This document shows positions 1-64,000 of a stretch of 64,000 nucleotides of DNA, piece after piece. Source of the stretch: an uncultured delta proteobacterium (GTDB lineage: Bacteria > Myxococcota > Myxococcia > Myxococcales > Myxococcaceae); assembly GCA_963776345.1 (NCBI GenBank), contig CAVZMH010000003.1:96001-160000 (forward strand), in the 5' to 3' direction. Position 1 is the stretch's first letter. Every line of letters begins with the position of its first letter. The notes under the pieces are model-generated. The model saw nothing but the letters and a program-made list of their open reading frames with translations. It was not told the DNA's origin and searched no databases. The translations under genes were made by a program, and so were the position numbers.

Positions 1-1
1 C

Positions 2-49
2 ACCACCACCCGGTGGGAGCTGATCGAGGGACGCCTGGTGCTCCGCTGA
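2..49 (+). CDS. 3' end of a CDS entering from the left edge (...TTTRWELIEGRLVLR*)
   Basis: Open frame with GC3-rich codons from the window edge to TGA at 47-49; too short to identify. Confidence 0.4.
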   Translation, partial: TTTRWELIEGRLVLR

Positions 50-172
50 GCGGCACCTCGCGAAGCGCGGGCCGCCGCTGACACGCTCGCCGCTGGGGAG
101 GCCCGAGTCGGCGGATCGAGGCACCTCCGAAGCGGGGTGCGGCGCGCCGGGCGCCCTCCGCTCGCTCCTGAC

Positions 173-629
173 TCAGCGCGGGAGCCGGCTCGTCCACGCC
201 CACGCCGTGGTGAAACACGAGGTGCCCACCGAGCCAGCCACCGGCGCCGAGCCCGCCCGCGACGAGCACCAGCGCGGCGACGTGGAGCACCCGTCCGACG
301 CCGGTCGGTGGCGCTGCGCCCCGGTACACCAGGTCCAGCACCGCGACGCAGGTGACCGAGAGCATCACCGCCAGGTGGGCCGACGCGGTCCGGAACGCCC
401 GTGGTTTCGCGTCCGCGATCGAGAGGTAATCCACGAACCCGGCCGAGGCGGCGATCACCGCCGCCGCCGTGCCGGCGATCAGCGCCCAGCGGCCCAGCAT
501 CCAGAGGAGGGGAGAGCCGAGCACCAGCGCCGTTCCATCCAGCGCCACCCAGAGCAGGAGCAGGACCATCGGGAAGTCGCTCAGCGCTGCATGCAGCGGA
601 TGCCCGCCGACGCGCAGCCCACGCGTCAT
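173..629 (-). CDS. DUF2231-like integral membrane protein; stop codon is 1 nt out of frame (probable indel near the 3' end)
   Basis: Not in the ORF track. Manual translation MTRGLRVGGHPLHAALSDFPMVLL...GGWLGGHLVFHHGVGVDEPAP has HPLH..FP and GG.LV..HGVGV motifs. ATG overlaps the upstream stop (ATGA). The frame runs to the window edge, and a TGA at 173-175 is one base off-frame. Confidence 0.65.
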
Positions 630-973
630 GTGCCGCCCATGGTGGCGACCAGGAGCAGGACGAATCCGGTCACCGCCACCAGCGCATGCACCACCACCAC
701 CGGGATGGGGAGCGGCTGCTTCCGGAGGTGGATCGACAGCAGGAAGAATCCCCCGAGCGCCGCGATCAGGAACACCACCAGCGCGGTCTTCGCCAGGGAC
801 GGCGCACCGGCGCCGGCCACCGCGAGGATCAGCACCACCAGTCCGATCGCCGCGGCCGCGCCGTGCACCAGCGCCAGCGGCAGCGGGGGATGGGGGGCGC
901 CCCGGAAGCGCTGGACGGCCATCGCCAGGCCTCCCAGCGCAGCGAGGGCGAACAGCACGAGTGCGGTCGTCAT
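626..973 (-). CDS. Small 4-TM membrane protein made of two internal repeats, each with a His
   Basis: 115 aa, hydrophobic; GGAGGA RBS upstream; repeats TALVLFALAALGG..PLPLALVHG and TALVVFLIAALGG..PIPVVVVHA. Confidence 0.75.
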   Translation of the reverse strand: MTTALVLFALAALGGLAMAVQRFRGAPHPPLPLALVHGAAAAIGLVVLILAVAGAGAPSLAKTALVVFLIAALGGFFLLSIHLRKQPLPIPVVVVHALVAVTGFVLLLVATMGGT

Positions 974-1098
974 CCGTGGTTCCTCCGGTTCCCTCTTGGA
1001 TGCCGGAGAGCCCCAGAGGTGACAGCGGCGCTAACATTCGTTGGACCCCAGGGCCGTGTCACCGTTGCGGACCCGGGGCATCCAATCCCCGGTTGCCC

Positions 1099-1846
1099 AT
1101 GCCCGAGCCAGTCCTGTCTCCAACCGCCTCCCCCGACGTCCCGGACGAGTCCCTCGTGACGCGCGTCGTCGCCGGTGAGAGCGCGTGCTTCGAGCTGCTG
1201 ATGCGCCGGAACAACGCGCGCCTGTACCGGGCGATTCGCTCGGTGGTTCGCGACGAGGACGCGGCCGAGGAGCTGATGCAGCAGACGTACGTGCTCGCCT
1301 TCAGCAAGCTCCCGCAGTTCTCCGGCGGCGCACGGTTCTCCACCTGGCTCCTGCGGATCGGTCTGAACGAGGCGCTCCAGAGGCTCCGGCGCGACCGCCG
1401 CTGGCCACGCGTGGCGCCGGACGCGCTGGAGGAGGAGCCGGACATGGGACAGGGCAGCGGAGCCAACCCCGAGCAGCGGCTGGCCCGCGCGCAGCTGAAT
1501 CACCTGCTCGAGCAGCTGGTGGACGCGCTCCCCGGAGTCGCACCGGTCGGTCTTCGTCCTGCGGGAGGTCCAGCAGCTCTCCACCGCCGAGGTCGCCGAG
1601 GCGCTCGGGCTCACGCCGGACAACGTGAAGCAGCGCCTCTCGCGCGCCAAGGCCCTGCTCCGCGCCGCGCTGGAGCAGCGCACCGGCGAATCCATCGCCG
1701 AGCTGTACCCGTTCGAGGCGCCGCGCTGCGATCGGGTCGTGGCGGGCGTCCTGGCCCGGCTCCCCGACGGCGGACTGAGGGCCCACTCCCGGAGACGGGA
1801 GGCCCACACCGCCCCACCTCTTCACCCCCGGCGCGGAACCCTGTGA
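1099..1846 (+). CDS. ECF (sigma-70 family) RNA polymerase sigma factor, frameshifted at ~1530-1533
   Basis: Region 2 (DAAEELMQQTYVLAF..FSTWLLRIGLNEA) is in one frame. Region 4 (LP|ESHRSVFVLREVQQLSTAEVAEALGLTPDNVKQRLSRAKALLR) is in the next. Removing one C from the CCCC run restores the frame. Confidence 0.85.
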
Positions 1847-1940
1847 TTTTGGTACGCTTCCCCAGGCTCCGCCGGACCGGGCTCGGCAGTGTTGCATCCC
1901 TCCGGTACACCTCAGCCACATCTCCAGGGAGGCCGCGCGT

Positions 1941-4900
1941 TTGGGGACCGGTGCCGATTCCGTCAAGGCGTACTCCGCCGTCCTGCACAAGAAGCCGAAC
2001 GACGCCGAGGCGCTCGCGGCGCTGGAGGCGTTGCTGAAGGACGAGACGGTGCGCGCCGAGGCCGCGCGGGCCCTCATCCCCGCCTACGAGGCGGTCAAGG
2101 AGCACCGGAAGCTGGTCGCCGCGCTCGATCTGGTCGCGGAGATGACCCAGGACCAGCTGGAGCGGGTGCTCGCGCTCCAGCAGGCCGCCCACGTCCACCT
2201 CCACCACCTCCGGCAGCCCGAGCTGGCCTTCGCCGCGCTCTCCCGCGCGCTGCGCCTCTCGCCGGCCGACCCGAACCTCCGCACCGCCGCCCGCCGCGCC
2301 GCCGAGGATGCGGACGCGATGGACGGGTTCGCCAACGTGCTCAAGGAGCTGGTGGGCCGTCCCGACGTCGAGCCGCCCGCGCGCGTCGCGCTCCACCGCG
2401 AGCTGGCGGACGTCCAGGAGAAGAAGCTCGACGACCGCCGCGGCGCCATCGGCCAGCTGGAGGCCGTCCTCGCGCTCGAGCCCGGGAACGGGGACGCGCT
2501 CCGGGCGCTCCAGCGGCTGCTCCGCGCCACGGACGACTGGCACCGGCTGGTCCCGGTTCTGGACACGCTCGCCGGCGTGGTGCCGGACCCGGCGGAGCGG
2601 CTCGCCCTCCTTCGCGAGATGGCCCTGCTCCTCGAGGGCAAGCTCGAGGACCGCGAGGCGGCAGCCGCGGCGTGGCGCCGGGTCTCGGAGGCCGACCCGC
2701 TGAACCGCGAGGCCGTCTCCGCGCTCGACCGGCTCTACACCGCGCTCGGGAAGTTCGAGAACCTGGCCTTCGCCCTCGAGCTCCGCCGGGCCCAGGAGGG
2801 CCAGAGCCCCCAGGGCCGTGAGGCGACCTTCCGGCTCGCCCAGCTCCGACGCGACAAGCTCCAGGACTTCGGCGGCGCGCTCCAGCTCCTCGGGCAGGTG
2901 CTCTCCGAGGACCCGGGGCACACCGCCACCGTGGACCTGCTGGAGGCCTGGGCACGCTCGCACGATCCGGACAGCCGGAGCGCGCTGGAGACGCTCGATC
3001 CGGTCCTGACCCGCTCCGGACAGCACGCGCGCCGGGTGGCGATCCGCGAGGCGCGGATGGCCGACGCGCTCACCGACGAGAAGATCCGTCTCTCCCAGGA
3101 GATCCGCTCCATCCAGGAGCGCGACATGGGCCAGCCGCAGCGGGCCTTCGTCGCCGCCGGCCAGGCCTTCGCCGCCAACGTCGACCGGGCGGGCTCCCGG
3201 GCCGACCTGGAGCGCCTGGCCCGGGTGACCGGGAGCTACGAGGAGCTGGCCGACGTCTACGAGCAGGTGGCCGCGGGCAACCGCGGGGCCGACCCGGACA
3301 AGATCGCCTGCCTCCGCCGCGCCGCCGAGCTGCGCGAGCACCTCGCCCAGAGCGACGAGGCGATCAAGGACTGGCAGGCGCTGCTCGCCGACGCGCCGCA
3401 GGACCGCCAGGCCCTCGACGCGCTGGGGAAGCTCTTCGAGCACACCAAGAACGCCAAGCAGCTCTCGGACGTCACCCTGCGCAAGGCCCAGCTCGCCGCG
3501 GACCCCCACGAGCGGCGCACCCTGCTGCTCAAGGCGGGCGAGGCGCTGGAGGCCGCGGCCGACGACGCCCGCGCCATCGACGCCTACAAGGAGGCGCTGG
3601 CGCTCCGGCGTGGGGCGGACGGGCTCGAGGCGCTGGACCGGCTCTACGCCCGGGGCCGCCGCTTCGAGGAGCAGGCCGACGTCCTGTCCCAGCTCGCCGC
3701 CTCCACCACCGGCGAGGTCCAGAAGGCCCACCTGCTCCGCCGGGCCCAGCTGCTCGAGCGGGAGAAGGAGCTACCCGCGGCGGTGGAGGGCTACGCGCGC
3801 CTCCTCGCCGTCGCGCCCACCGAGCCCAACGCGGTCGCCGGGCTGGAGCGGCTGATGGAGCTCCCCGACGTCCGGCCGGACGCGGCGCGCCTGCTCGAGC
3901 CGGTCTACCGGAGCCTGAACGACGTCCGGCACCTGGTGGAGGTGCTGGAGATCCGCCTCGCGGGCGCCTCGCCGCAGGACCGGCTCCCGCTCCTGGAGGA
4001 GATCGCCAACCTCCGCGAGACGCTGGGAGAGAAGGACCTGGCCTTCGCCGCGCGCGCTCGCAGCTTCAGCGAGGTGCCCGAGAGCCCCGAGGCCCGCGAG
4101 CAGCTGGAGCGGCTGGCGGCCGAGACCGGCGCGTTCGAGGAGCTGGCGGCGGCCTACCAGGACCAGCTCGAGCGCGGGGTCACCAACGCCACCTCCACCG
4201 AGCTCTGGCGCCGGCTGGCCGTCCTCTGGTCCGAGCGGCTCGACCGCATGGACCTCGCGGTGCGCGCCTACGAGGAGCTGGCGCGACGCGAGCCGAGGAA
4301 CGTGGCGGTGCTGGAGTCGCTGGCCCGCATCCACACCCGCGCCGGGGAGGCGCGAGAGCTGGCCGCGGTGATGAAGCGGATGGTGATGGCCGAGCCGTCG
4401 CCGCCGAAGCAGATCGATCTGCTCTTCCGCCTCGGCACGCTGGCCGAGGAGACGCTGTCCGACAAGCAGCTCGCCGCGCAGTGCTACGGGGAGATCCTCG
4501 CCCGGAAGCCGGACGACGAGGACGCGATCAAGTTCCTCGGCAAGGTTCTCACCGAGAGCGAGCGCTGGCCCGAGCTGGCCTCGCTCATCGTCCGGGAGAT
4601 CCAGCTCGCCGACTCCTCCGGCCGCCACGAGGAGATGTACGACCTGATGGTGCGCCTGGGCCGGCTGCGCATCGCGCGGCTCCGGGACCCGCGCGGGGGC
4701 CTGGACATCTTCGAGGACGTGCTCCGGAGGAAGCAGGGACACGCCGGGGCCATCGGCGCGCTGGAGGAGATGGCGCGCTCGGACAGCCCGCTCCGCGGCG
4801 AGGCGGCCGAGGCGCTCGAGCCCATCTTCACCTCCGGCGGCGACCACCTCCGGCTGGTGCAGATGCTCGAGTCGCGCGCCTCGACCGAGCCGGTGGCCGA

Positions 4901-7900
4901 GGAGCGCGCGGCGCTCCTCCGCAAGGTCGCCAAGCTCTACGCCGGGCCGATGCAGAACGGCGACCTGGCCTTCGTCTCCGCGAGCCGGGCGCTCCGCGAG
5001 CTCCCCGACGAGGAGGCCTCGCTCTCGCTGGTGGTCGCGCTCGCCGAGCGGGCCAGCCACGGCGGCGAGGAGCTGGCCTCGCTGCTCGAGGAGATCCTCC
5101 CCCGCGCCTCCGAGGACGCCGCCCGGGTGGCCATCCTCAGGGCGCTGGGCAAGGCGCAGGAGAAGCTCGGGCACCAGGCCGAGGCCATCGACGCCTGGCG
5201 GCGGGTGCTGGAGGTGGCGCCCTCCGACGGCGAGGCGATGGGGTTCCTGGTCCGGCTCTACCAGGCCGCCGGCCGCGCGCCCGAGCTGCTGGAGATCTAC
5301 AAGCGCCAGCTCTCGATCAGCGAGGAGCCGGCGGTCCGCGCCGCGCTGCTCTTCCAGATCGCCGGACTGCAAGACTCGGCGGTGCACGACACCGTCGGCG
5401 CCATGGCCACGCTCCGGCGCCTGCTGGAGCTGAAGCCGGATGACGCCCAGGCGCTGGAGAAGCTCGACGCGCTCTGCGAGAAGCAGGAGCGCTGGCCGGA
5501 GCTGGCGGACGTCATCGGCCGACGGCTGGCGCTGCCCGGCGGGGACCTCGACCTCGACCTCCGGCTGCGGCTGGCGGTGGTCCGCGAGACGCGGCTCCAC
5601 GACAAGATCGGCGCGCTCGAGCTGTACGGGCAGATCCTCTCCGCCCAGCCGAAGCACCCGGGGGCCCTGGCGCAGCTCGAGGCATGGGCGAAGCGGGAGC
5701 CCCAGAACAAGCCGCTGGTGGAGGTGCTCCTCGGCGCGTACCGCGTGACCGGCGAGCAGGCGAAGCTGGCGGGTCTGCTCGAGCTCCGGGTCGGCGCCTC
5801 GCCGGACCCGTTCGAGCGAAGGCAGCTCCTGATCGAGCTCGCCGGCCTGCACGAGGCGGGCCACGATCCCGCCGGTGTCTTCGGGGCCCTCGCCCGCGCC
5901 TTCCAGGAGGACCCGAACGACGCCGCGCTCCGGGCGCGCCTGGGCAAGGCGGCGGACGCCGCGCGGGCCCACGAGGCGCTGGCCCACCTCTACGAGGAGG
6001 AGCTCCCGCGCATCGCCGAGACGAAGGACGCCGCGGCGGCGCTCCTCGAGCTCGGCGGCCTGTACGAGCAGCACCTGTCGAACCCCGCCCGGGCCATCGA
6101 GGTCCTGGAGCGGGCGCGCACGCTCGACGCGGCGACCTCGCTCCCTGCGCTCACCGCGCTCTCCCGTCTCTACGGACAGGCCGGCCGGAGCGATCGCCTG
6201 GTCGAGAGCCTGGACGAGCTGGAGAAGCTCACCCCCGACGGGAACGAGCGGGTGCAGATCCTCTTCCGCCTCGGGCAGGTCGCCCAGGACGAGCTGGAGG
6301 ACGAGCCCCGCGCGGCGGACGCCTTCGAGCGGCTCCTGGCAATCGACAAGACGCACCTCCCGGCGGCCCGGCTGCTCGAGTCCATCTACGAGCGCAGCGG
6401 CACGCCGGACCGGCTGTTCAACGTGCTTCGCATCCAGCGCGACCTGACCTCGGGGCCGGAGCGGGAGCGCATCCTCGCCAAGATGGTGAAGGTCTCCGCC
6501 GAGGGGCTGGCGGACCTCGAGGCCTCCATCGAGCTGTACAGCGAGCTCTTTAAGAAGAACCCCAAGTCGGACCAGGCGTTCGGCGCACTGGAGCAGGCGC
6601 TGGAGAAGGCCGGCCGCTGGGAGGATCTCCGGGCGCTCCTCGCCGGGAAGATCCCCCAGACCGCCGACCCGCGGGAGCTGGTGCGACTGAATGAGAAGCT
6701 GGGCGTGGTGCTCTATCGGCAGCTCGGCCGGGCCGAGGAGGCCATCGCCCCGCTCCGCACCGCGCTGGAGCGCGACGCCCGGAACCGGAACGCGCTGGAG
6801 ACGCTGCGCGACATCGACGAGCAGCTCGGCCGCCGCGAGGAGCTGGTCGCGGTGCTGCGGCGGCTCATCCCGCTCCAGGAGGCTCCGGAGGGGGTGAAGG
6901 CCCTGCGGATCCGGCTCGCCGAGGTGCTGGGGGAGATGAGCCGGCGCGAGGAGGCCCTCGACGCCGCTCGCCGCTCGCTGGAGATCGAGCCCCACACCGT
7001 CGCCGACCTGGACCGGGTGGGGAAGCTGTTCCTCGGGTTGCGGGCCTTCGGCGACGCAGTGCGGGCGCTGGAGCTGAAGGCCGAGGTCTGGCAGCTGCTG
7101 GAGGAGAAGGACGGGGTCATCGCCGCGCTGTTCGAGATCGCCGAGGTGTGGATCGGCCAGGCCGGAAAGCCCGAGCAGGCCGCGCCCATCCTCGAGCGGG
7201 TGCTGGAGTTCGATCCGGCCAACCGCAACGCCTACGAGCGAGTGCTCTCGCTCTACTCGGACGCTGGCGACTGGCGCGCTTACGCGCAGGCCGTGGACCG
7301 GTATCTGCCGAACCTCGTCACCGACGAGGACAAGATCAAGGCGCTGCGCGAGCTGGGCCGCATCCGGGAGCAGAAGCTCGGGCAGAAGGACGGGGCGTTC
7401 CTCGCGCTCTGCCGCGCGCTGCAGCTCGACGCCTCGGACGACTCGCTCCGCGAGGACGTGGAGCGGCTCGCCCAGGAGACCGGCTCGTTCGAGGAGCTGG
7501 CCGCGGTCTACGAGCAGGTGGCGGACGAGCTCCCCAAGGGACCGCTGGCCGAGCGGCTGTACCTCGTGCTCGCCCGGGTGCAGGACCGGAACCTCGACGA
7601 TCCGGGCGAGGCCGAGGCGGCGCTGCGGAAGATTCTCGAGTTCGACCCCACCAACGCCTCGGCGCTGGACGCGATGGCCCAGATGTTCGGCCGCCGCGGG
7701 CGCGACCGCGAGCTGATCGTCTCGCTGGAGCAGAAGCTGGAGGCCGCGCCGTCGATCGAGGCCCGGAAGACGATCCTGCGGGAGGTCGCCCGCATCCACC
7801 TCGAGCGGCTGAAGGACCCGGAGGAGGCGGCGAACGCCCTCATCCGTGCGCTGGAGCTCGAGGCCGACGTGGAGACGCTGGCGGAGCTGGCCAGGCTCTA

Positions 7901-10900
7901 CCGCGAGCAGCACATGTGGGGCGATCTCGCCGCCACCCTCGCCCGCACCCGCGATCTGCTCCCCACCGCCGAGGAGCGGGCGCGGATGCAGGTCCAGGTC
8001 GCCGAGGTCCAGGAGCGGGAGATCGGCGACGAGGAGGCCGCGGTCGAGGCCTACCGCGAGGCCCTGGCGCTCGACCCCCGCAACAAGGAGGCGCTGGAGG
8101 CGCTGGAGCGGCTCTACACCCGGCTCGACCGGCCGGCGGACCTGCTCGCCATCTACGAGCGGCAGCTGGAGCTGACCGAGGACTACCGGGAGAAGGTGAA
8201 GATCCTCTTCCACTCCGCGGCCATCTGGGAGGACCGCTACCAGAACGCGGCCAACGCCGACGCCTGCATCGACGGGGTGCTGGCGCTGGATCCGACCAGC
8301 CTCCAGGCGATCAAGGCGCTGGAGCGGCTGCGGCGCGCGCAGGGACGGTGGGAGGACCTGGTCGGCGTGCTCGAGCGGCACATCCAGCTGGCGACCGACA
8401 CCCAGGAGCAGGCCGACATCATGGTGGAGGCCGGAGAGGTGCTCCGCACGCACCTGCACCAGACCGACAAGGCGGCCGACGCGTTTCAGGCCGCCCTTCA
8501 AGTCTTCCCCGGCCACACCCCGGCGCTCCATGCGCTGGGAACCCTCTACGAGCGGAGCGGCAACTGGCCCTTCGCGCTGGAGATGCTGCATCAGGAGGCC
8601 CAGGAGCTGGGACGCGACCCGCGCGCGGTGGAGGTGCTCCACCGGATGGGGAAGATCAACGAGGACATGCTGCAGGACGTGTCCTCGGCCAAGGCCTGCT
8701 ACGCCGAGGCGCTGCGGATTGACCCCGACTACCTCCCTTCGCTCCAGGCGGTCCGGGGCATCTACGAGAACGAGCAGGACTGGGACAGCTACGAGCAGAC
8801 CCTGGTCGCCGAGGCCCGGGCCACCGACGAGGCCTCGGCCAAGGCCCGCGCCTACCTGGCCATCGCCCGCTACCACAGCGAGCGCCGCGAGGACCCCGAC
8901 TCGGCGATGCACTGGTACGAGGAGGCGATCAAGCTCGACCCGGAGCTGGCCGACGCCGCGCTGCCTCTGTCCGACATCTACCTCGCCCGCGAGCGGTGGG
9001 AGCCCGCCGAGCAGATGCTCGAGGTGGTCATCCGCAGCTTCAAGGGCCGGCTCGCCACCGAGCAGGACGACGCGCTCTCCAAGGACCTCTGCCGGCAGGT
9101 CTACCGGATGGGCTACGTGCAGGAGAAGCTGGGGCGGCGGGACCGCGCGCTCGCCGCTTACGAGGAGGCCTACCAGCTCGACGCCACCTATCTCCCGGCG
9201 CTCGAGGGCTACGGAAATCTCCTGGTCCAGTCCGGCCGGCACGACCAGGCGCTGAAGGTCTTCCAGACCATCCTCATCCACCACCGGGAGGATCTGACCG
9301 ATCTGGAGATCGTCGAGCTGTACTGGCAGATCGGCGAGGTGCACATCGCGCTCAAGCAGCACGATCGGGCGCAGAACCACTTCGAGAAGGCGCTGGCCAT
9401 CGACCCCGGCCACGAGCCGAGCCTCCGGGCGCTGATCCAGCTCGCGGACGGGGCAGGGCGGTGGGACCGCTCGGCCGAGTACCGACAGGCGCTGGTCGGA
9501 GTGCTCGAGGGCGAGCCGAAGGCCGAGGCGGCGCTGGAGCTGGGTCAGCTCGCCCGCGACCGGCTGCGCGACCCGCACACCGCCATCGACGCCTACGCCC
9601 AGGCGCTGCGCATCCGTCCGCAGTCGCTCGAGGTGATGGACGCGCTCTACGTGCTGTACCGGGAGACGCGCCAGCCGGGGAAGGCGGCGGAGGTGCTGGA
9701 GACGATGCTCGGCCAGCCCGAGCTCCAGGCCGACGCCCAGCGCGCCAAGCGGGTGTGGTTCGCGCTCGGGGAGAGCCTGCGGGACGAGCTGCGCGACACC
9801 GGGCGCGCGGTGGAGGCGTTCAACGCCGCGCTGGACCTCGACCCGCAGTTCCTCGAGGCATTCGGCGCCATCGAGGCGATGCTCGGCGCGGCCAAGGAGT
9901 GGAAGCAGCTGGAGGAGAACTACGCCCGGATGATCCAGCGGCTCCCGAAGACCGACGAGACGGAGCCGGCGCGGATGGCGCTGTGGCGGGCGCTCGGTGA
10001 CCTGTACCTCCAGGTCCTCAAGCAGCCCGAGAGCGCCCTCATGGCGTACCAGGTGTCCGCGGCGGGACTCCCGGACGACGCCCCGGTCCAGGAGACCTAC
10101 GCCGAGCTGCTTCTCCAGTCCTCGGGCAACGAGGAGAAGGCGGTGCAGGCGCTGCGGCTGGCGCTGGCCCACACCCAGAATCCGAAGAAGGTGGCGAGCC
10201 AGCTGGCCGAGCTGGCCGCGCGCCGGAAGGACTACGACGGCGCCTGGCTCGCCGCCCAGGTCGTGGCAGGCCTGCTCGGCGATCCGGGGCCCGCGGAGAA
10301 GGAGATCATCAGCAAGCTCGGGCCGTACGCCAAGAAGCGGGAGACGCCTCGGGCCACGCTGAACGACCGGTCGTGGGCCCAGCATCTGCTGCACCCCAGG
10401 GTGCGAACCCCGTTCGCCGAGCTGATGGGGCTGCTCTTCCAGGGGGCCGGCCAGCTCTCCGCGGTCCCGCTGGCGCAGGCGCAGCTCGTCCCGAAGAAGC
10501 ACCGCATCGACGTGGCCACCGCGCAGGAGTACCAGATCCACCACTACCGGGCGGTGGCGCGGCTCCTGGGGCTCGAGGCGGTGGAGCTGTTCTCGCCCTT
10601 CCTCGTCGCCACCCGCGACAAGCTGGCCAAGCGCTCCATGGAGCCGGCGCCGGACCCGCTGCTCGCGGTGGAGATCGTCCACGCCCATCCGGTGTGTCTG
10701 AAGGTCGGCGGGAAGTTCTTCGGCGACCCGCAGGCCAAGGACACCCATGCGCAGCTGGGGCGCACCCTGGCGCTGCTCCGACCGGAGCTGATCTTCGCCT
10801 CGCGGTTCTCGCCCGAGCGACTGGCGGCGGTCTTCCAGGGCGCGGTGCTGCTCGCCGGCTTCCAGATGCGCTGGACCGCCCAGGCCGGGGCGATCGAGGC

Positions 10901-11228
10901 GGAGCGCCAGGCGCTGGAATCGGTGATGACCGAGCCGTTCCGGGCGGCCCTGGCCCGGTTGGTCCCCGAGGTGCTGCGCCGGTCCGAGGGCGACCCGGTC
11001 CGGGAATACCTGGAGGGGGCAGAGCTGACCGGGGTCCGCTGTGCGCTGTTCACCGCGGGCGACCTCGAGGCGGTGAAGAAGCTCGTCCAGGGTGAAACCG
11101 GCTCCAGCTATCGCGTCGCGGGCAAGGTGAAGATCCGCGAGCTGATGACCTTCGCGGTCTCCGAGGACCTCGCCGCGCTCCGGATGGCGGTGGGAACCAA
11201 CGTCGAGGTCCCCACCCGGAAGTCCTGA
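1941..11228 (+). CDS. agmK: Giant TPR-repeat protein, adventurous gliding motility AgmK/GltI-like (3095 aa)
   Basis: Continuous TPR-like repeats; AGGGAGG RBS 8 nt before the TTG start; immediately upstream of an agmX/gltJ-like gene, as in Myxococcus. Confidence 0.75.
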   Translation: MGTGADSVKAYSAVLHKKPNDAEALAALEALLKDETVRAEAARALIPAYEAVKEHRKLVAALDLVAEMTQDQLERVLALQQAAHVHLHHLRQPELAFAALSRALRLSPADPNLRTAARRAAEDADAMDGFANVLKELVGRPDVEPPARVALHRELADVQEKKLDDRRGAIGQLEAVLALEPGNGDALRALQRLLRATDDWHRLVPVLDTLAGVVPDPAERLALLREMALLLEGKLEDREAAAAAWRRVSEADPLNREAVSALDRLYTALGKFENLAFALELRRAQEGQSPQGREATFRLAQLRRDKLQDFGGALQLLGQVLSEDPGHTATVDLLEAWARSHDPDSRSALETLDPVLTRSGQHARRVAIREARMADALTDEKIRLSQEIRSIQERDMGQPQRAFVAAGQAFAANVDRAGSRADLERLARVTGSYEELADVYEQVAAGNRGADPDKIACLRRAAELREHLAQSDEAIKDWQALLADAPQDRQALDALGKLFEHTKNAKQLSDVTLRKAQLAADPHERRTLLLKAGEALEAAADDARAIDAYKEALALRRGADGLEALDRLYARGRRFEEQADVLSQLAASTTGEVQKAHLLRRAQLLEREKELPAAVEGYARLLAVAPTEPNAVAGLERLMELPDVRPDAARLLEPVYRSLNDVRHLVEVLEIRLAGASPQDRLPLLEEIANLRETLGEKDLAFAARARSFSEVPESPEAREQLERLAAETGAFEELAAAYQDQLERGVTNATSTELWRRLAVLWSERLDRMDLAVRAYEELARREPRNVAVLESLARIHTRAGEARELAAVMKRMVMAEPSPPKQIDLLFRLGTLAEETLSDKQLAAQCYGEILARKPDDEDAIKFLGKVLTESERWPELASLIVREIQLADSSGRHEEMYDLMVRLGRLRIARLRDPRGGLDIFEDVLRRKQGHAGAIGALEEMARSDSPLRGEAAEALEPIFTSGGDHLRLVQMLESRASTEPVAEERAALLRKVAKLYAGPMQNGDLAFVSASRALRELPDEEASLSLVVALAERASHGGEELASLLEEILPRASEDAARVAILRALGKAQEKLGHQAEAIDAWRRVLEVAPSDGEAMGFLVRLYQAAGRAPELLEIYKRQLSISEEPAVRAALLFQIAGLQDSAVHDTVGAMATLRRLLELKPDDAQALEKLDALCEKQERWPELADVIGRRLALPGGDLDLDLRLRLAVVRETRLHDKIGALELYGQILSAQPKHPGALAQLEAWAKREPQNKPLVEVLLGAYRVTGEQAKLAGLLELRVGASPDPFERRQLLIELAGLHEAGHDPAGVFGALARAFQEDPNDAALRARLGKAADAARAHEALAHLYEEELPRIAETKDAAAALLELGGLYEQHLSNPARAIEVLERARTLDAATSLPALTALSRLYGQAGRSDRLVESLDELEKLTPDGNERVQILFRLGQVAQDELEDEPRAADAFERLLAIDKTHLPAARLLESIYERSGTPDRLFNVLRIQRDLTSGPERERILAKMVKVSAEGLADLEASIELYSELFKKNPKSDQAFGALEQALEKAGRWEDLRALLAGKIPQTADPRELVRLNEKLGVVLYRQLGRAEEAIAPLRTALERDARNRNALETLRDIDEQLGRREELVAVLRRLIPLQEAPEGVKALRIRLAEVLGEMSRREEALDAARRSLEIEPHTVADLDRVGKLFLGLRAFGDAVRALELKAEVWQLLEEKDGVIAALFEIAEVWIGQAGKPEQAAPILERVLEFDPANRNAYERVLSLYSDAGDWRAYAQAVDRYLPNLVTDEDKIKALRELGRIREQKLGQKDGAFLALCRALQLDASDDSLREDVERLAQETGSFEELAAVYEQVADELPKGPLAERLYLVLARVQDRNLDDPGEAEAALRKILEFDPTNASALDAMAQMFGRRGRDRELIVSLEQKLEAAPSIEARKTILREVARIHLERLKDPEEAANALIRALELEADVETLAELARLYREQHMWGDLAATLARTRDLLPTAEERARMQVQVAEVQEREIGDEEAAVEAYREALALDPRNKEALEALERLYTRLDRPADLLAIYERQLELTEDYREKVKILFHSAAIWEDRYQNAANADACIDGVLALDPTSLQAIKALERLRRAQGRWEDLVGVLERHIQLATDTQEQADIMVEAGEVLRTHLHQTDKAADAFQAALQVFPGHTPALHALGTLYERSGNWPFALEMLHQEAQELGRDPRAVEVLHRMGKINEDMLQDVSSAKACYAEALRIDPDYLPSLQAVRGIYENEQDWDSYEQTLVAEARATDEASAKARAYLAIARYHSERREDPDSAMHWYEEAIKLDPELADAALPLSDIYLARERWEPAEQMLEVVIRSFKGRLATEQDDALSKDLCRQVYRMGYVQEKLGRRDRALAAYEEAYQLDATYLPALEGYGNLLVQSGRHDQALKVFQTILIHHREDLTDLEIVELYWQIGEVHIALKQHDRAQNHFEKALAIDPGHEPSLRALIQLADGAGRWDRSAEYRQALVGVLEGEPKAEAALELGQLARDRLRDPHTAIDAYAQALRIRPQSLEVMDALYVLYRETRQPGKAAEVLETMLGQPELQADAQRAKRVWFALGESLRDELRDTGRAVEAFNAALDLDPQFLEAFGAIEAMLGAAKEWKQLEENYARMIQRLPKTDETEPARMALWRALGDLYLQVLKQPESALMAYQVSAAGLPDDAPVQETYAELLLQSSGNEEKAVQALRLALAHTQNPKKVASQLAELAARRKDYDGAWLAAQVVAGLLGDPGPAEKEIISKLGPYAKKRETPRATLNDRSWAQHLLHPRVRTPFAELMGLLFQGAGQLSAVPLAQAQLVPKKHRIDVATAQEYQIHHYRAVARLLGLEAVELFSPFLVATRDKLAKRSMEPAPDPLLAVEIVHAHPVCLKVGGKFFGDPQAKDTHAQLGRTLALLRPELIFASRFSPERLAAVFQGAVLLAGFQMRWTAQAGAIEAERQALESVMTEPFRAALARLVPEVLRRSEGDPVREYLEGAELTGVRCALFTAGDLEAVKKLVQGETGSSYRVAGKVKIRELMTFAVSEDLAALRMAVGTNVEVPTRKS

Positions 11229-11305
11229 GCGCCTCCTCGTGCGTTCCTTGACCAGGCCGGGGGGCGACCTCTACGCTCGTCGGCTGGGCAACCCCGCCAA
11301 CTTCC

Positions 11306-13078
11306 ATGCGCTTCGTCTGCGACAGCTGCCGCGCTCAGTACATGATTCCCGACGAAAAGGTCGGGGAACGGGGGGTCAAGGTCCGTTGCAAGAAGTGCGG
11401 GAACGTCATCGTCGTCCGCCGTCCGTCGGACGCGGCGAGCGAGGCGGACGCCGCGCTGCGAGGGCTGGAGGAGCAGGCCCCGCCCGCCGCGGGTCCCGAG
11501 ACGCCCTCCGGGGAGACCTCCATCTTCAGCGACGTCGACGATGCGGAGATTGGCGCGGCGTTCGAGAGCGCGCTCGGCGAGCGGCAGGAGGAGCCACCGC
11601 CGCCGGAGCCCGATGAGTCGCACGACCAGGTGGAGGCGAACCTGCCGCCGCTCAGCGACGGGCCTCCCCGGCCGCTCGACTGGTACGTGGCCATCGACGA
11701 GAAGCAGACCGGCCCGCTGACCCCGGAGGCGATCAAGGACCACTGGGATCGCGGGGAAATCGGGCCCGACAGCCTGACCTGGCGCCAGGGCTTCGAGGAC
11801 TGGGTGCCGCTGTCCGAGGTCTCCGAGCTCGCGGCCTGGCTCGCTCCGCGTCCGCAGCGGCCGGTGTTCTCGCCGACGTCGGCGACCTCCGGCCCGGTGC
11901 CGGTGGTGCCGGTGCCGGTGGAGTCGGCGTTCAGCGCCGGGGGGATGATGCGCACGGTCCGGTCCGAGGTGCCCACCCCGGTGCCGGACGCGGGCGGCTG
12001 GAAGCCCTCGGCGTCGGCCGCGCTGGCCAGCCTGGTCAAGGAGGAGATCGACGCGCTCTCCAGGCCCGACGCTCCGCCGCCTGCGCCCGAGCCGGTCGCC
12101 TCCCCGCGGGGGCTGCTCGAGGTGCCGCCTCCGACCGGTGAGATCCCGGCGTCGAGCGTGAACGGCCGACCTTCCCGCGCCGAGGCACGGACGCCGGTCA
12201 CCGCGGTGGAGCGGCCGCCCACCTTCACCCCGGCGTATCCCTACGCCACGCGCCCGGTGAAGCCCGAGGGCAACAAGGGGGTCCTCATCGGGATCGGGGT
12301 GGCGGTCGCGGTGGTGCTCGCCGCGGTGGGCGGTGGTGGCTGGTACCTGCTCCAGCGCCAGAAGGCCGCCGAGCTCGCCGCCCGCCAGGGACCGCCCCAG
12401 GTGGAGCCGCCGAGGACGGTGACCCCGCCACCGGCGCAGCCGCCGCAGGTCGCCCAGCCGCCGCCGGCCACCGCCACCCCGCCGGCCACCACCTCCCTGA
12501 CCCCTCCGGTCCCCCCCCCGGTGGCGAAGGTCACCCCCGCGGTGCCGCCCGGCGAGTCCACCGGGACGCGGCGCGGCGGCAGCCGTGGCTCCCGGTCCCA
12601 CAAGTCGGGCGGTGGCGAGGAGGTCGCGTCCGCCGACTCGCCGAAGAGCTCGGGCGGTAACAAGAACAAGGCGGACGACCTCTTCGACGAGGTCTTCGGC
12701 ACCGGCGGCGGCTCCAAGTCCGACGAGAGCAAGGGCAGCAAGAAGTCCGCCTACGTCCCGCCCGCGCCTGGCGCGTCCAGCACCGACGTGCCGGACCGGC
12801 TCCCCAAGGGCGACATCATGTCGGTGGTGCTGGCGAACAAGCCGTCGATCGTGCGCTGCGTGAACGAGCAGAAGGCACGCGACTCCAACCTGCACGGCAC
12901 GCTGGTGATGCACTGGGTCATCCAGACCTCGGGGAAGACCGCCTCGGTCAACGCGGTCACTGACCAGTTCAGGTCGTCCTACATGGCCACCTGTCTCACC
13001 GGTCTGGTGAAGTCCTGGAACTTCCCCAAGCACAAGTACCAGCCGGGCGAGCCGGTGGACTTTCCCTTCACCTTCTAG
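11306..13078 (+). CDS. agmX: Gliding motility protein AgmX/GltJ-like (Zn-ribbon, GYF-like domain, TM helix, Pro-rich linker, C-terminal AgmX/TonB-C-like domain)
   Basis: MRFVCDSCRAQY...VKVRCKKCG zinc ribbon; WYVAIDEKQTGP..WRQGFEDW GYF_2-like segment; single TM; C-terminal ..WNFPK..FPFTF. Confidence 0.85.
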   Translation: MRFVCDSCRAQYMIPDEKVGERGVKVRCKKCGNVIVVRRPSDAASEADAALRGLEEQAPPAAGPETPSGETSIFSDVDDAEIGAAFESALGERQEEPPPPEPDESHDQVEANLPPLSDGPPRPLDWYVAIDEKQTGPLTPEAIKDHWDRGEIGPDSLTWRQGFEDWVPLSEVSELAAWLAPRPQRPVFSPTSATSGPVPVVPVPVESAFSAGGMMRTVRSEVPTPVPDAGGWKPSASAALASLVKEEIDALSRPDAPPPAPEPVASPRGLLEVPPPTGEIPASSVNGRPSRAEARTPVTAVERPPTFTPAYPYATRPVKPEGNKGVLIGIGVAVAVVLAAVGGGGWYLLQRQKAAELAARQGPPQVEPPRTVTPPPAQPPQVAQPPPATATPPATTSLTPPVPPPVAKVTPAVPPGESTGTRRGGSRGSRSHKSGGGEEVASADSPKSSGGNKNKADDLFDEVFGTGGGSKSDESKGSKKSAYVPPAPGASSTDVPDRLPKGDIMSVVLANKPSIVRCVNEQKARDSNLHGTLVMHWVIQTSGKTASVNAVTDQFRSSYMATCLTGLVKSWNFPKHKYQPGEPVDFPFTF

Positions 13079-13103
13079 GTTGGTAAGGGCGCGCCGCCCC
13101 CCA

Positions 13104-14219
13104 ATGCGCCTCCCGATCGAGCCCAAGCTCCCGGATCTTCCCGTCCGCTCCGTGGCCGAGATGGGCCTCAAGGAGCTGGAGCGGGTACGCCTCATCCTCC
13201 GGGGGGGCTCGGTCGTCGACTGGCGCCGGTTGCACTTCCGGAACCGGGACGAGGTGGACCGCTTCCTCCGTCTGTGCGGGGTGGACCTGACGCACCACGC
13301 GGACGAGACCTGGGCGCGGCTGGTGCTGTCGGACGCGGTGGAGTACCTGCGCCGGACCTTCTCCTACCGGGTGGCGGATGCAGTGGCGCAGCCGGCGGAG
13401 ATCCACGACCTGTTCCTCTACGCCTCGGGGGTGAAGGAGCCGCACCGGTTCCGGCGGATCGCCTGCATCGTGCTGAAGGTCATGCACGTGGTGCAGCACA
13501 TCGAGGGGCGGGATCTCCTGTTCCGCCTGGCCGTCTCGGAGGCGGACCTCTCGCGGATGGCGACCGCCAAGGTGAACGGGGTGCTGGCGGAGGCGCGGGA
13601 AAAGGGGCTCCCGATCCTCGACTACAGCCCCTCGGTGAAGACCCGCGAGTCGCTGATCACCAAGCTGCTGGCGAAGAAGGAGACCGTGGCGGCGCAGGTC
13701 TACGACAAGACGCGCTTCCGGATCGTCACCCCGACGCGGGCGGACATCCTCCCGGTGCTCTACTTCCTGACCCAGCGCCTGTTCCCCTTCAACTTCGTGG
13801 TTCCGGGGCAGACCGAGAACACGCTGCTCCCCTTCAAGTCGCTCCTGCGTGAGTTCCCGCACTTCCGCGCCCACGCCCACGAGCTCCACCTCGATCCGGA
13901 CTTCGAGGACCGCGAGGGCGCGGGCGGCAACGAGTTCAGCGGGAGCGGGTACAAGGTGCTCAACTTCGTGGTGGACGTGCCGCTCCGGCTCGACGAGTGG
14001 CTGCCGCCCCCGGAGCTGGACCGCCGCGAGCGGAAGGGCCGGATCGGCTACACCCTGGTCGAGTTCCAGATGCTGGACGTGCATACCGCCGAGCTGAACG
14101 AGCGGGGCGAGAACGCCCACGCCCGGTACAAACACCGGCAGAAGCTCCGCGTCTTGCGGCGTCTGTCGCGCGGCCTGGTGGTACCCCGCGGCGAGGACCC
14201 GCCCGGCGAGGCCGAGTAG
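13104..14219 (+). CDS. TIGR04552-like myxobacterial protein with a RelA/SpoT synthetase-like nucleotidyltransferase segment
   Basis: LRGGSVVDWRRL N-terminus; SVKTRESLITKL, YDKTRFRIV, SGYKVLNFVV and VEFQ motifs. Confidence 0.7.
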   Translation: MRLPIEPKLPDLPVRSVAEMGLKELERVRLILRGGSVVDWRRLHFRNRDEVDRFLRLCGVDLTHHADETWARLVLSDAVEYLRRTFSYRVADAVAQPAEIHDLFLYASGVKEPHRFRRIACIVLKVMHVVQHIEGRDLLFRLAVSEADLSRMATAKVNGVLAEAREKGLPILDYSPSVKTRESLITKLLAKKETVAAQVYDKTRFRIVTPTRADILPVLYFLTQRLFPFNFVVPGQTENTLLPFKSLLREFPHFRAHAHELHLDPDFEDREGAGGNEFSGSGYKVLNFVVDVPLRLDEWLPPPELDRRERKGRIGYTLVEFQMLDVHTAELNERGENAHARYKHRQKLRVLRRLSRGLVVPRGEDPPGEAE

Positions 14220-14236
14220 GGCAGGGCGCCCAGCGC

Positions 14237-15868
14237 CTAGCGGCGCTTCCGGTTCTTCTTCCGCGCCTGCCGCTCGCGCTTCCGCTTGTCCTTGAGCGCG
14301 TCGCGGTCCACCGGCTTGCTCATCGGAGCGTCCGAGTAGCCCATCAGCCGGGCCCGGGCCATCGCCGCCTGTCCCATGGGCGCGGAGTAGCCGGGAGCGA
14401 CCTGGGGGATCTGCATCGGCATGCCCCCGCCGCCGAGGGCCTGCTCCATCATCTTCGCGTCCTTCCCGAAGACCTGGGAGAGGTCCATGTTCTTCATTCG
14501 CGACAGCTGCCCCAGTTGCTTGAAGCCGGGGATGCGGCCGAGGAGCCCGGGGTTCTGGCCCACCGCGCCCATCACCTGCTGCATCATCTGGTGCTTCCCG
14601 AGCAGCTCCTGGACCTCCTGCTTCTTCCGTCCGGAGCCGCGGGCGATGCGCGCCATCCGGCTGTCGTCGATCAGCGTCGGGCGGAGCCGCTCGGTCTCGG
14701 TCATCGAGTCGTACATCGCCTCGATCTTCCCGAGCTCCTTCTCGTCCGGGTTCAGCTGCTCGGTCATCTCGCCGAAGATGGGGAACTTCTCCAGCAGGTC
14801 CTTGAGCGGGCCCATCTTCCGCACGGTGCGGATCTGCTCGACGAAGTCCTTCATCGAGAAGCTGCCCGAGAGGAGCTTCTTCGCGTCCTCCTCGGCCTTC
14901 TTCTCGTCGACGACCTGCTCGAAGTCCTGCACCAGGCCGACGATGTCGCCGAAGCCCAGGATGCGGCTGGCGAGCCCATCGGGCCGGAACTCCTCGAGCT
15001 TGTCCAGCGACTCGCCCATGCCCAGGAACTTGATGGGCTTGCCGGTGACCTCCTTGATCGACAGCGCCGCGCCGCCGCGGGCGTCGCCGTCGAGCTTGGT
15101 GAGGATGAACCCGTCGAGCGCGAGCCGCCGGTCGAACTCCGCCGCGGTCCGCACTGCGTCCTGGCCGATCATCGCGTCGCAGACCAGCAAGATGTCGTCC
15201 GGCTGGACCGCGGCCTTGATGAGGTTCAGCTCGTTCATCAGCTGCTCGTCGATGGCCAGCCGGCCGGCGGTGTCCACCAGCACCACATCGCACTTCTGCG
15301 CCCGGGCGGCCTCCACGCCCTTCACCGCCAGGTCCGGGGGCAGGGTGTCCGGCTGGAAGAACACCGGCACGCCCAGCCGCTCACCGAGGATCTGGAGCTG
15401 GTCCACCGCGGCGGGGCGGTAGATGTCCGCGGCGACCAGCAGCGGCCGCTTGCCCTTCTTCTGGAGGTGGCTGGCCAGCTTTCCGACGGTGGTGGTCTTC
15501 CCCGAGCCCTGGAGGCCGACCAGCATCATCGTGGTCACCCCGCCCTTGGGCTTGAACTTCAGCGAGGTGTCCACGGGGCCCATCAGGGCCTCGAGCTCGT
15601 CGTGGCAGATCTTGATGAAGTGGTCGCCGCCCGAGAGCTTGTGCTTGCGGCCCTTCTTGTCGGTGACGGTGGTCTCGACGGTCGCGCCGACGGCCTTCTC
15701 CCGGACGCGGGCGACGAAGGACTTCACGACGTCGAAGGCGACGTCCGCCTCGAGGAGCGAGACGCGGATGTCGCGAAGCGACTCGTCGACGAGCTCGGGG
15801 GTGATCTCCTGCCTCCCGGCGAGCCGGTTCCTGGCCGCCCGGAAGCCCTTGGTGACGGTTTCCAGCAT
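14237..15868 (-). CDS. ffh: Signal recognition particle protein Ffh
   Basis: GLQGSGKTTT, DIYRPAA, DTAGR, TKLDGDARGG motifs; Met-rich M domain; probable start MLETVTKGF. Confidence 0.97.
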   Translation of the reverse strand: MLETVTKGFRAARNRLAGRQEITPELVDESLRDIRVSLLEADVAFDVVKSFVARVREKAVGATVETTVTDKKGRKHKLSGGDHFIKICHDELEALMGPVDTSLKFKPKGGVTTMMLVGLQGSGKTTTVGKLASHLQKKGKRPLLVAADIYRPAAVDQLQILGERLGVPVFFQPDTLPPDLAVKGVEAARAQKCDVVLVDTAGRLAIDEQLMNELNLIKAAVQPDDILLVCDAMIGQDAVRTAAEFDRRLALDGFILTKLDGDARGGAALSIKEVTGKPIKFLGMGESLDKLEEFRPDGLASRILGFGDIVGLVQDFEQVVDEKKAEEDAKKLLSGSFSMKDFVEQIRTVRKMGPLKDLLEKFPIFGEMTEQLNPDEKELGKIEAMYDSMTETERLRPTLIDDSRMARIARGSGRKKQEVQELLGKHQMMQQVMGAVGQNPGLLGRIPGFKQLGQLSRMKNMDLSQVFGKDAKMMEQALGGGGMPMQIPQVAPGYSAPMGQAAMARARLMGYSDAPMSKPVDRDALKDKRKRERQARKKNRKRR

Positions 15869-15984
15869 GGGGGGAATCGTCTTTAGCACCGGCCCCGGCC
15901 CGGTGGGGTCCCGCCGAGTCCTCCTTGCGTGCCCCCCACCCGACCGGGTGACATCGCCCATGGGGACGGATCCGAGGAGGGTGC

Positions 15985-16632
15985 ATGCGGAGATGGCTGC
16001 TGCTGGGTGGAGTCCTGCTGCTCGCGGTGCCCGCGCGCGCGGAGGACAGCCCGGATGACGACCCGGCGAAGTTCCGGGTGGGCGTCAACCTCGGCATCGT
16101 CAGCATCCCGCGGTTGATCAACGTCGAGGGCTACGCCCGGGTCCACCCGTACATCGGCATCAGCGGCGGCTGGAGCACCTTCCCCAAGTTCGCCTCGGAC
16201 GCGGTGCTGAAGTGGGCCGGCGCGAAGAGCGACACCACCGATGCCAACCTCAACCAGTTCTCGGCGTGGGAGGTCGCGCTCCGCGTCTACCCGATGCGCG
16301 GAGTCTTCTTCCTCGGGGTGGGCTTCGGGCAACAGGTCGTGGACGGAGACGTGACCGAGCTGCAGGCGGGCGTCCCCTTCGGAGCGACCGCGCTCGCCCG
16401 GGTGGAGAGCTGGGTCATCACCCCGCGGATCGGCTGGCAGTGGGTGTGGCGCAGCGGGTTCGCGATGGGAGTCGACCTGGGCGTCCAGTTCGTCCTGAGC
16501 CACAAGGACACCCTGGTGGTGCCGCCCGGAACCCCGGCGGACGTGGAGCAGGACGCCCGCGATCTCATCGACTTCGGCGCGAGCAAGCCGCTGCCGGTGA
16601 TCAACTTCCGCATCGGCTACCACTTCGGATAG
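15985..16632 (+). CDS. Secreted, probable outer-membrane beta-barrel protein
   Basis: Signal peptide (AVPARA); amphipathic beta strands; C-terminal NFRIGYHFG. Confidence 0.7.
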   Translation: MRRWLLLGGVLLLAVPARAEDSPDDDPAKFRVGVNLGIVSIPRLINVEGYARVHPYIGISGGWSTFPKFASDAVLKWAGAKSDTTDANLNQFSAWEVALRVYPMRGVFFLGVGFGQQVVDGDVTELQAGVPFGATALARVESWVITPRIGWQWVWRSGFAMGVDLGVQFVLSHKDTLVVPPGTPADVEQDARDLIDFGASKPLPVINFRIGYHFG

Positions 16633-16647
16633 CGCGGGGCCCGGGCG

Positions 16648-17241
16648 CTACGCCGTGGACATCAGCAGCGCCATGAGGATTCCGATGTTGATCGGCTGCC
16701 ACTCGAGGATGGTGGAGGGGAACTGGACGGTCACCGGGCTGATTCCACCGGCGCAGGACCGCGAGCCCACGTAGACCTCGCCGGAGCGCTTCAGGTCGTA
16801 GGCGCAGAACCCGATCTTCCCCTCGATGCGCTCGCCCGAGGCAGTCCAGCTGGACGTCCGTCCGGCGACCAGCCCGTTCATCTTCAGCTGTCCGCCCTCC
16901 TCGGCGACGTCGAGGGTCAGCGGCCCGGGCCCCCAGGTGCCCTGCGCGCGATTCCCGGAGACCGTGAGGTTGATCACCTGGCCCGAGGCCTTCCCCCGGA
17001 TGGCCTTGCCGTCCTCGTAGCGGCCCAGGTTGATCTGCGGACCCTGCGCTCCCTCACGGCTGATGAGCGCCGAGGTCTGGAAGCCAGAGCCGGTCATGGT
17101 GAAGCGCTGTTCCGGGCCCGTGGTCGCGGTCTGGAGCGTCGGCTTTCCAGCCGAGGCGCACGCGGCCACCACCAGGACGAGCGCCGGGGCGAATCCCCGG
17201 CCTGCGGGCCGCGGTTGCTGCTCGATGCGGAGGAACGGCAT
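16648..17241 (-). CDS. Hypothetical lipoprotein
   Basis: Lipobox-like LVVAAC; GC3-biased codons; beta-rich sequence. Confidence 0.65.
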   Translation of the reverse strand: MPFLRIEQQPRPAGRGFAPALVLVVAACASAGKPTLQTATTGPEQRFTMTGSGFQTSALISREGAQGPQINLGRYEDGKAIRGKASGQVINLTVSGNRAQGTWGPGPLTLDVAEEGGQLKMNGLVAGRTSSWTASGERIEGKIGFCAYDLKRSGEVYVGSRSCAGGISPVTVQFPSTILEWQPINIGILMALLMSTA

Positions 17242-17334
17242 GACCAGCCTCGCTTCCGACGTCGGACTCCCCTCGGCGCGACCATAGCCCGGACGCGCGG
17301 TCCAGGGCCGGGTAGTGTCCCCTGGAGGCCCCAG

Positions 17335-17420
17335 GCTCGGGTGGCGGAACCGGTAGACGCAGCGGACTTAAAATCCGCGAGCCCCCACGGGCTGTGAGGG
17401 TTCGACCCCCTCCCCGAGCA
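17335..17420 (+). tRNA. tRNA-Leu (anticodon TAA), CCA not encoded
   Basis: Acceptor stem GCTCGGG/CCCGAGC+A; D-loop GGCGGAACCGGTAGACGC; anticodon arm GCGGA-CTTAAAA-TCCGC; long variable arm; T arm GAGGG-TTCGACC-CCCTC. Confidence 0.95.
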
Positions 17421-17569
17421 CAGCGCGGCCTCGTTCACCGAGTCGCCTTCGGCGCCCCCTCCCGTGTGCAGTGTGGTTGCGTCTTCGGGGTACCGGGCGA
17501 GGCCCCCCCCGCCGGCCGGTGGGAGAGACTCCCGGTCGGGAGGCGCTGCGTCGCAGCATCATTGAATAC

Positions 17570-17604
17570 TTGCTCGCTCAACGAATCGAATCGTTGACAG
17601 ACAA
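17570..17604. promoter_or_regulatory. AT-rich operator/promoter region (TTGCTCGCTCAA box, TCAACGA-N6-TCGTTGA palindrome, TTGACA)
   Basis: Palindromes seen directly; a related element lies at 18917-18947. Confidence 0.45.
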
Positions 17605-17664
17605 TCGTCGGGGATCCGAGTGTTGCGGCTTCTCGTCGCTCACTCCCGGACCTGGAGCCTGCCC

Positions 17665-18366
17665 ATGCGAAATGCAGTCCTGATTGCAGCCGTCGCCCTC
17701 GCCACCGTCGCTCGCGCCGAGTACACCGAGGCGGCAGTCACCAACGGCGGAACGATCAGCGGTCGCGTCACCTACGACGGCACGCCACCGAAGCCCGAGA
17801 AGGTCACCGTCACCCAGGATCCCGGGACCTGCGGGACGTCGCGCGAGCTCGACGAGTGGCAGGTCTCCTCGTCAGGAGGGGTGAAGGACACGGTCGTCTA
17901 CCTGGTGGACATCAAGAGCGGGAAGAAGATGGACCTCCCGAGCAAGCCGACCCTCGACCAGAAGGGCTGCCGCTACGACCCGCACATGCAGATCATCGGT
18001 CAGAACGCGGACCTGCAGGTCAAGAACAGCGACCCGATCCTCCACAACATCCACTCGTACCAGGAGGGCCGGACCATCCTGAACCTCGCCGAGCCCAAGC
18101 AGGGGATGGTGGTGGAGAAGAAGATGAAGAAGTCTGGCGGTCAGTCGCTGAAGTGCGACGTCCACAACTTCATGCGCGGCGGGCTCTTCGTGGCGGAGAA
18201 TCCCTACGCGGTGGTCACTGACGCCGACGGCAAGTACGAGATCAAGGACGTCCCCCCCGGCACGTACCAGATCGCCGCCTTCCACGAGGTCGCCGGGACC
18301 AAGATGGGCACGGTCACCGTCCCCGCCGGGGGGAAGGCGTCCTACGACGCGAAGATCAAGAAGTGA
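17665..18366 (+). CDS. Secreted cupredoxin-like protein with a carboxypeptidase-regulatory-like domain
   Basis: Signal peptide; LDQKGCRYDP and NSDPILHNIH motifs; CDVHNFM with type-1 Cu-like C-x2-H-x2-M spacing; TDADGKYEIKDVPPGTY. Confidence 0.8.
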   Translation: MRNAVLIAAVALATVARAEYTEAAVTNGGTISGRVTYDGTPPKPEKVTVTQDPGTCGTSRELDEWQVSSSGGVKDTVVYLVDIKSGKKMDLPSKPTLDQKGCRYDPHMQIIGQNADLQVKNSDPILHNIHSYQEGRTILNLAEPKQGMVVEKKMKKSGGQSLKCDVHNFMRGGLFVAENPYAVVTDADGKYEIKDVPPGTYQIAAFHEVAGTKMGTVTVPAGGKASYDAKIKK

Positions 18367-18893
18367 CCCGCTTCGCCGCTCCCGGTCGCCTCGAGCGCTG
18401 GGTGGCGCGCCCGGTCTTCTGGTGGACGGCGATGGGGCTCCTGGTGGGGGGCCTCCTCGTCTCGGGGGTGTCCCGCCCCGTGCCCCCGCGGCTCCCGGTG
18501 CTGGATCGGGTCCCGCCCACCGGCCGGGGGCGGCTGGTCGTCTTCGGTGATCCGGCGTGCCCGGAGTGCGTCGCCGCCAGCTCCGGGGCGCTGCGCTCCC
18601 TCTCCCGTCACCTCCGGTCGGTCCGCCAGGGCTTCGATCTGGAGTGGATCAGCCTGGGCGACGCGGCGACGGCCCCCGCGCTCGGACCGCCGGTCCTCAC
18701 GGTGGACGATGGTTCGCGCGCTGCACCTCTGGTCGCGTTCCTGGCGCGGAGCCCGGAGCAGGCCGCGCTCCGCCGCGGCGAGCGCGGGGTGCTGGTCGAT
18801 CCGGCCGGCAAGGTCCGGGCGCTGCCCGTGCTCTCCGATCCGCCCGCGCGCGATCTGCTGCCGGCGATCACCCAGGTGATCAACGGTCGCTAG
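18363..18893 (+). CDS. Membrane-anchored thioredoxin-fold protein, degenerate SCO/SenC-like (CxxC)
   Basis: N-terminal TM, LPVLDRVP, CPEC, GVLVDPAGKVR; GTGA overlap with the previous gene. Confidence 0.55.
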   Translation: MTRFAAPGRLERWVARPVFWWTAMGLLVGGLLVSGVSRPVPPRLPVLDRVPPTGRGRLVVFGDPACPECVAASSGALRSLSRHLRSVRQGFDLEWISLGDAATAPALGPPVLTVDDGSRAAPLVAFLARSPEQAALRRGERGVLVDPAGKVRALPVLSDPPARDLLPAITQVINGR

Positions 18894-18916
18894 CGAACAG
18901 TCCGGGCTCCCGGGCG

Positions 18917-19061
18917 CTGCTCGACTGTTCGATGTTTGACTGAGCAATGAAGTGGTGTTTCCAGGCAGGGCTTCATTGCTTCTGCTTCAAACGACGCGGC
19001 GTGGCGTGAAAATCCTTTGTTTGGAATCTTCGCCCGGTTGTCCCTTTAGTTGCGCGCGCAA
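18917..19061. promoter_or_regulatory. Regulatory region upstream of the cyc2-like gene
   Basis: AT-rich intergenic region with TTGACTGAGCAA (18936-47), a 10-bp inverted repeat AGCAATGAAG/CTTCATTGCT (18943-52 and 18971-80), and the palindrome TTGCGCGCGCAA (19050-61). Confidence 0.45.
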
Positions 19062-19105
19062 TGGATGCCGCTCGATGTGGCGAGCGGCCGAGGGAGGAGG
19101 GTGGC

Positions 19106-20413
19106 ATGAAGCTGCGCGTCCTTGTCGTCGCCGCTGCCGCGCTGGCAGTGCTGCTACCGGGATCGGCCGGGGCGATCCCTGCCTTCGCCCGGAAGTACAA
19201 CGTGGCCTGCAGCACCTGCCACGAGGCCTGGCCGAAGCTGAACGACTTCGGGCAGCTGTTCCGTGACAACGGCTACCGGATGAACCGGGGCAAGGACAAC
19301 CCCACCGAGCAGAACGGGTCGTACTGGCCGATCGCCATGCGCACCACCGTGGGCTACCAGTTCGCGCAGCAGGAGGGGGTGGCGGTGGCTGAGCCGCCGG
19401 GGACCACCACCACCAAGACCGGGACTCTCGGCTTCGCCGGCCTGGACATCCTCACCGCCGGTGCGCTCGGCGAGCAGATGAGCTGGCTGCTGGTCTACAC
19501 CCCTGGGCTGGGGAGCGCGGGATTCGGAACCGGGCCCGCAGACGGAGATCTGGAATCGGCCTTCGTCGGCTTCCACCGCCTCTTCGGAACACCGTTCCTC
19601 AACCTCCGGGTGGGGAAGCACGCGCCGGATCTGCCGGTGGACGAGCACCGGATCCTGACCCTCACCCAGGGGTACAACATCTTCCACTTCCATCCGCAGG
19701 GAAGCGCCGCGACCTTCGAGCCAGGGAGCAACCAGGCGGGCGTGGAGATCTACGGACACACCGAGCTGGACGAGCTCCGCTACTCCGTCACGGTGGCCAC
19801 CGAGAACGACGCCATCTTCTCCAAGAACTGGGTCAGCTCGCCGGTGGTCTGGGCCAGGGTCTCGGGGAAGGTGATGCTCAACAACGGGATCCTGCCGGAG
19901 ATCAAGGGCGGAATCTTCGGCTCCGCCGGCTGGCACCCGGTCCAGGCGCTGACCGATCCTGCCTCGGGGGACCCGGTGAGCGGCACGGCCTACTCCAACC
20001 AGCCCTACCAGAAGTTCGGGGCCGATCTGCACCTGCTCTTCTTCAGCACCGTGAACCCCCTGGACATCACCGGGGTGGTGATGTTCGGGAACGAGGACCA
20101 GGCGCTGATCGCCAATGGCACCCGGTCCGCGCAGTGGCTCGGCGGGTTCGTCGAGGTGAACTGGGTCCCCACCTTCAACTGGGCGATCGTCGGCCGGTAC
20201 GAGCAGATCGCCACCACCCAGGCCGGGGACCCCACGGCGGCGCAGGATGAGGGGGATCTCACCGCGTTCACCCTCGCGATTCGCTACACGATGGAGTTCT
20301 CGAACCGGGCGGCGGTCACCCTGGTGCTCGAGGGTAGCCAGGTCTCCACCACTTCGTCGGGCATGCAGCCGAAGGGCAGCACTGTGCTCGCCGGCATCGA
20401 CTTCGCGTTCTAA
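19106..20413 (+). CDS. cyc2: Cyc2-like fusion of a monoheme cytochrome c and an outer-membrane porin
   Basis: Signal peptide, then AIPAFARKY-NVA-CSTCH-EAW-PKLNDFG (AxPxFAR[QK][TY], CxxCH, PxL), then ~380 aa of amphipathic beta strands ending GIDFAF; GGAGG RBS. Confidence 0.8.
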   Translation: MKLRVLVVAAAALAVLLPGSAGAIPAFARKYNVACSTCHEAWPKLNDFGQLFRDNGYRMNRGKDNPTEQNGSYWPIAMRTTVGYQFAQQEGVAVAEPPGTTTTKTGTLGFAGLDILTAGALGEQMSWLLVYTPGLGSAGFGTGPADGDLESAFVGFHRLFGTPFLNLRVGKHAPDLPVDEHRILTLTQGYNIFHFHPQGSAATFEPGSNQAGVEIYGHTELDELRYSVTVATENDAIFSKNWVSSPVVWARVSGKVMLNNGILPEIKGGIFGSAGWHPVQALTDPASGDPVSGTAYSNQPYQKFGADLHLLFFSTVNPLDITGVVMFGNEDQALIANGTRSAQWLGGFVEVNWVPTFNWAIVGRYEQIATTQAGDPTAAQDEGDLTAFTLAIRYTMEFSNRAAVTLVLEGSQVSTTSSGMQPKGSTVLAGIDFAF

Positions 20414-20430
20414 CCGGAGGAACCACGCGC

Positions 20431-21186
20431 ATGGCCTCGCTCCGACCCGTCCTCGTCGCCACCCTCGGCATCGCCGCGGTGGCGCTTCTCTCCGGTGCCG
20501 ACCAGGGCGGTGACGCCGCCCCGGTACCCATCGATCAGGGCCTCGTCGCCCGCGGCAAGCCGCTCTACGAGCGCTTCTGCATCAGCTGTCACGGACCGCA
20601 GGGCGACGGCCAGGGATACGCCGCCCAGTGGCTGGATCCGCTGCCCCGGGATTTCACCTCGGGCATCTTCAAGTGCCGCTCGACGCCGAGCGGGACGCTG
20701 CCCACCGACGCGGACCTGATGCGCACGCTGCGCGTCGGCGTCTACCACACGTACATGCCGCCCTGGGCCGCGCTGGGGGACTGGAACCTCCGCGCGCTGG
20801 CCGAATACATCAAGACCTTCTCGCCGAAGTGGAAGGAGGAGGCGCCCGGGCAGCCGATCACCATCCCGCCTGCGCCTCCGGACGACGAGGCCTCCCGGAA
20901 GCGCGGCGCGGTGATCTGGGCCAACAACCAGTGCGCCAAGTGCCACGGGGCCAAGGGCAAGGGCGACGGGCTCTCGGTGCCCACCCTGATGGACGACTGG
21001 GGTCACCACATCACCCCGTTCGACTTCACCAGCAGCGACGCCCGGAAGTGCGGGAACACCGACACCGATCTCTACCGGACCTTCATGACCGGGGTGAGCG
21101 GCACGCCGATGCCCTCCTTCGCCGACAGCCTGAAGCCGGAGGAGGCCTGGGACCTGGTGCACTTCCTCCACACGCTCCGTCAGTAG
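20431..21186 (+). CDS. Periplasmic diheme cytochrome c
   Basis: Signal peptide; CISCH..MPPW and CAKCH..MPSF. Confidence 0.9.
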   Translation: MASLRPVLVATLGIAAVALLSGADQGGDAAPVPIDQGLVARGKPLYERFCISCHGPQGDGQGYAAQWLDPLPRDFTSGIFKCRSTPSGTLPTDADLMRTLRVGVYHTYMPPWAALGDWNLRALAEYIKTFSPKWKEEAPGQPITIPPAPPDDEASRKRGAVIWANNQCAKCHGAKGKGDGLSVPTLMDDWGHHITPFDFTSSDARKCGNTDTDLYRTFMTGVSGTPMPSFADSLKPEEAWDLVHFLHTLRQ

Positions 21187-21202
21187 GACCGATCGCCCAC
21201 CG

Positions 21203-21844
21203 ATGACCACCGCCGCCACCCACGTTCACCACGAGGTCACCGCCAGCTGGCCACCCGACGCCCAGTTCGGGAAGGCCAACCCCGCCAAGCTGGCGATGTG
21301 GATCTTCCTCCTCTCAGACTGGCTGTCGTTCGCCGGGCTCCTCCTGGCCTATGGCATCCTCCGAGCCGGGAACGCGGTGTGGCGCCACCCGGGAGAGCCG
21401 GCGCTCAACATCCCCTTCACCTGCCTCCTGACGCTGGTGCTCATCGCCTCGAGCATCAGCGTCATCGTGGCCCACGACGCGGCGCTCGGGGGCGACCGCC
21501 GTCGCACCGCGCGCTGGCTGGGCATCACCGCCCTCGGGGGGGTGCTGTTCCTCACCGGCCAGTACGCGGAGTGGATCGGCATCCTCCACCCCGGGCTGAT
21601 GCACGAGGGTCTGGTGTTCGGGCGCTCGGCCTACGCCAGCACCTTCTACGTGATCACCGGCTTCCACGGCCTGCACGTCACGGCCGGCGTCATCTACCTG
21701 CTCGCGGTGCTCGGGCGCACCGCCCGGGGCGTGGCCCGGGCCCAGGAGGTGGAGCTGGTGGCGCTCTTCTGGCACTTCGTCGACCTGGTCTGGAACCTGG
21801 TGTTCGTCCTGGTCTACCTGGTGCCTACCGGAGGTGCGGGATGA
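21203..21844 (+). CDS. Heme-copper oxidase subunit III (short form)
   Basis: MWIFLLSD, TGFHGLHV and FWHFVDLVW motifs. Confidence 0.9.
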   Translation: MTTAATHVHHEVTASWPPDAQFGKANPAKLAMWIFLLSDWLSFAGLLLAYGILRAGNAVWRHPGEPALNIPFTCLLTLVLIASSISVIVAHDAALGGDRRRTARWLGITALGGVLFLTGQYAEWIGILHPGLMHEGLVFGRSAYASTFYVITGFHGLHVTAGVIYLLAVLGRTARGVARAQEVELVALFWHFVDLVWNLVFVLVYLVPTGGAG

Positions 21845-22137
21845 GCACCTCGGCGGCGGCCCAGAACCGCACCCGTGACTACTTGGTGATGCTGGCGGTG
21901 ATGGTCGCCCTCACCGTGCTCGAGGTGGGGGTGGCCCTCGTCCCCGGGCACGCGGGCTGGACGGTGGTGCTCCTCCTCGCGCTGGCCCTGGCCCAGGCGG
22001 TGTACTTCGCGCTCTACACCATGCACCTCTCGCGAGAGACGGTCGCGCTGCGACGGATGGCGGCCGGGCCGGGCGTCATCGCCGCGTTCTACGCGCTGGT
22101 GCTGGTCGCCGAGGCAGCCTGGAGGCACTTCACGTGA
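21841..22137 (+). CDS. Cytochrome c oxidase subunit IV-like protein
   Basis: LTVLEV..AQAVYFALYTMHL; 3 TM helices; ATGA overlap. Confidence 0.8.
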   Translation: MSTSAAAQNRTRDYLVMLAVMVALTVLEVGVALVPGHAGWTVVLLLALALAQAVYFALYTMHLSRETVALRRMAAGPGVIAAFYALVLVAEAAWRHFT

Positions 22138-22298
22138 CGCTGTTCCAGCTGGTGCTGCTCGCCTGTCCCGCCTGTGCCGCGAACTCCGCCTCTCCGGGGG
22201 TGGCGGTGCTCCTCCCGGCGCTGATCGGGACGCCCTTCCTGGTGGCCGGGGCGGTCATCCTCGGCATCCGCAAGGTCTCCCGAGGAGGGGAGTCATGA
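22134..22298 (+). CDS. 54-aa membrane peptide with an ACPAC motif
   Basis: Not in the ORF track. MTLFQLVLLACPACAANSASPGVAVLLPALIGTPFLVAGAVILGIRKVSRGGES; GTGA and ATGA overlaps on both sides; GGAGG RBS. Confidence 0.7.
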   Translation: MTLFQLVLLACPACAANSASPGVAVLLPALIGTPFLVAGAVILGIRKVSRGGES

Positions 22299-23080
22299 AG
22301 CTCGCGCTGCTCGCCGCCGGTCCGCTGGGAATCGGGCTCCCCTTCGATGCCTCGAAGGATGGCTGGCGGATCGACGAGATGATCAACACCACCACCACCT
22401 TCGTGGGGGTGATCTTCCTGATCATGGTGGCCTGGATGGCCTGGTCCATCTTTCGCCACGGCCCGAAGCACACCGCGGTGTTCGACCACGGAGACAAGCG
22501 CAGCTCCTGGATGTGGACCGTGGCCACCGCCGGGCTGATCTTCGTGGTGGTGGACGGTGACCTCCTGGTCCGAACCCTGATCGCCGTCAACCGGATCTAC
22601 TGGAACTTCGAGGAGGCCGAGAAGCGGCCGGACGCGGTGCGGATCGAGATCAACGCCCACCAGTGGGCCTGGTCGGTGCGCTACGCCGGTCCGGACGGCA
22701 AGTTCAACACCGCCGACGACGTGATCACCCTGAACGAGGTGGTGCTCCCCAAGGACGCCCCGGCCCTCTTCCAGGTGGCCTCCACCGACGTGCTCCACAG
22801 CTTCAACGTCCCCAACATGCGGATGAAGGTCGACGCGGTGCCGGGGACCATCAATCGCATGTGGTTCACTCCGGCCCAGCTCGGCGACTACGAGATCGGC
22901 TGCGCCCAGCACTGCGGCGCCAACCACTACAAGATGCAGGGCATGGTGCACGTGGTGGAGCCCGCCCGGTTCCAGCAGTGGCTGGCCGCCGCCTCCGCCA
23001 ACGCGCGCCAGGGATACGACCCCCAGGACACCGAAGCCCACTGGGGCTGGGACTGGGCCGAGCACACGAGGGTTCGATGA
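22295..23080 (+). CDS. coxB: Cytochrome c oxidase subunit II (CuA)
   Basis: Two TM helices; QWAW; DVLHSF; CAQHCGANHYKM CuA motif. Confidence 0.93.
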   Translation: MKLALLAAGPLGIGLPFDASKDGWRIDEMINTTTTFVGVIFLIMVAWMAWSIFRHGPKHTAVFDHGDKRSSWMWTVATAGLIFVVVDGDLLVRTLIAVNRIYWNFEEAEKRPDAVRIEINAHQWAWSVRYAGPDGKFNTADDVITLNEVVLPKDAPALFQVASTDVLHSFNVPNMRMKVDAVPGTINRMWFTPAQLGDYEIGCAQHCGANHYKMQGMVHVVEPARFQQWLAAASANARQGYDPQDTEAHWGWDWAEHTRVR

Positions 23081-24882
23081 TCGCCGAGGAACACCTGGAC
23101 CGAGAGACGCTGGAGCTGGCCGAGGCGCTCCAGCCGATCCATCACCCGCCGGAGACCTTCTTCCGCAAGTACCTCTGGTCGCTCGACCACAAGGTCATCG
23201 CCAAGCAGTACCTGTGGGCCGGCCTGATCTTCCTCCTGGTGGGCGGCACGCTGGCCATGCTCATCCGCTGGCAGTGGGCCTTCCCCGGCCAGCCGGTGCC
23301 CGTCCTGGGGAAGATCTTCCTCAGCGACTCCGGAGGGGTGATCGGCCCCGCCCAGTACATGCAGGTGTTCACCATGCATGGACTGATCATGATCTTCTTC
23401 GCCATCACCCCGATCCTGATCGGCGCGTTCGGGAACTACTGCATCCCCTTGCTGATCGGCGCACGGGACATGGCGTTCCCCTGGCTGAACGCGCTCTCGT
23501 TCTGGGTGTTCGCCCTCTCGCTCTGCCTGGTGGTGGGCGCGTTCTTCGGCGACCTCGGCGCGGCCGGGGCAGGGTGGACCACGTACCCGCCGCTCTCCAC
23601 CAACGTCGGCACGCCCGGCAGCGGCCAGACGCTGATGATCTTGGCGATCTTCGTCACCGGCGTCTCGTCGATCATGGGCGGCATCAACTACGTCACCACC
23701 GTCATCCGTCTGCGGGCGCCGGGGATGACCTGGCTCCGGATGCCGCTCACCGTCTGGGGGCTGTTCCTCACCGCGGTGCTCAACGTGCTCTTCATTCCGG
23801 TGCTGGGCTCGGCGGCGCTGCTGCTCCTCCTCGACCGGGTGTTCGGCACCCAGTTCTACCTGGCGGGGGTGGCCACCCAGGGCGGTGGAGACCCGATCCT
23901 CTTCCAGCACCTGTTCTGGATCTTCGGCCACCCCGAGGTCTACATCCTCATCCTCCCGGCCTGGGGCATCGTGGGCGACCTGCTGGCCTTCTTCAGCCGC
24001 AAGCCGGCCAACTGGTACCTGGGCACGGTGCTGGCGATGACCGCGGTGACCGTGCTCAGCGCGGTGGTCTACGGCCACCACATGTTCATGACCGGGCTCA
24101 ATCCGTTGCTCGGGCAAGGGTTCATGGTGTTGACCCTGATCATCAGCGTCCCGGCCGAGCTGCTGTTCCTCAACTGGCTGCGCACCATCTGGAAGGGCTC
24201 CATCCGGCTCACCACGCCGATGCTCTTCTCCCTGGGGATGGTATTCGTCTTCGGGTTCGGGGGCCTCACCGGCCTGTACCTCGGCGCGGTGGCGCCGGAC
24301 TTCTACCTCCACGACACCATGTTCGTGGTGGGCCACTTCCACTTCACCATGGCCGCCGCCTCGTTCCTGGCCAGCTTCGCCGCGCTCTACTTCTGGTTCC
24401 CCAAGATGTTCGGTCGGTCGATGAGCGAGCCCCTGGGGAAGGCGCACTTCTGGATCACCGTGGTGGGTATCACCCTGGTCTTCGGCGGGCAGCTGCTCGC
24501 CGGGTACTCGGGACAGCACCGGCGGCTGTACGACCCGTTCGTCTACCAGTACCTCCAGCCGCTCCGGGCGCTGAACCGCTACACCAGCTACGCGGCCTTC
24601 GTGCTCTTCCTCGGCCAGCTGGCCTTCATCTGGAACTTCTTCCACTCCATGGTGCGTGGACCGAAGGCCGAGGCCAACCCCTGGCAGGTGGGGACGCTGG
24701 AGTGGTCCATTCCCTCCCCGCCGCCGATCCACAACTTCGACCACCTCCCCATCGTTCGTCGCGGTCCGCACGAGCTCTCCAGCCCCGAGGTCCGGGCCCG
24801 GCTGGGACGGGACTGGATCGGCCAGGCGGAGGTGCTGCCCGACGCGCGCGATGTTCCGACGACGGCGCCGGCGCGCGGGTGA
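23077..24882 (+). CDS. coxA: Cytochrome c oxidase subunit I (A-family heme-copper oxidase)
   Basis: DHKVI, TMHG, RDMAFP, GWTTYPPL, GHPEVY, GHHMF and HDTMFVVGHFH motifs; probable start MIAEEH. Confidence 0.95.
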   Translation: MIAEEHLDRETLELAEALQPIHHPPETFFRKYLWSLDHKVIAKQYLWAGLIFLLVGGTLAMLIRWQWAFPGQPVPVLGKIFLSDSGGVIGPAQYMQVFTMHGLIMIFFAITPILIGAFGNYCIPLLIGARDMAFPWLNALSFWVFALSLCLVVGAFFGDLGAAGAGWTTYPPLSTNVGTPGSGQTLMILAIFVTGVSSIMGGINYVTTVIRLRAPGMTWLRMPLTVWGLFLTAVLNVLFIPVLGSAALLLLLDRVFGTQFYLAGVATQGGGDPILFQHLFWIFGHPEVYILILPAWGIVGDLLAFFSRKPANWYLGTVLAMTAVTVLSAVVYGHHMFMTGLNPLLGQGFMVLTLIISVPAELLFLNWLRTIWKGSIRLTTPMLFSLGMVFVFGFGGLTGLYLGAVAPDFYLHDTMFVVGHFHFTMAAASFLASFAALYFWFPKMFGRSMSEPLGKAHFWITVVGITLVFGGQLLAGYSGQHRRLYDPFVYQYLQPLRALNRYTSYAAFVLFLGQLAFIWNFFHSMVRGPKAEANPWQVGTLEWSIPSPPPIHNFDHLPIVRRGPHELSSPEVRARLGRDWIGQAEVLPDARDVPTTAPARG

Positions 24883-24889
24883 GCCTCCG

Positions 24890-25489
24890 ATGACCGGCGT
24901 TCTCCTGTACCGGCCGCTGCATGCCCGCGAAGAGGCCACGGCGCGGGTGGGGATGCTCCTCTTCCTCGGCAGCTGGGCGATGATGTTCGCCGGGCTGTTC
25001 TTCGCCCTGGGGGTGGTGCGCTGGCGAAGCCCGATGTGGCCCCCCGAGGAGGTGGGCCCGCTCCCGGTGGGCTGGGCCGCCCTGAACACGGCGCTCCTTA
25101 TCGGGTCGAGCCTAGCGCTGGAAGTCGCGCTGCGCGCCGTGCGGCGGGCGAAGCTCGCGTCGATGCGCACCGCGCTGAGCGTGGCGCTGGCGGTGGGGCT
25201 GGCCTTCCTGGGGAGCCAGGTCCTCCTCTTCGCCAGGATGGTGAACCTGGGCGTCCGCTGGGACGCCGGGGCGTTCGGCGGCGCGGTGTTCGGGCTGTGC
25301 GGCTTCCACGCGCTCCACGCCGCGGTGGGCCTCGCGGGGCTCGCCGCGGTGCTGGCCGCCGCGATGCGCGGCGTGCTCCAGCCGGCCCGTCACCTGCGTC
25401 TGCAGCTCTGGACCCACTACTGGCACTTCGTCGGGGTGGTGTGGCTCATTCTCTTCCCGGCGGTGTTCGCCGGCACCGGCGGAGGCTGA
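24890..25489 (+). CDS. Second heme-copper oxidase subunit III-like protein
   Basis: GMLLFLGSWAMMF, NTALLIGSS, GFHALH and YWHFVGVVW motifs. Confidence 0.85.
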   Translation: MTGVLLYRPLHAREEATARVGMLLFLGSWAMMFAGLFFALGVVRWRSPMWPPEEVGPLPVGWAALNTALLIGSSLALEVALRAVRRAKLASMRTALSVALAVGLAFLGSQVLLFARMVNLGVRWDAGAFGGAVFGLCGFHALHAAVGLAGLAAVLAAAMRGVLQPARHLRLQLWTHYWHFVGVVWLILFPAVFAGTGGG

Positions 25490-25492
25490 TCG

Positions 25493-26428
25493 ATGCGACG
25501 ACTGATCGCCTGGGTCCCGGTGCTCCTGCTCGCGGCGTGCGCGAAGGACACCCGACCGTTCAAGGCTCCCATGAAGCTCGCGGGGAAGATGGTGCCCGCC
25601 GAGACGCTGAACCTCGGCCGGACCAGCTACCTCCAGTACTGCCGCGCCTGTCACGGGAACGAGGGCAAGGGCGACGGCCCCTCGGCGCCGGGGCTCCGGC
25701 CCCCGCCGCGCAACTTCACGCAAGGGGAGTTCAAGTTCGGAGGGGTGCTCGACCAGAAGCTCCCCCGCGACGAGGACCTGGTCCGCATCGTCCGGAGCAA
25801 CCTGCATGGCACGGCGATGCTCGGCTGGGAGGTGCCTGAGCGGGAGCTGACCGCCATCATCCAGTACCTCAAGACGCTCTCCGACGCCTGGAAGGACGAC
25901 GACGCAGTGGGCGAGCCGGTGGTGGTGGCCCCCGATCCCTTCGGCCCCGGAAAGGAGGCCGAGGCGATCGCACGCGGCAAGCTGCTCTACCACGGCTTCA
26001 CCCAGTGCCTGAACTGCCACCCCGCCTACGCGACGCCCCAGGAGATCAGCGACGCGTCCCAGCAGCTGAACGGCCACCCGACCACGGATTTTCGCGCCGA
26101 CATGTACTTGCCGGAGATGAAGCCCAGCGACTACACGGCCTCGGACGGCAAGGCGGTGCAGCTCCTGCCGCCCGACTTCCTCCTCAACCCGGTCCGCTCC
26201 ATCCAGCCCGGCACGGAGCTGACCGACCTGTACCGGATTCTGGTCTCCGGCGTGACCGGCGCGGCGATGCCGGCCTGGGATCCTCAGGTATTGCCCGACA
26301 AGACCCGGGACGTGTGGGCGCTCGCGTACTACGTCCGCTCGCTCATCCAGATGCGCGGCACGGAGCAGGCCCTGGCGTTCAAGTCGCGTCTGGCGAGCTC
26401 CGCACCCCACCCCAAGGGTCCGCAGTGA
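25493..26428 (+). CDS. Diheme cytochrome c lipoprotein
   Basis: Lipobox LLAAC; CRACH and CLNCH; MPAW. Confidence 0.88.
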   Translation: MRRLIAWVPVLLLAACAKDTRPFKAPMKLAGKMVPAETLNLGRTSYLQYCRACHGNEGKGDGPSAPGLRPPPRNFTQGEFKFGGVLDQKLPRDEDLVRIVRSNLHGTAMLGWEVPERELTAIIQYLKTLSDAWKDDDAVGEPVVVAPDPFGPGKEAEAIARGKLLYHGFTQCLNCHPAYATPQEISDASQQLNGHPTTDFRADMYLPEMKPSDYTASDGKAVQLLPPDFLLNPVRSIQPGTELTDLYRILVSGVTGAAMPAWDPQVLPDKTRDVWALAYYVRSLIQMRGTEQALAFKSRLASSAPHPKGPQ

Positions 26429-26652
26429 GCGGGGAGGCGACCGTGCTCCGGCTCTCGAGCGTCCACCGGGTGGTCATCACCTCGGCGCTCCTGGTGTGCA
26501 TCGGGGTGACGATCTTCGGGCTGACCAGGCCCGAGGGACCCGCGCGGGGCGACTGGGAGGCCCTGGGGATCACCGGGCTGTCGGTCGCGGTGCTGCTCGG
26601 CGCCTACCTGTCCTGGTTCGTCGCCCGTCACCCCAGACCTGAGCGGCGCTGA
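26425..26652 (+). CDS. Small 2-TM membrane protein at the end of the oxidase operon
   Basis: GTGA overlap; two hydrophobic helices. Confidence 0.55.
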   Translation: MSGEATVLRLSSVHRVVITSALLVCIGVTIFGLTRPEGPARGDWEALGITGLSVAVLLGAYLSWFVARHPRPERR

Positions 26653-27136
26653 GCGGCGCGACGCCGCGGACCTTGCCGTGGTCGCCGTTCTGCGGCCCCT
26701 GGACGAGCCGTGGCTCGCCGAGCCGCCGCAGGAGGCCCCGGAGCTCGTGCTGCTCGGTGGGATCGAGGACTCCGAGGACCCTCTCGCCGGCGCGGAGCAC
26801 CAGTGGCTCGAGCTTCCGGTGCCAGCGCCGGCCGGCGGGAGTCAGGGTGACCAGTCGCCTTCGCTGGTCCAGGGGGTCGAGCGCCCGGGCGGTGAGCCCC
26901 CGGCGGTCCATCTCGTCGAGCAAACGGGAGATCCCTGCCGGGTGCTGGCCGGTGATCTCCGAGAGGTCCTTCTGGGTCGCTGCCCGCCGCTCCACGAGAC
27001 GGGCGGCGACGATCCAGGCCCCCATGTCCTCACCGCGGTTTCCCAGCTCGTGGCCGGCCGCGAGGTAGAGGGCCCGACGGGCCTTGGTGATCAGGCGGGT
27101 CAGCTCGGGCAACAGAGTTGTGCCTGCGCTCTGCAT
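26570..27136 (-). CDS. MarR family transcriptional regulator (3' end uncertain)
   Basis: TQKDLSE..ISRLLDEMDRRGL..DPLDQRRRLVTLTPAG; overlaps the convergent gene by ~80 nt. Confidence 0.88.
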   Translation of the reverse strand: MQSAGTTLLPELTRLITKARRALYLAAGHELGNRGEDMGAWIVAARLVERRAATQKDLSEITGQHPAGISRLLDEMDRRGLTARALDPLDQRRRLVTLTPAGRRWHRKLEPLVLRAGERVLGVLDPTEQHELRGLLRRLGEPRLVQGPQNGDHGKVRGVAPLSAAQVWGDGRRTRTGRRRAAPRPTAR

Positions 27137-27188
27137 GGCGGTCCTCACGCTGGAGATCTTCCCAAGAGGACACCCGGGGGACAATTCG

Positions 27189-27204
27189 TTGCGTGAACAC
27201 GCAA
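27189..27204. promoter_or_regulatory. Palindrome TTGCGTG-AA-CACGCAA upstream of marR (candidate autoregulatory site)
   Basis: Perfect 7-bp inverted repeat in an AT-rich intergenic region. Confidence 0.5.
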
Positions 27205-27241
27205 TCGATTCGATCGACTGCCTCCACTCCTCGCCATCCGT

Positions 27242-27868
27242 TCAGTGGTCGAAGAAGACCTCGGGCCCGCGGGCAACCCGGCGGACGAGCAGGCGCACCG
27301 CCCAGACGCCCAGCCAGCCCCCGATGACCAGCCCGAGCGTGGGGTCCACCCAGTGCCATCCGAACAGCGAGATGCACCCGGCGCCGACGAGGCCGGCCAA
27401 GGTCATCCCGCCGTCGGAGATCTCGTGGGCCAGGGCCGCCCGGAAGGAGAAGTGGGTGGTCGCGGGCTTGCGGAACAGCAGCGCCGAGCAGGTGTTCGCC
27501 CCGAGCCCCAGCAGCGAGACCAGCATCGCCGCGGGGTTGGGCGGCTCCTCCGGGGGGTGCAGCAGGTGGTCGGCGCTGATCCATGCCACCCATCCGGCGA
27601 TGGCCACGACCATCAGCAGCACGATGACCGCGCCCAGGTCCTCGCTCGCCCCGTGCAGGCGCCCCGGGGGAATCAGCAGGACCAGGAAGATGCCCAGGTG
27701 GGCCAGGAGGTGAACGGCGTCGGCGAGGAGGAACAGGCTCCCGCTCGCACCCGAGGAGGCGAGCTCCACGCCGCCCGCGAGCACGGTGATGACCGCCGCC
27801 AGCGCCACCCGCGAGGGGGGCACGTGCGAGAGGTGGTGGTGGTGCTCGTGGGGAGGGTGCGAACCCAA
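27242..27868 (-). CDS. Cation diffusion facilitator (CzcD/ZitB-like), TM domain only
   Basis: His-rich N-terminus; SLFLLADAVHLL; RAALAHEISD; WVDP. Confidence 0.8.
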   Translation of the reverse strand: MGSHPPHEHHHHLSHVPPSRVALAAVITVLAGGVELASSGASGSLFLLADAVHLLAHLGIFLVLLIPPGRLHGASEDLGAVIVLLMVVAIAGWVAWISADHLLHPPEEPPNPAAMLVSLLGLGANTCSALLFRKPATTHFSFRAALAHEISDGGMTLAGLVGAGCISLFGWHWVDPTLGLVIGGWLGVWAVRLLVRRVARGPEVFFDH

Positions 27869-27914
27869 GCCGCGGAGCTATATGCCAGGCCCGCCCCGGA
27901 CGCTCGAAACTCGG

Positions 27915-29567
27915 TCACCGTCCCGAGGTCTCCGCGGCCAGCCGGCGGATCCGCGCCTCCGCCGGACGGAGGTCGAAGGGGATGCCGAAGACCTTCGCGA
28001 CCTCCTCGGGCTGTGGCTTGTTCCCCTCGGCGACCAGGGCCCTGATGAGCCGCCCGGCCTCGGGGCTGCCGTACCAGTCCGGGCCGAGCCTGCTGCGCAT
28101 CCCCTCGGACATGAGATGAGCGAGGGCGAACGCCCTCGCGTAGTCCACGGAGTAGAAGGTGTCGTCCACGTCGGTCCGGAAGCGGAGCGCGTCGCTCTCC
28201 TCCATCGGGACGGCGTAGGCGGTGGAGAAGACGTCCTGGTACACGGCCATCGGGTCGCCGGTGGGCCGGTCGTAGAGTCCCTTCCAGAGCGCGGGCGAGC
28301 CGCCGTGCAGCACCGACTCGTAGACCAGCTTCGCGTATGCGTACCGGCGCAGGTAGTAGAGCTGGTACAGAAGCTGGAGCCGCGAGAGATCGCGGATGTC
28401 CTGGTCGCTCATCAGCGGATTGGCCCGCCTGGCCTCCGCGTTGTGCACCTGGACGAAGCTCCGGTACCGCCGGAGCCACACCGGGTCCGCCCAGGCGTAC
28501 CGGAAGACCTCGCCGAGGCCCTCGGTGAAGACTCCGGGCCCGAGCTGCTGGAACTCCCAGACCTTGGTGGTGGTGTTGGCGAAGATCACCGCGTGGCCGC
28601 CCTCGTGGAAGAAGACCCCGAGGCTGTCGAGGCCGGGCAAGGGCTTCACGTTGATCCGCACGTCCGAGGGCACGTGGATGCCCCAGCACGCCGCGCGCGG
28701 CTCCTTCAGCGGATGGGTGGAGTCGTCCACCCGGACCTCGGTGCCGGCCACGGTCTTGAAATCGATGCCCATGCCGCCGAGGAACGCCCGGAAGGACGGC
28801 ACCGCGATGTCCGCCGGGAAGAAGCGCTCCAGCCGTGGCGCCTTGAACAGACGGCCGAAGTCGCTGCGGCGAAGCTGCGAGGCCGGAATGCCGAGCTCGC
28901 GCTGGGTCACCTCCTGGAGCAGCTCCCGGAAGAGGCCGTCGGTCGCGTCGAGGAAGCGCTTGCCCTCGACCATGAACGGGCGGAGCTGGACCCGCCGGCT
29001 CTCCTCCGAGAGCTCGACGTACGACCGGTAGCCCAGCTCGCGCGCCAGCCGCTGGGCGGTGGCCTCCTTCTCCGCCAGGATGGGGTTGAGCACCGTCCTC
29101 CAGATTTCGGCGCGGGCCTTCTCGATCTCCGCCCGCCGGCCGGCGTCCTGCTCGTCCGCCACCAGGAGGTCCAGCTGCTTGTAGGGGACCGGGTCCTTCA
29201 GCCACGGAAGGCGAACCGTCGCCTGCAGCGCGGCGTTCTGGGCCCGGTCGTCGAACCGCGAGGTGGCCTGCGAGAGGAACTCGCCGGCGAGGTAGGCCTG
29301 GAGGAACTCGCGCGCCCGTCTCTCGTCGGGGGAGCCGCCCGGCGCCCGTGCCGCCTTCCGCACGCGGGCGATCGACTCCCTGGAGAAGAGCCGGTCGTGC
29401 CCGAGGTAGGTCTCGGCCTGGATGCTCGTCTCGCCGACGGTGGCCGTGTACCACTGCAAGGTCTGCTGGATGCGGACCAGGGCCTCGGCCTCGGCCCGGA
29501 GGTTGGCGAGCGGGTCTGGTCCCGCGGCCAGGGTGAGGCCGGACACGGCCAGGAGCGGAGCGAGCAT
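27915..29567 (-). CDS. Secreted gluzincin (M3/M32-like) metallopeptidase-like protein
   Basis: Signal peptide; KEPRAAC; FFHEGGHA (HExxH) with a downstream TEG. Confidence 0.7.
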   Translation of the reverse strand: MLAPLLAVSGLTLAAGPDPLANLRAEAEALVRIQQTLQWYTATVGETSIQAETYLGHDRLFSRESIARVRKAARAPGGSPDERRAREFLQAYLAGEFLSQATSRFDDRAQNAALQATVRLPWLKDPVPYKQLDLLVADEQDAGRRAEIEKARAEIWRTVLNPILAEKEATAQRLARELGYRSYVELSEESRRVQLRPFMVEGKRFLDATDGLFRELLQEVTQRELGIPASQLRRSDFGRLFKAPRLERFFPADIAVPSFRAFLGGMGIDFKTVAGTEVRVDDSTHPLKEPRAACWGIHVPSDVRINVKPLPGLDSLGVFFHEGGHAVIFANTTTKVWEFQQLGPGVFTEGLGEVFRYAWADPVWLRRYRSFVQVHNAEARRANPLMSDQDIRDLSRLQLLYQLYYLRRYAYAKLVYESVLHGGSPALWKGLYDRPTGDPMAVYQDVFSTAYAVPMEESDALRFRTDVDDTFYSVDYARAFALAHLMSEGMRSRLGPDWYGSPEAGRLIRALVAEGNKPQPEEVAKVFGIPFDLRPAEARIRRLAAETSGR

Positions 29568-29696
29568 CGATCCAGGCTAGGCCGGCGCAAGATTTGCGGA
29601 GCGGTGTGTGCAGCCAGCGGGGCCTGCGGGGCGGTCCGATCGCGAGCACCGGTCGCATCGCCCGGGGAGTAAGCTCGTCCCCGCAGGAGGTGCTTG

Positions 29697-30092
29697 ATGT
29701 CCCGCATCGCGAAGGTCGGAGACCTCATGTCCACCGCGCTGATCGTCGTCCGCGACAGCGACACCATCGGCGTGGCCGACGCCCAGATGAAGCTCGGCGC
29801 CATCCGTCACATCCCGGTGGTGGACGCGAAGCAGAACCTGGTCGGGATCCTCTCGTCGCGAGACGTGCTCCTGGCGCTCGCCCGGGGCAAGAAGTCCGTC
29901 CGGGTGGGGGAGACGATGACCCGTGACCCGGTGACGGTGACGCCGGACACGCCGGTGCACGAGGCGATCGAGCTCCTCCTCGAGCACCGCTTCGGATCGC
30001 TCCCGGTGCTCGGGACCGACGGTCACCTGATGGGCATCGTGACCGACACCGACTTCCTCGTCGCGGCCCGCGAGGCCTTCACTCCGCAGTAG
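29697..30092 (+). CDS. CBS-domain pair protein
   Basis: IRHIPVVD..LVGILS and FGSLPVL..LMGIVTDTDF; AGGAGG RBS. Confidence 0.9.
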   Translation: MSRIAKVGDLMSTALIVVRDSDTIGVADAQMKLGAIRHIPVVDAKQNLVGILSSRDVLLALARGKKSVRVGETMTRDPVTVTPDTPVHEAIELLLEHRFGSLPVLGTDGHLMGIVTDTDFLVAAREAFTPQ

Positions 30093-31455
30093 ATCCCACC
30101 CCGTTCGCTCCGGCCGCTTCCCGCGCGTCCTCCGGCTCGACCTGGCGCGCCGTCTCGCCGGTCCGGTCGAGCGCGGTCTTGAACAGCACCGGCCCGATCA
30201 GCTCGTTCAGGGCCACCGTCGCCACGGCCATCGCCGCGAAGGCTGCCCCGAACGCCGGGAACTCTCCCTGGATCCGCGCGGCGATGCCGAGCGCCAGTCC
30301 GGCCTGCGACACCAGCCCGGACCAGCTCCAGCGCCGGAGCGCGGGCGGATCCTCGGCCAGCCGGCTCGCGAGCCGCCCTGCGCCCCATGTGCACCCGGCG
30401 CGCGCCACTGCCAGAGCCAGCGCAGCCGGCCAGAGCTGGGCGAGGAGCGGCAGGTTCAGGTGGGCGCCCGCGCTGGCGAAGAAGATGACGAAGACGATCT
30501 CTCCCAACCGGTCGATGGCGGCGAGGAAGCGCTCCCCCTGGGCCGAGAGGTTCTGCACCACGAATCCGGCGGTGATGAAGATGAGAAGCCAGTCGAACCG
30601 CAGGTAGTCCAGGACCTGGGTCATCACCAGGCCCAGGGCCACGAAGACCAGGACCAGCTCGCGCCCCACGAAGCGCAGGTAGGCCGCGAGCAGGAGCCCC
30701 AGCGTGGAGCCCAGCGCCACGCTCCCCAGCACGTCGTGCCCGAGCTCGCGGAAGGAGCGGAGCGAGAGCGGCGTCCCCGGCTCGATGAGCGGGCGGGCGA
30801 CGGTGAAGACGATGGCCAGGAGAACCACCACCACCACCTCGGAGGTCATGACGAACCCCAGGGTGAAGGTCGCGAGCGGGCCTTTCGCTCGGGTCTGGGA
30901 GAGCACGCCCAGCGTCGCGGCCGCGCTCCGGGTGAGGGCCATCACGCCCCAGAGCAAGGAGACGCCGAGCACCCCGGTGAGCGGGAGCGCGGCGGCGAAG
31001 GGGAGGAGGGGACGGAGGGCGAGGAAGGCCCCGGCCATCAGGAGGAGGACCAGGACGTTCTGGACCAGCGTGGCCCAGAGCAGGGAACGGGCCACCAGGC
31101 GTAGCATCGCCACCCGCAGCTTTGCGCCGCCAGCCAGGGCGATGAGCGAGAGGGCGAGGGCGTTGATCGGCGAGAGGTCCTGGACCGCCTGGTGGTCCAC
31201 CAGGTGCAGCGCGTGCGGCCCGGCCGCCATCCCGGTGACCAGGTAAGCCGTCAGGTGCGGCACGCCGAGCGGCTCGAGGACGTTCGCCACCACCGTCCCC
31301 GCGAGGAGCAGGAATCCGAGCGCGGCCAGCGCGTGGCTCCTGCCGCCCTCGCGTGTCGCGTGCGAGGCGAGGAGCATCAACCCCACCAGCACGCCGAGCA
31401 GGAGCAGCTCCACCCAGTGGTTCGCCGAACGGCGGTGCTCACCGGTGGTGCTCAC
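30079..31455 (-). CDS. Cation:proton antiporter (CPA family)
   Basis: About 12 TM helices; LGVPHLTAYLVTG, FFASAGAHL, LVSQAGLALG, NELIGP; GTG start overlapping the upstream stop. Confidence 0.85.
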   Translation of the reverse strand: MSTTGEHRRSANHWVELLLLGVLVGLMLLASHATREGGRSHALAALGFLLLAGTVVANVLEPLGVPHLTAYLVTGMAAGPHALHLVDHQAVQDLSPINALALSLIALAGGAKLRVAMLRLVARSLLWATLVQNVLVLLLMAGAFLALRPLLPFAAALPLTGVLGVSLLWGVMALTRSAAATLGVLSQTRAKGPLATFTLGFVMTSEVVVVVLLAIVFTVARPLIEPGTPLSLRSFRELGHDVLGSVALGSTLGLLLAAYLRFVGRELVLVFVALGLVMTQVLDYLRFDWLLIFITAGFVVQNLSAQGERFLAAIDRLGEIVFVIFFASAGAHLNLPLLAQLWPAALALAVARAGCTWGAGRLASRLAEDPPALRRWSWSGLVSQAGLALGIAARIQGEFPAFGAAFAAMAVATVALNELIGPVLFKTALDRTGETARQVEPEDAREAAGANGVGSTAE

Positions 31456-32693
31456 GCGGCGACCTCCACCGCGGGTTGCGATCCGGTCTGGGCGGTGGCC
31501 TCGCCGGCCCGACGCAGCGCCGACTTGAGGCCCAGGGGGGCGACCAGCTCGCCGAGGAGCGCGGCCGCCGCGGCCGAGACCAGCACCGTCTCGCCGACCC
31601 GGCCCGGAAAGCGAAGGGCGAAGGCCAGGCCGATGCTCATGCTGGTCGGGCCGCACGCCATCAGCCCGGGAATGAGGGGTGGTCCGGCGCGCCGCAGCGG
31701 AGGACAGACCAGAGCGGCGCAGGCCGCCACCACTCCCTTGGCCAGCAGCCGCGCACCGAGCACGGTGGGGATGAGCCAGGTGAGAAAGGGAACCTCGCTG
31801 ACGTCGATGCGCGCGCCGGCGAGCAGCAGCGCGGGGAGCCGCAGCGGGAACTCGGCCGGGAGCACCAGCGCGCGGATGGCCTGGCGGTGGCGGGACACGG
31901 CGCTCAGCCCCAGACCCATGCAGAACCCGACGGTGAGGACGGCCAGGTCCGCCCGGACCGCCAGGCCGATGGCAACCATCGAGGTGCCGAAGAGGAGGCC
32001 CCAGAGCGAGCGGGAGCGGAACTCGCGCGAGACCAGGAGCGCTGCGAGAAGCCCGATGGCGGCTCCGAGACCCACCTGCCCGGCCCAGAGCACGCCCGGG
32101 TGCGCGGCCCAGCGAAACCCGGCGGGCGGCTCCAGGGTGAAGAGCGCACCGCACACCAGGAGGGGGCCGAGGTCGTCGGCGTCGGAGATGTCGAGCAGGA
32201 GCTCGGTCACTGCACCGCTCGCCTTCGCCCGGTCGGCCACCCAGCGCACCGCGTGCCGGGTGGTCTCGGCGCACGCCGCCCCGATGCCTCCGGCCTGGAT
32301 CCAGCTGGCGGTGTCCTGCCACCAGACGACGCCTGTCGGCTGCAGCCGCCGAAACAGGACGAAGGTCGCGCCCGCCACCACGACCATCGTCAGCACGCCG
32401 GCCAGCGTTCCGCCGAGGAGGCGCATCGGCGGGATGCGCCGCCGATCCACCCACCCGTAGTCCAGCCCGACGATGAGGGCGAGCCACCCGAGCCCCACCT
32501 GTGCGAGCGGGGTGAAGACCTCGAGCAGACCGGGAGTGACGACTCCCAGCACGGTGGGGCCGAGCAGGAAGCCGACCAGTACCGGCTCGGACCCCGAGGC
32601 GAGGCCGTGCCGCCGCTGCCCCCGGCGTCCCACCAGCACGCTCCCGACGAACGCCGCGGCGATCAGGCCCATCAGGGCCAAGAGCGTGTTCAT
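31452..32693 (-). CDS. Second, divergent CPA-like membrane transporter
   Basis: GFLLGPTVLG, GLGWLALIVG, DADDL; multi-TM; probable start MNTLLAL. Confidence 0.7.
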   Translation of the reverse strand: MNTLLALMGLIAAAFVGSVLVGRRGQRRHGLASGSEPVLVGFLLGPTVLGVVTPGLLEVFTPLAQVGLGWLALIVGLDYGWVDRRRIPPMRLLGGTLAGVLTMVVVAGATFVLFRRLQPTGVVWWQDTASWIQAGGIGAACAETTRHAVRWVADRAKASGAVTELLLDISDADDLGPLLVCGALFTLEPPAGFRWAAHPGVLWAGQVGLGAAIGLLAALLVSREFRSRSLWGLLFGTSMVAIGLAVRADLAVLTVGFCMGLGLSAVSRHRQAIRALVLPAEFPLRLPALLLAGARIDVSEVPFLTWLIPTVLGARLLAKGVVAACAALVCPPLRRAGPPLIPGLMACGPTSMSIGLAFALRFPGRVGETVLVSAAAAALLGELVAPLGLKSALRRAGEATAQTGSQPAVEVAA

Positions 32694-34165
32694 CCACGGT
32701 CCTCGCTCGCCGGCTGACCGAGCGTGATGCGGGCGTCGCGAAGCGCGGTGGCCACGCGCTGCCCCAGGTCGGGGTGGATGCCGGAGACCTTCCAGCGCGC
32801 GCCCCCGGCGTCCAGGGACAGGAGCTCGGCCCGGGCCCCGGAGGCGTGGGAGCCCGCCGCCTCGAGCAGCACCGACTCGACCCGGGCCTGGTCCTCCGTG
32901 CTGCCCACCACGACCTCCAGCGACCGGCGGGCCACCGCGCCGAGCGCCCGCGCCGGGTGGAGAAAGGCCACCAGATGGGGGATGCGCAGCTCGGCGCCCT
33001 CGGGGTCCTCCAGGTGGACCTCGAGGAGCGTCACCGCGCGGACCTGTCCGCGGCGGCCACCGAGCTCCACCATCTCCCCGGTCCGGAGGGTCCGTCCCAG
33101 CACCGTGGGCAGCCCCACCGCGACCGAGGCGAGGAGGGGAACGGCCCCCAGCGCCAGCGCCAGGAGGACCGCCGTCGCCAGCCACGAGAGGGCGCCCGCG
33201 TCGCCTCCGGTGATGAGCGGAGCGGCGAAGAGGATCGCCAGCACCACCAGGGCGCCGCGCAGGAGCACCCCCACCGGCCGCGCCAGGTCGGCGGAGATCC
33301 AGCGGACGTGCGTCTCACCCCGGGCGATGCTGTCGAAGAAGAGTCGCAGGGTGCGGACCACCAGGGCGACCACCAGGGCGAGCAGGGCCGCCACGGCCAG
33401 CATCGGCAGGGCGGCCCCGATGCGGCCGAGGATCGCCGCTGCCGGATGCAGCACGGATCCGGTGAGCCGGGCGCCGGTCTCGCGCGTGGCGGCGAAGAGC
33501 GAGAGGACGAAGAGTACCCAGACGTAGAGCACGACGAGCTGAAGAACCCGGACCCCGATGCGCAGGCCGAGCCTCAGGGCGCCGCTGACCACCCGGCGGC
33601 TGGCGACCTCCACGCTTCCCACCCGCAGCGCCCGGACGCGCTCCCGGTCGGTGATCAGCGCCGCCACGAGCTGTGCGCCGAGCCGTCCGACCAGCCTCAG
33701 GGCGAGGAAGGCGAGCAGGGTGATGAAGACCGCCAGCGAGACCGAGAAGACCGATTCCTGGATCTGGAGCCTTCGCCGCTCGGCCTTCAGCGCCGCCTCG
33801 ACCCGCTGGCCGGCGGCGGCGGCGTACAGCGCGAGGTCGGACGCGCCATCCTCGCGCGCGTCGTCCGGACCCAGCTCGAGGATGGGCATGGCGCCCACCA
33901 GCAGCGCCACCCCCTGCTCCCGGGGCTCGAGATGCACCGCATCGGGCCCGGGCTGCTCGAGGAGGTGCGCCAGGGCCTCGGTCGCGTCGTGGGCGCGCGC
34001 CTGGGGCGGATGGCCGGAGAGGGGCGCCCGGATCTCGAGGACTGGCCGCTCGCGGATCCGGACCACCCCGGGAGGAGGAGTGTCGGGCTGTTCCTCGGGC
34101 GCCGCGCCCGCCGCCACTCCGGCGACGAGGAGGATCAGCGCCAGGGCGGAGGTGCGGGTGCTCAC
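32690..34165 (-). CDS. MscS-family mechanosensitive channel with an N-terminal periplasmic domain
   Basis: Signal peptide; TM helices; LRTGEMVELGGRRGQVRAVTLL..LRIPH. Confidence 0.75.
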   Translation of the reverse strand: MSTRTSALALILLVAGVAAGAAPEEQPDTPPPGVVRIRERPVLEIRAPLSGHPPQARAHDATEALAHLLEQPGPDAVHLEPREQGVALLVGAMPILELGPDDAREDGASDLALYAAAAGQRVEAALKAERRRLQIQESVFSVSLAVFITLLAFLALRLVGRLGAQLVAALITDRERVRALRVGSVEVASRRVVSGALRLGLRIGVRVLQLVVLYVWVLFVLSLFAATRETGARLTGSVLHPAAAILGRIGAALPMLAVAALLALVVALVVRTLRLFFDSIARGETHVRWISADLARPVGVLLRGALVVLAILFAAPLITGGDAGALSWLATAVLLALALGAVPLLASVAVGLPTVLGRTLRTGEMVELGGRRGQVRAVTLLEVHLEDPEGAELRIPHLVAFLHPARALGAVARRSLEVVVGSTEDQARVESVLLEAAGSHASGARAELLSLDAGGARWKVSGIHPDLGQRVATALRDARITLGQPASEDRG

Positions 34166-34354
34166 GGCGGGCTGGAGCGTTCTCGTGACCGGGCGTGGGG
34201 TCAAGCCCCTTCACGCCGGTGGGGAGCCGATCCCGGCCGATGCGGACCGTCCGGCGGATGATCGACGAATGCCGTCGGTTCGCGAACATGCTCCCGCTCG
34301 GGATACCGCGCGCCTTCGCCCCGCCGCCGACGCAGGCCAGCCGAGCTCATCGGC

Positions 34355-36550
34355 TCAGAAGTAGAGCGCCACCGTGGCCCGGAGGTTGATCGGGTTGCCG
34401 GGCGTGAAGTGGATGTCGGTCACTCCCTTGCCCGCGAGGCCCGGATCGTCCCGTCCGGCGACGTACGAGTCGTTCGCGAACTGCGCCTCGCGCCAGCTCG
34501 TGTTCAGCACGTTCTCCAGCACCATTCCGACCTCGAGGAAGCGCCACCGGTAGGCCGCGGTGAGGTCGACGACGAAGTAGCCTTGGGCCTGGAGGCCGTT
34601 CGGGTCCTGGGTCGCGGGGCGGCTCCCGACCCAGCGCGCTCCGAGGCGACCGCGCCAGCCCGCGGGATGGAGGACGCTGAGCCCCGCCTGCCCGGTGAGG
34701 CTCGGCGCCAACGCCACCGCGCTGCCGTTGCCCTGGTCCTTCGTGTACGCCGCATGCGCGAGGGTCAAGTCGAAGTCGGCCCACATCCACGGGAGGATCC
34801 GGAAGCGCGCCTCGAGGTCGACACCGTACCGGTCGGTCGGGTCGGACGCCTCCACCGTGCCGTCGTCGGCCACGAAGACGAACTCGGACTGGAGATGGAT
34901 GACCCAGAGCGCCGCGGCGAGGTCCAGGCGGCGATCGAGCAGTGACAGTCGGGTCCCGATCTCGCCGCCCCAGGCCCGGGGCAGCGCGCCCACGCCGTCC
35001 TGCGCGACGACGGCCCGCGCGTCGTTGCTGTGAAAGCCTCCGCCGGCGTCCAGGTACAGGTCCCAGCCGGTCACCGGGGTGATGACGGTCTGGAGCTTCG
35101 GGTTGACGATCCCCCGCTGCACCACCGAGGTTCCCTGGTTGGGCAGCGCGCTCGGGTTCGGGCTGGTGTTGGTGACGTTCCACTCGAAGAGGTCCCCCCG
35201 CACCCCGAGCACGACGCGCAGCCACCGGGTGAAGCGCACGTCCTCCTGCAGGAAGGCGGCGAGATCGGACTGCACCACGTCGTCGAGGGCGCAGGGATTG
35301 AGCGCGGGCTCGCCCACCGGGGCGCAGTTCGAGAGCCGCACCCGCTGCTTGACGTGCCAGAGGCCGACGCTCGTCGAGTCGAGCCGAGCCTGGGCGCCCA
35401 GGGTGGTCACGGTCCGGATGTCGCCGAGGTCGACCCGCCGCCGGTACGTGGCGTTCAGGCCCGCGTAGACCCGCGCATCGTCCTGCTCGATCTCGTCGAA
35501 GTTCGCCTGGTCACGGAGCTGGAAGGTGAAGTCGTTGAAGAGCGTGAGACGGTAGCGGACCAGGTATGCGGTGATGGCGATCTCGTCGGTGTCGGACGGG
35601 CGGCTCTCGACGGTGAGCGCGAGCATCTGGCGCTGCGTCTGGCCGCCCTCGGTCGGGTCGATCGCCCCGAACCGGTCCAGGTGCCGCGGGTCCGACTCGG
35701 GCAGGTCCACGAACCGGGCCGGGATCTGCCCGCTCGAGCGCCACTGTGAGCCGTAGGCGCTGGCGAGGATGCCGAGCCGCGTCGACGAGGAGATCTGGAG
35801 CGTTGACTTGAGGAGGAGGTTGTAGCGGCGCAGGTCCTCGCCGACCAAGAACGGGCCCTGCGTGCCGTAGACCTCCGCTGCCATCCAGGTCGGGTTGGTG
35901 GCGCTCCCGGTCGTACCGATGCCCAGCACGCGCCAGGTCTCGAACGAGCCGTAGGTCGCCTGCACCGAGCTCTCGGCGAAGCTCCGCCGGGTCCGGAGGT
36001 TCACCGCTCCGGCGGTGGCGAAGTCGCCAACCTCGACGAAGTAGGGGCCCTTCAGGACGTCGACCCGGTCGATGACCTCCGGGATGAGGAAGTGCAGGTC
36101 GGCGTAGCCCTGGCCGTGGGCGTGGGAGGGTAGGTTGACCGGGATGCCGTCGACGGACAGGGCGACGTCCGTCCCGTGGTCGGCGTCGAACCCGCGGAGG
36201 AAGAGCTGGTCCGCCTTTCCACCCCCCTGGTGCTGGGCGATGACTAGGCCCGGGACGACCCGGAGGATGTCCTCCGGGGTCGCGTAGGGGCGGAGGCGGA
36301 GGTCCCGGTCCCGGATGCTCTCCGCCGACGCCGCCGAGGTCGGCGCGGGAGCCTCGATGGTCGTCTCGTACGTGCCCGGCCGCGCCGGGGCGTCGGTGGC
36401 AGCCGGCGTTCCACGAGAGGGTGCCTGCGGGGCGGCTGACTGCAGGGCGGGCTCGGGCAGGTCTGGCGAACGGGTGGCAGGCTGGGCGCGCGCCGCTGCG
36501 CCCAGGAGCAGGAGGGTGAGCCCACAGCTCACCCGGACGGATCGGGGCAT
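34355..36550 (-). CDS. TonB-dependent receptor (probably for a metal)
   Basis: QHQGGGKADQLFLRGFDADHGTD, NLPSHAHGQGYADL, KGPY plug motifs; C-terminal F. Confidence 0.93.
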   Translation of the reverse strand: MPRSVRVSCGLTLLLLGAAARAQPATRSPDLPEPALQSAAPQAPSRGTPAATDAPARPGTYETTIEAPAPTSAASAESIRDRDLRLRPYATPEDILRVVPGLVIAQHQGGGKADQLFLRGFDADHGTDVALSVDGIPVNLPSHAHGQGYADLHFLIPEVIDRVDVLKGPYFVEVGDFATAGAVNLRTRRSFAESSVQATYGSFETWRVLGIGTTGSATNPTWMAAEVYGTQGPFLVGEDLRRYNLLLKSTLQISSSTRLGILASAYGSQWRSSGQIPARFVDLPESDPRHLDRFGAIDPTEGGQTQRQMLALTVESRPSDTDEIAITAYLVRYRLTLFNDFTFQLRDQANFDEIEQDDARVYAGLNATYRRRVDLGDIRTVTTLGAQARLDSTSVGLWHVKQRVRLSNCAPVGEPALNPCALDDVVQSDLAAFLQEDVRFTRWLRVVLGVRGDLFEWNVTNTSPNPSALPNQGTSVVQRGIVNPKLQTVITPVTGWDLYLDAGGGFHSNDARAVVAQDGVGALPRAWGGEIGTRLSLLDRRLDLAAALWVIHLQSEFVFVADDGTVEASDPTDRYGVDLEARFRILPWMWADFDLTLAHAAYTKDQGNGSAVALAPSLTGQAGLSVLHPAGWRGRLGARWVGSRPATQDPNGLQAQGYFVVDLTAAYRWRFLEVGMVLENVLNTSWREAQFANDSYVAGRDDPGLAGKGVTDIHFTPGNPINLRATVALYF

Positions 36551-36596
36551 CGAGTCCCCCTCGGCGGACGGTGGAACGACCGGCAGACACTGGGCG

Positions 36597-36615
36597 GCGC
36601 GGGAGGGTCCCGCGC
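36597..36615 (-). promoter_or_regulatory. GC hairpin between the leader ORF and the TonB receptor gene
   Basis: GCGCGGGA-N3-TCCCGCGC, 4 nt after the leader stop codon; no U-tract. Confidence 0.45.
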
Positions 36616-36619
36616 TGCG

Positions 36620-37000
36620 TCACGGTGCCTGCGGCTGTTCCTGCGACCACCAGCGGGGAAGGGAGATCGCGCGCCCCGGGGGCATCAGCGGCGACCGGAG
36701 CGCGAGCACCACCGGCTCGAACACGATCGGCGGCGCCGCCGCGAGCAACGGGAGCTGGAGGTGCTCGGGCGCGCCCGGGGCGTGGTGGTGCTCCGCTGGA
36801 CGCGCCGGCCCGGAGGGCGCGCCATGCCCGTCTCCATGCTGGACCCACGGCTCATCCGCCCCGTGGCGGAGGAACGGCGTCCCGTGCGCGAGCAGTGGGT
36901 GGGCGAGCGGGGCCACGGCCAGCACCCAGCCCGCGAGCACGAGGGCGAGCGGCGCCGCATCGCTCCTGCGCTGTGCGTGCGTGGCTCGGGCTCGGAGCAT
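36620..37000 (-). CDS. His-rich exported peptide with a Pro-rich C-terminus (DUF2946/CruR-like leader candidate)
   Basis: Signal-like N-terminus; HGDGHG and EHHHAPGAPEH; ends QEQPQAP. Confidence 0.6.
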   Translation of the reverse strand: MLRARATHAQRRSDAAPLALVLAGWVLAVAPLAHPLLAHGTPFLRHGADEPWVQHGDGHGAPSGPARPAEHHHAPGAPEHLQLPLLAAAPPIVFEPVVLALRSPLMPPGRAISLPRWWSQEQPQAP

Positions 37001-37099
37001 GAGTCTGACCAGGAGAACTACGGCAGCCAGCGCCGATCGAATTCAAGCGAAATCGATGCGCCTGCAGCGGCGCTCGGCCAGTAGGGTGGGCCCCACCCG

Positions 37100-38126
37100 A
37101 TGTCCCGGCCGCGACTCCTCGCCCTCCTCTTGCTCGGCGCGCTCGTCCCGGCAGCGGCCCGCGCGCACGCCGTGCGCCTCTCCACCGGGGACGTGGCGGT
37201 CGACGGCCAGGAGGTGCGGGCCACCCTCCAGTTCGCGCGGGCCGAGCTCGACGTGCTCCGGCCGGAGGAGGTGGCGGCGACGGTGCAGGTCTCTGCCGAC
37301 GGGGCGCCGTGCGCGCTCGCCGGCTCGTCGGTCGCGCCCGTCCAGGACGACGGCGTGGCGATCAGCGCGCGCTGGGAGTGCCCGCGACCGCTCGGCCGGC
37401 TGCGGATGGCGCTCGGCTTCCTCGGTCGGCTGCCGGAGGGACACCTGCACGTGGCGCTGCTCCGGCTTCCCGGGCGGCACAGTGCAGCGGACGGCCCGGG
37501 CCAGCGCACCGGTCCTGGAGGCGGAGGCGCAGCCGGGAGCGTGGGCCGGCGCGGGCAGGTTCCTCCGGCTCGGGGCCGAGCACATCTTCCAGGGGAGCGA
37601 CCACATCGCCTTCCTGCTCGGCGTGCTGCTGCTGGGGGGCACCCTCCGACAGCTCCTGGGCATCATCACCGCGTTCACCGCCGCCCACTCGGTGACGCTC
37701 GCCGTGGCGACGCTGGGCTGGCTGGTTCCGCCGCCGCGCCTCATCGAGCCGCTGATCGCCCTGAGCATCGTGGCCGTGGCGGTGGAGAACTTGCTGGCGC
37801 TCCGCGCTCCCCTCTCGACGGCCAGGGTCCGGTCCTCCATCGCCCGCAGGTGGCGCCTCACCCTCGGCTTCGGGCTGGTGCACGGCTTCGGGTTCGCCGG
37901 CGCGCTCCGGGCGCTCGAGCTGGCGAGGGCGCTGCTCGCCCCGAGCCTGCTGACCTTCAACCTCGGCGTCGAGCTGGGGCAGCTGGTCATCGTCGCCCTG
38001 GCGTGGCCGCTGCTTCGCTGGGCGCGGAGCCTGCCCGGAATGTGGCCGGCCGGCATGCGCTGGGCCTCGGTCGCCGTCTCGGCCCTCGGCGCCTTCTGGC
38101 TCGCGCAGCGCGTGTTCTGGCCCTGA
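37100..38126 (+). CDS. HupE/UreJ-family Ni/Co permease-like protein, frameshifted at ~37470
   Basis: Signal peptide ending ARAH. After a one-base shift at CTTCCCGGG come GAEHIFQGSDHIAFL, TAFTAAHSVTL, FGLVHGFGFA and FNLGVELGQ. Confidence 0.85.
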
Positions 38127-38188
38127 GCCGGTGCAACGGACCGAGCCCGCTTAACCTCGACCGGGTGGAGGGTGTACGCAGGTCATCC

Positions 38189-39466
38189 ATGGCCGATCCC
38201 GACGTGCCCTCTCCCGGCCGCCGCCCCTGGCTCTGGGTGTCCGCGCTTGTCCTCGTGGTGGTGGCCGGCCTGGTGGCCTGGCGGGTGCTGCATCGTCCCG
38301 CGCCGCTGCAGTACCAGACCGCGGCGGTGGCCAGGGGGCCCGTGGTGTCCCGGGTGACCGCCACCGGGGTGCTCTCGGCGGTGGTGACCGTCCAGGTCGG
38401 AAGCCAGGTGAGTGGGCGGATCGCCCGACTGCTCGCCGACTGGAACGACGCGGTGAAGAAGGGGTCGCTGCTCGCGGAGATCGATCCCGCGCTGTTCCAG
38501 GCGAACCTCGAGCAAGCCAGGGCCAACGTCCTCGCTGCAGAGGGCCAGCTGAAGCAGGCCGAGGCCAACGTGCTCGCCGCCCAGCGGACGTACGACCGGG
38601 ACAAGCCGCTCCGGGCCAGCAACCTCATCGCCCAGGCGGATCTCGACATCGCGGAGACCACGCTCCAGGCCGCGCAGGCGGCGGTGGTCGCGGCCCGGGG
38701 GCAGGTGGCGCAGGCCCGCGCCCAGCTCACCCAGTCCCAGGTGAACCTGAACTACACCAAGATCCTCTCGCCCATCGACGGGACGGTCATCTCCAGAAGT
38801 GTGGACGTGGGGCAGACCGTGGCCGCCTCGCTGCAGGCCCCGACCATCTTCACCCTCGCGGGCGATCTCCGTCAGATGCAGGTGGACACCGCCGTCGCCG
38901 AGGCCGACGTGGGGAAGCTCGCGCCGGGGATGGAGGCCACCTTCATCGTGGACGCCTTCCCGGAGGAGCGCTTCCGGGGAACGATTCGCCAGATCCGCAA
39001 TGCGGCGCAGACCCAGCAGAACGTGGTCACCTACGACGCGGTCATCGACGTGAAGAATCCAGACCTCAAGCTCCGGCCGGGAATGACCGCCAACGTGACG
39101 GTCGTCTACGCGGACCGCCAGGACGTGCTCCGGGTTCCCAACGCGGCGCTGCGCTTCCGGCCCCCACCCGAGATGCTGGCGGCGCTCGGACGCCAGGGTG
39201 GCGGTCCCGGACCGGTGGCCGGGCGGGACGGGGGGCGGGTCGGGCCGCCGTCGGCCGCGGCCGGAGGGAGCGGCCGGAGCCTCTGGGTGGTCCGCGACGG
39301 GCGGCCGGCGCCCGCGCAGGTCACGGTCGGAGTGTCGGACGGAACGTTCACCGAGGTCCTCTCCGGTCCGCTCCAGGCGGGCGACGCGGTGGTGACCGGG
39401 GTGGAGAGCTCCGGCGCTCCCGCGACGCCCGCGCCTCCGGGAGGACCGGTGCGCCGGCCGTTCTAG
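38189..39466 (+). CDS. MacA-like periplasmic adaptor (membrane fusion protein)
   Basis: VQVGSQVSGRI, SPIDGTV..VGQTVAASLQAPTIF, LRPGMTA. Confidence 0.92.
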   Translation: MADPDVPSPGRRPWLWVSALVLVVVAGLVAWRVLHRPAPLQYQTAAVARGPVVSRVTATGVLSAVVTVQVGSQVSGRIARLLADWNDAVKKGSLLAEIDPALFQANLEQARANVLAAEGQLKQAEANVLAAQRTYDRDKPLRASNLIAQADLDIAETTLQAAQAAVVAARGQVAQARAQLTQSQVNLNYTKILSPIDGTVISRSVDVGQTVAASLQAPTIFTLAGDLRQMQVDTAVAEADVGKLAPGMEATFIVDAFPEERFRGTIRQIRNAAQTQQNVVTYDAVIDVKNPDLKLRPGMTANVTVVYADRQDVLRVPNAALRFRPPPEMLAALGRQGGGPGPVAGRDGGRVGPPSAAAGGSGRSLWVVRDGRPAPAQVTVGVSDGTFTEVLSGPLQAGDAVVTGVESSGAPATPAPPGGPVRRPF

Positions 39467-39468
39467 TC

Positions 39469-39648
39469 GTGCCTCGACCGGGATGTATTGAGCAGAGCGA
39501 GATGGCAGAGACCGAAGCGAGACTGCGCACACGAGGACCGAGCAGCGGAGGCGTGCCTCGTCGCACGTCGAGCAGCGTAGGGCTGAGTCTGCGCGTCGCA
39601 GCGAGAGGATTGGCCATCGCAGCGGTCGATACATCCCGGTCGAGGCAC
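39469..39648. mobile_element. 180-bp MITE-like element with 20-bp perfect terminal inverted repeats
   Basis: GTGCCTCGACCGGGATGTAT (39469-88) and ATACATCCCGGTCGAGGCAC (39629-48); no transposase. Confidence 0.7.
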
Positions 39649-39652
39649 TGAG

Positions 39653-40387
39653 ATGGCCGGTCCCCTGATCGCCGTCCAGGACGTCACCAAGGTCTTCCGG
39701 ATGGGAGACGTGGAGGTGCGCGCGCTCCGGGGCGTGAGCCTGGAGATCGCCGCCGGCGAGTTCGTCGCCATCCGCGGGCCCTCCGGAAGCGGGAAGTCGA
39801 CGCTGATGAACATCCTGGGCTGCCTCGACCGGCCCACCACCGGACGCTACCTGCTCGAGGGGCGGGACGTGGCCCCGCTGGACCGGGACGCCCTGGCCCG
39901 CATCCGGAACCGGATGCTGGGCTTCGTCTTCCAGAGCTTCAACCTCCTCCACCGGACCAGCGCGATCGAGAACGTGGAGCTGCCGCTCCTGTACGCCGGG
40001 GTCGGCCGGGTGGAGCGTCGGCGGCGGGCGGCCGAGGCGCTGGAGCGGGTGGGGCTCGGTGACCGGCTGGACCACACCCCCAATCGCCTGTCGGGCGGGC
40101 AGCAGCAGCGAGTGGCCATCGCCCGCGCGCTGGTCAGCGAGCCGAAGCTCATCCTCGCCGACGAGCCCACCGGAAACCTCGATTCCCGGACCAGCGTCGA
40201 GCTGATGGCCCTGTTCCAGGAGCTGGGCCGGAGCGGGATCACCATCGTGCTGGTCACGCACGAGCCGGACGTCGCCACCTTCGTGGGCCGGGTGGTCGTC
40301 GTCCGTGACGGCCACATCGCCAGCGACCGCCGGCAGGTCCCCGCGCGCGCCGACCCGTCCGCCCTCCCGGAGGAGGAGGCGGGATGA
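39653..40387 (+). CDS. MacB/LolD-type ABC transporter ATP-binding protein
   Basis: GPSGSGKST, LSGGQQQR, ILADEPTGNLD. Confidence 0.95.
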   Translation: MAGPLIAVQDVTKVFRMGDVEVRALRGVSLEIAAGEFVAIRGPSGSGKSTLMNILGCLDRPTTGRYLLEGRDVAPLDRDALARIRNRMLGFVFQSFNLLHRTSAIENVELPLLYAGVGRVERRRRAAEALERVGLGDRLDHTPNRLSGGQQQRVAIARALVSEPKLILADEPTGNLDSRTSVELMALFQELGRSGITIVLVTHEPDVATFVGRVVVVRDGHIASDRRQVPARADPSALPEEEAG

Positions 40388-41604
40388 ACGGCCTCGAGAC
40401 GCTGCGGGTGGCGATCCGCGCGCTGCTCCGGAACAAGCTCCGCTCGTTCCTGACCACCCTGGGGATGATCTTCGGGGTGGGCGCGGTGGTCGCCACGGTG
40501 GCCATCGGCGAGGGGGCGCGGGCTGCGGTCGAGGAGGCCTTCGCCTCGATGGGGACCAATCTGCTGGTCGTGCTCCCGGGCTCGTCGACCACCGGAGGCG
40601 CTCGTGGCGGGTTCGGGTCCCAGCCCACGCTGACCTGGGAAGATCTCCGCGCCGTCCGGACCGAGGTGCCCACGGTGCGCTACGCCGTCCCGTACCTCCG
40701 GAGCTCCTCGCAGGTGCTCAGCGAGGAGCAGAACTGGACGACGCAGGTGGCCGGCACCGAGCCGGACTACTTCGAGATCCGCAGCTGGCCCATGGCGCTC
40801 GGCACGCGCTTCACCGACTCGGACGTGGACACCGGGACCAAGGTGGTGGTGCTGGGGGGGACGGTGGCGGAGAAGCTGTTCGGCCCCAACTCGAACCCGG
40901 TGGGCCAGACGGTGCGGATCCGGAACATCCCCTTCCAGGTGGTGGCGGTGGCCGGCCGGAAGGGACAGACGCCGACCGGCCAGGACTCGGACGACGTGGT
41001 CTTCATCCCCCGCAGCACCTTCCAGGCGAAGATCCAGGGAGGCCTGGGAAAGTTCCTCCAGGGGACCATCTTCATCAGCGCGACCAATGCCGCCACGGCC
41101 CAGCGCGAGGTGGCGGATCTCCTGCGGGACCGACACCGCGTCGGCGGGGCCTCCGAGGACGACTTTCAGATCCGCAACCTGGCCGAGGTGGCGAGCGCGC
41201 AGGAGGAGAGCAGCCGGACGGTGACGCTCTTCCTGGCCATCGTCGCCGCGGTGTCGCTGCTGGTGGGCGGCATCGGGATCATGAACATCATGCTGGTGAG
41301 CGTGACCGAGCGGACCCGGGAGATCGGCACCCGGATGGCGGTCGGCGCCCGGGGGCGCGACATCCTCCGGCAGTTCCTCGGCGAGGCCGTGGTGCTCTCG
41401 GTCGCCGGCGGCCTGCTGGGCATCACCACCGGCGTGGTGATCGCGCGCTGGCTGACCGCGGCCTTCCACTGGCCGGTGGCCTTCCGGTGGGACGTGATGA
41501 TCCTCGCGGTCGTCTTCAGCGGCGCCGTCGGCGTGCTCTTCGGTCTGTACCCGGCCCGCAAGGCGAGCCGCCTCGACCCCATCGAGGCCCTTCGCTACGA
41601 GTGA
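40384..41604 (+). CDS. MacB-type ABC transporter permease
   Basis: RNKLRSFLT, GGIGIMNIMLVSVTERTREIG, LDPIEALRYE. Confidence 0.95.
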   Translation: MNGLETLRVAIRALLRNKLRSFLTTLGMIFGVGAVVATVAIGEGARAAVEEAFASMGTNLLVVLPGSSTTGGARGGFGSQPTLTWEDLRAVRTEVPTVRYAVPYLRSSSQVLSEEQNWTTQVAGTEPDYFEIRSWPMALGTRFTDSDVDTGTKVVVLGGTVAEKLFGPNSNPVGQTVRIRNIPFQVVAVAGRKGQTPTGQDSDDVVFIPRSTFQAKIQGGLGKFLQGTIFISATNAATAQREVADLLRDRHRVGGASEDDFQIRNLAEVASAQEESSRTVTLFLAIVAAVSLLVGGIGIMNIMLVSVTERTREIGTRMAVGARGRDILRQFLGEAVVLSVAGGLLGITTGVVIARWLTAAFHWPVAFRWDVMILAVVFSGAVGVLFGLYPARKASRLDPIEALRYE

Positions 41605-41836
41605 GCCCGGGGAGCGTCCCCGGAGACGCGAAACGGCCTCCTGCCCCGTCCGGGGGTGGTCCCGGGCCAAGTCCGCGTGTTCACGGGACTTGACTCCGGC
41701 CTCCCGCAGTCATTGCGTTGTGCCCCGGCCGGGCGCGCAGTGCATGCGCCCAGAGGACTCCACCGTCGCGGGGGCGGACGGGTGGCTCGACCCTTGCTCC
41801 AGGCGGCGATCGGCTCGGGATCGGAGGTCACCTGGC

Positions 41837-44107
41837 ATGCACCAAGGCCGGCGTATCGAGGTCGTAGGCACGGTTCAAGGTGTCGGCTTCCGCCCGTGGG
41901 TGTACCGCATCGCGAGAGAGCTCGGGATCGGGGGGCAGGTCCGGAACGACGTGGGCGGCGTGACGGTGGAGGCGTTCGGCGAGCCGTCCGCGCTCGATGG
42001 CCTGGTGCAGGCGCTGCGGTCCGATCATCCGCCCGCGGCCGAGATCCGCTCGCTGCAGTGGGAGGAGATTCCCGCTCGCGAGACCGACGAGTTCGTCATC
42101 GCCCCGAGCCTGCCGGGCACCGGACGGCGGGTGTCGATCCCCGCCGATCTCGCCACCTGCCCGGCGTGCGTGGAGGAGATCTTCGATCCCGCCAACCGGC
42201 GGTACCGGTACCCCTTCACCAACTGCACCGACTGCGGCCCGCGCTTCACGATCGCCCGCGACGCCCCCTACGACCGCCCGGTCACCTCCATGGCCGGCTT
42301 CGTCATGTGCGAGGCCTGCCAGCGCGAGTACGACGACCCGGGGGATCGGCGCTTCCACGCCCAGCCGAACGCCTGCCCCCGCTGCGGGCCGCGTCTGCAG
42401 CTCCTCGACTCCACCGGGAAGGACCTCGCCTCGGCCAATCCTCTCGGAGAGGTGGCCGCGGCGCTCCGGGCGGGGAACCTGGTCGCGGTGAAGGGGCTCG
42501 GGGGCTACCACCTCGCGTGCGACGCCACGTCGAGCGAGGCGGTGCGGCTGCTCCGGGAGCGCAAGCGCCGGGACGCCAAGCCGTTCGCGGTGATGGTGCG
42601 GGACCTGAAGGAGGCCCGGAGGCTGGCCACCATCTCCGAGGCCGAGGCCCGCCTGCTCGAGTCGGTGGAGCGGCCCATCGTCCTGGTCCTGCGGAAGCGG
42701 GTGGGGCGGTCGGTGGCGCCCGAGGTCGCGCCGGACAACCCGCTCATCGGCCTGATGCTGCCGTACACGCCACTCCACCACCTCCTGCTGGCGGAGGTGG
42801 ACCGGCCGCTGGTGATGACCTCGGGCAATCTCTCGGACGAGCCCATCGTCTTCGAGGAGGCCGAGGCGCTGAAGAAGCTCCGTGAGGTCGCGGACCTCTT
42901 CCTGACCCACGACCGTCCGATCGTCACCCGCTGCGACGACTCGGTGACCCGGGTGGTGGCGGGCGCGCCGGTCCTTCTCCGGCGCTCGCGCGGCTATGCG
43001 CCCCGGCCCATCCCGCTCGCCCATCCAGTGGCCCGCCCGGTGCTGGCCTGCGGCGCTCAGATGAAGAACACGTTCTGCCTCGCCGCCGGGGACATCGCGG
43101 TGCTCGGGCCCCACGTGGGCGACCTCGATCAGCTCGAGGTCCATCGGTCCTACGAGGAGTCCATCGACCGGATGCAGCGGTTCCTCGGCTGCCGGCCCGA
43201 GGTCATCGCCTACGACCTGCACCCCGACTACGCCTCGACGCGCTACGCGCTGGATCGGCCCGAGACGGTCAAGGTGGCGGTGCAGCACCACCACGCGCAC
43301 GTGGCCAGCGCCATCGCCGAGCACGGCCTGGAGGGTCCGGTCATCGGCGTGGCCTTCGACGGCACGGGCTACGGCACCGACGGCAGCGCCTGGGGAGGGG
43401 AGATCCTCGTCGCCTCGGTGAGCGGGTTCCAGCGCCTCGCCACCCTGCACCCCGTGGCGCTGGCCGGCGGCGAGCGCGCCATCCGCGAGCCGTGGCGAAT
43501 CGGGCTGGCGCTCCTGCTGGACGCCTACGACGGCGATCCGCCCGGGTTGTGGAACTTCCCCGCCATCCCCGAGGACGCCGGGGTGCATGTCCGGCAGGCG
43601 CTGATCCTGGGCATCAACGCCCCGAAGGCGCACGGGATGGGTCGGCTCTTCGACGGCATCGGCGCCCTGGTCCTCGGGCTCGGGAAGGCCCGCTACGAGG
43701 GCGAGGTGGCGCTGGCCTGGAACCTGGCGGCGGACCCCGGGGCGCACGGACGGTATCCGTTCGGCATCGACACCCGCGGATCGGTCCTGGAGCTGGACCT
43801 CCGGCCCATGGTGCGCGCCCTGGTGGAGGAGCACCTGGTGGGCGTGCCGGCCCCCCGGCTCGCGGCGAAGTTCCACGACACCCTCGCCCACGCCACCGCC
43901 ACGCTGGTGGGGCTGGTCCGCGACCGCGCAGGAGACCTCCCGGTCGTCCTGACCGGCGGCTGCTTTCAGAACGCGCGTCTGGCCGAGGGGCTGGCCGCGG
44001 CGCTCGAACCGGAGTGCGAGGTGCACCTCCACCGGCAGGTCCCGCCGGGAGATGGAGGAATCGCGCTGGGTCAGGTGATGGTGGCCGACGCGACCACCCG
44101 CGGTTGA
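41837..44107 (+). CDS. hypF: Carbamoyltransferase HypF
   Basis: GTVQGVGFRP, NCTDCGPRF, RRFHAQP, KGLGGYHL, QHHHAH, PPGDGGIALGQ. Confidence 0.96.
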   Translation: MHQGRRIEVVGTVQGVGFRPWVYRIARELGIGGQVRNDVGGVTVEAFGEPSALDGLVQALRSDHPPAAEIRSLQWEEIPARETDEFVIAPSLPGTGRRVSIPADLATCPACVEEIFDPANRRYRYPFTNCTDCGPRFTIARDAPYDRPVTSMAGFVMCEACQREYDDPGDRRFHAQPNACPRCGPRLQLLDSTGKDLASANPLGEVAAALRAGNLVAVKGLGGYHLACDATSSEAVRLLRERKRRDAKPFAVMVRDLKEARRLATISEAEARLLESVERPIVLVLRKRVGRSVAPEVAPDNPLIGLMLPYTPLHHLLLAEVDRPLVMTSGNLSDEPIVFEEAEALKKLREVADLFLTHDRPIVTRCDDSVTRVVAGAPVLLRRSRGYAPRPIPLAHPVARPVLACGAQMKNTFCLAAGDIAVLGPHVGDLDQLEVHRSYEESIDRMQRFLGCRPEVIAYDLHPDYASTRYALDRPETVKVAVQHHHAHVASAIAEHGLEGPVIGVAFDGTGYGTDGSAWGGEILVASVSGFQRLATLHPVALAGGERAIREPWRIGLALLLDAYDGDPPGLWNFPAIPEDAGVHVRQALILGINAPKAHGMGRLFDGIGALVLGLGKARYEGEVALAWNLAADPGAHGRYPFGIDTRGSVLELDLRPMVRALVEEHLVGVPAPRLAAKFHDTLAHATATLVGLVRDRAGDLPVVLTGGCFQNARLAEGLAAALEPECEVHLHRQVPPGDGGIALGQVMVADATTRG

Positions 44108-44118
44108 CAGGAGAAGCC

Positions 44119-44406
44119 ATGTGCCTCGGCGTTCCGGGAAGGGTGGTGGAGGTCGACGGGCTCGTCGCCACGGTCGACTTCTGGGGCCTGAGGAAGCAGG
44201 TCCGGCTCGACGTGGTGGACGCTCCCGTGGCGCCCGGTGACTACGTGCTGAACCACGTGGGCTTCGCCATCCGGCGCATCCCGGCCAGCGAGGCCGAGGA
44301 CACGCTCGCCCTGTACTCCGAGCTCCTGGCCAAGGAGGCCCCGGAGGACCTCATGGCCGCGGACGTCCGGGGCGAGCTGGACGCCGCGGACCGGGGCAAG
44401 CGATGA
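44119..44406 (+). CDS. hypC: Hydrogenase chaperone HypC
   Basis: MCLGVPG..GDYVLNHVGFAI; AGGAG RBS. Confidence 0.95.
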   Translation: MCLGVPGRVVEVDGLVATVDFWGLRKQVRLDVVDAPVAPGDYVLNHVGFAIRRIPASEAEDTLALYSELLAKEAPEDLMAADVRGELDAADRGKR

Positions 44407-45557
44407 GCGGCGTGGCGACCGAGGCGGCCCAGCTCAAGTTTCGCGATCCCGCCGCGGCCCGGGCGCTCGGGGCGGCGCTCGAAAAGGTGACCCGGGAGAT
44501 CGGCCGCGACCCGGTGGCGGTGATGCACGTGTGCGGAAGCCACGAGCAGGCCATCGCCCGGTTCGGGCTGCGGGCGGCGTTCCCGCCGGCGCTGGACGTG
44601 ATCATGGGCCCGGGCTGCCCGGTGTGCATCACCGACGTGCCCGAGGTGGACGAGGGCGTCGCCCTGGCCCGCCAGGGCGTCCGGGTGGCCACCTACGGCG
44701 ACATGCTCCGGGTGCCGGGATCGGCGGGCTCTCTGGCCGACGCCCGTGCCGCGGGGGCGAAGGTGGACATCGTCTACGGAGTCTCCCAGGCGGTGGAGCT
44801 CGCCCGGCAGACCAACGAGGAGGTGGTCTTCTTCGCCACCGGCTTCGAGACCACGGCGGTGGCCACCGCGGCGGAGATCCTCCGCGGGCCGCCGAAGAAC
44901 TTCTCGGTCCTCTCGGCCCACAAGTACATCCCGCCGGTGATGGAGATCGTCGCCGAGATGCCCGGGAGCCGGGTGGAGGGGTTCCTCGCCGCCGGCCATG
45001 CGGCGACCATCACCGGTTTCGCGGTCTTCGAGCCCTTCGTCGAGCGGCACCGGCTGCCGGTGGTGGTGGCGGGGTTCGAGCCGCTGGACATCCTCGCCGG
45101 CCTGCTGCGGCTGGTGGAGCTGATCCGCGACGGCACCCCGAGGGTGGAGAACCTCTACCCCCGCTGCGTGACGCGGGAGGGGAACCTCGCGGCGCAGGAG
45201 CAGCTATGGAAGGTGTTCCGTCCCCTGGGCGGGCGCTGGCGCGGCATCGCCCACGTGCCCAACGGGAACCTCCGCCTTCAAGATTCCTGGGCGCACCTCG
45301 ACGCCCGGCGCCGCTTCGACATCGACGTCAAGGCGCTGTGGGACTTCGCCCCGCCGGCGCTGGTCCAGCGCTGCATCTGTGGCGAGATCATGTCCGGCAT
45401 GCAGTCGCCCACCGCCTGCCCCATGTTCGGCAAGGAGTGCCAGCCGGAGACGCCGGTGGGGGCGTGCATGGTGAGCAGCGAGGGCACCTGCCGCATCTGG
45501 CACCAGTACGGCGGACACCCGCAGCTCGGCCGCGTGGCCGTGGGAGGCACCCCGTGA
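44403..45557 (+). CDS. hypD: Hydrogenase maturation protein HypD
   Basis: MHVCGSH, GPGCPVC, GFETT, GACMVSSEGTC. Confidence 0.96.
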   Translation: MSGVATEAAQLKFRDPAAARALGAALEKVTREIGRDPVAVMHVCGSHEQAIARFGLRAAFPPALDVIMGPGCPVCITDVPEVDEGVALARQGVRVATYGDMLRVPGSAGSLADARAAGAKVDIVYGVSQAVELARQTNEEVVFFATGFETTAVATAAEILRGPPKNFSVLSAHKYIPPVMEIVAEMPGSRVEGFLAAGHAATITGFAVFEPFVERHRLPVVVAGFEPLDILAGLLRLVELIRDGTPRVENLYPRCVTREGNLAAQEQLWKVFRPLGGRWRGIAHVPNGNLRLQDSWAHLDARRRFDIDVKALWDFAPPALVQRCICGEIMSGMQSPTACPMFGKECQPETPVGACMVSSEGTCRIWHQYGGHPQLGRVAVGGTP

Positions 45558-46588
45558 GACCGCAGCTCCCGCTGGGGACGACGGTGAGCCTGAAGCACGG
45601 CGCGGGCGGCCGGGCGATGCGCGCGCTCATCGAGCAGCTCTTCGCCGAGGGCGCCCAGCAGCCCCCCGGCTCGGTGGGCCTCGCCGAGATGGACGACGGC
45701 GCCGCCTTCCCGCTCAAGGACGGCTGGCTGGTGCTCACCACCGACTCGCACATCGTCGCCCCGCGCTTCTTCCCCGGCGGGGACGTGGGACGGCTGTCCA
45801 TCTCCGGAACGGTGAACGACCTGTCGATGATGGGCGCCACCGAGGTCCTCGGGCTGACCTGTGCGGTGGTCATCGAGGACGGCTTCCCCATCCAGGAGCT
45901 GGAGCGCATCCACGCCTCGATGCGGGACACCTCGCGCGAGGCGAATGCCCCCGTCGTCACCGGCGACACCAAGGTGATGGGGCGGGGCGAGCTGGACGGG
46001 CTGGTCCTCAACACCACCGGCGTGGCGTTCACCGACCGGCTGGTGCGCGACAACGGGCTCCGCCCCGGAGACCGCATCGTGGTGACCGGCACCATGGGGG
46101 ACCATGGCTTCGCGGTGCTTGCCGCGCGGCAGAAGCTGGAGCTCCAGGGGAATCTGAAATCCGACGTCGCCCCGCTCAACGGGCTCGTCCGGGAGGTGCT
46201 CCGGGCCGCCGGCGACGGCGTGGTGGCGATGAAGGACCCGACGCGCGGAGGGCTCTCCAGCGCCCTCCACGAGATGGCGGAGAAGAGCGGGGTGGGCATC
46301 CTCCTCGAGGAGCAGGCGGTGCCGCTCTCCGACGAGGTGCGCGCCGCCTCGGAGATCCTCGGCATCGACCCGCTGCACGTGGCCAACGAGGGGAAGGCGG
46401 TGCTCGGCGTCCGCCCCGAGGCGCTGGACCGGGTGATGGCCGCCTTGGACCGGCACCCCCTCGGCCGGCGCGCCGCGGTGGTGGGCACCTGCATCGCCGA
46501 GCAGAAGGGGCGCATCGTGCTCGACACCGGCCTCGGACGGCGGCTCCTCGCCGAGCCCGAGGGCGAGCCGATGCCGCGGATCTGCTGA
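45554..46588 (+). CDS. hypE: Hydrogenase maturation protein HypE
   Basis: HGAGG, TTDS, FPGGDVG, DPTRGG; C-terminal PRIC. Confidence 0.96.
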   Translation: MRPQLPLGTTVSLKHGAGGRAMRALIEQLFAEGAQQPPGSVGLAEMDDGAAFPLKDGWLVLTTDSHIVAPRFFPGGDVGRLSISGTVNDLSMMGATEVLGLTCAVVIEDGFPIQELERIHASMRDTSREANAPVVTGDTKVMGRGELDGLVLNTTGVAFTDRLVRDNGLRPGDRIVVTGTMGDHGFAVLAARQKLELQGNLKSDVAPLNGLVREVLRAAGDGVVAMKDPTRGGLSSALHEMAEKSGVGILLEEQAVPLSDEVRAASEILGIDPLHVANEGKAVLGVRPEALDRVMAALDRHPLGRRAAVVGTCIAEQKGRIVLDTGLGRRLLAEPEGEPMPRIC

Positions 46589-46595
46589 GGGGCCC

Positions 46596-47441
46596 GTGGC
46601 CGCGCCGACTCACATCCGGACCGCCGTCGACCGTGGCGTCGGAACCCTCACCATCGACCGGCCGCAGCGCTTCAACTCGCTCGACGTCTCGACCGCGCGT
46701 GACCTCCGGAAGGCCGGCCTGCAGCTGGCGCGCGACCCGGCGGTCCGGGTGGTGGTGCTCCGCGGCGCGCCCGGCATCTTCTGCAGCGGCGCGGACCTCA
46801 AGTACATCCGCGCCGGCGGCGATCCGGCGGAGCTCGGCTACCTGACGCCTGGCGCCCGCCCGGTCCCGCTGGGCCCGGGGGAGATCTTCAAGCAGATCCT
46901 CGAGTACCTCCACGCCACCATCTCGGAGATCCGCCGGGCGCCCAAGCCGTTCATCGCCGCGGTGGACGGGGCGTGCGCCGCCGGAGGGCTCGGGCTCGCG
47001 ATGTCCTGCGACCTGGTCCTCGCCTCCGAGCGGGCCACCTTCGAGTGGGCGTACGCCAAGACGGGCCTCAGCGGCGCCGAGAGCTCGACCTTCTTCGTGC
47101 CCCGGCTGGCGGGGCTGCGCTTCGCCGCCGAGATGCTGCTCCTGAACCCCCGGCTCGATGCGGCAGCGGCGCGGAGCGCAGGCCTGGTGAACCGCGTCTT
47201 TCCGGTCCTGGCCTTCGACGCCGAGGTGGAAGCCGTGGCCCGGGGTGTCGCCGCGGGTCCCGCCGGAGCGTTCGCCGCCGCCAAGCAGCTGTTCAACGAC
47301 GCCGTGGGGGTGGACCGGCTGGACGTGCACCTCGACCGGGAGCTGGAGGCGCTGGTCCGGAGCGCGGACTCGCCGGAGTTCGCCGAGGGCATCGAGGCCT
47401 TCTTCGCCAGGCGGCCTCCGCGCTTTCCGGGAGCGGAGTGA
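46596..47441 (+). CDS. Enoyl-CoA hydratase/isomerase (crotonase) family protein
   Basis: LTIDRPQRFNSL, FCSGADL, PKPFIAAVDGACAAGG, EGIEAFFARRPPRF. Confidence 0.92.
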   Translation: MAAPTHIRTAVDRGVGTLTIDRPQRFNSLDVSTARDLRKAGLQLARDPAVRVVVLRGAPGIFCSGADLKYIRAGGDPAELGYLTPGARPVPLGPGEIFKQILEYLHATISEIRRAPKPFIAAVDGACAAGGLGLAMSCDLVLASERATFEWAYAKTGLSGAESSTFFVPRLAGLRFAAEMLLLNPRLDAAAARSAGLVNRVFPVLAFDAEVEAVARGVAAGPAGAFAAAKQLFNDAVGVDRLDVHLDRELEALVRSADSPEFAEGIEAFFARRPPRFPGAE

Positions 47442-47707
47442 CGGGTCGCGCGCGCTGTCCGCCCGGCCGATCGAGACCCGGCAGCAGTGCAGCGCGGCAT
47501 CACCTGAACTGATGCGATGGGTCCGCCCGGAAGTATCCATTCCGCGCAAGGGTTGCGTCCCTCCGGGACACTCACGCAGGTCCTGCCCCGCCTCCGCCTG
47601 GCTGTGCTCCGAGACCGACGAGGCTTGTCTCTTGCACGCCCCACCGGCGCCGCGGCGTCGAGCCTTCGAGATGAACGCTGGCCGTACGCCCGAGACGGAG
47701 GGCTGTC

Positions 47708-48844
47708 ATGGGGAGTCGCGAAGGCTGGCTGGCCGGAGAGCTCCGGCGCCGCGGAGTCAGTCGCCGGGAGTTGCTCTTGTTCTGCGCCGGGGTGGCGGGC
47801 ACGTTCGGGTTACCTGCCTCCGCTGCGACGCAGATCGCCAACGCGCTCACCAAGGCCAAGAAGCCCATCCTGGTGTGGCTCGAGTTCCAGGACTGCTGCG
47901 GCAACACCGAGTCGTTCCTGCGCTCGAGCGCGCCGACGGTGGCGGAGATCGTCCTCGACCTCCTCAGCGTGGACTACCACGAGACGATCATGGCCGCGGC
48001 GGGCTTCCAGGCCGAGGAGGCGCTGAAGGGCGTGGTGAAGGACAACGCCGGTCAGTTCATCGCGGTGGTGGAGGGGAGCATTCCCACCGGCGCTGACGGC
48101 GCGTACTGCACCATCGGCGGGCGCTCGGCGCTGGACATCGCCCGGGACGTCTGCGGCAAGGCGGCGGCCACCATCGCCGCCGGGACCTGCGCCACGTACG
48201 GCGGGCTCCCGGCCGCGTCGCCGAACCCCACCGGCGCGCTGGGTGTCGCCGACGCGGTCCCCGGGGTGAAGAACCTGATCAACCTCTCGGCCTGTCCGAT
48301 GAACGCCGCGAACCTGACGGCGCTGCTCACCTACTACCTGACCTACAAGCGCTGGCCGCCGCTCGACGGCTTCCGGCGGCCGCTGTTCGCCTACGGGAAG
48401 ACCATCCACGACAACTGCGAGCGCCGGGCGCACTTCGACGCCGGGCAGTACGTGGAGATGTGGGGGGACGACGCGCACCGGTCCGGCGCCTGCCTCTACA
48501 AGATGGGCTGCAAGGGGCCGGTGACCTTCCAGAACTGCCCCACCGTCCGCTGGAACGATGGGACCAACTGGCCCATCGGCTGCGGTCACCCGTGCATCGG
48601 CTGCGCCGAGCCGGACTTCTGGGACAAGATGACGCCTTTCTACAAGCACCTGCCCGCCGTGGCCGGGTTCGGCGCCGGCACGGGCGTAGACACCGTCGGC
48701 GCCTGGCTCACCGTGGGCACCGCGGCGGCGTACGCCGGGCACGGGGTGATCAAAGGCATCCAGAACGCCGGGAAGAAGAAGGAAAACGGCGCCGGTCCTC
48801 CCGGTGACAACGCCCCGGCCGGCAAGGCAGGGGGCGCGTCATGA
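47708..48844 (+). CDS. hyaA: Group 1 [NiFe]-hydrogenase small subunit (Tat-exported, C-terminal anchor)
   Basis: SRRELL Tat motif; DCCGNTES, GTCATYGG, SACP, HDNCERR, CLYKMGCKGP, GHPCIGC. Confidence 0.92.
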   Translation: MGSREGWLAGELRRRGVSRRELLLFCAGVAGTFGLPASAATQIANALTKAKKPILVWLEFQDCCGNTESFLRSSAPTVAEIVLDLLSVDYHETIMAAAGFQAEEALKGVVKDNAGQFIAVVEGSIPTGADGAYCTIGGRSALDIARDVCGKAAATIAAGTCATYGGLPAASPNPTGALGVADAVPGVKNLINLSACPMNAANLTALLTYYLTYKRWPPLDGFRRPLFAYGKTIHDNCERRAHFDAGQYVEMWGDDAHRSGACLYKMGCKGPVTFQNCPTVRWNDGTNWPIGCGHPCIGCAEPDFWDKMTPFYKHLPAVAGFGAGTGVDTVGAWLTVGTAAAYAGHGVIKGIQNAGKKKENGAGPPGDNAPAGKAGGAS

Positions 48845-50538
48845 GTCACGTGGTGGTGGATCCGGTCACCCGGATCGAAGGACATCTCCGGATCGAGGCA
48901 GAGGTCGATGGCGGTCAGGTGCAGGACGCCTGGTCGTCGAGCACGATGTTCAGAGGACTCGAGCTCATCCTCAAGGGTCGCGATCCACGCGACGCCTGGG
49001 CCTTCGCCCAGCGCATCTGCGGGGTGTGCACCACGGTGCACGCCATCGCTTCGATCCGAGCGGTGGAGAACGCGATCGGGGCCAAGCCTCCGCCCAATGC
49101 ACGGGTGCTTCGCAACCTCATCATGGCCTCGCAGTGCATCCAGGACCACGTCATCCACTTCTACCATCTGCACGCGCTGGACTGGGTGGATGTGGTCTCG
49201 GCGCTCAAGGCCGATCCGGAGAAGACCTCGGCACTGGCCCAGTCCATCTCCGACTGGCCGCTCTCCAGCACCAAGTACTTCACCGGGGTGAAGGGCCGGC
49301 TCAAGGACTTCGTGGACCGCGGCCAGCTCGGCCCCTTCGCCAACGCCTACTGGGGACACCCCGCCTACAAGCTGCCGCCGGAGGCCAACCTCATGGCGGT
49401 GGCCCACTACCTCGAGGCCCTGGAGTGGCAGCGCGACTTCATCAAGATGCACGCCTACCTCGGCGGCAAGAACCCCCACCTCCAGTCGTTCCTGGTGGGC
49501 GGCATGGCCACGCCGGTGGATCCCGACAAGCAGGCCTCGATCAACATGGGAACGGTGGCCCACCTCAAGGGGCTCACCGCCAGGGCGCGCGAGTTCGTCT
49601 CCAAGGTCTACCTCCCGGACGTGCTCGCGGTGGCCAGCTTCTACAAGGACTGGGCGGCGGTGGGCGGCGGAGTCGGCAACTACATGGTCTACGGCGAGTA
49701 CCCGGAGAGCGACGACGACAAGCCGACGCTCTTCCTGCCCTCCGGCGTCATCCGCAACAAGAACCTGGGCAAGGTCGAGCCGCTCGACGCGAGCAAGATC
49801 ACCGAGTCGGTGAAGCACAGCTGGTACGAGGACAGCGCGCAGCCGCTCCATCCCCGCGATGGCGAGACCCGGCCCAAGTACACCGGGCCCAAGCCTCCGT
49901 ACGAGCGGCTGGAGACGGCGGCCAAGTACAGCTGGCTGAAGTCGCCCCGCTACGGCGGCGAGCCGATGGAGGTCGGACCGCTCTCGCGGATGCTGGTGGC
50001 CTACGGCTCCGGCCACAAGCGGGTCCAGGAGCTGGTGGGCACGGTGCTCAAGTCGCTGGGGGTCGGCCCGGAGGCGCTCTTCTCGACGCTGGGGCGCATC
50101 GCCGCCCGCTGCGTGGAGACGGTGCTCCTGACGGAGAAGATCGACACCTGGATCGACGCCCTCGCGGCGAACATGGAGAAGGGCGACCTCCGGATCCACG
50201 ACACCGGGAAGTGGGACCCCTCGTCCTGGCCGAAGGAGGCCTTCGGCGCCGGGTTCCACGAGGCGCCCCGCGGCGCGCTCGGCCACTGGGTGCACATCAA
50301 GGACGGGGTCATCGCCAACTACCAGTGCATCGTGCCCAGCACCTGGAACGCCGGACCGCGCGACGGGGCGGAGAAGCGTGGACCCTACGAGGCAGCGCTG
50401 CTCAAGACCCCGGTGTTCGATCCAAAGCAGCCGCTGGAGATCCTCCGAACCGTCCACTCCTTCGACCCCTGCATGGCCTGCGGAGTCCACGTGGTGGACG
50501 TGGAACGGAGGGAACTGGCGAGCGTGAGGACGCCATGA
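48841..50538 (+). CDS. hyaB: Group 1 [NiFe]-hydrogenase large subunit
   Basis: DPVTRIEGH; L1 RICGVC; L2 DPCMACGVH with a cleavable C-terminal extension. Confidence 0.95.
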   Translation: MSHVVVDPVTRIEGHLRIEAEVDGGQVQDAWSSSTMFRGLELILKGRDPRDAWAFAQRICGVCTTVHAIASIRAVENAIGAKPPPNARVLRNLIMASQCIQDHVIHFYHLHALDWVDVVSALKADPEKTSALAQSISDWPLSSTKYFTGVKGRLKDFVDRGQLGPFANAYWGHPAYKLPPEANLMAVAHYLEALEWQRDFIKMHAYLGGKNPHLQSFLVGGMATPVDPDKQASINMGTVAHLKGLTARAREFVSKVYLPDVLAVASFYKDWAAVGGGVGNYMVYGEYPESDDDKPTLFLPSGVIRNKNLGKVEPLDASKITESVKHSWYEDSAQPLHPRDGETRPKYTGPKPPYERLETAAKYSWLKSPRYGGEPMEVGPLSRMLVAYGSGHKRVQELVGTVLKSLGVGPEALFSTLGRIAARCVETVLLTEKIDTWIDALAANMEKGDLRIHDTGKWDPSSWPKEAFGAGFHEAPRGALGHWVHIKDGVIANYQCIVPSTWNAGPRDGAEKRGPYEAALLKTPVFDPKQPLEILRTVHSFDPCMACGVHVVDVERRELASVRTP

Positions 50539-51302
50539 GAGCCATGGCCGCGCATCCGCCGGGGGAGCTCCATCCGGCGGTCAAGGGCACGCGCACCCGG
50601 GTCTACGTCTGGGACCTGGTGGTGCGGAACACACACTGGTTCATCGTCCTGAGCATGGCGATTCTCATCGCCACCGGCCTGTACATCGCCCATCCCTTCG
50701 GTTTCCCCGGGGGGACACCCAGCCCGCACTTCATGATGGGCTGGATACGGGTGGTGCACTTCTACGCCGCCATCTTCTTCACCCTGGCGGTGGTGGTGCG
50801 GATCATCTGGCTCTTCGTCTCGCCGGTGCTCTACGCCCGGTGGACCCAGTTCCTGCCCTGGCCCCGTTACCGGCGGCGCGAGCTGCTCACCACCCTCAAG
50901 TTCTACACCTTCTTCCGCGCCCGGCCGCCCGACGTCATCGGCCACAATCCGCTGGCCGGGCTCGCCTACACCGCGGTGTTCTGTCTCTACCTCCTGATGA
51001 TCGCCACGGGCCTGGCGCTGTACGCGGGCGAGGCCATCCCCGGCGCGTACATGAAGAGCTTCCAGTTCCTCCTCCCCTGGTTCGGAGGCCTGCAGACCGC
51101 CCGGTTCATCCACCACCTGGTGATGTGGGTGCTGATCCTCTTCGTGACGCTGCACCTGTACACCGGCGCGCTCACCTCGGCGCTGGAGGAGAACGGCGAG
51201 GTGGACTCGATCTTCTCCGGTTACAAGTTCGTGCACCACGCCGACGTGGAGAAGGAGCTCGCCGACGAGGCGGCCGAGCACGCGGGACGGCGCCGTGCCT
51301 GA
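50535..51302 (+). CDS. hyaC: Ni/Fe-hydrogenase b-type cytochrome subunit
   Basis: VWDLVVRNTHW, IRVVHF, GHNPLA, FIHHLVMW..LHLY. Confidence 0.92.
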   Translation: MRAMAAHPPGELHPAVKGTRTRVYVWDLVVRNTHWFIVLSMAILIATGLYIAHPFGFPGGTPSPHFMMGWIRVVHFYAAIFFTLAVVVRIIWLFVSPVLYARWTQFLPWPRYRRRELLTTLKFYTFFRARPPDVIGHNPLAGLAYTAVFCLYLLMIATGLALYAGEAIPGAYMKSFQFLLPWFGGLQTARFIHHLVMWVLILFVTLHLYTGALTSALEENGEVDSIFSGYKFVHHADVEKELADEAAEHAGRRRA

Positions 51303-51849
51303 TCGGCTGCTGGTGCTCGGCCTCGGCAACCCGCTCTGTCAGGACGACGGGGTGGGAGTGATGGCGGTGACGCGTCTGCTGGAAAGCTGGAGCCCAGGGC
51401 CCGGCGTGAGGGTGATGGAGGGAGGCACGCTCGGGCTCTGGTTGCTCCCGCTGCTCGAGTCCTACCGGACGGTGCTCCTGGTGGACGCCATCCGCGCCGA
51501 GGGCGAGCCGGGGACGCTGGTGCGCATCGAGGGCGAGGAGGTGGCCCGCGCCGCTGCCCATCGGCTCTCCGTGCACCAGGTGGGCGTGGGCGACCTGATG
51601 GACGCCGCGCAGCTCCGCGGGACCCTGCCGCCGAAGCTGACGCTCCTCGGGGTGGTGCCGGAGGCGGTCTCGCTGGGGCTCGGGCTCACGCCGCGCGTGG
51701 AGCGGGCGCTTCCGCTCCTGATGGACCGGGTGCTCGAGGCCTGCGCCGAGCTCGGACATCCGCTCCGGCCGAGGTCGGACGATGAAATCCTGGTGGGCGC
51801 TGACGATGGCCTGCGCCGGGTCCTGGGCATGCCCGTCGAGGTGCGCTGA
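51295..51849 (+). CDS. hyaD: Hydrogenase maturation protease
   Basis: LVLGLGNPLCQDDGVG, EGGTLG, VDAI, SVHQVG. Confidence 0.92.
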   Translation: MPDRLLVLGLGNPLCQDDGVGVMAVTRLLESWSPGPGVRVMEGGTLGLWLLPLLESYRTVLLVDAIRAEGEPGTLVRIEGEEVARAAAHRLSVHQVGVGDLMDAAQLRGTLPPKLTLLGVVPEAVSLGLGLTPRVERALPLLMDRVLEACAELGHPLRPRSDDEILVGADDGLRRVLGMPVEVR

Positions 51850-52195
51850 GGACGGCAGGACCGAGGACGTCCCGTACCAGCGGCTCCGGACGGCCGCGGT
51901 GCGGGCGAGGGGAGAGCAGCTCTACCGGGAGAACTGTGTCCTCTGCCACGGGGAGAAGGCCGACGGGCGGGGGGCGCGCAGCATGGGCCTCGACCGCACG
52001 CCCGCCAACTTCACCGACCCGGTGTGGAGCCAGCCCGAGAGCGCCTCGAGGGCATTCCAGGCGATCACCAGCGGAGTGCCCGGCTCGCCGATGCCCGCCT
52101 GGGGCACCGCGCTGAGCCCCGAGGACCGGTGGGCGCTGGTGGCCTACCTCATCTCGGTGAGCGAACGCACCGCTGGGGCGCCGCCCGGACGCTGA
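51782..52195 (+). CDS. Monoheme cytochrome c (possible lipoprotein; start uncertain)
   Basis: RGEQLYRENCVLCHG..MPAWG; overlaps hyaD by 68 nt. Confidence 0.8.
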   Translation: MKSWWALTMACAGSWACPSRCAEDGRTEDVPYQRLRTAAVRARGEQLYRENCVLCHGEKADGRGARSMGLDRTPANFTDPVWSQPESASRAFQAITSGVPGSPMPAWGTALSPEDRWALVAYLISVSERTAGAPPGR

Positions 52196-52282
52196 TCTCC
52201 CAGTGCGCGGCGCGTCCAGGCTCAGCCCCCCGCACCAGGGGGACGCCTGTGGAGCGGCGCGGGGGCGCCGCGTCGATGAGGC

Positions 52283-53197
52283 TCAGCCCCGGAGCTGCGC
52301 CAGCACGTCGGGGAGCCGGAGCTGCCCCGCGAGCGACTGGATCTGCCCCTGCACTTGAGGCAGCAGCGCCTGTGCCTCGCCCTGGAACCGGGTGAAGAGC
52401 GCACGCAGGTCCTCGGTGGAGAGCTTGCGCCCCTGGGCGTAGTACTGCCTGGCCGCGTGGCCGAGCGCGTAGGTCGAGGCGAAGGTCACCGCCGCGCCGG
52501 CGGCGAGCCCGGTCGCGCCGCCGAGCATCCCTCCAAGCAGCCCCGAGGCCACCCCCCCCAGCACCTTGCGCACCATCCCCTCGACCAGCTGCGCCGCCGC
52601 GCCGAGCCCGAAGGTGCCGGCCAGGTCCTTCACCTGGTTCGCGTCCAGCTGCTGGCCGTACCGCTGGCCCACCTCGTAGACCAGCCGCAGCTGCAGCGGG
52701 AGGATGGCCACGTTCGCCAGCCGCTCGGGGAGGAGCTCCAGCGCCGCGGTGACCATCGCCTGCTGGAGGATGCGCTGGTCGAGCACCGCGTCGGTGGTGC
52801 CGCTGGCCGGCGGGAGCGCGCCGGCGACCGGGGCCGCGGCGAGGAGCCGGAGCTGGTTCTCGAACTCGTGCGTCGCCGCCGGCGCGAGCCCGAGCGCCCC
52901 GTGCAGCGCGCTGAGGAAGGTCTGCTCGGCCCCGCTGGGCGCTCCGTCCACGCTGCACACCGCCAGGGCGACCTCGTAGGCCGTGCGCCGGGCCTCGGCG
53001 TCCGAGAGCGACGCCGCCAGCACCCCGATGCCCTGGCGCGCCGCCTGCGGTTGCTCGAGCGCCGTCGTCGCGGAGGGGACACCGAGCCGGGTGGCCACCG
53101 AAGCCAGCTCCCGTTGCTCGTCCGGGGAGATCTCTCCGTCCGCCATCGCTGCCATGAGCGCGAGCTGGGCGATGCGAGAAGCGTCGTCGGCATTCAT
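52283..53197 (-). CDS. TerB-like N-terminal domain plus DUF697-like membrane domain protein
   Basis: AMADGEISPDEQ, VCSVDG..EQTFL, ILPLQLRLVY..TYALG. Confidence 0.7.
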   Translation of the reverse strand: MNADDASRIAQLALMAAMADGEISPDEQRELASVATRLGVPSATTALEQPQAARQGIGVLAASLSDAEARRTAYEVALAVCSVDGAPSGAEQTFLSALHGALGLAPAATHEFENQLRLLAAAPVAGALPPASGTTDAVLDQRILQQAMVTAALELLPERLANVAILPLQLRLVYEVGQRYGQQLDANQVKDLAGTFGLGAAAQLVEGMVRKVLGGVASGLLGGMLGGATGLAAGAAVTFASTYALGHAARQYYAQGRKLSTEDLRALFTRFQGEAQALLPQVQGQIQSLAGQLRLPDVLAQLRG

Positions 53198-53360
53198 GAA
53201 ATGTCTTGTACCGGAACCCGGGCGCGCAGGGGATGGGGCGAGCGGCCATCCTCTCCGGAGGTCGACGCAGCCGGTGCGCGCTCCCCCCGGCGGGCGCCGG
53301 GGGGCGGAAGTCGGCCCCCGTCTTGCACCCTTCGGAGCGTAACGGGCGTGGAGGTGTCCA

Positions 53361-53753
53361 ATGGGCGCGATGGAGACGGTTCACCCGGTGAATGGCCCGG
53401 CGGGCTGGCTGGAGCGGCTGGCCTGGGCGGTGGGGGGGTCGGTCCAGGCGCAGGCGGTGTACGGGCAGCCGGTCGAGCGGGAGGGCATCACGATCGTCCC
53501 CGTGGCCCGCGTGGCCTACGGATTCGGCGGCGGGGGAGGACGGAACGCGCCGGCCGGCGCCGAGCACGATGAGGGCGGCGGCGGAGGTGCGCAGGTCCGG
53601 CCGGTCGGCTTCATCAGCCTGCGGGACGGCTCGGCCGAGTTCCGGAGCATTCCGGATCCGGCCGCCGAGGCACGCCGGATCTTCGCCCTGCTCGCCGGCA
53701 CGGGGCTCGGGGCCTGGTTGGTCTTCCGGGGAATCCGCAGCCTCTTCCGGTGA
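53361..53753 (+). CDS. GerW/YtfJ family protein
   Basis: VYGQPVEREGITIVPVARVAYGFGGGGG..GGGGGAQVRPVG. Confidence 0.8.
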   Translation: MGAMETVHPVNGPAGWLERLAWAVGGSVQAQAVYGQPVEREGITIVPVARVAYGFGGGGGRNAPAGAEHDEGGGGGAQVRPVGFISLRDGSAEFRSIPDPAAEARRIFALLAGTGLGAWLVFRGIRSLFR

Positions 53754-55717
53754 CCGCCGTGGACGGCCTGGACTCCGCCCGGGAGCGCCTGGTCAACACG
53801 CTCGCCGCGCGCGGCATCGTCGATCCGGAGGTCCTCCGGGCCTTCGGGGAGGTGCCACGGCATCGATTCCTCCCGGCGGCGATGGCCGAGTTCGCCTACC
53901 AGGACGTCCCGCTCCCCATCGCCGAGGGGCAGACCATCTCCCAGCCGTACGTGGTGGCCTGGATGACCGAGGCCGCCGGGGTGAAGCCGGGGAAGCGGGT
54001 GCTCGAGATCGGCACCGGCTCGGGGTACGCCGCCGCGGTGGCCTCGCGCATCGCCGCGGAGGTCTTCTCCGTCGAGCGCCACGGGGCCCTCGCCGAGGGC
54101 GCCCGCGCGCTGATCGCCGATCTGGGCTACCGGAACGTCCAGGTGCTGCACGCGGACGGAACCCGGGGCTGGCCGGAGCACGCGCCCTACGACGCCATCC
54201 TCGTCGCGGCCGGTGGGCCCTCGGTCCCGTCGGCCCTCCTGGACCAGCTCGCCCCGGGCGGCGCCCTGGTGATGCCGGTGGGCAGCGCCGACGCGCAGAC
54301 GCTGGTGCGGGTCCGACGGGGCCAGGACGGCGTGCTGGAGCGCGAGGATCTGGGCGACGTCCGCTTCGTTCCCCTGGTGGGCGAGCACGGCTGGGCGCCC
54401 GTGTCCCGGGCCTCGGAGCGGGGCGTGGTGACGCTGCTGGGCGAGTGCGCCGAGCCGCTCGAGGACGTGGAGTCGGTGGAGCTGGAGGGGCTGCTGGAGC
54501 GCATCGGCTCGGCGCGGGTGGTCCTCCTGGGCGAGGCCACCCACGGCACGCACGAGTTCTACCGGATGCGCGCCCGCATCAGCCGCGCCCTCGTCGAGCG
54601 GCATGGATTCCGGGCGATCGCCGTCGAGGCAGACTGGCCCGACGCCGCGCGGGTGGACCGCTACGCCCGCCACCTCCCTCCGGCCTCGGTGCCCTGGAAG
54701 GCGTTCTCGCGTTTCCCCACCTGGATGTGGCGGAACGAGGAGGTGCGGCGGTTCGCCGAGTGGCTCCGGGCGCACAACGGACGGGTGGAGCCGGAGCGCC
54801 GGGCAGGCTTCTACGGGCTCGACCTGTACAGCCTCTTCACCTCGGCGGACGCGGTGCTGCGCTACCTCGACCAGGTGGACCCCGAGGCGGCGCGGGTGGC
54901 CAGGGCCCGCTACGGATTGCTCACCCCGTGGCAGACCGACCCGGTCGCCTACGGACGGGCGGTGGTGACCGGGCGCTTCGAGAGCTGCGAGGCCGAGGTG
55001 GTGCAGGTGCTGGTCGATCTCCTGACCCGGAGGCTGGAGTACGAGGCGCGCGACGGCGAGCGCTTCTTCGATGCGGCGGAGAACGCCCGCGTGGTGGCGG
55101 ACGCCGAGGGCTACTACCGCGCGATGTACCGCGGCAACGTGGCCTCCTGGAACCTCCGGGATCGGCACATGGCCGACACGCTCTCGGCGCTGCTCGCCCA
55201 CCTCGGCCCCGACGCGCGGGTGGTGGTCTGGGCCCACAACTCGCACGTGGGCGACGCCACGGCCACCGACATGGGCGCGCAGGGGGAGCACACGCTCGGG
55301 CAGCTCTGCCGGGAGCGCCTGGGCCCGGAGATTCGCCTGGTCGGGTTCGGGACCGACCACGGGACGGTGGTCGCGGCCTCCAACTGGGGCGAGCCGCACG
55401 AGGTGAAGCGGGTGCGTCCGGCCAATCCGCGGAGCTACGAGGCGCTCTGCCACCAGGCGCAGATGCCCGGCTTCTTTCTGTCGCTCCGCCACCCGCGGCG
55501 CGAGGTGCTCCGGGACGAGCTGATGGCGCCCCGGCTCGAGCGGGCCATCGGCGTCATCTACCGGCCCGAGACCGAGCTGCAGAGCCACTACTTCCGCGCC
55601 AGCCTCCCCCGCCAGTTCGACGAGTGGATCTGGTTCGACCGGACGACGGCCCTGCAGCCGCTGGGCGGTGGTCCGCTGGAGCCGGGCCTGCCGGAGACGT
55701 ACCCTTTCGGCCTCTGA
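53750..55717 (+). CDS. pcm: Protein-L-isoaspartate O-methyltransferase fused to an erythromycin-esterase-like domain
   Basis: QTISQPY, VLEIGTGSGY, APYDAI, VRFVPL; then LLGEATHGTHEFY, EADWPDA, WAHNSH, ERAIGVIY. Confidence 0.88.
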   Translation: MTAVDGLDSARERLVNTLAARGIVDPEVLRAFGEVPRHRFLPAAMAEFAYQDVPLPIAEGQTISQPYVVAWMTEAAGVKPGKRVLEIGTGSGYAAAVASRIAAEVFSVERHGALAEGARALIADLGYRNVQVLHADGTRGWPEHAPYDAILVAAGGPSVPSALLDQLAPGGALVMPVGSADAQTLVRVRRGQDGVLEREDLGDVRFVPLVGEHGWAPVSRASERGVVTLLGECAEPLEDVESVELEGLLERIGSARVVLLGEATHGTHEFYRMRARISRALVERHGFRAIAVEADWPDAARVDRYARHLPPASVPWKAFSRFPTWMWRNEEVRRFAEWLRAHNGRVEPERRAGFYGLDLYSLFTSADAVLRYLDQVDPEAARVARARYGLLTPWQTDPVAYGRAVVTGRFESCEAEVVQVLVDLLTRRLEYEARDGERFFDAAENARVVADAEGYYRAMYRGNVASWNLRDRHMADTLSALLAHLGPDARVVVWAHNSHVGDATATDMGAQGEHTLGQLCRERLGPEIRLVGFGTDHGTVVAASNWGEPHEVKRVRPANPRSYEALCHQAQMPGFFLSLRHPRREVLRDELMAPRLERAIGVIYRPETELQSHYFRASLPRQFDEWIWFDRTTALQPLGGGPLEPGLPETYPFGL

Positions 55718-55772
55718 GCGGCTCTACCGCGAGACGAGCCCCGGCGCAGGCCCGCCGGGAAGGAGTAGACAG

Positions 55773-56180
55773 ATGGGCACCGAGGTCAGCTACGGATACA
55801 CCCGCACCCTCCCGGGGGTCGGATACGACGAGGCGGTGACGCGGGTCACCGAGGCCCTGAAGAAGGAGGGCTTCGGGGTCCTCACCAGCATCGACGTGAA
55901 GGAGACGCTGAAGCAGAAGCTGGGCGTGGACTTCCAGCGCTACGTCATCCTCGGCGCCTGCAACCCCCAGCTCGCGCATCGCGCGCTCACCATCGAGCCC
56001 GGGGTGGGGCTGCTCCTGCCCTGCAACGTGGTCGTCTCCGAGAGCCCCGAGGGCGCCGTGGTGCAGATGGTGAAGCCGGAGGCCATGCTCGGGGTGGTGG
56101 CTCGCAAGGACATCCTGCCCATCGCCCAGGAGGCCGACGCGCGCCTCCGCCGCGCCATGGAGCATCTGACCTCCCGCTGA
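55773..56180 (+). CDS. DUF302 family protein
   Basis: EGFGVLTSID, ILGACNP, GLLLPCNVVV. Confidence 0.88.
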   Translation: MGTEVSYGYTRTLPGVGYDEAVTRVTEALKKEGFGVLTSIDVKETLKQKLGVDFQRYVILGACNPQLAHRALTIEPGVGLLLPCNVVVSESPEGAVVQMVKPEAMLGVVARKDILPIAQEADARLRRAMEHLTSR

Positions 56181-56187
56181 GCGTCGC

Positions 56188-57312
56188 TCAGAGGAGGCGG
56201 CGCCCCAGATTCGGTCGCCCCTCGGCGATGCGTTCTGGCCGCAGCGAATGGACGTCGAGGGCCGGCGTGCGCCCGGCGAGCATCTCGGCCGCGAGCTGAC
56301 CGAGCGCGGGCGCGTGCATCACCCCGTGCCCGGACGAGCCATTCACCAGGAACAGGCGCTCGAGGCCCGGGGCAGGGCCGAGCAGCGCATGCTCGTCGGG
56401 GGACATCTCGTAGAGACCCGCATACGTGGACTCGATCGGAACGCCGGCCAGCGATGGGACCCGCTCCGCCGCCGCCGCGACGACCCGCCGGGTCCACTCC
56501 GGGTCGACCGAGACGTCGAACGGGTCCGCGGGTCCGTCATCGGGCCAGAGGAGGAGCACCCGCCCGTCCCGGACCCGGAGGTGGAAACCGTCCGGGAAGA
56601 TGATCATCGGCATCGACGCGGGGAGCATGTCGGTGGGGGCCGTCACCGCGACCTGGCGACGGAGCGGGTGGACCGGGACCTCGACGCCGGCCATCGCCCC
56701 GAGCCGCGCGGCCCAGGCCCCCGCGGCGTTGACCACCACCCCGGCCTCGTGCACCCCGGCCGACGTCTCGACGCGCAGCCCGTGCTTCGTCCGCCGGAGC
56801 GCGGTCACCTCGGCGCCGAGGCGCTCCACCCCGGCGCGCAGGGCAGACTCCATGTACCCCCGCCGGATCTCCAGCGGACGGATGAAGCCGTCCTTCGGCG
56901 AGAACGCCCCGGCCACCACGCCGTGCGGACGGACCCACGGAGCGAGGCGGTGGAGGTCGTCGGGGCCCACCAGCGCCGCGTCGTCGCAGCCGGCCGAGCG
57001 CTGCACCTCGATCGCCAGGGACAGCTGCCGCCGCTGCGCCTCGCTCCCGGCGAGGAAGAGGTACCCGGCCTGCCGGTAGCCCGGGTCGACGCCCGTCTCT
57101 TCCTGGAACGCGAGCAGCTTCCGCCGCGAGAGGAGCGAGAGCCGGACGTTCACCTCGGTGCCGAACTGCGCGCGGAAGCCCCCGGTGGCGCGCTCGGTGC
57201 TCCCGCCGCCGCGGTCGACCACCAGGATGCGCCCGGCCCCGCCCCGGGCCAGGTGGTGGGCCACGCTCCAGCCCACCACGCCGCCGCCGGCGACGAGGAC
57301 GTCCCAGCTCAC
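56188..57312 (-). CDS. FAD-dependent oxidoreductase (DAO / sarcosine oxidase beta family)
   Basis: GGGVVG, GST, AAGAWA, AGLYEMSPD, GSSGHGVM. Confidence 0.9.
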   Translation of the reverse strand: MSWDVLVAGGGVVGWSVAHHLARGGAGRILVVDRGGGSTERATGGFRAQFGTEVNVRLSLLSRRKLLAFQEETGVDPGYRQAGYLFLAGSEAQRRQLSLAIEVQRSAGCDDAALVGPDDLHRLAPWVRPHGVVAGAFSPKDGFIRPLEIRRGYMESALRAGVERLGAEVTALRRTKHGLRVETSAGVHEAGVVVNAAGAWAARLGAMAGVEVPVHPLRRQVAVTAPTDMLPASMPMIIFPDGFHLRVRDGRVLLLWPDDGPADPFDVSVDPEWTRRVVAAAAERVPSLAGVPIESTYAGLYEMSPDEHALLGPAPGLERLFLVNGSSGHGVMHAPALGQLAAEMLAGRTPALDVHSLRPERIAEGRPNLGRRLL

Positions 57313-57725
57313 CGCGCGTAGACCGCGTCGGGGTTCCGGAACGTCTTCAGCTCCAGCGCATTCCCGCTCGGGTCCAGGAGGAACATGGTGGCCTGCTCCT
57401 CCGGCTTGCCCCGGTACCGCACCGATGGCGGGACGACGAACCGCACCCCGGCGGATTCGAGCCGGCGGGCGAGCGCGTCGAAGTCGTCCCACGGGAGCAG
57501 CGCGCCGGCATGGGGGATGGGGACCTCGACGCCGTCCACGTGCCCGAACGCGCCCGGGGGCGATGGCTTACCGAGGTGGGCGGAGATCTGGTTGCCGAAG
57601 AAGTCGAAGTCCACCCAGGTCTCCGTCGAGCGGCCCTCGGTGCAGCCGAGCAGCCCCCCGTAGAAGGCGCGGGTGGAGGCGAGGTCCTTCACCGGAAAGG
57701 CAAAGTGAAAGGGCAGGTGGCTCAC
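57309..57725 (-). CDS. VOC/glyoxalase family protein
   Basis: PFHFAFPVKDL, WVDFDFFGNQ, DPSGNALELK. Confidence 0.9.
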   Translation of the reverse strand: MSHLPFHFAFPVKDLASTRAFYGGLLGCTEGRSTETWVDFDFFGNQISAHLGKPSPPGAFGHVDGVEVPIPHAGALLPWDDFDALARRLESAGVRFVVPPSVRYRGKPEEQATMFLLDPSGNALELKTFRNPDAVYAR

Positions 57726-57846
57726 CGGACCTCGAGCAAAGCGCTGCCCCCCGCCGCGCGCAATCCCGGCCCCCGGGGCACGCGGTCGCCCGGGGCCGGC
57801 GGCGCTCGAAAGGAGGAGCAGGTCCAGCCCGGGGGAGAGCGCCCCG

Positions 57847-58482
57847 TCAGCTCCCGTCGGCGGGCTCACGGCGGGCGAGGAGCCCCAGCCGGACGTGCTC
57901 CTCGCGCTCCCGCTCGTCGAGCGCCGAGCGGACGCGCGCCGCCTGACGCCGCAGGCCGGGCGCGACCCGGCGCTCCAGACGGTTCACCTGGCGGGTCGTC
58001 TGGGCGAGCGCCTCCCCGAGCCGCCGGAGCAGCATCTCGCGAGGCGCGGCGCGGACCAAGAGGTCGGTGAGCCGCTCGAATGCCTCGGCCGCCTCCACCG
58101 CCGCCGGCACCGGCCCCGGGGGGAGCCCGCGCGCGGCGAGGGTGCGGACGATGGGCCCGGCGGCCTCGAGGTCCGCCACCGGCACCCCCCAGACCACCCG
58201 CGCCGTCACCCGCACCGCCAGCTCACGCGAGGGCCAGGCCAGGCCGGTCAGCGCCCCGGCGCCCTCGGCGGCCAGCGCATCGAGGTACACCGGCCACGCC
58301 GCGCGGGCCTGGGCGTCGATCTGCTCGCGGGTGTCCAGCGCCGAGCGCGCCAGCGAGAACAGCTCGGCCACCAGCGCCTCGCGCTTCCTGCGGAGGAGCG
58401 ACGTGCCTCGATCCAGGCGCTCGAGCCGCCGCTGCGCCCGGAGGAGCCCGAGCCGCGTCGCCGGCAGCCGGACCTCGCTCAC
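57847..58482 (-). CDS. V/A-type ATPase subunit D
   Basis: PATRLGLL..LLRRKREAL..TTRQVNRLE..LDEREREE. Confidence 0.9.
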   Translation of the reverse strand: MSEVRLPATRLGLLRAQRRLERLDRGTSLLRRKREALVAELFSLARSALDTREQIDAQARAAWPVYLDALAAEGAGALTGLAWPSRELAVRVTARVVWGVPVADLEAAGPIVRTLAARGLPPGPVPAAVEAAEAFERLTDLLVRAAPREMLLRRLGEALAQTTRQVNRLERRVAPGLRRQAARVRSALDEREREEHVRLGLLARREPADGS

Positions 58483-59861
58483 CGCCGCGCTCCTCCGCCG
58501 AAGCGGCGCTCCCACGTGGCCTCGCGGATGCGCACCAGGTCCTCGCGGGGGAACCCCTCCATCAGCGACCAGCCCACCTCCAGCGTCTCGGACAAGGTGC
58601 GACGGGCGCGGCCCTGGCCGACCAGCGTGTGCTCGAACCGGTCCACGAAGGCCAGCGCCCGGCGGTCCGCGGGGAGCAGCCCGGTCTCGCCGACGATGGT
58701 GGCCATCAGCCGCGCCTCGGTGCCCCTGGCGTACAGCGCGTAGAGCTGGTCCGCCCACTCGCGGTGCTCCGGCGCGCTCCGGCCCTCGCCGATCCCGGCG
58801 TTCATCAGCCGCGACAGCGAGGGCAGCACGTCGATGGGCGGAAAGACGCCCCGGCGGTGGAGGTCGCGGCCCAGCACCACCTGGCCCTCGGTGATGTAGC
58901 CGGTGAGGTCGGGGATGGGGTGGGTGAGGTCGTCGTCCGGCATGGTGAGCACCGGGAGCTGGGTCACCGAGCCGCTCCGCCCACGGACCAGCCCTGCGCG
59001 CTCGAAGAGCGAGGCCAGGTCGGTGTACATGTAGCCCGGATAGCCGCGCCGGCCCGGAATCTCCTGCCGCGCGGTGGCCAGCTCCCGCAGCGCCTCGCAG
59101 TAGCTGGTGATGTCGGCCATCACCACCAGCACGTGCAGCCCGTGCTCGTAGGCCAGGAACTCGGCCTCGGCCAGCGCCACTCGCGGCGCGAGCAGCCGCT
59201 CGATGGTCGGGTCACGGGCCTCGTTGAGGAACACCACGCTGCGCTCCAGCGCGCCGCTGGACTCGAACCGCTCCAGGAACTCGCCCGCCTCGCGCGAGGT
59301 GATGCCGATCCCGACGAAGACCACCGCGAAGGGCTCGCCCTTGGGCGCGCGGGCCCACTCCACGATGCGCGCCGCCAGCTCCAGCGCCGGCAGCCCCGGG
59401 CCGGAGAAGATGGGCAGCTTCTGCCCGCGGACCAGGGTGTTCATCCCGTCGATGGCCGAGACGCCGGTCTCGATGAGCTCCTTGGGCGGCAGCCGCGCGG
59501 CGGGGTTCAAGGGAGCGCCCCCGAGCGGCCGGAGCGCCTCGCCCACCGGCGGCGGCAGCCCGTCGAGCGGAGCTCCGAGCCCGCTGAACACCCGGCCCAG
59601 GAGCTCGCGGCCCACCACCGCCCGCGCCACGTCCCCCTTGAAGTCGAGCCGGGCGCGCCCGGGCACGAGCCCCAGGCCTTCCTCGAGCAGCTGGAGCACC
59701 GTGTGCCGCTCGCCGGCGTCGATGACCTGAGCCTGCCAGCGGCGGCCCTCGAGCACGATCTCCACCTGCTCGCTGAGCGCGACGCGCCGGACGTGCTCCA
59801 CGAAGATCAGCGGCCCGCGGATGCCGGTGGCGCCGGCCACGGTGCGCGGGAGCGCGCTCAT
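58479..59861 (-). CDS. V/A-type ATPase subunit B
   Basis: [39 protein letters not shown]. Confidence 0.95.
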
Positions 59862-61608
59862 CGCGAGGTCTCTCCTGGTGGCGAGAGCCGGTCCAGCGCG
59901 GCCGCGGCCTCGGCGGCCCTGGCGGAAAGCTCGTCCGGCCCGCCGTCGCGGAGGGCGACCAGCGCGCGGCGGAGCGGGCCCAGGTCCAGCTCGGAGAGCG
60001 CGGTTCCGGCCTGCAGGCGCGGGAGCACCCGGTCCGCGACGCCGCAGGCCAGCGACGCCAGCTGGAAGGTCTTCTGGGGCGTCGAGCGCGCGTCGTTGGG
60101 ATGGTAAGCGCTCTGGCCGAGCACCACCTCGCGGAGGAGCTGGGCCACCGCGAGCACCAGCCGGTCCGGGTCCTGGAGCGCCTCGGGGCCGATGAGGCCG
60201 GCGATCTCCCGGAGCTCCCGGTCGCGCTGGAGCAGCTCGAGGGTCCGCGCGCGGACCGCCGCCCAGCGGCCGTCCACCGCCTCGGCGAACCACGGCGTGG
60301 TGTGCTCGGCGTGCAGGCTGTAGCTGGTGGCCCAGTCCACGGCCGGGAACTGGCGCTGGTGGGCCAGCTCGGCGTCGAGCGCCCAGAGCGTGCCTGCGAC
60401 CCGCAGCTGGCCTGGCTCACCGGCTCGGAGAGGTCCCCGCCCGGGGGGGACACCGCGCTGATGAGCGTCAGCGCCCCCTCGCGCTCGGGCCGTCCGGCCG
60501 GCTTCACCCGTCCGGCGCGCTCGTAGAACTTCGCCAGGCGGCTCGCGAGGTAGGTGGGGTAGCCCTCCTCGCCGGGCATCTCCTGCAACCGGGCGCCGAT
60601 CTCCCGGAGCGCCTCCGCCCAGCGGGAGAGGCTGTCCGCCATCAGCGCGACGCGCAGCCCGAGGTCCCGGAAGTACTCGGCGATGGTGACACCCAGGTAC
60701 ACCGAGGCCTCGCGGGCGGCGACCGGCATGTTGGAGGTGTTCACCACCATCACCGTGCGGTCCATGATCGACCGGCCGGTGCGCGGGTCGCTCAGCCTCG
60801 GGAACTCGGAGAGCACCTCGGCCATCTCGTTCCCGCGCTCGCCGCACCCGACGTAGACCACCACGTCGGCGTCGCCGTGCTTGGCCAGCGACTGCTCGAT
60901 GACCGTCTTCCCCGTGCCGAAGCCGCCTGGAACGGCCACCGTCCCGCCCTCGGCGACGGGGAAGAGGAGGTCGAGGATGCGCTGGCCGGTCAGGAACGGC
61001 CGCCCGAGCGGCAGCCGCCCGCCGACCGGACGGGGTCGGCGCACGGGCCAGGGGTGCGAGAGGCGGAGCGGCGTGCCGTCCTCGAGCGTTCCGAACGGCT
61101 GGTCCACGGTGAAGTCGCCGCCTCCCAGCGAGCGGACGGTGCCTTCGACTCCGGGCGGCACGAGGATGCGGTGCGCGAAGCCGGGGCGCTCCTCCACGGA
61201 GCCGAGCACGTCGCCGCCCCGGACCCGGGCGCCCGCCTCGACCGCCGGGACGAAGCGCCAGCTCCTCGCCGGGTCGAGCATGCGCAGCTCACGGCCGGGG
61301 GGGACGAAGGGCCCGGTCTCGGCGGCGAGCACGTCCAGGGGGCGCCCGAGCCCATCGAGGATGGACCCGAGCAGCCCGGGACCAAGCTCGGCCTGCAGGG
61401 TGCCCCCGGTCGTGGTCACCGGCTCTCCCACCGCCAGCCCGGTCGTGTCCTCGTAGACCTGGAGGACCGCGACCTCGCCCGCGAGGCCAATCACCTCGGC
61501 GAGGAGCCTGGCCTCGCCCACGTGGGCCAGCTCGTACAGCGCCACCCCGGACGCCGGCGCGGCCTCGACCAGCGAGCCGTTCACCCTCAGGACGCGCAGG
61601 GGACTCAT
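59858..61608 (-). CDS. V/A-type ATPase subunit A, frameshifted at ~60406 (1 nt missing)
   Basis: [16 protein letters not shown] and [15 protein letters not shown], then [25 protein letters not shown] continuing in another frame. Confidence 0.93.
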
Positions 61609-61934
61609 CGCAGCCGCACCTGGTAGCCGATGGCCCGGCGGAGGAGCTCCACGATGACCTGGTCCGCGGCAGCGTGCTCGACCCAGCTCGGCGCGGGGAC
61701 CGGCACCACCAGCGGGACGGGCCGGGCGGACAGGCGCCGCTGCAGCTCGGGGTCGAGGCCGTCGTACAGAGGCCCCTCGATGAGCACCAGGCCGACCCGG
61801 GCGTCGGACAGGAGCGCCGTCAACCGCCGGCCCGCATCCTGGGCGTCCGCCACCGCCAGCGGACGGAAGCCCGCCAGGGCGAAGGCCGGCGCCACCTCGG
61901 GCCGGCTGATGAGCGCCACCCGGAGCTCGCTCAT
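61605..61934 (-). CDS. V/A-type ATPase subunit F
   Basis: [24 protein letters not shown]; operon position. Confidence 0.85.
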
Positions 61935-62936
61935 CTCGGCCCCCGTCGCGCCGGTGGGGGCGCTCCCAGCGCCACCGCCCAGACGAGCCGCTGGAGCGCC
62001 TGGACCTCGTCGCGGACCCCGAGCACGTAGGCGATGAGCGGCGCCGAGCTCAGCGGCGCGGTGCGAGCGCGGGCCCGCGCGATGCCCAGCGCCGCCGCCC
62101 AGGCGCGCGCCCGTGCGAGCGCGGCCCCTCCCGCGCCGGAGAAGGCGCGCTCGAACGGCGAGCCGGCGAAGCCCTCGCGGGCCAGCGCCAGCGCCGCCGC
62201 GACCGAGCCCGCAGCGGCGATGGTCTTCCACCGCGCGAGCGGGAACCGCACCCCGCCGGGGACGGGCTCGAGCTCCGGGCGGTCGCCGGTGCTGCCGGCC
62301 AGCATCACCGCGGTGAGCGTGTTCTCGAGGTCGATGGTCGCGGCGACGTACCGGCGGAGCTCGGCATCCACCCGGCCGGCTGCCGCGGTGGCGCGCGACG
62401 CCCAGGAGCGGGTGAGCGCCGAGTCCAGCGCGAGCAGATCCGGTGGTCCGGGCGCCCGGGGGGTGGCGAGCGCGTCGGCGTCGGGGTGACGCCAGGCGGC
62501 GAGAAGTGCCGCCATCGCCGGGACCGTGGTCTGGGCCGCCAGGGTGGCCAGGGCGCCGGTGGGCAGGGTCGGGGTGGGCAGCGTCCCCCGGAGGCGGTCC
62601 GCCGGCGCGGCGCCCTCGACCACGCCGTGGAGCAACAGCCGCAGGTCGCGCCGGTCCTCCTCTCCGAGCAGCACGGTGAGGACGTCCGGCAGCGTCCGCG
62701 CACCAGCGGGCGAGCGCCAGGAGCCGCGCTCCGGCCCGGCGGCGGATGGCGGCCTCCAGCGCCTCGGCGGTGGGAGCGCCTGGACCGGCCAGGACGAGCG
62801 GGTCTGGCCCCGTGCGGAGCCGCTCGGCCACCACGGCGAGGTCCGGCGCGGCCCGCAGCTCGTCCCAGGCGGCGGGCAGGAGCAGGTGCGTGGACAGCCC
62901 GCGCGCACGGGCGATGCCGGCGTCCAGGGCGCTCAT
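61931..62936 (-). CDS. V/A-type ATPase subunit C (d), frameshifted at ~62700
   Basis: [11 protein letters not shown], then [11 protein letters not shown] and IDLEN in the second frame; operon position. Confidence 0.75.
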
Positions 62937-63514
62937 CCCGTCGCCTCCAGCGCCGGCCCGAGCGCGATGGCCAGCGCGGGTCGCTCCAGCGCCAGCCGGA
63001 CCGGGAGGGTGAGGTCGACCGTGAGCCGGCCCTCGTCGGCAGTGCAGTGCAGGCCTGCCACCACCTCGGGCGAGGGGACCACGGTCAGCGCCGAGCCAGA
63101 GGTCCAGCCGCGCACCCGGTCCGCATCGTCCGGCGCGCAGCGCAGCGTGCCGGGGTCGGCTCCCAGCAACTCGCGGAGACGCCCGATGGTGGTCTCCAGC
63201 GCCTGCGCGTACTCGGGCCAGCCCAGGACTCCGGGAGCGCGCGCCCGCGCGGCCTCGAACACCCGGTCGAGGAGCGCCGCCCGTGCACGCAGCAGACGCG
63301 CGGCGGCCTCGCGCCGCAGCGCCACCCGCCTCCGCTCCGAGGCCTGACGGAGCCGGGCGCGCTCGCCATCGAGGATGCGCCTGAGCTTCTCGTCGGCCTC
63401 GGCGCGCGCGGTGGAGCGGATGGCCTCCGCCTCGCCGCGGGCGGCGGACAGCAGCCCGGCGACCTCCTCCTCGTTCGAGCGCTCCAGCGCCTCGAGCAGG
63501 TCCGGCAGGGGCAA
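62933..63514 (-). CDS. V/A-type ATPase subunit E
   Basis: Coiled-coil N-terminus; GL..DEGRLTVDLTL; position between K and C. Confidence 0.75.
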   Translation of the reverse strand: MPLPDLLEALERSNEEEVAGLLSAARGEAEAIRSTARAEADEKLRRILDGERARLRQASERRRVALRREAAARLLRARAALLDRVFEAARARAPGVLGWPEYAQALETTIGRLRELLGADPGTLRCAPDDADRVRGWTSGSALTVVPSPEVVAGLHCTADEGRLTVDLTLPVRLALERPALAIALGPALEATG

Positions 63515-63516
63515 GA

Positions 63517-63738
63517 TCAGCCCCCGGCGCGGAGCATGATGAACATCGCCACCACGAAGCCGAGGATGGACATCGTCTCCGGGATGGCGAGCATCACGAT
63601 GACCGTGGTGCTCAGCTCGGGCTTCTCCGCGAGGCTCGCCGCGGCCGCCGGACCGATGCGCGACTGTGCCCAGGCGGTTGCCAGGGCGGGGACGGCGATG
63701 GCCGCCGCGGCGCTGAGGGTGATCCAGAAGATCTGCAT
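63517..63738 (-). CDS. V/A-type ATPase subunit K/c (single hairpin)
   Basis: AQSRIG..EKPE..AIPET with the ion-binding Glu. Confidence 0.92.
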   Translation of the reverse strand: MQIFWITLSAAAAIAVPALATAWAQSRIGPAAAASLAEKPELSTTVIVMLAIPETMSILGFVVAMFIMLRAGG

Positions 63739-64000
63739 CAGTGCGTCCTCCAGTGGGTGAATGGGCGGTACCGCACCCCTCCCGGGCTGTAGAAGCGCCC
63801 GAAGAACTCGACGTAGTGCAGACGGAGCGCGTGGACGGTGGGGCTGAAGAGCCCGAGCGCGAAGTTCACCAGGTGGAAGAGCAGGGCGAAGATGGCGCCC
63901 ACCACCACGCTGCCCATCGCCCCGGCGAGCCGGTTGGCGATGACGGCCAGCATCACCGACGCGGTCCCCAGGGCCATGATGCGGGCGTAGGAGAGGATGT
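63738..64000 (-). CDS. V/A-type ATPase subunit I, 3' part (truncated by the window edge)
   Basis: ILSYARIMALG, HALRLHYVEFFGRFY. Confidence 0.92.
   Translation of the reverse strand, partial: ILSYARIMALGTASVMLAVIANRLAGAMGSVVVGAIFALLFHLVNFALGLFSPTVHALRLHYVEFFGRFYSPGGVRYRPFTHWRTH

What the first reader, a model, noticed from the sequence alone, without database searches (positions are those of the whole stretch)
19106..26652. Cyc2-type cytochrome-porin heads an operon with diheme cytochromes c and a heme-copper oxidase: candidate outer-membrane-to-O2 electron uptake (Fe(II)-oxidation-like) chain in a myxobacterium
Seen: the first gene has a signal peptide, AIPAFARKY-x3-CSTCH-x3-PKL, and a beta-barrel ending in Phe. 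It is followed by tightly packed or overlapping genes for a soluble diheme c, oxidase subunits III, IV, II, I and a second III, and a diheme c lipoprotein. Known: AxPxFAR[QK][TY]-CxxCH-PxL plus a porin is the Cyc2 signature. In Acidithiobacillus ferrooxidans, cyc2 is co-encoded with a diheme cytochrome, copper proteins and an aa3 oxidase (rus operon). Inference: this is an analogous module built from myxobacterial parts, in a lineage regarded as heterotrophic or predatory. Caveat: many Cyc2 homologs have no demonstrated iron-oxidase activity, so the electron donor could be something else.
Basis: partly seen in the sequence, partly recalled or inferred. Interest (0 to 1): 0.88.

Follow-up and report, generated by a model that had tools for sequence, protein, structure and literature searches.

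The report
Cyc2 cytochrome-porin wired to oxygen reductase
An uncultured soil myxobacterium carries one gene row encoding an outer-membrane haem-porin with the signature of the Cyc2 iron-oxidase family, a blue-copper-type protein, two dihaem cytochromes and its own oxygen-reducing oxidase. This would likely let it pass electrons from dissolved iron or another outside reductant to oxygen, which is untested, and similar rows recur in several other soil phyla.

Summary
Window 17665-26652 (+) holds eleven co-directional ORFs, tightly spaced apart from two gaps (212 and 157 bp):
- a membrane CxxC protein
- a 435-aa protein that meets every published Cyc2 sequence criterion I could test
- a soluble dihaem c
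- CoxIII, IV, II, I and a second III
- a dihaem c lipoprotein
- a small unverified ORF

The Cyc2-like protein models as a 16-strand porin that matches PorB, OprP and OprO.

Linkage is not chance. A dihaem-c orthologue lies directly after the Cyc2-like gene in 52 of 53 non-Nitrospirota loci. A terminal haem-copper oxidase follows in 45 of 49 (aa3-type, or cbb3-type in 5). The cupredoxin is adjacent in 44 of 48. Within the genus, operon and oxidase are present or missing together. The genome has two other oxidases, and no RuBisCO was found.

Best reading: an accessory outer-membrane-to-O2 electron-uptake chain, most likely using Fe(II). Function is untested, FeGenie scoring could not be run, and Cyc2 clades lacking known iron oxidizers have uncertain function.

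This scan has already reported similar operons on other DNA (Acidobacteriota), and surveys already list Cyc2 in Myxococcota. I rate it a new variant of a known kind.

The parts
17665..18366 (+). Secreted amicyanin-like type-1-copper (cupredoxin) protein, 233 aa, with prealbumin/CarboxypepD_reg-like flanking parts
   Evidence: Signal-peptide-like N-terminus. Pfam finds only CarboxypepD_reg at the C-terminus. The profile of 20 homologues matches amicyanin at E 3e-6, with H127/C164/H167/M170 aligned to amicyanin's PHNVH...C..H..M. These residues, plus C56, C102, H130, N140 and P144, are invariant in 20 sequences and at least 95% conserved in 65. AF2 model pLDDT 91.6. Foldseek's top hits are amicyanin, with target TM 0.71-0.72.
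18363..18893 (+). Membrane-anchored protein with a CPEC (CxxC) motif, 176 aa; possibly a thiol-disulfide or copper-handling helper (inferred)
   Evidence: Overlaps the cupredoxin gene by 4 bp. Sequence. No Pfam or PDB match. Conserved at 60-71% in same-genus loci, and only weakly in L017 and L019.
19106..20413 (+). Cyc2-family fused monohaem cytochrome-porin, 435 aa
   Evidence: Motif AIPAFARKY-x3-CSTCH-x3-PKL, one CXXCH, C-terminal Phe. Consensus as published. AF2 gives 16 strands over residues 76-434, pTM 0.75. Foldseek hits PorB, BpsOmp38, OprP 2o4v and OprO 4rjw at E 3e-12 to 1e-10. Weak Pfam BBP2 match. 373 homologues, all either unnamed or named 'hypothetical protein'.
20431..21186 (+). 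Soluble periplasmic dihaem cytochrome c (CcoP-like), 251 aa
   Evidence: Two Cytochrom_C stretches and two CXXCH. E 1.4e-50 to PDB 6h5l chain B, a dihaem cytochrome. 40-45% identical to the dihaem part of a CcoO/P fusion in L027. An orthologue lies directly after the Cyc2-like gene in 52 of 53 non-Nitrospirota loci.
21203..21844 (+). Oxidase subunit III (first copy), 213 aa
   Evidence: PF00510 at 67.5 bits; NF050119 at 120 bits, below its cut-off.
21841..22137 (+). Oxidase subunit IV, 98 aa
   Evidence: PF03626 COX4_pro at 39.5 bits. ATG at 21841 overlaps the coxIII stop by 4 bp.
22295..23080 (+). Oxidase subunit II with a CuA site and no fused cytochrome c domain, 261 aa
   Evidence: PF00116 at 63.6 bits; TIGR02866 at 142.7 bits, just below its 147.7 cut-off. 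CAQHCGANHYKM and QWAW present, no CXXCH.
23077..24882 (+). Oxidase subunit I, A-type, 601 aa
   Evidence: PF00115 at 437 bits; TIGR02891 at 575 bits, below its 670 cut-off. GHPEVY, HHM and HFH motifs present. One of three COX1 genes in the genome.
24890..25489 (+). Oxidase subunit III (second copy), 199 aa
   Evidence: PF00510 at 63 bits. Conserved after coxI in the Myxococcota loci.
25493..26428 (+). Dihaem cytochrome c, predicted lipoprotein, 311 aa; likely the membrane-anchored donor to CuA (inferred)
   Evidence: LLAAC lipobox-like site, CRACH and CLNCH. Cytochrome_CBB3 match. E 7e-27 to 6h5l_B. 63-70% orthologues at the same place in L014 and L016-L019.
26443..26652 (+). Small hydrophobic ORF, 69 aa; unverified
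   Evidence: Only an open frame with a GTG start 14 bp after the previous gene. No family match passing a cut-off; one weak Pfam hit (PF03706, E 0.003, 17.5 bits against a 33.4 cut-off) and no NCBIfam match. No tblastn hit of 45 bits or more in any locus; most same-genus loci do not reach this far.

Best explanation
This operon encodes a Cyc2-family outer-membrane cytochrome-porin, an amicyanin-like cupredoxin, two dihaem cytochromes c and a complete A-type (aa3) haem-copper oxidase. It likely works as an accessory electron-uptake chain that would carry electrons from an extracellular reductant, most probably dissolved Fe(II), to O2.

Shown by the sequence and the calls: the gene content, the Cyc2 motif, the predicted 16-strand porin, the type-1-copper ligand set and cupredoxin fold, the intact CuA and haem/CuB ligand motifs, and the conserved linkage of these genes across phyla.

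Inferred route: Fe(II) reduces the single haem of the porin-cytochrome at the outer membrane. The soluble dihaem c and/or the cupredoxin shuttle electrons across the periplasm. The dihaem c lipoprotein hands them to CuA of subunit II, which has no cytochrome domain of its own. Subunit I reduces O2 and conserves energy.

The genome has two more oxidases, no RuBisCO was found, and seven genus relatives lack the operon. The chain would therefore supplement a heterotrophic lifestyle (mixotrophy, or scavenging of Fe(II) and O2) and would not support autotrophic growth by the Calvin cycle.
For: **Cyc2 criteria of Keffer et al. 2021 (passages) are met.** These are AXPXFAR[Q/K][T/Y] before CXXCH, PXL after it, length of at least 365 aa, and a porin. 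The predicted mature N-terminus IPAFARKYNV matches 7 of 10 residues of the sequenced N-terminus of the Leptospirillum iron oxidase Cyt572 (YPGFARKYNF; passage). An SSN study places Acidobacteria and Nitrospira homologues around Cyt572 (passage); those same phyla hold full-length homologues of this protein.

**Synteny in 80 genome-contig loci.**
- A dihaem-c orthologue lies directly downstream in Myxococcota 6/6, Acidobacteriota 40/41, Gammaproteobacteria 3/3, Limnocylindria 1/1 and Eisenbacteria 2/2.
- A terminal oxidase lies within 9 kb on the same strand in 45 of 49 non-Nitrospirota loci that have at least 6.5 kb downstream. Of these, 39 were counted by script. L073 has a cox2 hit below my threshold. 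The other 5 carry a cbb3-type oxidase.
- A cupredoxin homologue is adjacent in 44 of 48 non-Nitrospirota loci that have both flanks.

**Within the genus.** Five of 12 relatives hold the orthologue. In 4 of those the coxI orthologue (90-94% identity) sits at the same distance on the same contig; the fifth contig ends after 3 kb. None of the 7 relatives without the orthologue has a coxI more than 42% identical.

**Operon signals.** No terminator-like site was found on the + strand inside the unit, and GGAGG-like sites precede most genes.

Against: - No functional data of any kind exist for this protein or its clade.
- The FeGenie Cyc2 HMMs and the reference tree could not be used, so the cluster assignment is indirect.
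- Keffer et al. call the function of Cluster 3 homologues 'most uncertain'.
- The cytochrome domain (residues 11-74) is modelled at pLDDT below 50, so the position of the haem relative to the barrel is unknown.
- By my recollection, neutrophilic iron oxidizers typically use high-affinity cbb3 oxidases; this one is aa3-type.
- No RuBisCO large subunit was found in a 98% complete genome, so this is not a classical lithoautotroph.
- Genera G015 and G018 hold a 71-72% coxI relative but no Cyc2-like match, so this oxidase lineage also occurs without Cyc2.
- Nitrospirota homologues have no haem-copper oxidase nearby (0 of 15).
- Synteny loci were found with a pattern taken from the motif itself, so motif conservation among them is circular.
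Confidence: 0.55

Rival explanations
1. The wiring is the same (outer-membrane cytochrome-porin to periplasmic carriers to oxidase), but the physiological donor would be something other than Fe(II), for example reduced humic substances or dissolved organic matter, Mn(II), or reduced sulfur or mineral surfaces.
For: Cyc2 homologues occur in many organisms not known to oxidize iron, and the function of Cluster 3 is called most uncertain. A lake survey proposes DOM-mediated electron uptake via Cyc2-type proteins and lists Cyc2 in Myxococcota.
Against: The only biochemically tested family members (A. ferrooxidans Cyc2, Cyt572, Cyc2PV-1) all oxidize Fe(II). Keffer et al. predict that the monohaem Cyc2 specifically oxidizes dissolved Fe2+, in contrast to multihaem oxidases that may use solid Fe(II) (abstract passage).
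Confidence: 0.22
2. The chain would serve mainly as protection and not for energy: it oxidizes Fe(II) at the cell surface and consumes O2, limiting Fenton chemistry and oxidative stress in a microaerophilic or facultatively anaerobic myxobacterium.
For: It is an accessory operon, present in 5 of 12 genus relatives. It is one of three oxidases, and no RuBisCO was found. A CDF cation-efflux gene and a MarR regulator lie directly downstream on the other strand.
Against: A complete A-type oxidase retaining the Glu of GHPEVY, which I recall as the proton-pathway glutamate of A1-type oxidases, would conserve energy whatever the 'purpose'. Conservation of the whole chain across phyla fits a bioenergetic role at least as well.
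Confidence: 0.12
3. The Cyc2-like protein is an ordinary porin or haem-binding outer-membrane protein that merely lies next to a respiratory oxidase operon, without electron transfer between them; or it carries electrons outwards.
For: Apart from one weak porin match (BBP2, E 0.004), neither Pfam nor NCBIfam recognises the protein. Relatives G015 and G018 carry the oxidase lineage without it. Nitrospirota homologues lack a nearby haem-copper oxidase.
Against: Gene order cyc2-dihaem c is kept in 52 of 53 non-Nitrospirota loci. An oxidase of either the A or the C type follows in 45 of 49; two unrelated oxidase types recruited next to the same core argues for function, not for inherited accident. 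Presence and absence co-vary within the genus. Outward transfer makes little sense for genes embedded in an O2-reductase operon.
Confidence: 0.05

Closest known systems
Acidithiobacillus ferrooxidans rus operon
   Same: An outer-membrane Cyc2-type cytochrome-porin comes ahead of the oxidase genes, with a dihaem cytochrome c next to it, an aa3-type oxidase and a blue copper protein, all co-directional.
   Different: The copper protein here is amicyanin-like, with a C-x2-H-x2-M loop and an added prealbumin-like part; it lies upstream and is not shown to be a rusticyanin homologue. Oxidase gene order is III-IV-II-I-III. A second dihaem c lipoprotein is present. The host is a soil Myxococcota MAG in which no RuBisCO was found, not an acidophilic autotroph. 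Homology of the dihaem c to Cyc1 was not tested.
Leptospirillum Cyt572 / Cyt579 system (Cyc2 Cluster 3)
   Same: The mature N-terminus is nearly identical in pattern (x-P-x-F-A-R-K-Y-N), followed by a single CXXCH and a porin-like barrel. Both dihaem proteins give weak, sub-threshold matches to the NCBIfam cytochrome 579 model (E 2.6e-10 and 7e-10). Acidobacteria and Nitrospira homologues cluster with Cyt572 in a published SSN.
   Different: Cyt572 is 570 aa, against 435 aa here. Its partner genes are reported as not clustered, and its oxidase is cbb3.
Neutrophilic Cyc2 (Cluster 1, e.g. Mariprofundus Cyc2PV-1) pathway
   Same: The same consensus motif and fused cytochrome-porin architecture, with OprO/OprP as the structural analogues.
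   Different: Cluster 1 belongs to dedicated lithoautotrophic iron oxidizers. Here the host appears heterotrophic and the gene is accessory within its genus.
Amicyanin (Paracoccus) and other type-1 cupredoxins
   Same: Fold (target TM 0.71-0.72, rmsd 2.6-3.8 A over about 90 residues) and ligand spacing H...C-x2-H-x2-M.
   Different: 16-20% identity. Two further invariant Cys and a second invariant His. Flanking beta-sandwich parts related to CarboxypepD_reg/NOMO repeats.
Dihaem cytochrome c of PDB 6H5L chain B (Kuenenia stuttgartiensis HAO-type complex)
   Same: Clear sequence homology to both dihaem proteins of the operon (E 1.4e-50 and 7e-27). By my recollection, chain B is the electron-transfer partner of the octahaem enzyme; the preprint passages read cite 6H5L only as a K. 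stuttgartiensis HAO structure.
   Different: Different partner enzyme and organism. The second copy here is predicted to be lipid-anchored.

Membership tests
Cyc2 fused cytochrome-porin family (criteria of Keffer et al. 2021) | N-terminal signal peptide | tested here: met
   By inspection only: MKLR, a hydrophobic stretch, then AGA|IP. The position matches the sequenced cleavage A|YPGF of Cyt572. No signal-peptide predictor was available.
Cyc2 fused cytochrome-porin family (criteria of Keffer et al. 2021) | Single CXXCH haem site near the N-terminus | tested here: met
   One CXXCH, CSTCH at residue 35. 84 of 85 extracted homologues also have exactly one.
Cyc2 fused cytochrome-porin family (criteria of Keffer et al. 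2021) | AXPXFAR[Q/K][T/Y] motif upstream of CXXCH, described as unique to Cyc2 | tested here: met
   AIPAFARKY at residues 23-31, invariant in alignment A1.
Cyc2 fused cytochrome-porin family (criteria of Keffer et al. 2021) | PXL motif just downstream of CXXCH | tested here: met
   PKL at residues 43-45; P43 and L45 invariant.
Cyc2 fused cytochrome-porin family (criteria of Keffer et al. 2021) | Length of at least 365 aa with a C-terminal 16-strand porin (OprO/OprP-like) | tested here: met
   435 aa. AF2 gives 16 strands over residues 76-434, pTM 0.75. Foldseek hits include OprP 2o4v and OprO 4rjw, the analogues named in the paper.
Cyc2 fused cytochrome-porin family (criteria of Keffer et al. 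2021) | Score above the cut-off of a FeGenie Cyc2 HMM and placement in Cluster 1, 2 or 3 of the reference tree | not testable with these tools
   No FeGenie HMMs or named reference Cyc2 sequences are on hand. NCBIfam and Pfam hold no Cyc2 model that matched, and no solved structure matched. Cluster 3 affinity is inferred only.
Cyc2 fused cytochrome-porin family (criteria of Keffer et al. 2021) | Fe(II)-dependent haem reduction | not testable with these tools
   Needs an experiment.
rus-operon-type Fe(II)-to-O2 gene cluster | cyc2, a dihaem c, a blue copper protein and aa3 oxidase genes in one co-directional unit | tested here: met
   Order and copper-protein type differ from A. ferrooxidans. 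The reference operon's composition is recalled, not fetched.
rus-operon-type Fe(II)-to-O2 gene cluster | Co-transcription and induction by Fe(II) | tested here: inconclusive
   No + strand terminator-like site inside the unit. No RNA holder is listed. One 349-nt contig of an RNA library (98% alike) bridges coxI and coxIII at 24790-25138; this may come from DNA or from a relative.
A-type (aa3) haem-copper oxidase | Subunit I haem and CuB ligand motifs, subunit II CuA site, no fused cytochrome c domain | tested here: met
   H101-G, GHPEVY at 284, HHM at 334, HFH at 420; CAQHCGANHYKM (Gln where Glu is usual, from memory); no CXXCH in subunit II. PF00115 at 437 bits and PF00116 at 63.6 bits. The NCBIfam equivalog cut-offs are not reached.
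Type-1 (blue) copper cupredoxin | Cupredoxin fold with a conserved His, Cys, His, Met ligand set | tested here: met
   Invariant H127, C164, H167 and M170, aligned to amicyanin's ligands. Foldseek's top hits are amicyanin. Copper binding itself was not tested.

The most novel reading that the evidence does not exclude
The Cyc2-like porin-cytochrome, the amicyanin-like cupredoxin and the CcoP-like dihaem c form a portable electron-uptake cassette. Evolution has plugged it into aa3 oxidases (Myxococcota, Acidobacteriota, Eisenbacteria, Limnocylindria), into cbb3 oxidases (Gammaproteobacteria, Thermoanaerobaculia-like Acidobacteriota) and into non-haem-copper partners (Nitrospirota). Aerobic oxidation of Fe(II) or other extracellular reductants would then be a common facultative trait of abundant 'heterotrophic' soil bacteria, including relatives of predatory myxobacteria.
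Probability: 0.35. Interest if true: 0.8.

Novelty: new variant of a known kind. Interest (0 to 1): 0.6.

Why it matters
Iron oxidation in soils and peat is usually credited to a few specialist lithoautotrophs. Here a complete, conserved chain from outer membrane to oxidase sits in Myxococcota, and near-identical layouts occur in Acidobacteriota and other soil phyla. That would mean some of the most abundant soil heterotrophs can take electrons from Fe(II) or other extracellular reductants. This bears on iron, carbon and oxygen budgets at oxic-anoxic interfaces and on how far cyc2 can serve as a marker gene.

The operon also offers a defined set of partners for biochemical testing of Cyc2 clades with no characterized member: a cupredoxin, a soluble dihaem c and a lipoprotein dihaem c.

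I found no paper describing this operon architecture in my searches. These cover only the held open-access library, and supplements and figures were not examined.

Tried and rejected
- **FeGenie scoring and the reference tree.** I could not score against the FeGenie Cyc2 HMMs or add the protein to the published tree. No reference sequences are available through the tools, and I did not type any.
- **Named families and structures.** NCBIfam gave no family for the Cyc2-like protein. Pfam gave only a weak BBP2 match. PDB sequence search gave nothing at E up to 1. The protein atlas returned only 'hypothetical protein' clusters, one with Porin_O_P on 20% of its members.
- **Expression.** No RNA holder is listed. 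Laying RNA run X24 gave mostly short pieces on the conserved core of coxI, likely from other organisms, plus one 349-nt contig at 24790-25138. I do not count this as evidence for or against transcription.
- **Promoters.** The scan found none, which is uninformative in a 70% GC genome.
- **The CxxC protein.** No Pfam or PDB match, so its role is a guess.
- **Complex prediction.** Not used. Transient electron-transfer pairs are poor candidates for it, and a blank would not be informative.
- **Tree.** The careful tree search did not finish in 300 s, so only the quick tree is reported.
- **Chance adjacency.** Considered and rejected on the synteny counts.
- **Recent horizontal acquisition.** Considered and set aside. 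The quick tree groups the family largely by phylum: 8 label changes against a minimum of 6, and a 13-row Myxococcota clade with support 100. The tree is only midpoint-rooted, and kin share labels.

Full report
**1. What is there**

The window is G000:C3:96001-160000 of a 5.1-Mb genome in 24 contigs, 98% complete, about 70% GC. Its closest named protein relatives are 'Myxococcaceae bacterium' MAGs at 85% and 75% identity.

On the + strand, 17665-26652 holds eleven co-directional ORFs. Gaps between them are -4 to 17 bp, except 212 bp before the Cyc2-like gene and 157 bp before coxII. The genes, in order:
- a secreted 233-aa protein (17665-18366)
- a 176-aa membrane protein with a CPEC motif (18363-18893)
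- the 435-aa Cyc2-like protein (19106-20413)
- a soluble dihaem c (20431-21186)
- CoxIII (21203-21844), CoxIV (21841-22137), CoxII (22295-23080), CoxI (23077-24882) and a second CoxIII (24890-25489)
- a dihaem c with a lipobox-like LLAAC (25493-26428)
- a 69-aa hydrophobic ORF (26443-26652) that I could not verify

GGAGG-like sites precede most genes. No terminator-like site lies on the + strand inside the unit. Upstream of 17665 there are 420 bp of spacer and a gene on the other strand. Downstream, a MarR-type gene and a CDF cation-efflux gene lie on the other strand. The first two genes are additions.

**2. The first gene of the finding is a Cyc2-family protein by every criterion I could test**

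Keffer et al. 2021 (passages read) define the family by:
- a signal peptide
- one CXXCH
- an AXPXFAR[Q/K][T/Y] motif upstream, which they call unique to Cyc2
- a PXL motif downstream
- a porin with OprO/OprP as structural analogues
- a length of at least 365 aa

Here the sequence reads AGA|IPAFARKY-NVA-CSTCH-EAW-PKL. There is a single CXXCH, the protein is 435 aa long and it ends in Phe. These positions are invariant among 14 homologues down to 36% identity.

An AlphaFold2 model built on that alignment has mean pLDDT 73.4 and pTM 0.75, with 16 strands between residues 76 and 434. Foldseek matches it to 16-strand porins at E 3e-12 to 1e-10: PorB, BpsOmp38, OprP 2o4v and OprO 4rjw. The cytochrome domain (residues 11-74) is modelled at pLDDT below 50, so nothing can be said about a 'haem plug'.

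The predicted mature N-terminus IPAFARKYNV matches 7 of 10 residues of the Edman-sequenced N-terminus of Leptospirillum Cyt572, YPGFARKYNF (review passage). An SSN study states that Cyt572 sits in a dense cluster with Acidobacteria and Nitrospira homologues (passage). Those same phyla hold full-length homologues of my protein. This points to the Cyt572 side (Cluster 3) of the family, but it is indirect.

A profile search of 1.84 billion cluster representatives found 4302 at E up to 0.001, 1723 at up to 1e-10 and 147 at up to 1e-30. None of the 120 listed homologues carries an informative name: those with a name are 'hypothetical protein', and many have none.

**3. The upstream gene is a blue-copper-type protein**

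Pfam sees only a CarboxypepD_reg-like C-terminus. Homologues extracted from 65 loci conserve C, D, H-N-x-H, N, P and C-x2-H-x2-M at 91-98%. In a 20-sequence alignment C56, C102, H127, H130, N140, P144, C164, H167 and M170 are invariant.

The profile matches amicyanin at E 3e-6 over its whole length. HN-x-H aligns to amicyanin's PHNVH, and C-x2-H-x2-M aligns to its ligand loop. The AF2 model is confident (pLDDT 91.6, pTM 0.87). Its best structural matches are amicyanin (target TM 0.71-0.72, rmsd 2.6-3.8 A), a Nitrosopumilus cupredoxin, the NirK cupredoxin domain, pseudoazurin and plastocyanin.

So the 'copper protein' of the rus analogy is present.

**4. The carriers and the oxidase**

Both dihaem proteins have two CXXCH. 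Both are clear homologues of chain B of PDB 6H5L (E 1.4e-50 and 7e-27). The preprint passages I read cite that entry as a Kuenenia stuttgartiensis HAO structure; that chain B is its dihaem redox partner is my recollection. The first dihaem protein is also 40-45% identical to the dihaem part of a CcoO/P fusion.

Subunit II has the CuA pattern and the QWAW entry motif but no cytochrome domain. Subunit I has GHPEVY, HHM and HFH. This is therefore an aa3-type A-family oxidase that needs an external cytochrome or cupredoxin donor. The NCBIfam equivalog cut-offs are not reached (575 against 670 bits for CtaD), so it is a divergent lineage. It is one of three COX1 genes in the genome.

**5. Linkage is conserved, across phyla and across oxidase types**

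I ran tblastn with the window's proteins against 93 loci: 13 from relatives' genomes and 80 from named genome records with 10-kb flanks. The taxon labels come from the record titles. Counts cover the 80 named loci and use only those with enough flank.

| Feature | Myxococcota | Acidobacteriota | Gammaproteobacteria | Limnocylindria | Eisenbacteria | Nitrospirota |
|---|---|---|---|---|---|---|
| Dihaem-c orthologue directly downstream | 6/6 | 40/41 | 3/3 | 1/1 | 2/2 | 0/17 |
| cox2+cox1 (A-type) within 9 kb, same strand | 5/6 | 31/37 | 0/3 | 1/1 | 2/2 | 0/15 |
| Cupredoxin homologue adjacent | 1/4 | 38/39 | 2/2 | 1/1 | 2/2 | 5/13 |

Further points on the oxidase row:
- L073 was missed by my cox2 threshold but has cox1 at 318 bits.
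- All three gammaproteobacterial loci and two acidobacterial loci (L026, L044) instead carry CcoN and a CcoO/P fusion straight after the dihaem c. These are followed in L027 by a DsbD_2 protein and a P-type ATPase, so this is a cbb3 oxidase cluster.
- Counting both oxidase types, 45 of 49 non-Nitrospirota loci have a terminal haem-copper oxidase downstream.
- The exceptions are L015, L036, L059 and L043. L043 has A-type genes on the opposite strand on both sides.

On the cupredoxin row: three more Myxococcota loci hold it convergently after the operon. All six same-genus loci carry it upstream, as in the window.

Caveats: the loci were retrieved with peptide patterns taken from the motif, so motif conservation among them is circular. 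Kin are also not independent.

**6. Within the genus the operon behaves as one accessory unit**

Five of 12 genus relatives have the full-length orthologue at 78-87% identity. In four of them a 90-94% coxI orthologue lies at the same distance on the same contig. The fifth contig is only 3 kb long.

Seven relatives lack the orthologue (completeness 66-100%, one at 100%). In these, no coxI is more than 42% identical.

Outside the genus, none of 12 other genera of the family gave a Cyc2-like match, yet two of them (G015, G018) have a 71-72% coxI relative. This oxidase lineage therefore also exists without Cyc2.

In a quick ML tree of 85 homologues, the window's protein sits in a 13-row Myxococcota clade (support 100). 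The family groups largely by phylum, with 8 label changes against a minimum of 6. That does not suggest recent acquisition, but the tree is midpoint-rooted and the careful search did not finish.

**7. Physiology**

No RuBisCO large subunit was found in the 98% complete genome. Three oxidases are present. A second Cyc2-family paralogue exists on contig 20.

The most economical reading is a facultative chain: an extracellular reductant reduces the Cyc2 haem; the cupredoxin and/or soluble dihaem c carry electrons across the periplasm; the lipoprotein dihaem c passes them to CuA; and haem a3-CuB reduces O2. Fe(II) is the favoured donor because all three biochemically tested family members oxidize Fe(II).

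Each transfer step is inferred, and none was tested. The rival readings are another donor such as reduced organic matter, a protective role, and no functional link. They are weighed in the rival section.

**8. Novelty**

Cyc2 and the rus operon are well known. Deltaproteobacterial Cyc2 sequences (which that paper equates with phylum Myxococcota) already appear in a published Cyc2 tree, and a survey lists Cyc2 in Myxococcota.

I found no description of this operon architecture in my searches. These were Cyc2 with Myxococcota; with Acidobacteriota and aa3; with Acidobacteria, cytochrome c oxidase and gene cluster; with Terriglobia; and with Anaeromyxobacter. I saw listings only, apart from the passages cited; supplements and figures were not seen.

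This scan has already reported similar operons on other DNA. Notes e1-2987549, e1-3096049 and e1-5199654 describe the acidobacterial form, and e1-9551122 a Nitrospirota form. My synteny result preceded that look-up and agrees with them.

I therefore rate this a new variant of a known kind. What it adds:
- the myxobacterial layout (III-IV-II-I-III with a terminal lipoprotein dihaem c)
- the cupredoxin placed upstream
- the observation that the same three-part core precedes either an aa3 or a cbb3 oxidase in different phyla

Noticed in passing
L002:265-1827 (-) = G000 contig 20, around 125519-125656: A second Cyc2-family gene lies in the same genome. It is a 520-aa ORF with AGA|IPAFARKYQTSCLTCH...PKLN, a longer barrel part and no oxidase genes in the 3 kb fetched. 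It forms a very long branch in the tree.
   Followed up: partly
L027:9146-19017 (also L041, L058, L026, L044): In gammaproteobacterial and Thermoanaerobaculia-like MAGs, the same cupredoxin, Cyc2-like gene and dihaem c core is followed by a cbb3-type oxidase (CcoN, a CcoO/P fusion, a DsbD_2 protein and a P-type ATPase) where the window has aa3.
   Followed up: partly
Nitrospirota loci L020-L083 (23 loci): Nitrospira-type genomes hold full-length homologues (33-37% identity over the full-length matches) with the cupredoxin directly upstream in 5 of 13. None of 15 has a haem-copper oxidase within 9 kb, and none of 17 has the dihaem-c orthologue. Their partner module was not examined.
   Followed up: no
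window:17665-18366: The cupredoxin domain appears to sit inside a CarboxypepD_reg/prealbumin-like domain. The N-terminal GGTISGRVTYDG and the C-terminal TDADGKYEIKDVPPGTYQI look like the two halves of one such domain, and the C-terminal half matches NOMO2 repeats. The role of this part is unknown.
   Followed up: partly
L030, L057, L070: Cyc2-like genes from MAGs titled Limnocylindria (Chloroflexota) and Eisenbacteria nest inside the acidobacterial clade with the acidobacterial gene order. This could be horizontal transfer or mis-binning.
   Followed up: no
G015:C234:627-2360 and G018:C7:59086-60798: Two other genera of the family have a coxI 71-72% identical to the window's, but no Cyc2-like match was found with this query.
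   Followed up: no
window:26570-27868 (-): A MarR-family regulator and a CDF cation-efflux protein lie immediately downstream on the opposite strand. The MarR ORF, as called, overlaps the end of the small ORF at 26443-26652.
   Followed up: no
window:24790-25138: One 349-nt contig from a metatranscriptome library (98% alike) bridges the coxI/coxIII junction. Most other listed RNA-library pieces were short matches to the conserved coxI core, and many pieces were not shown.
   Followed up: partly
window:1941-11228 (+): A single 3095-aa open frame with GC3 of 0.96 occupies the start of the window. It was not examined.
   Followed up: no
window:34355-36550 (-): A TonB-dependent receptor (Plug plus barrel domains) lies about 8 kb downstream of the operon. 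No link to it was tested.
   Followed up: no
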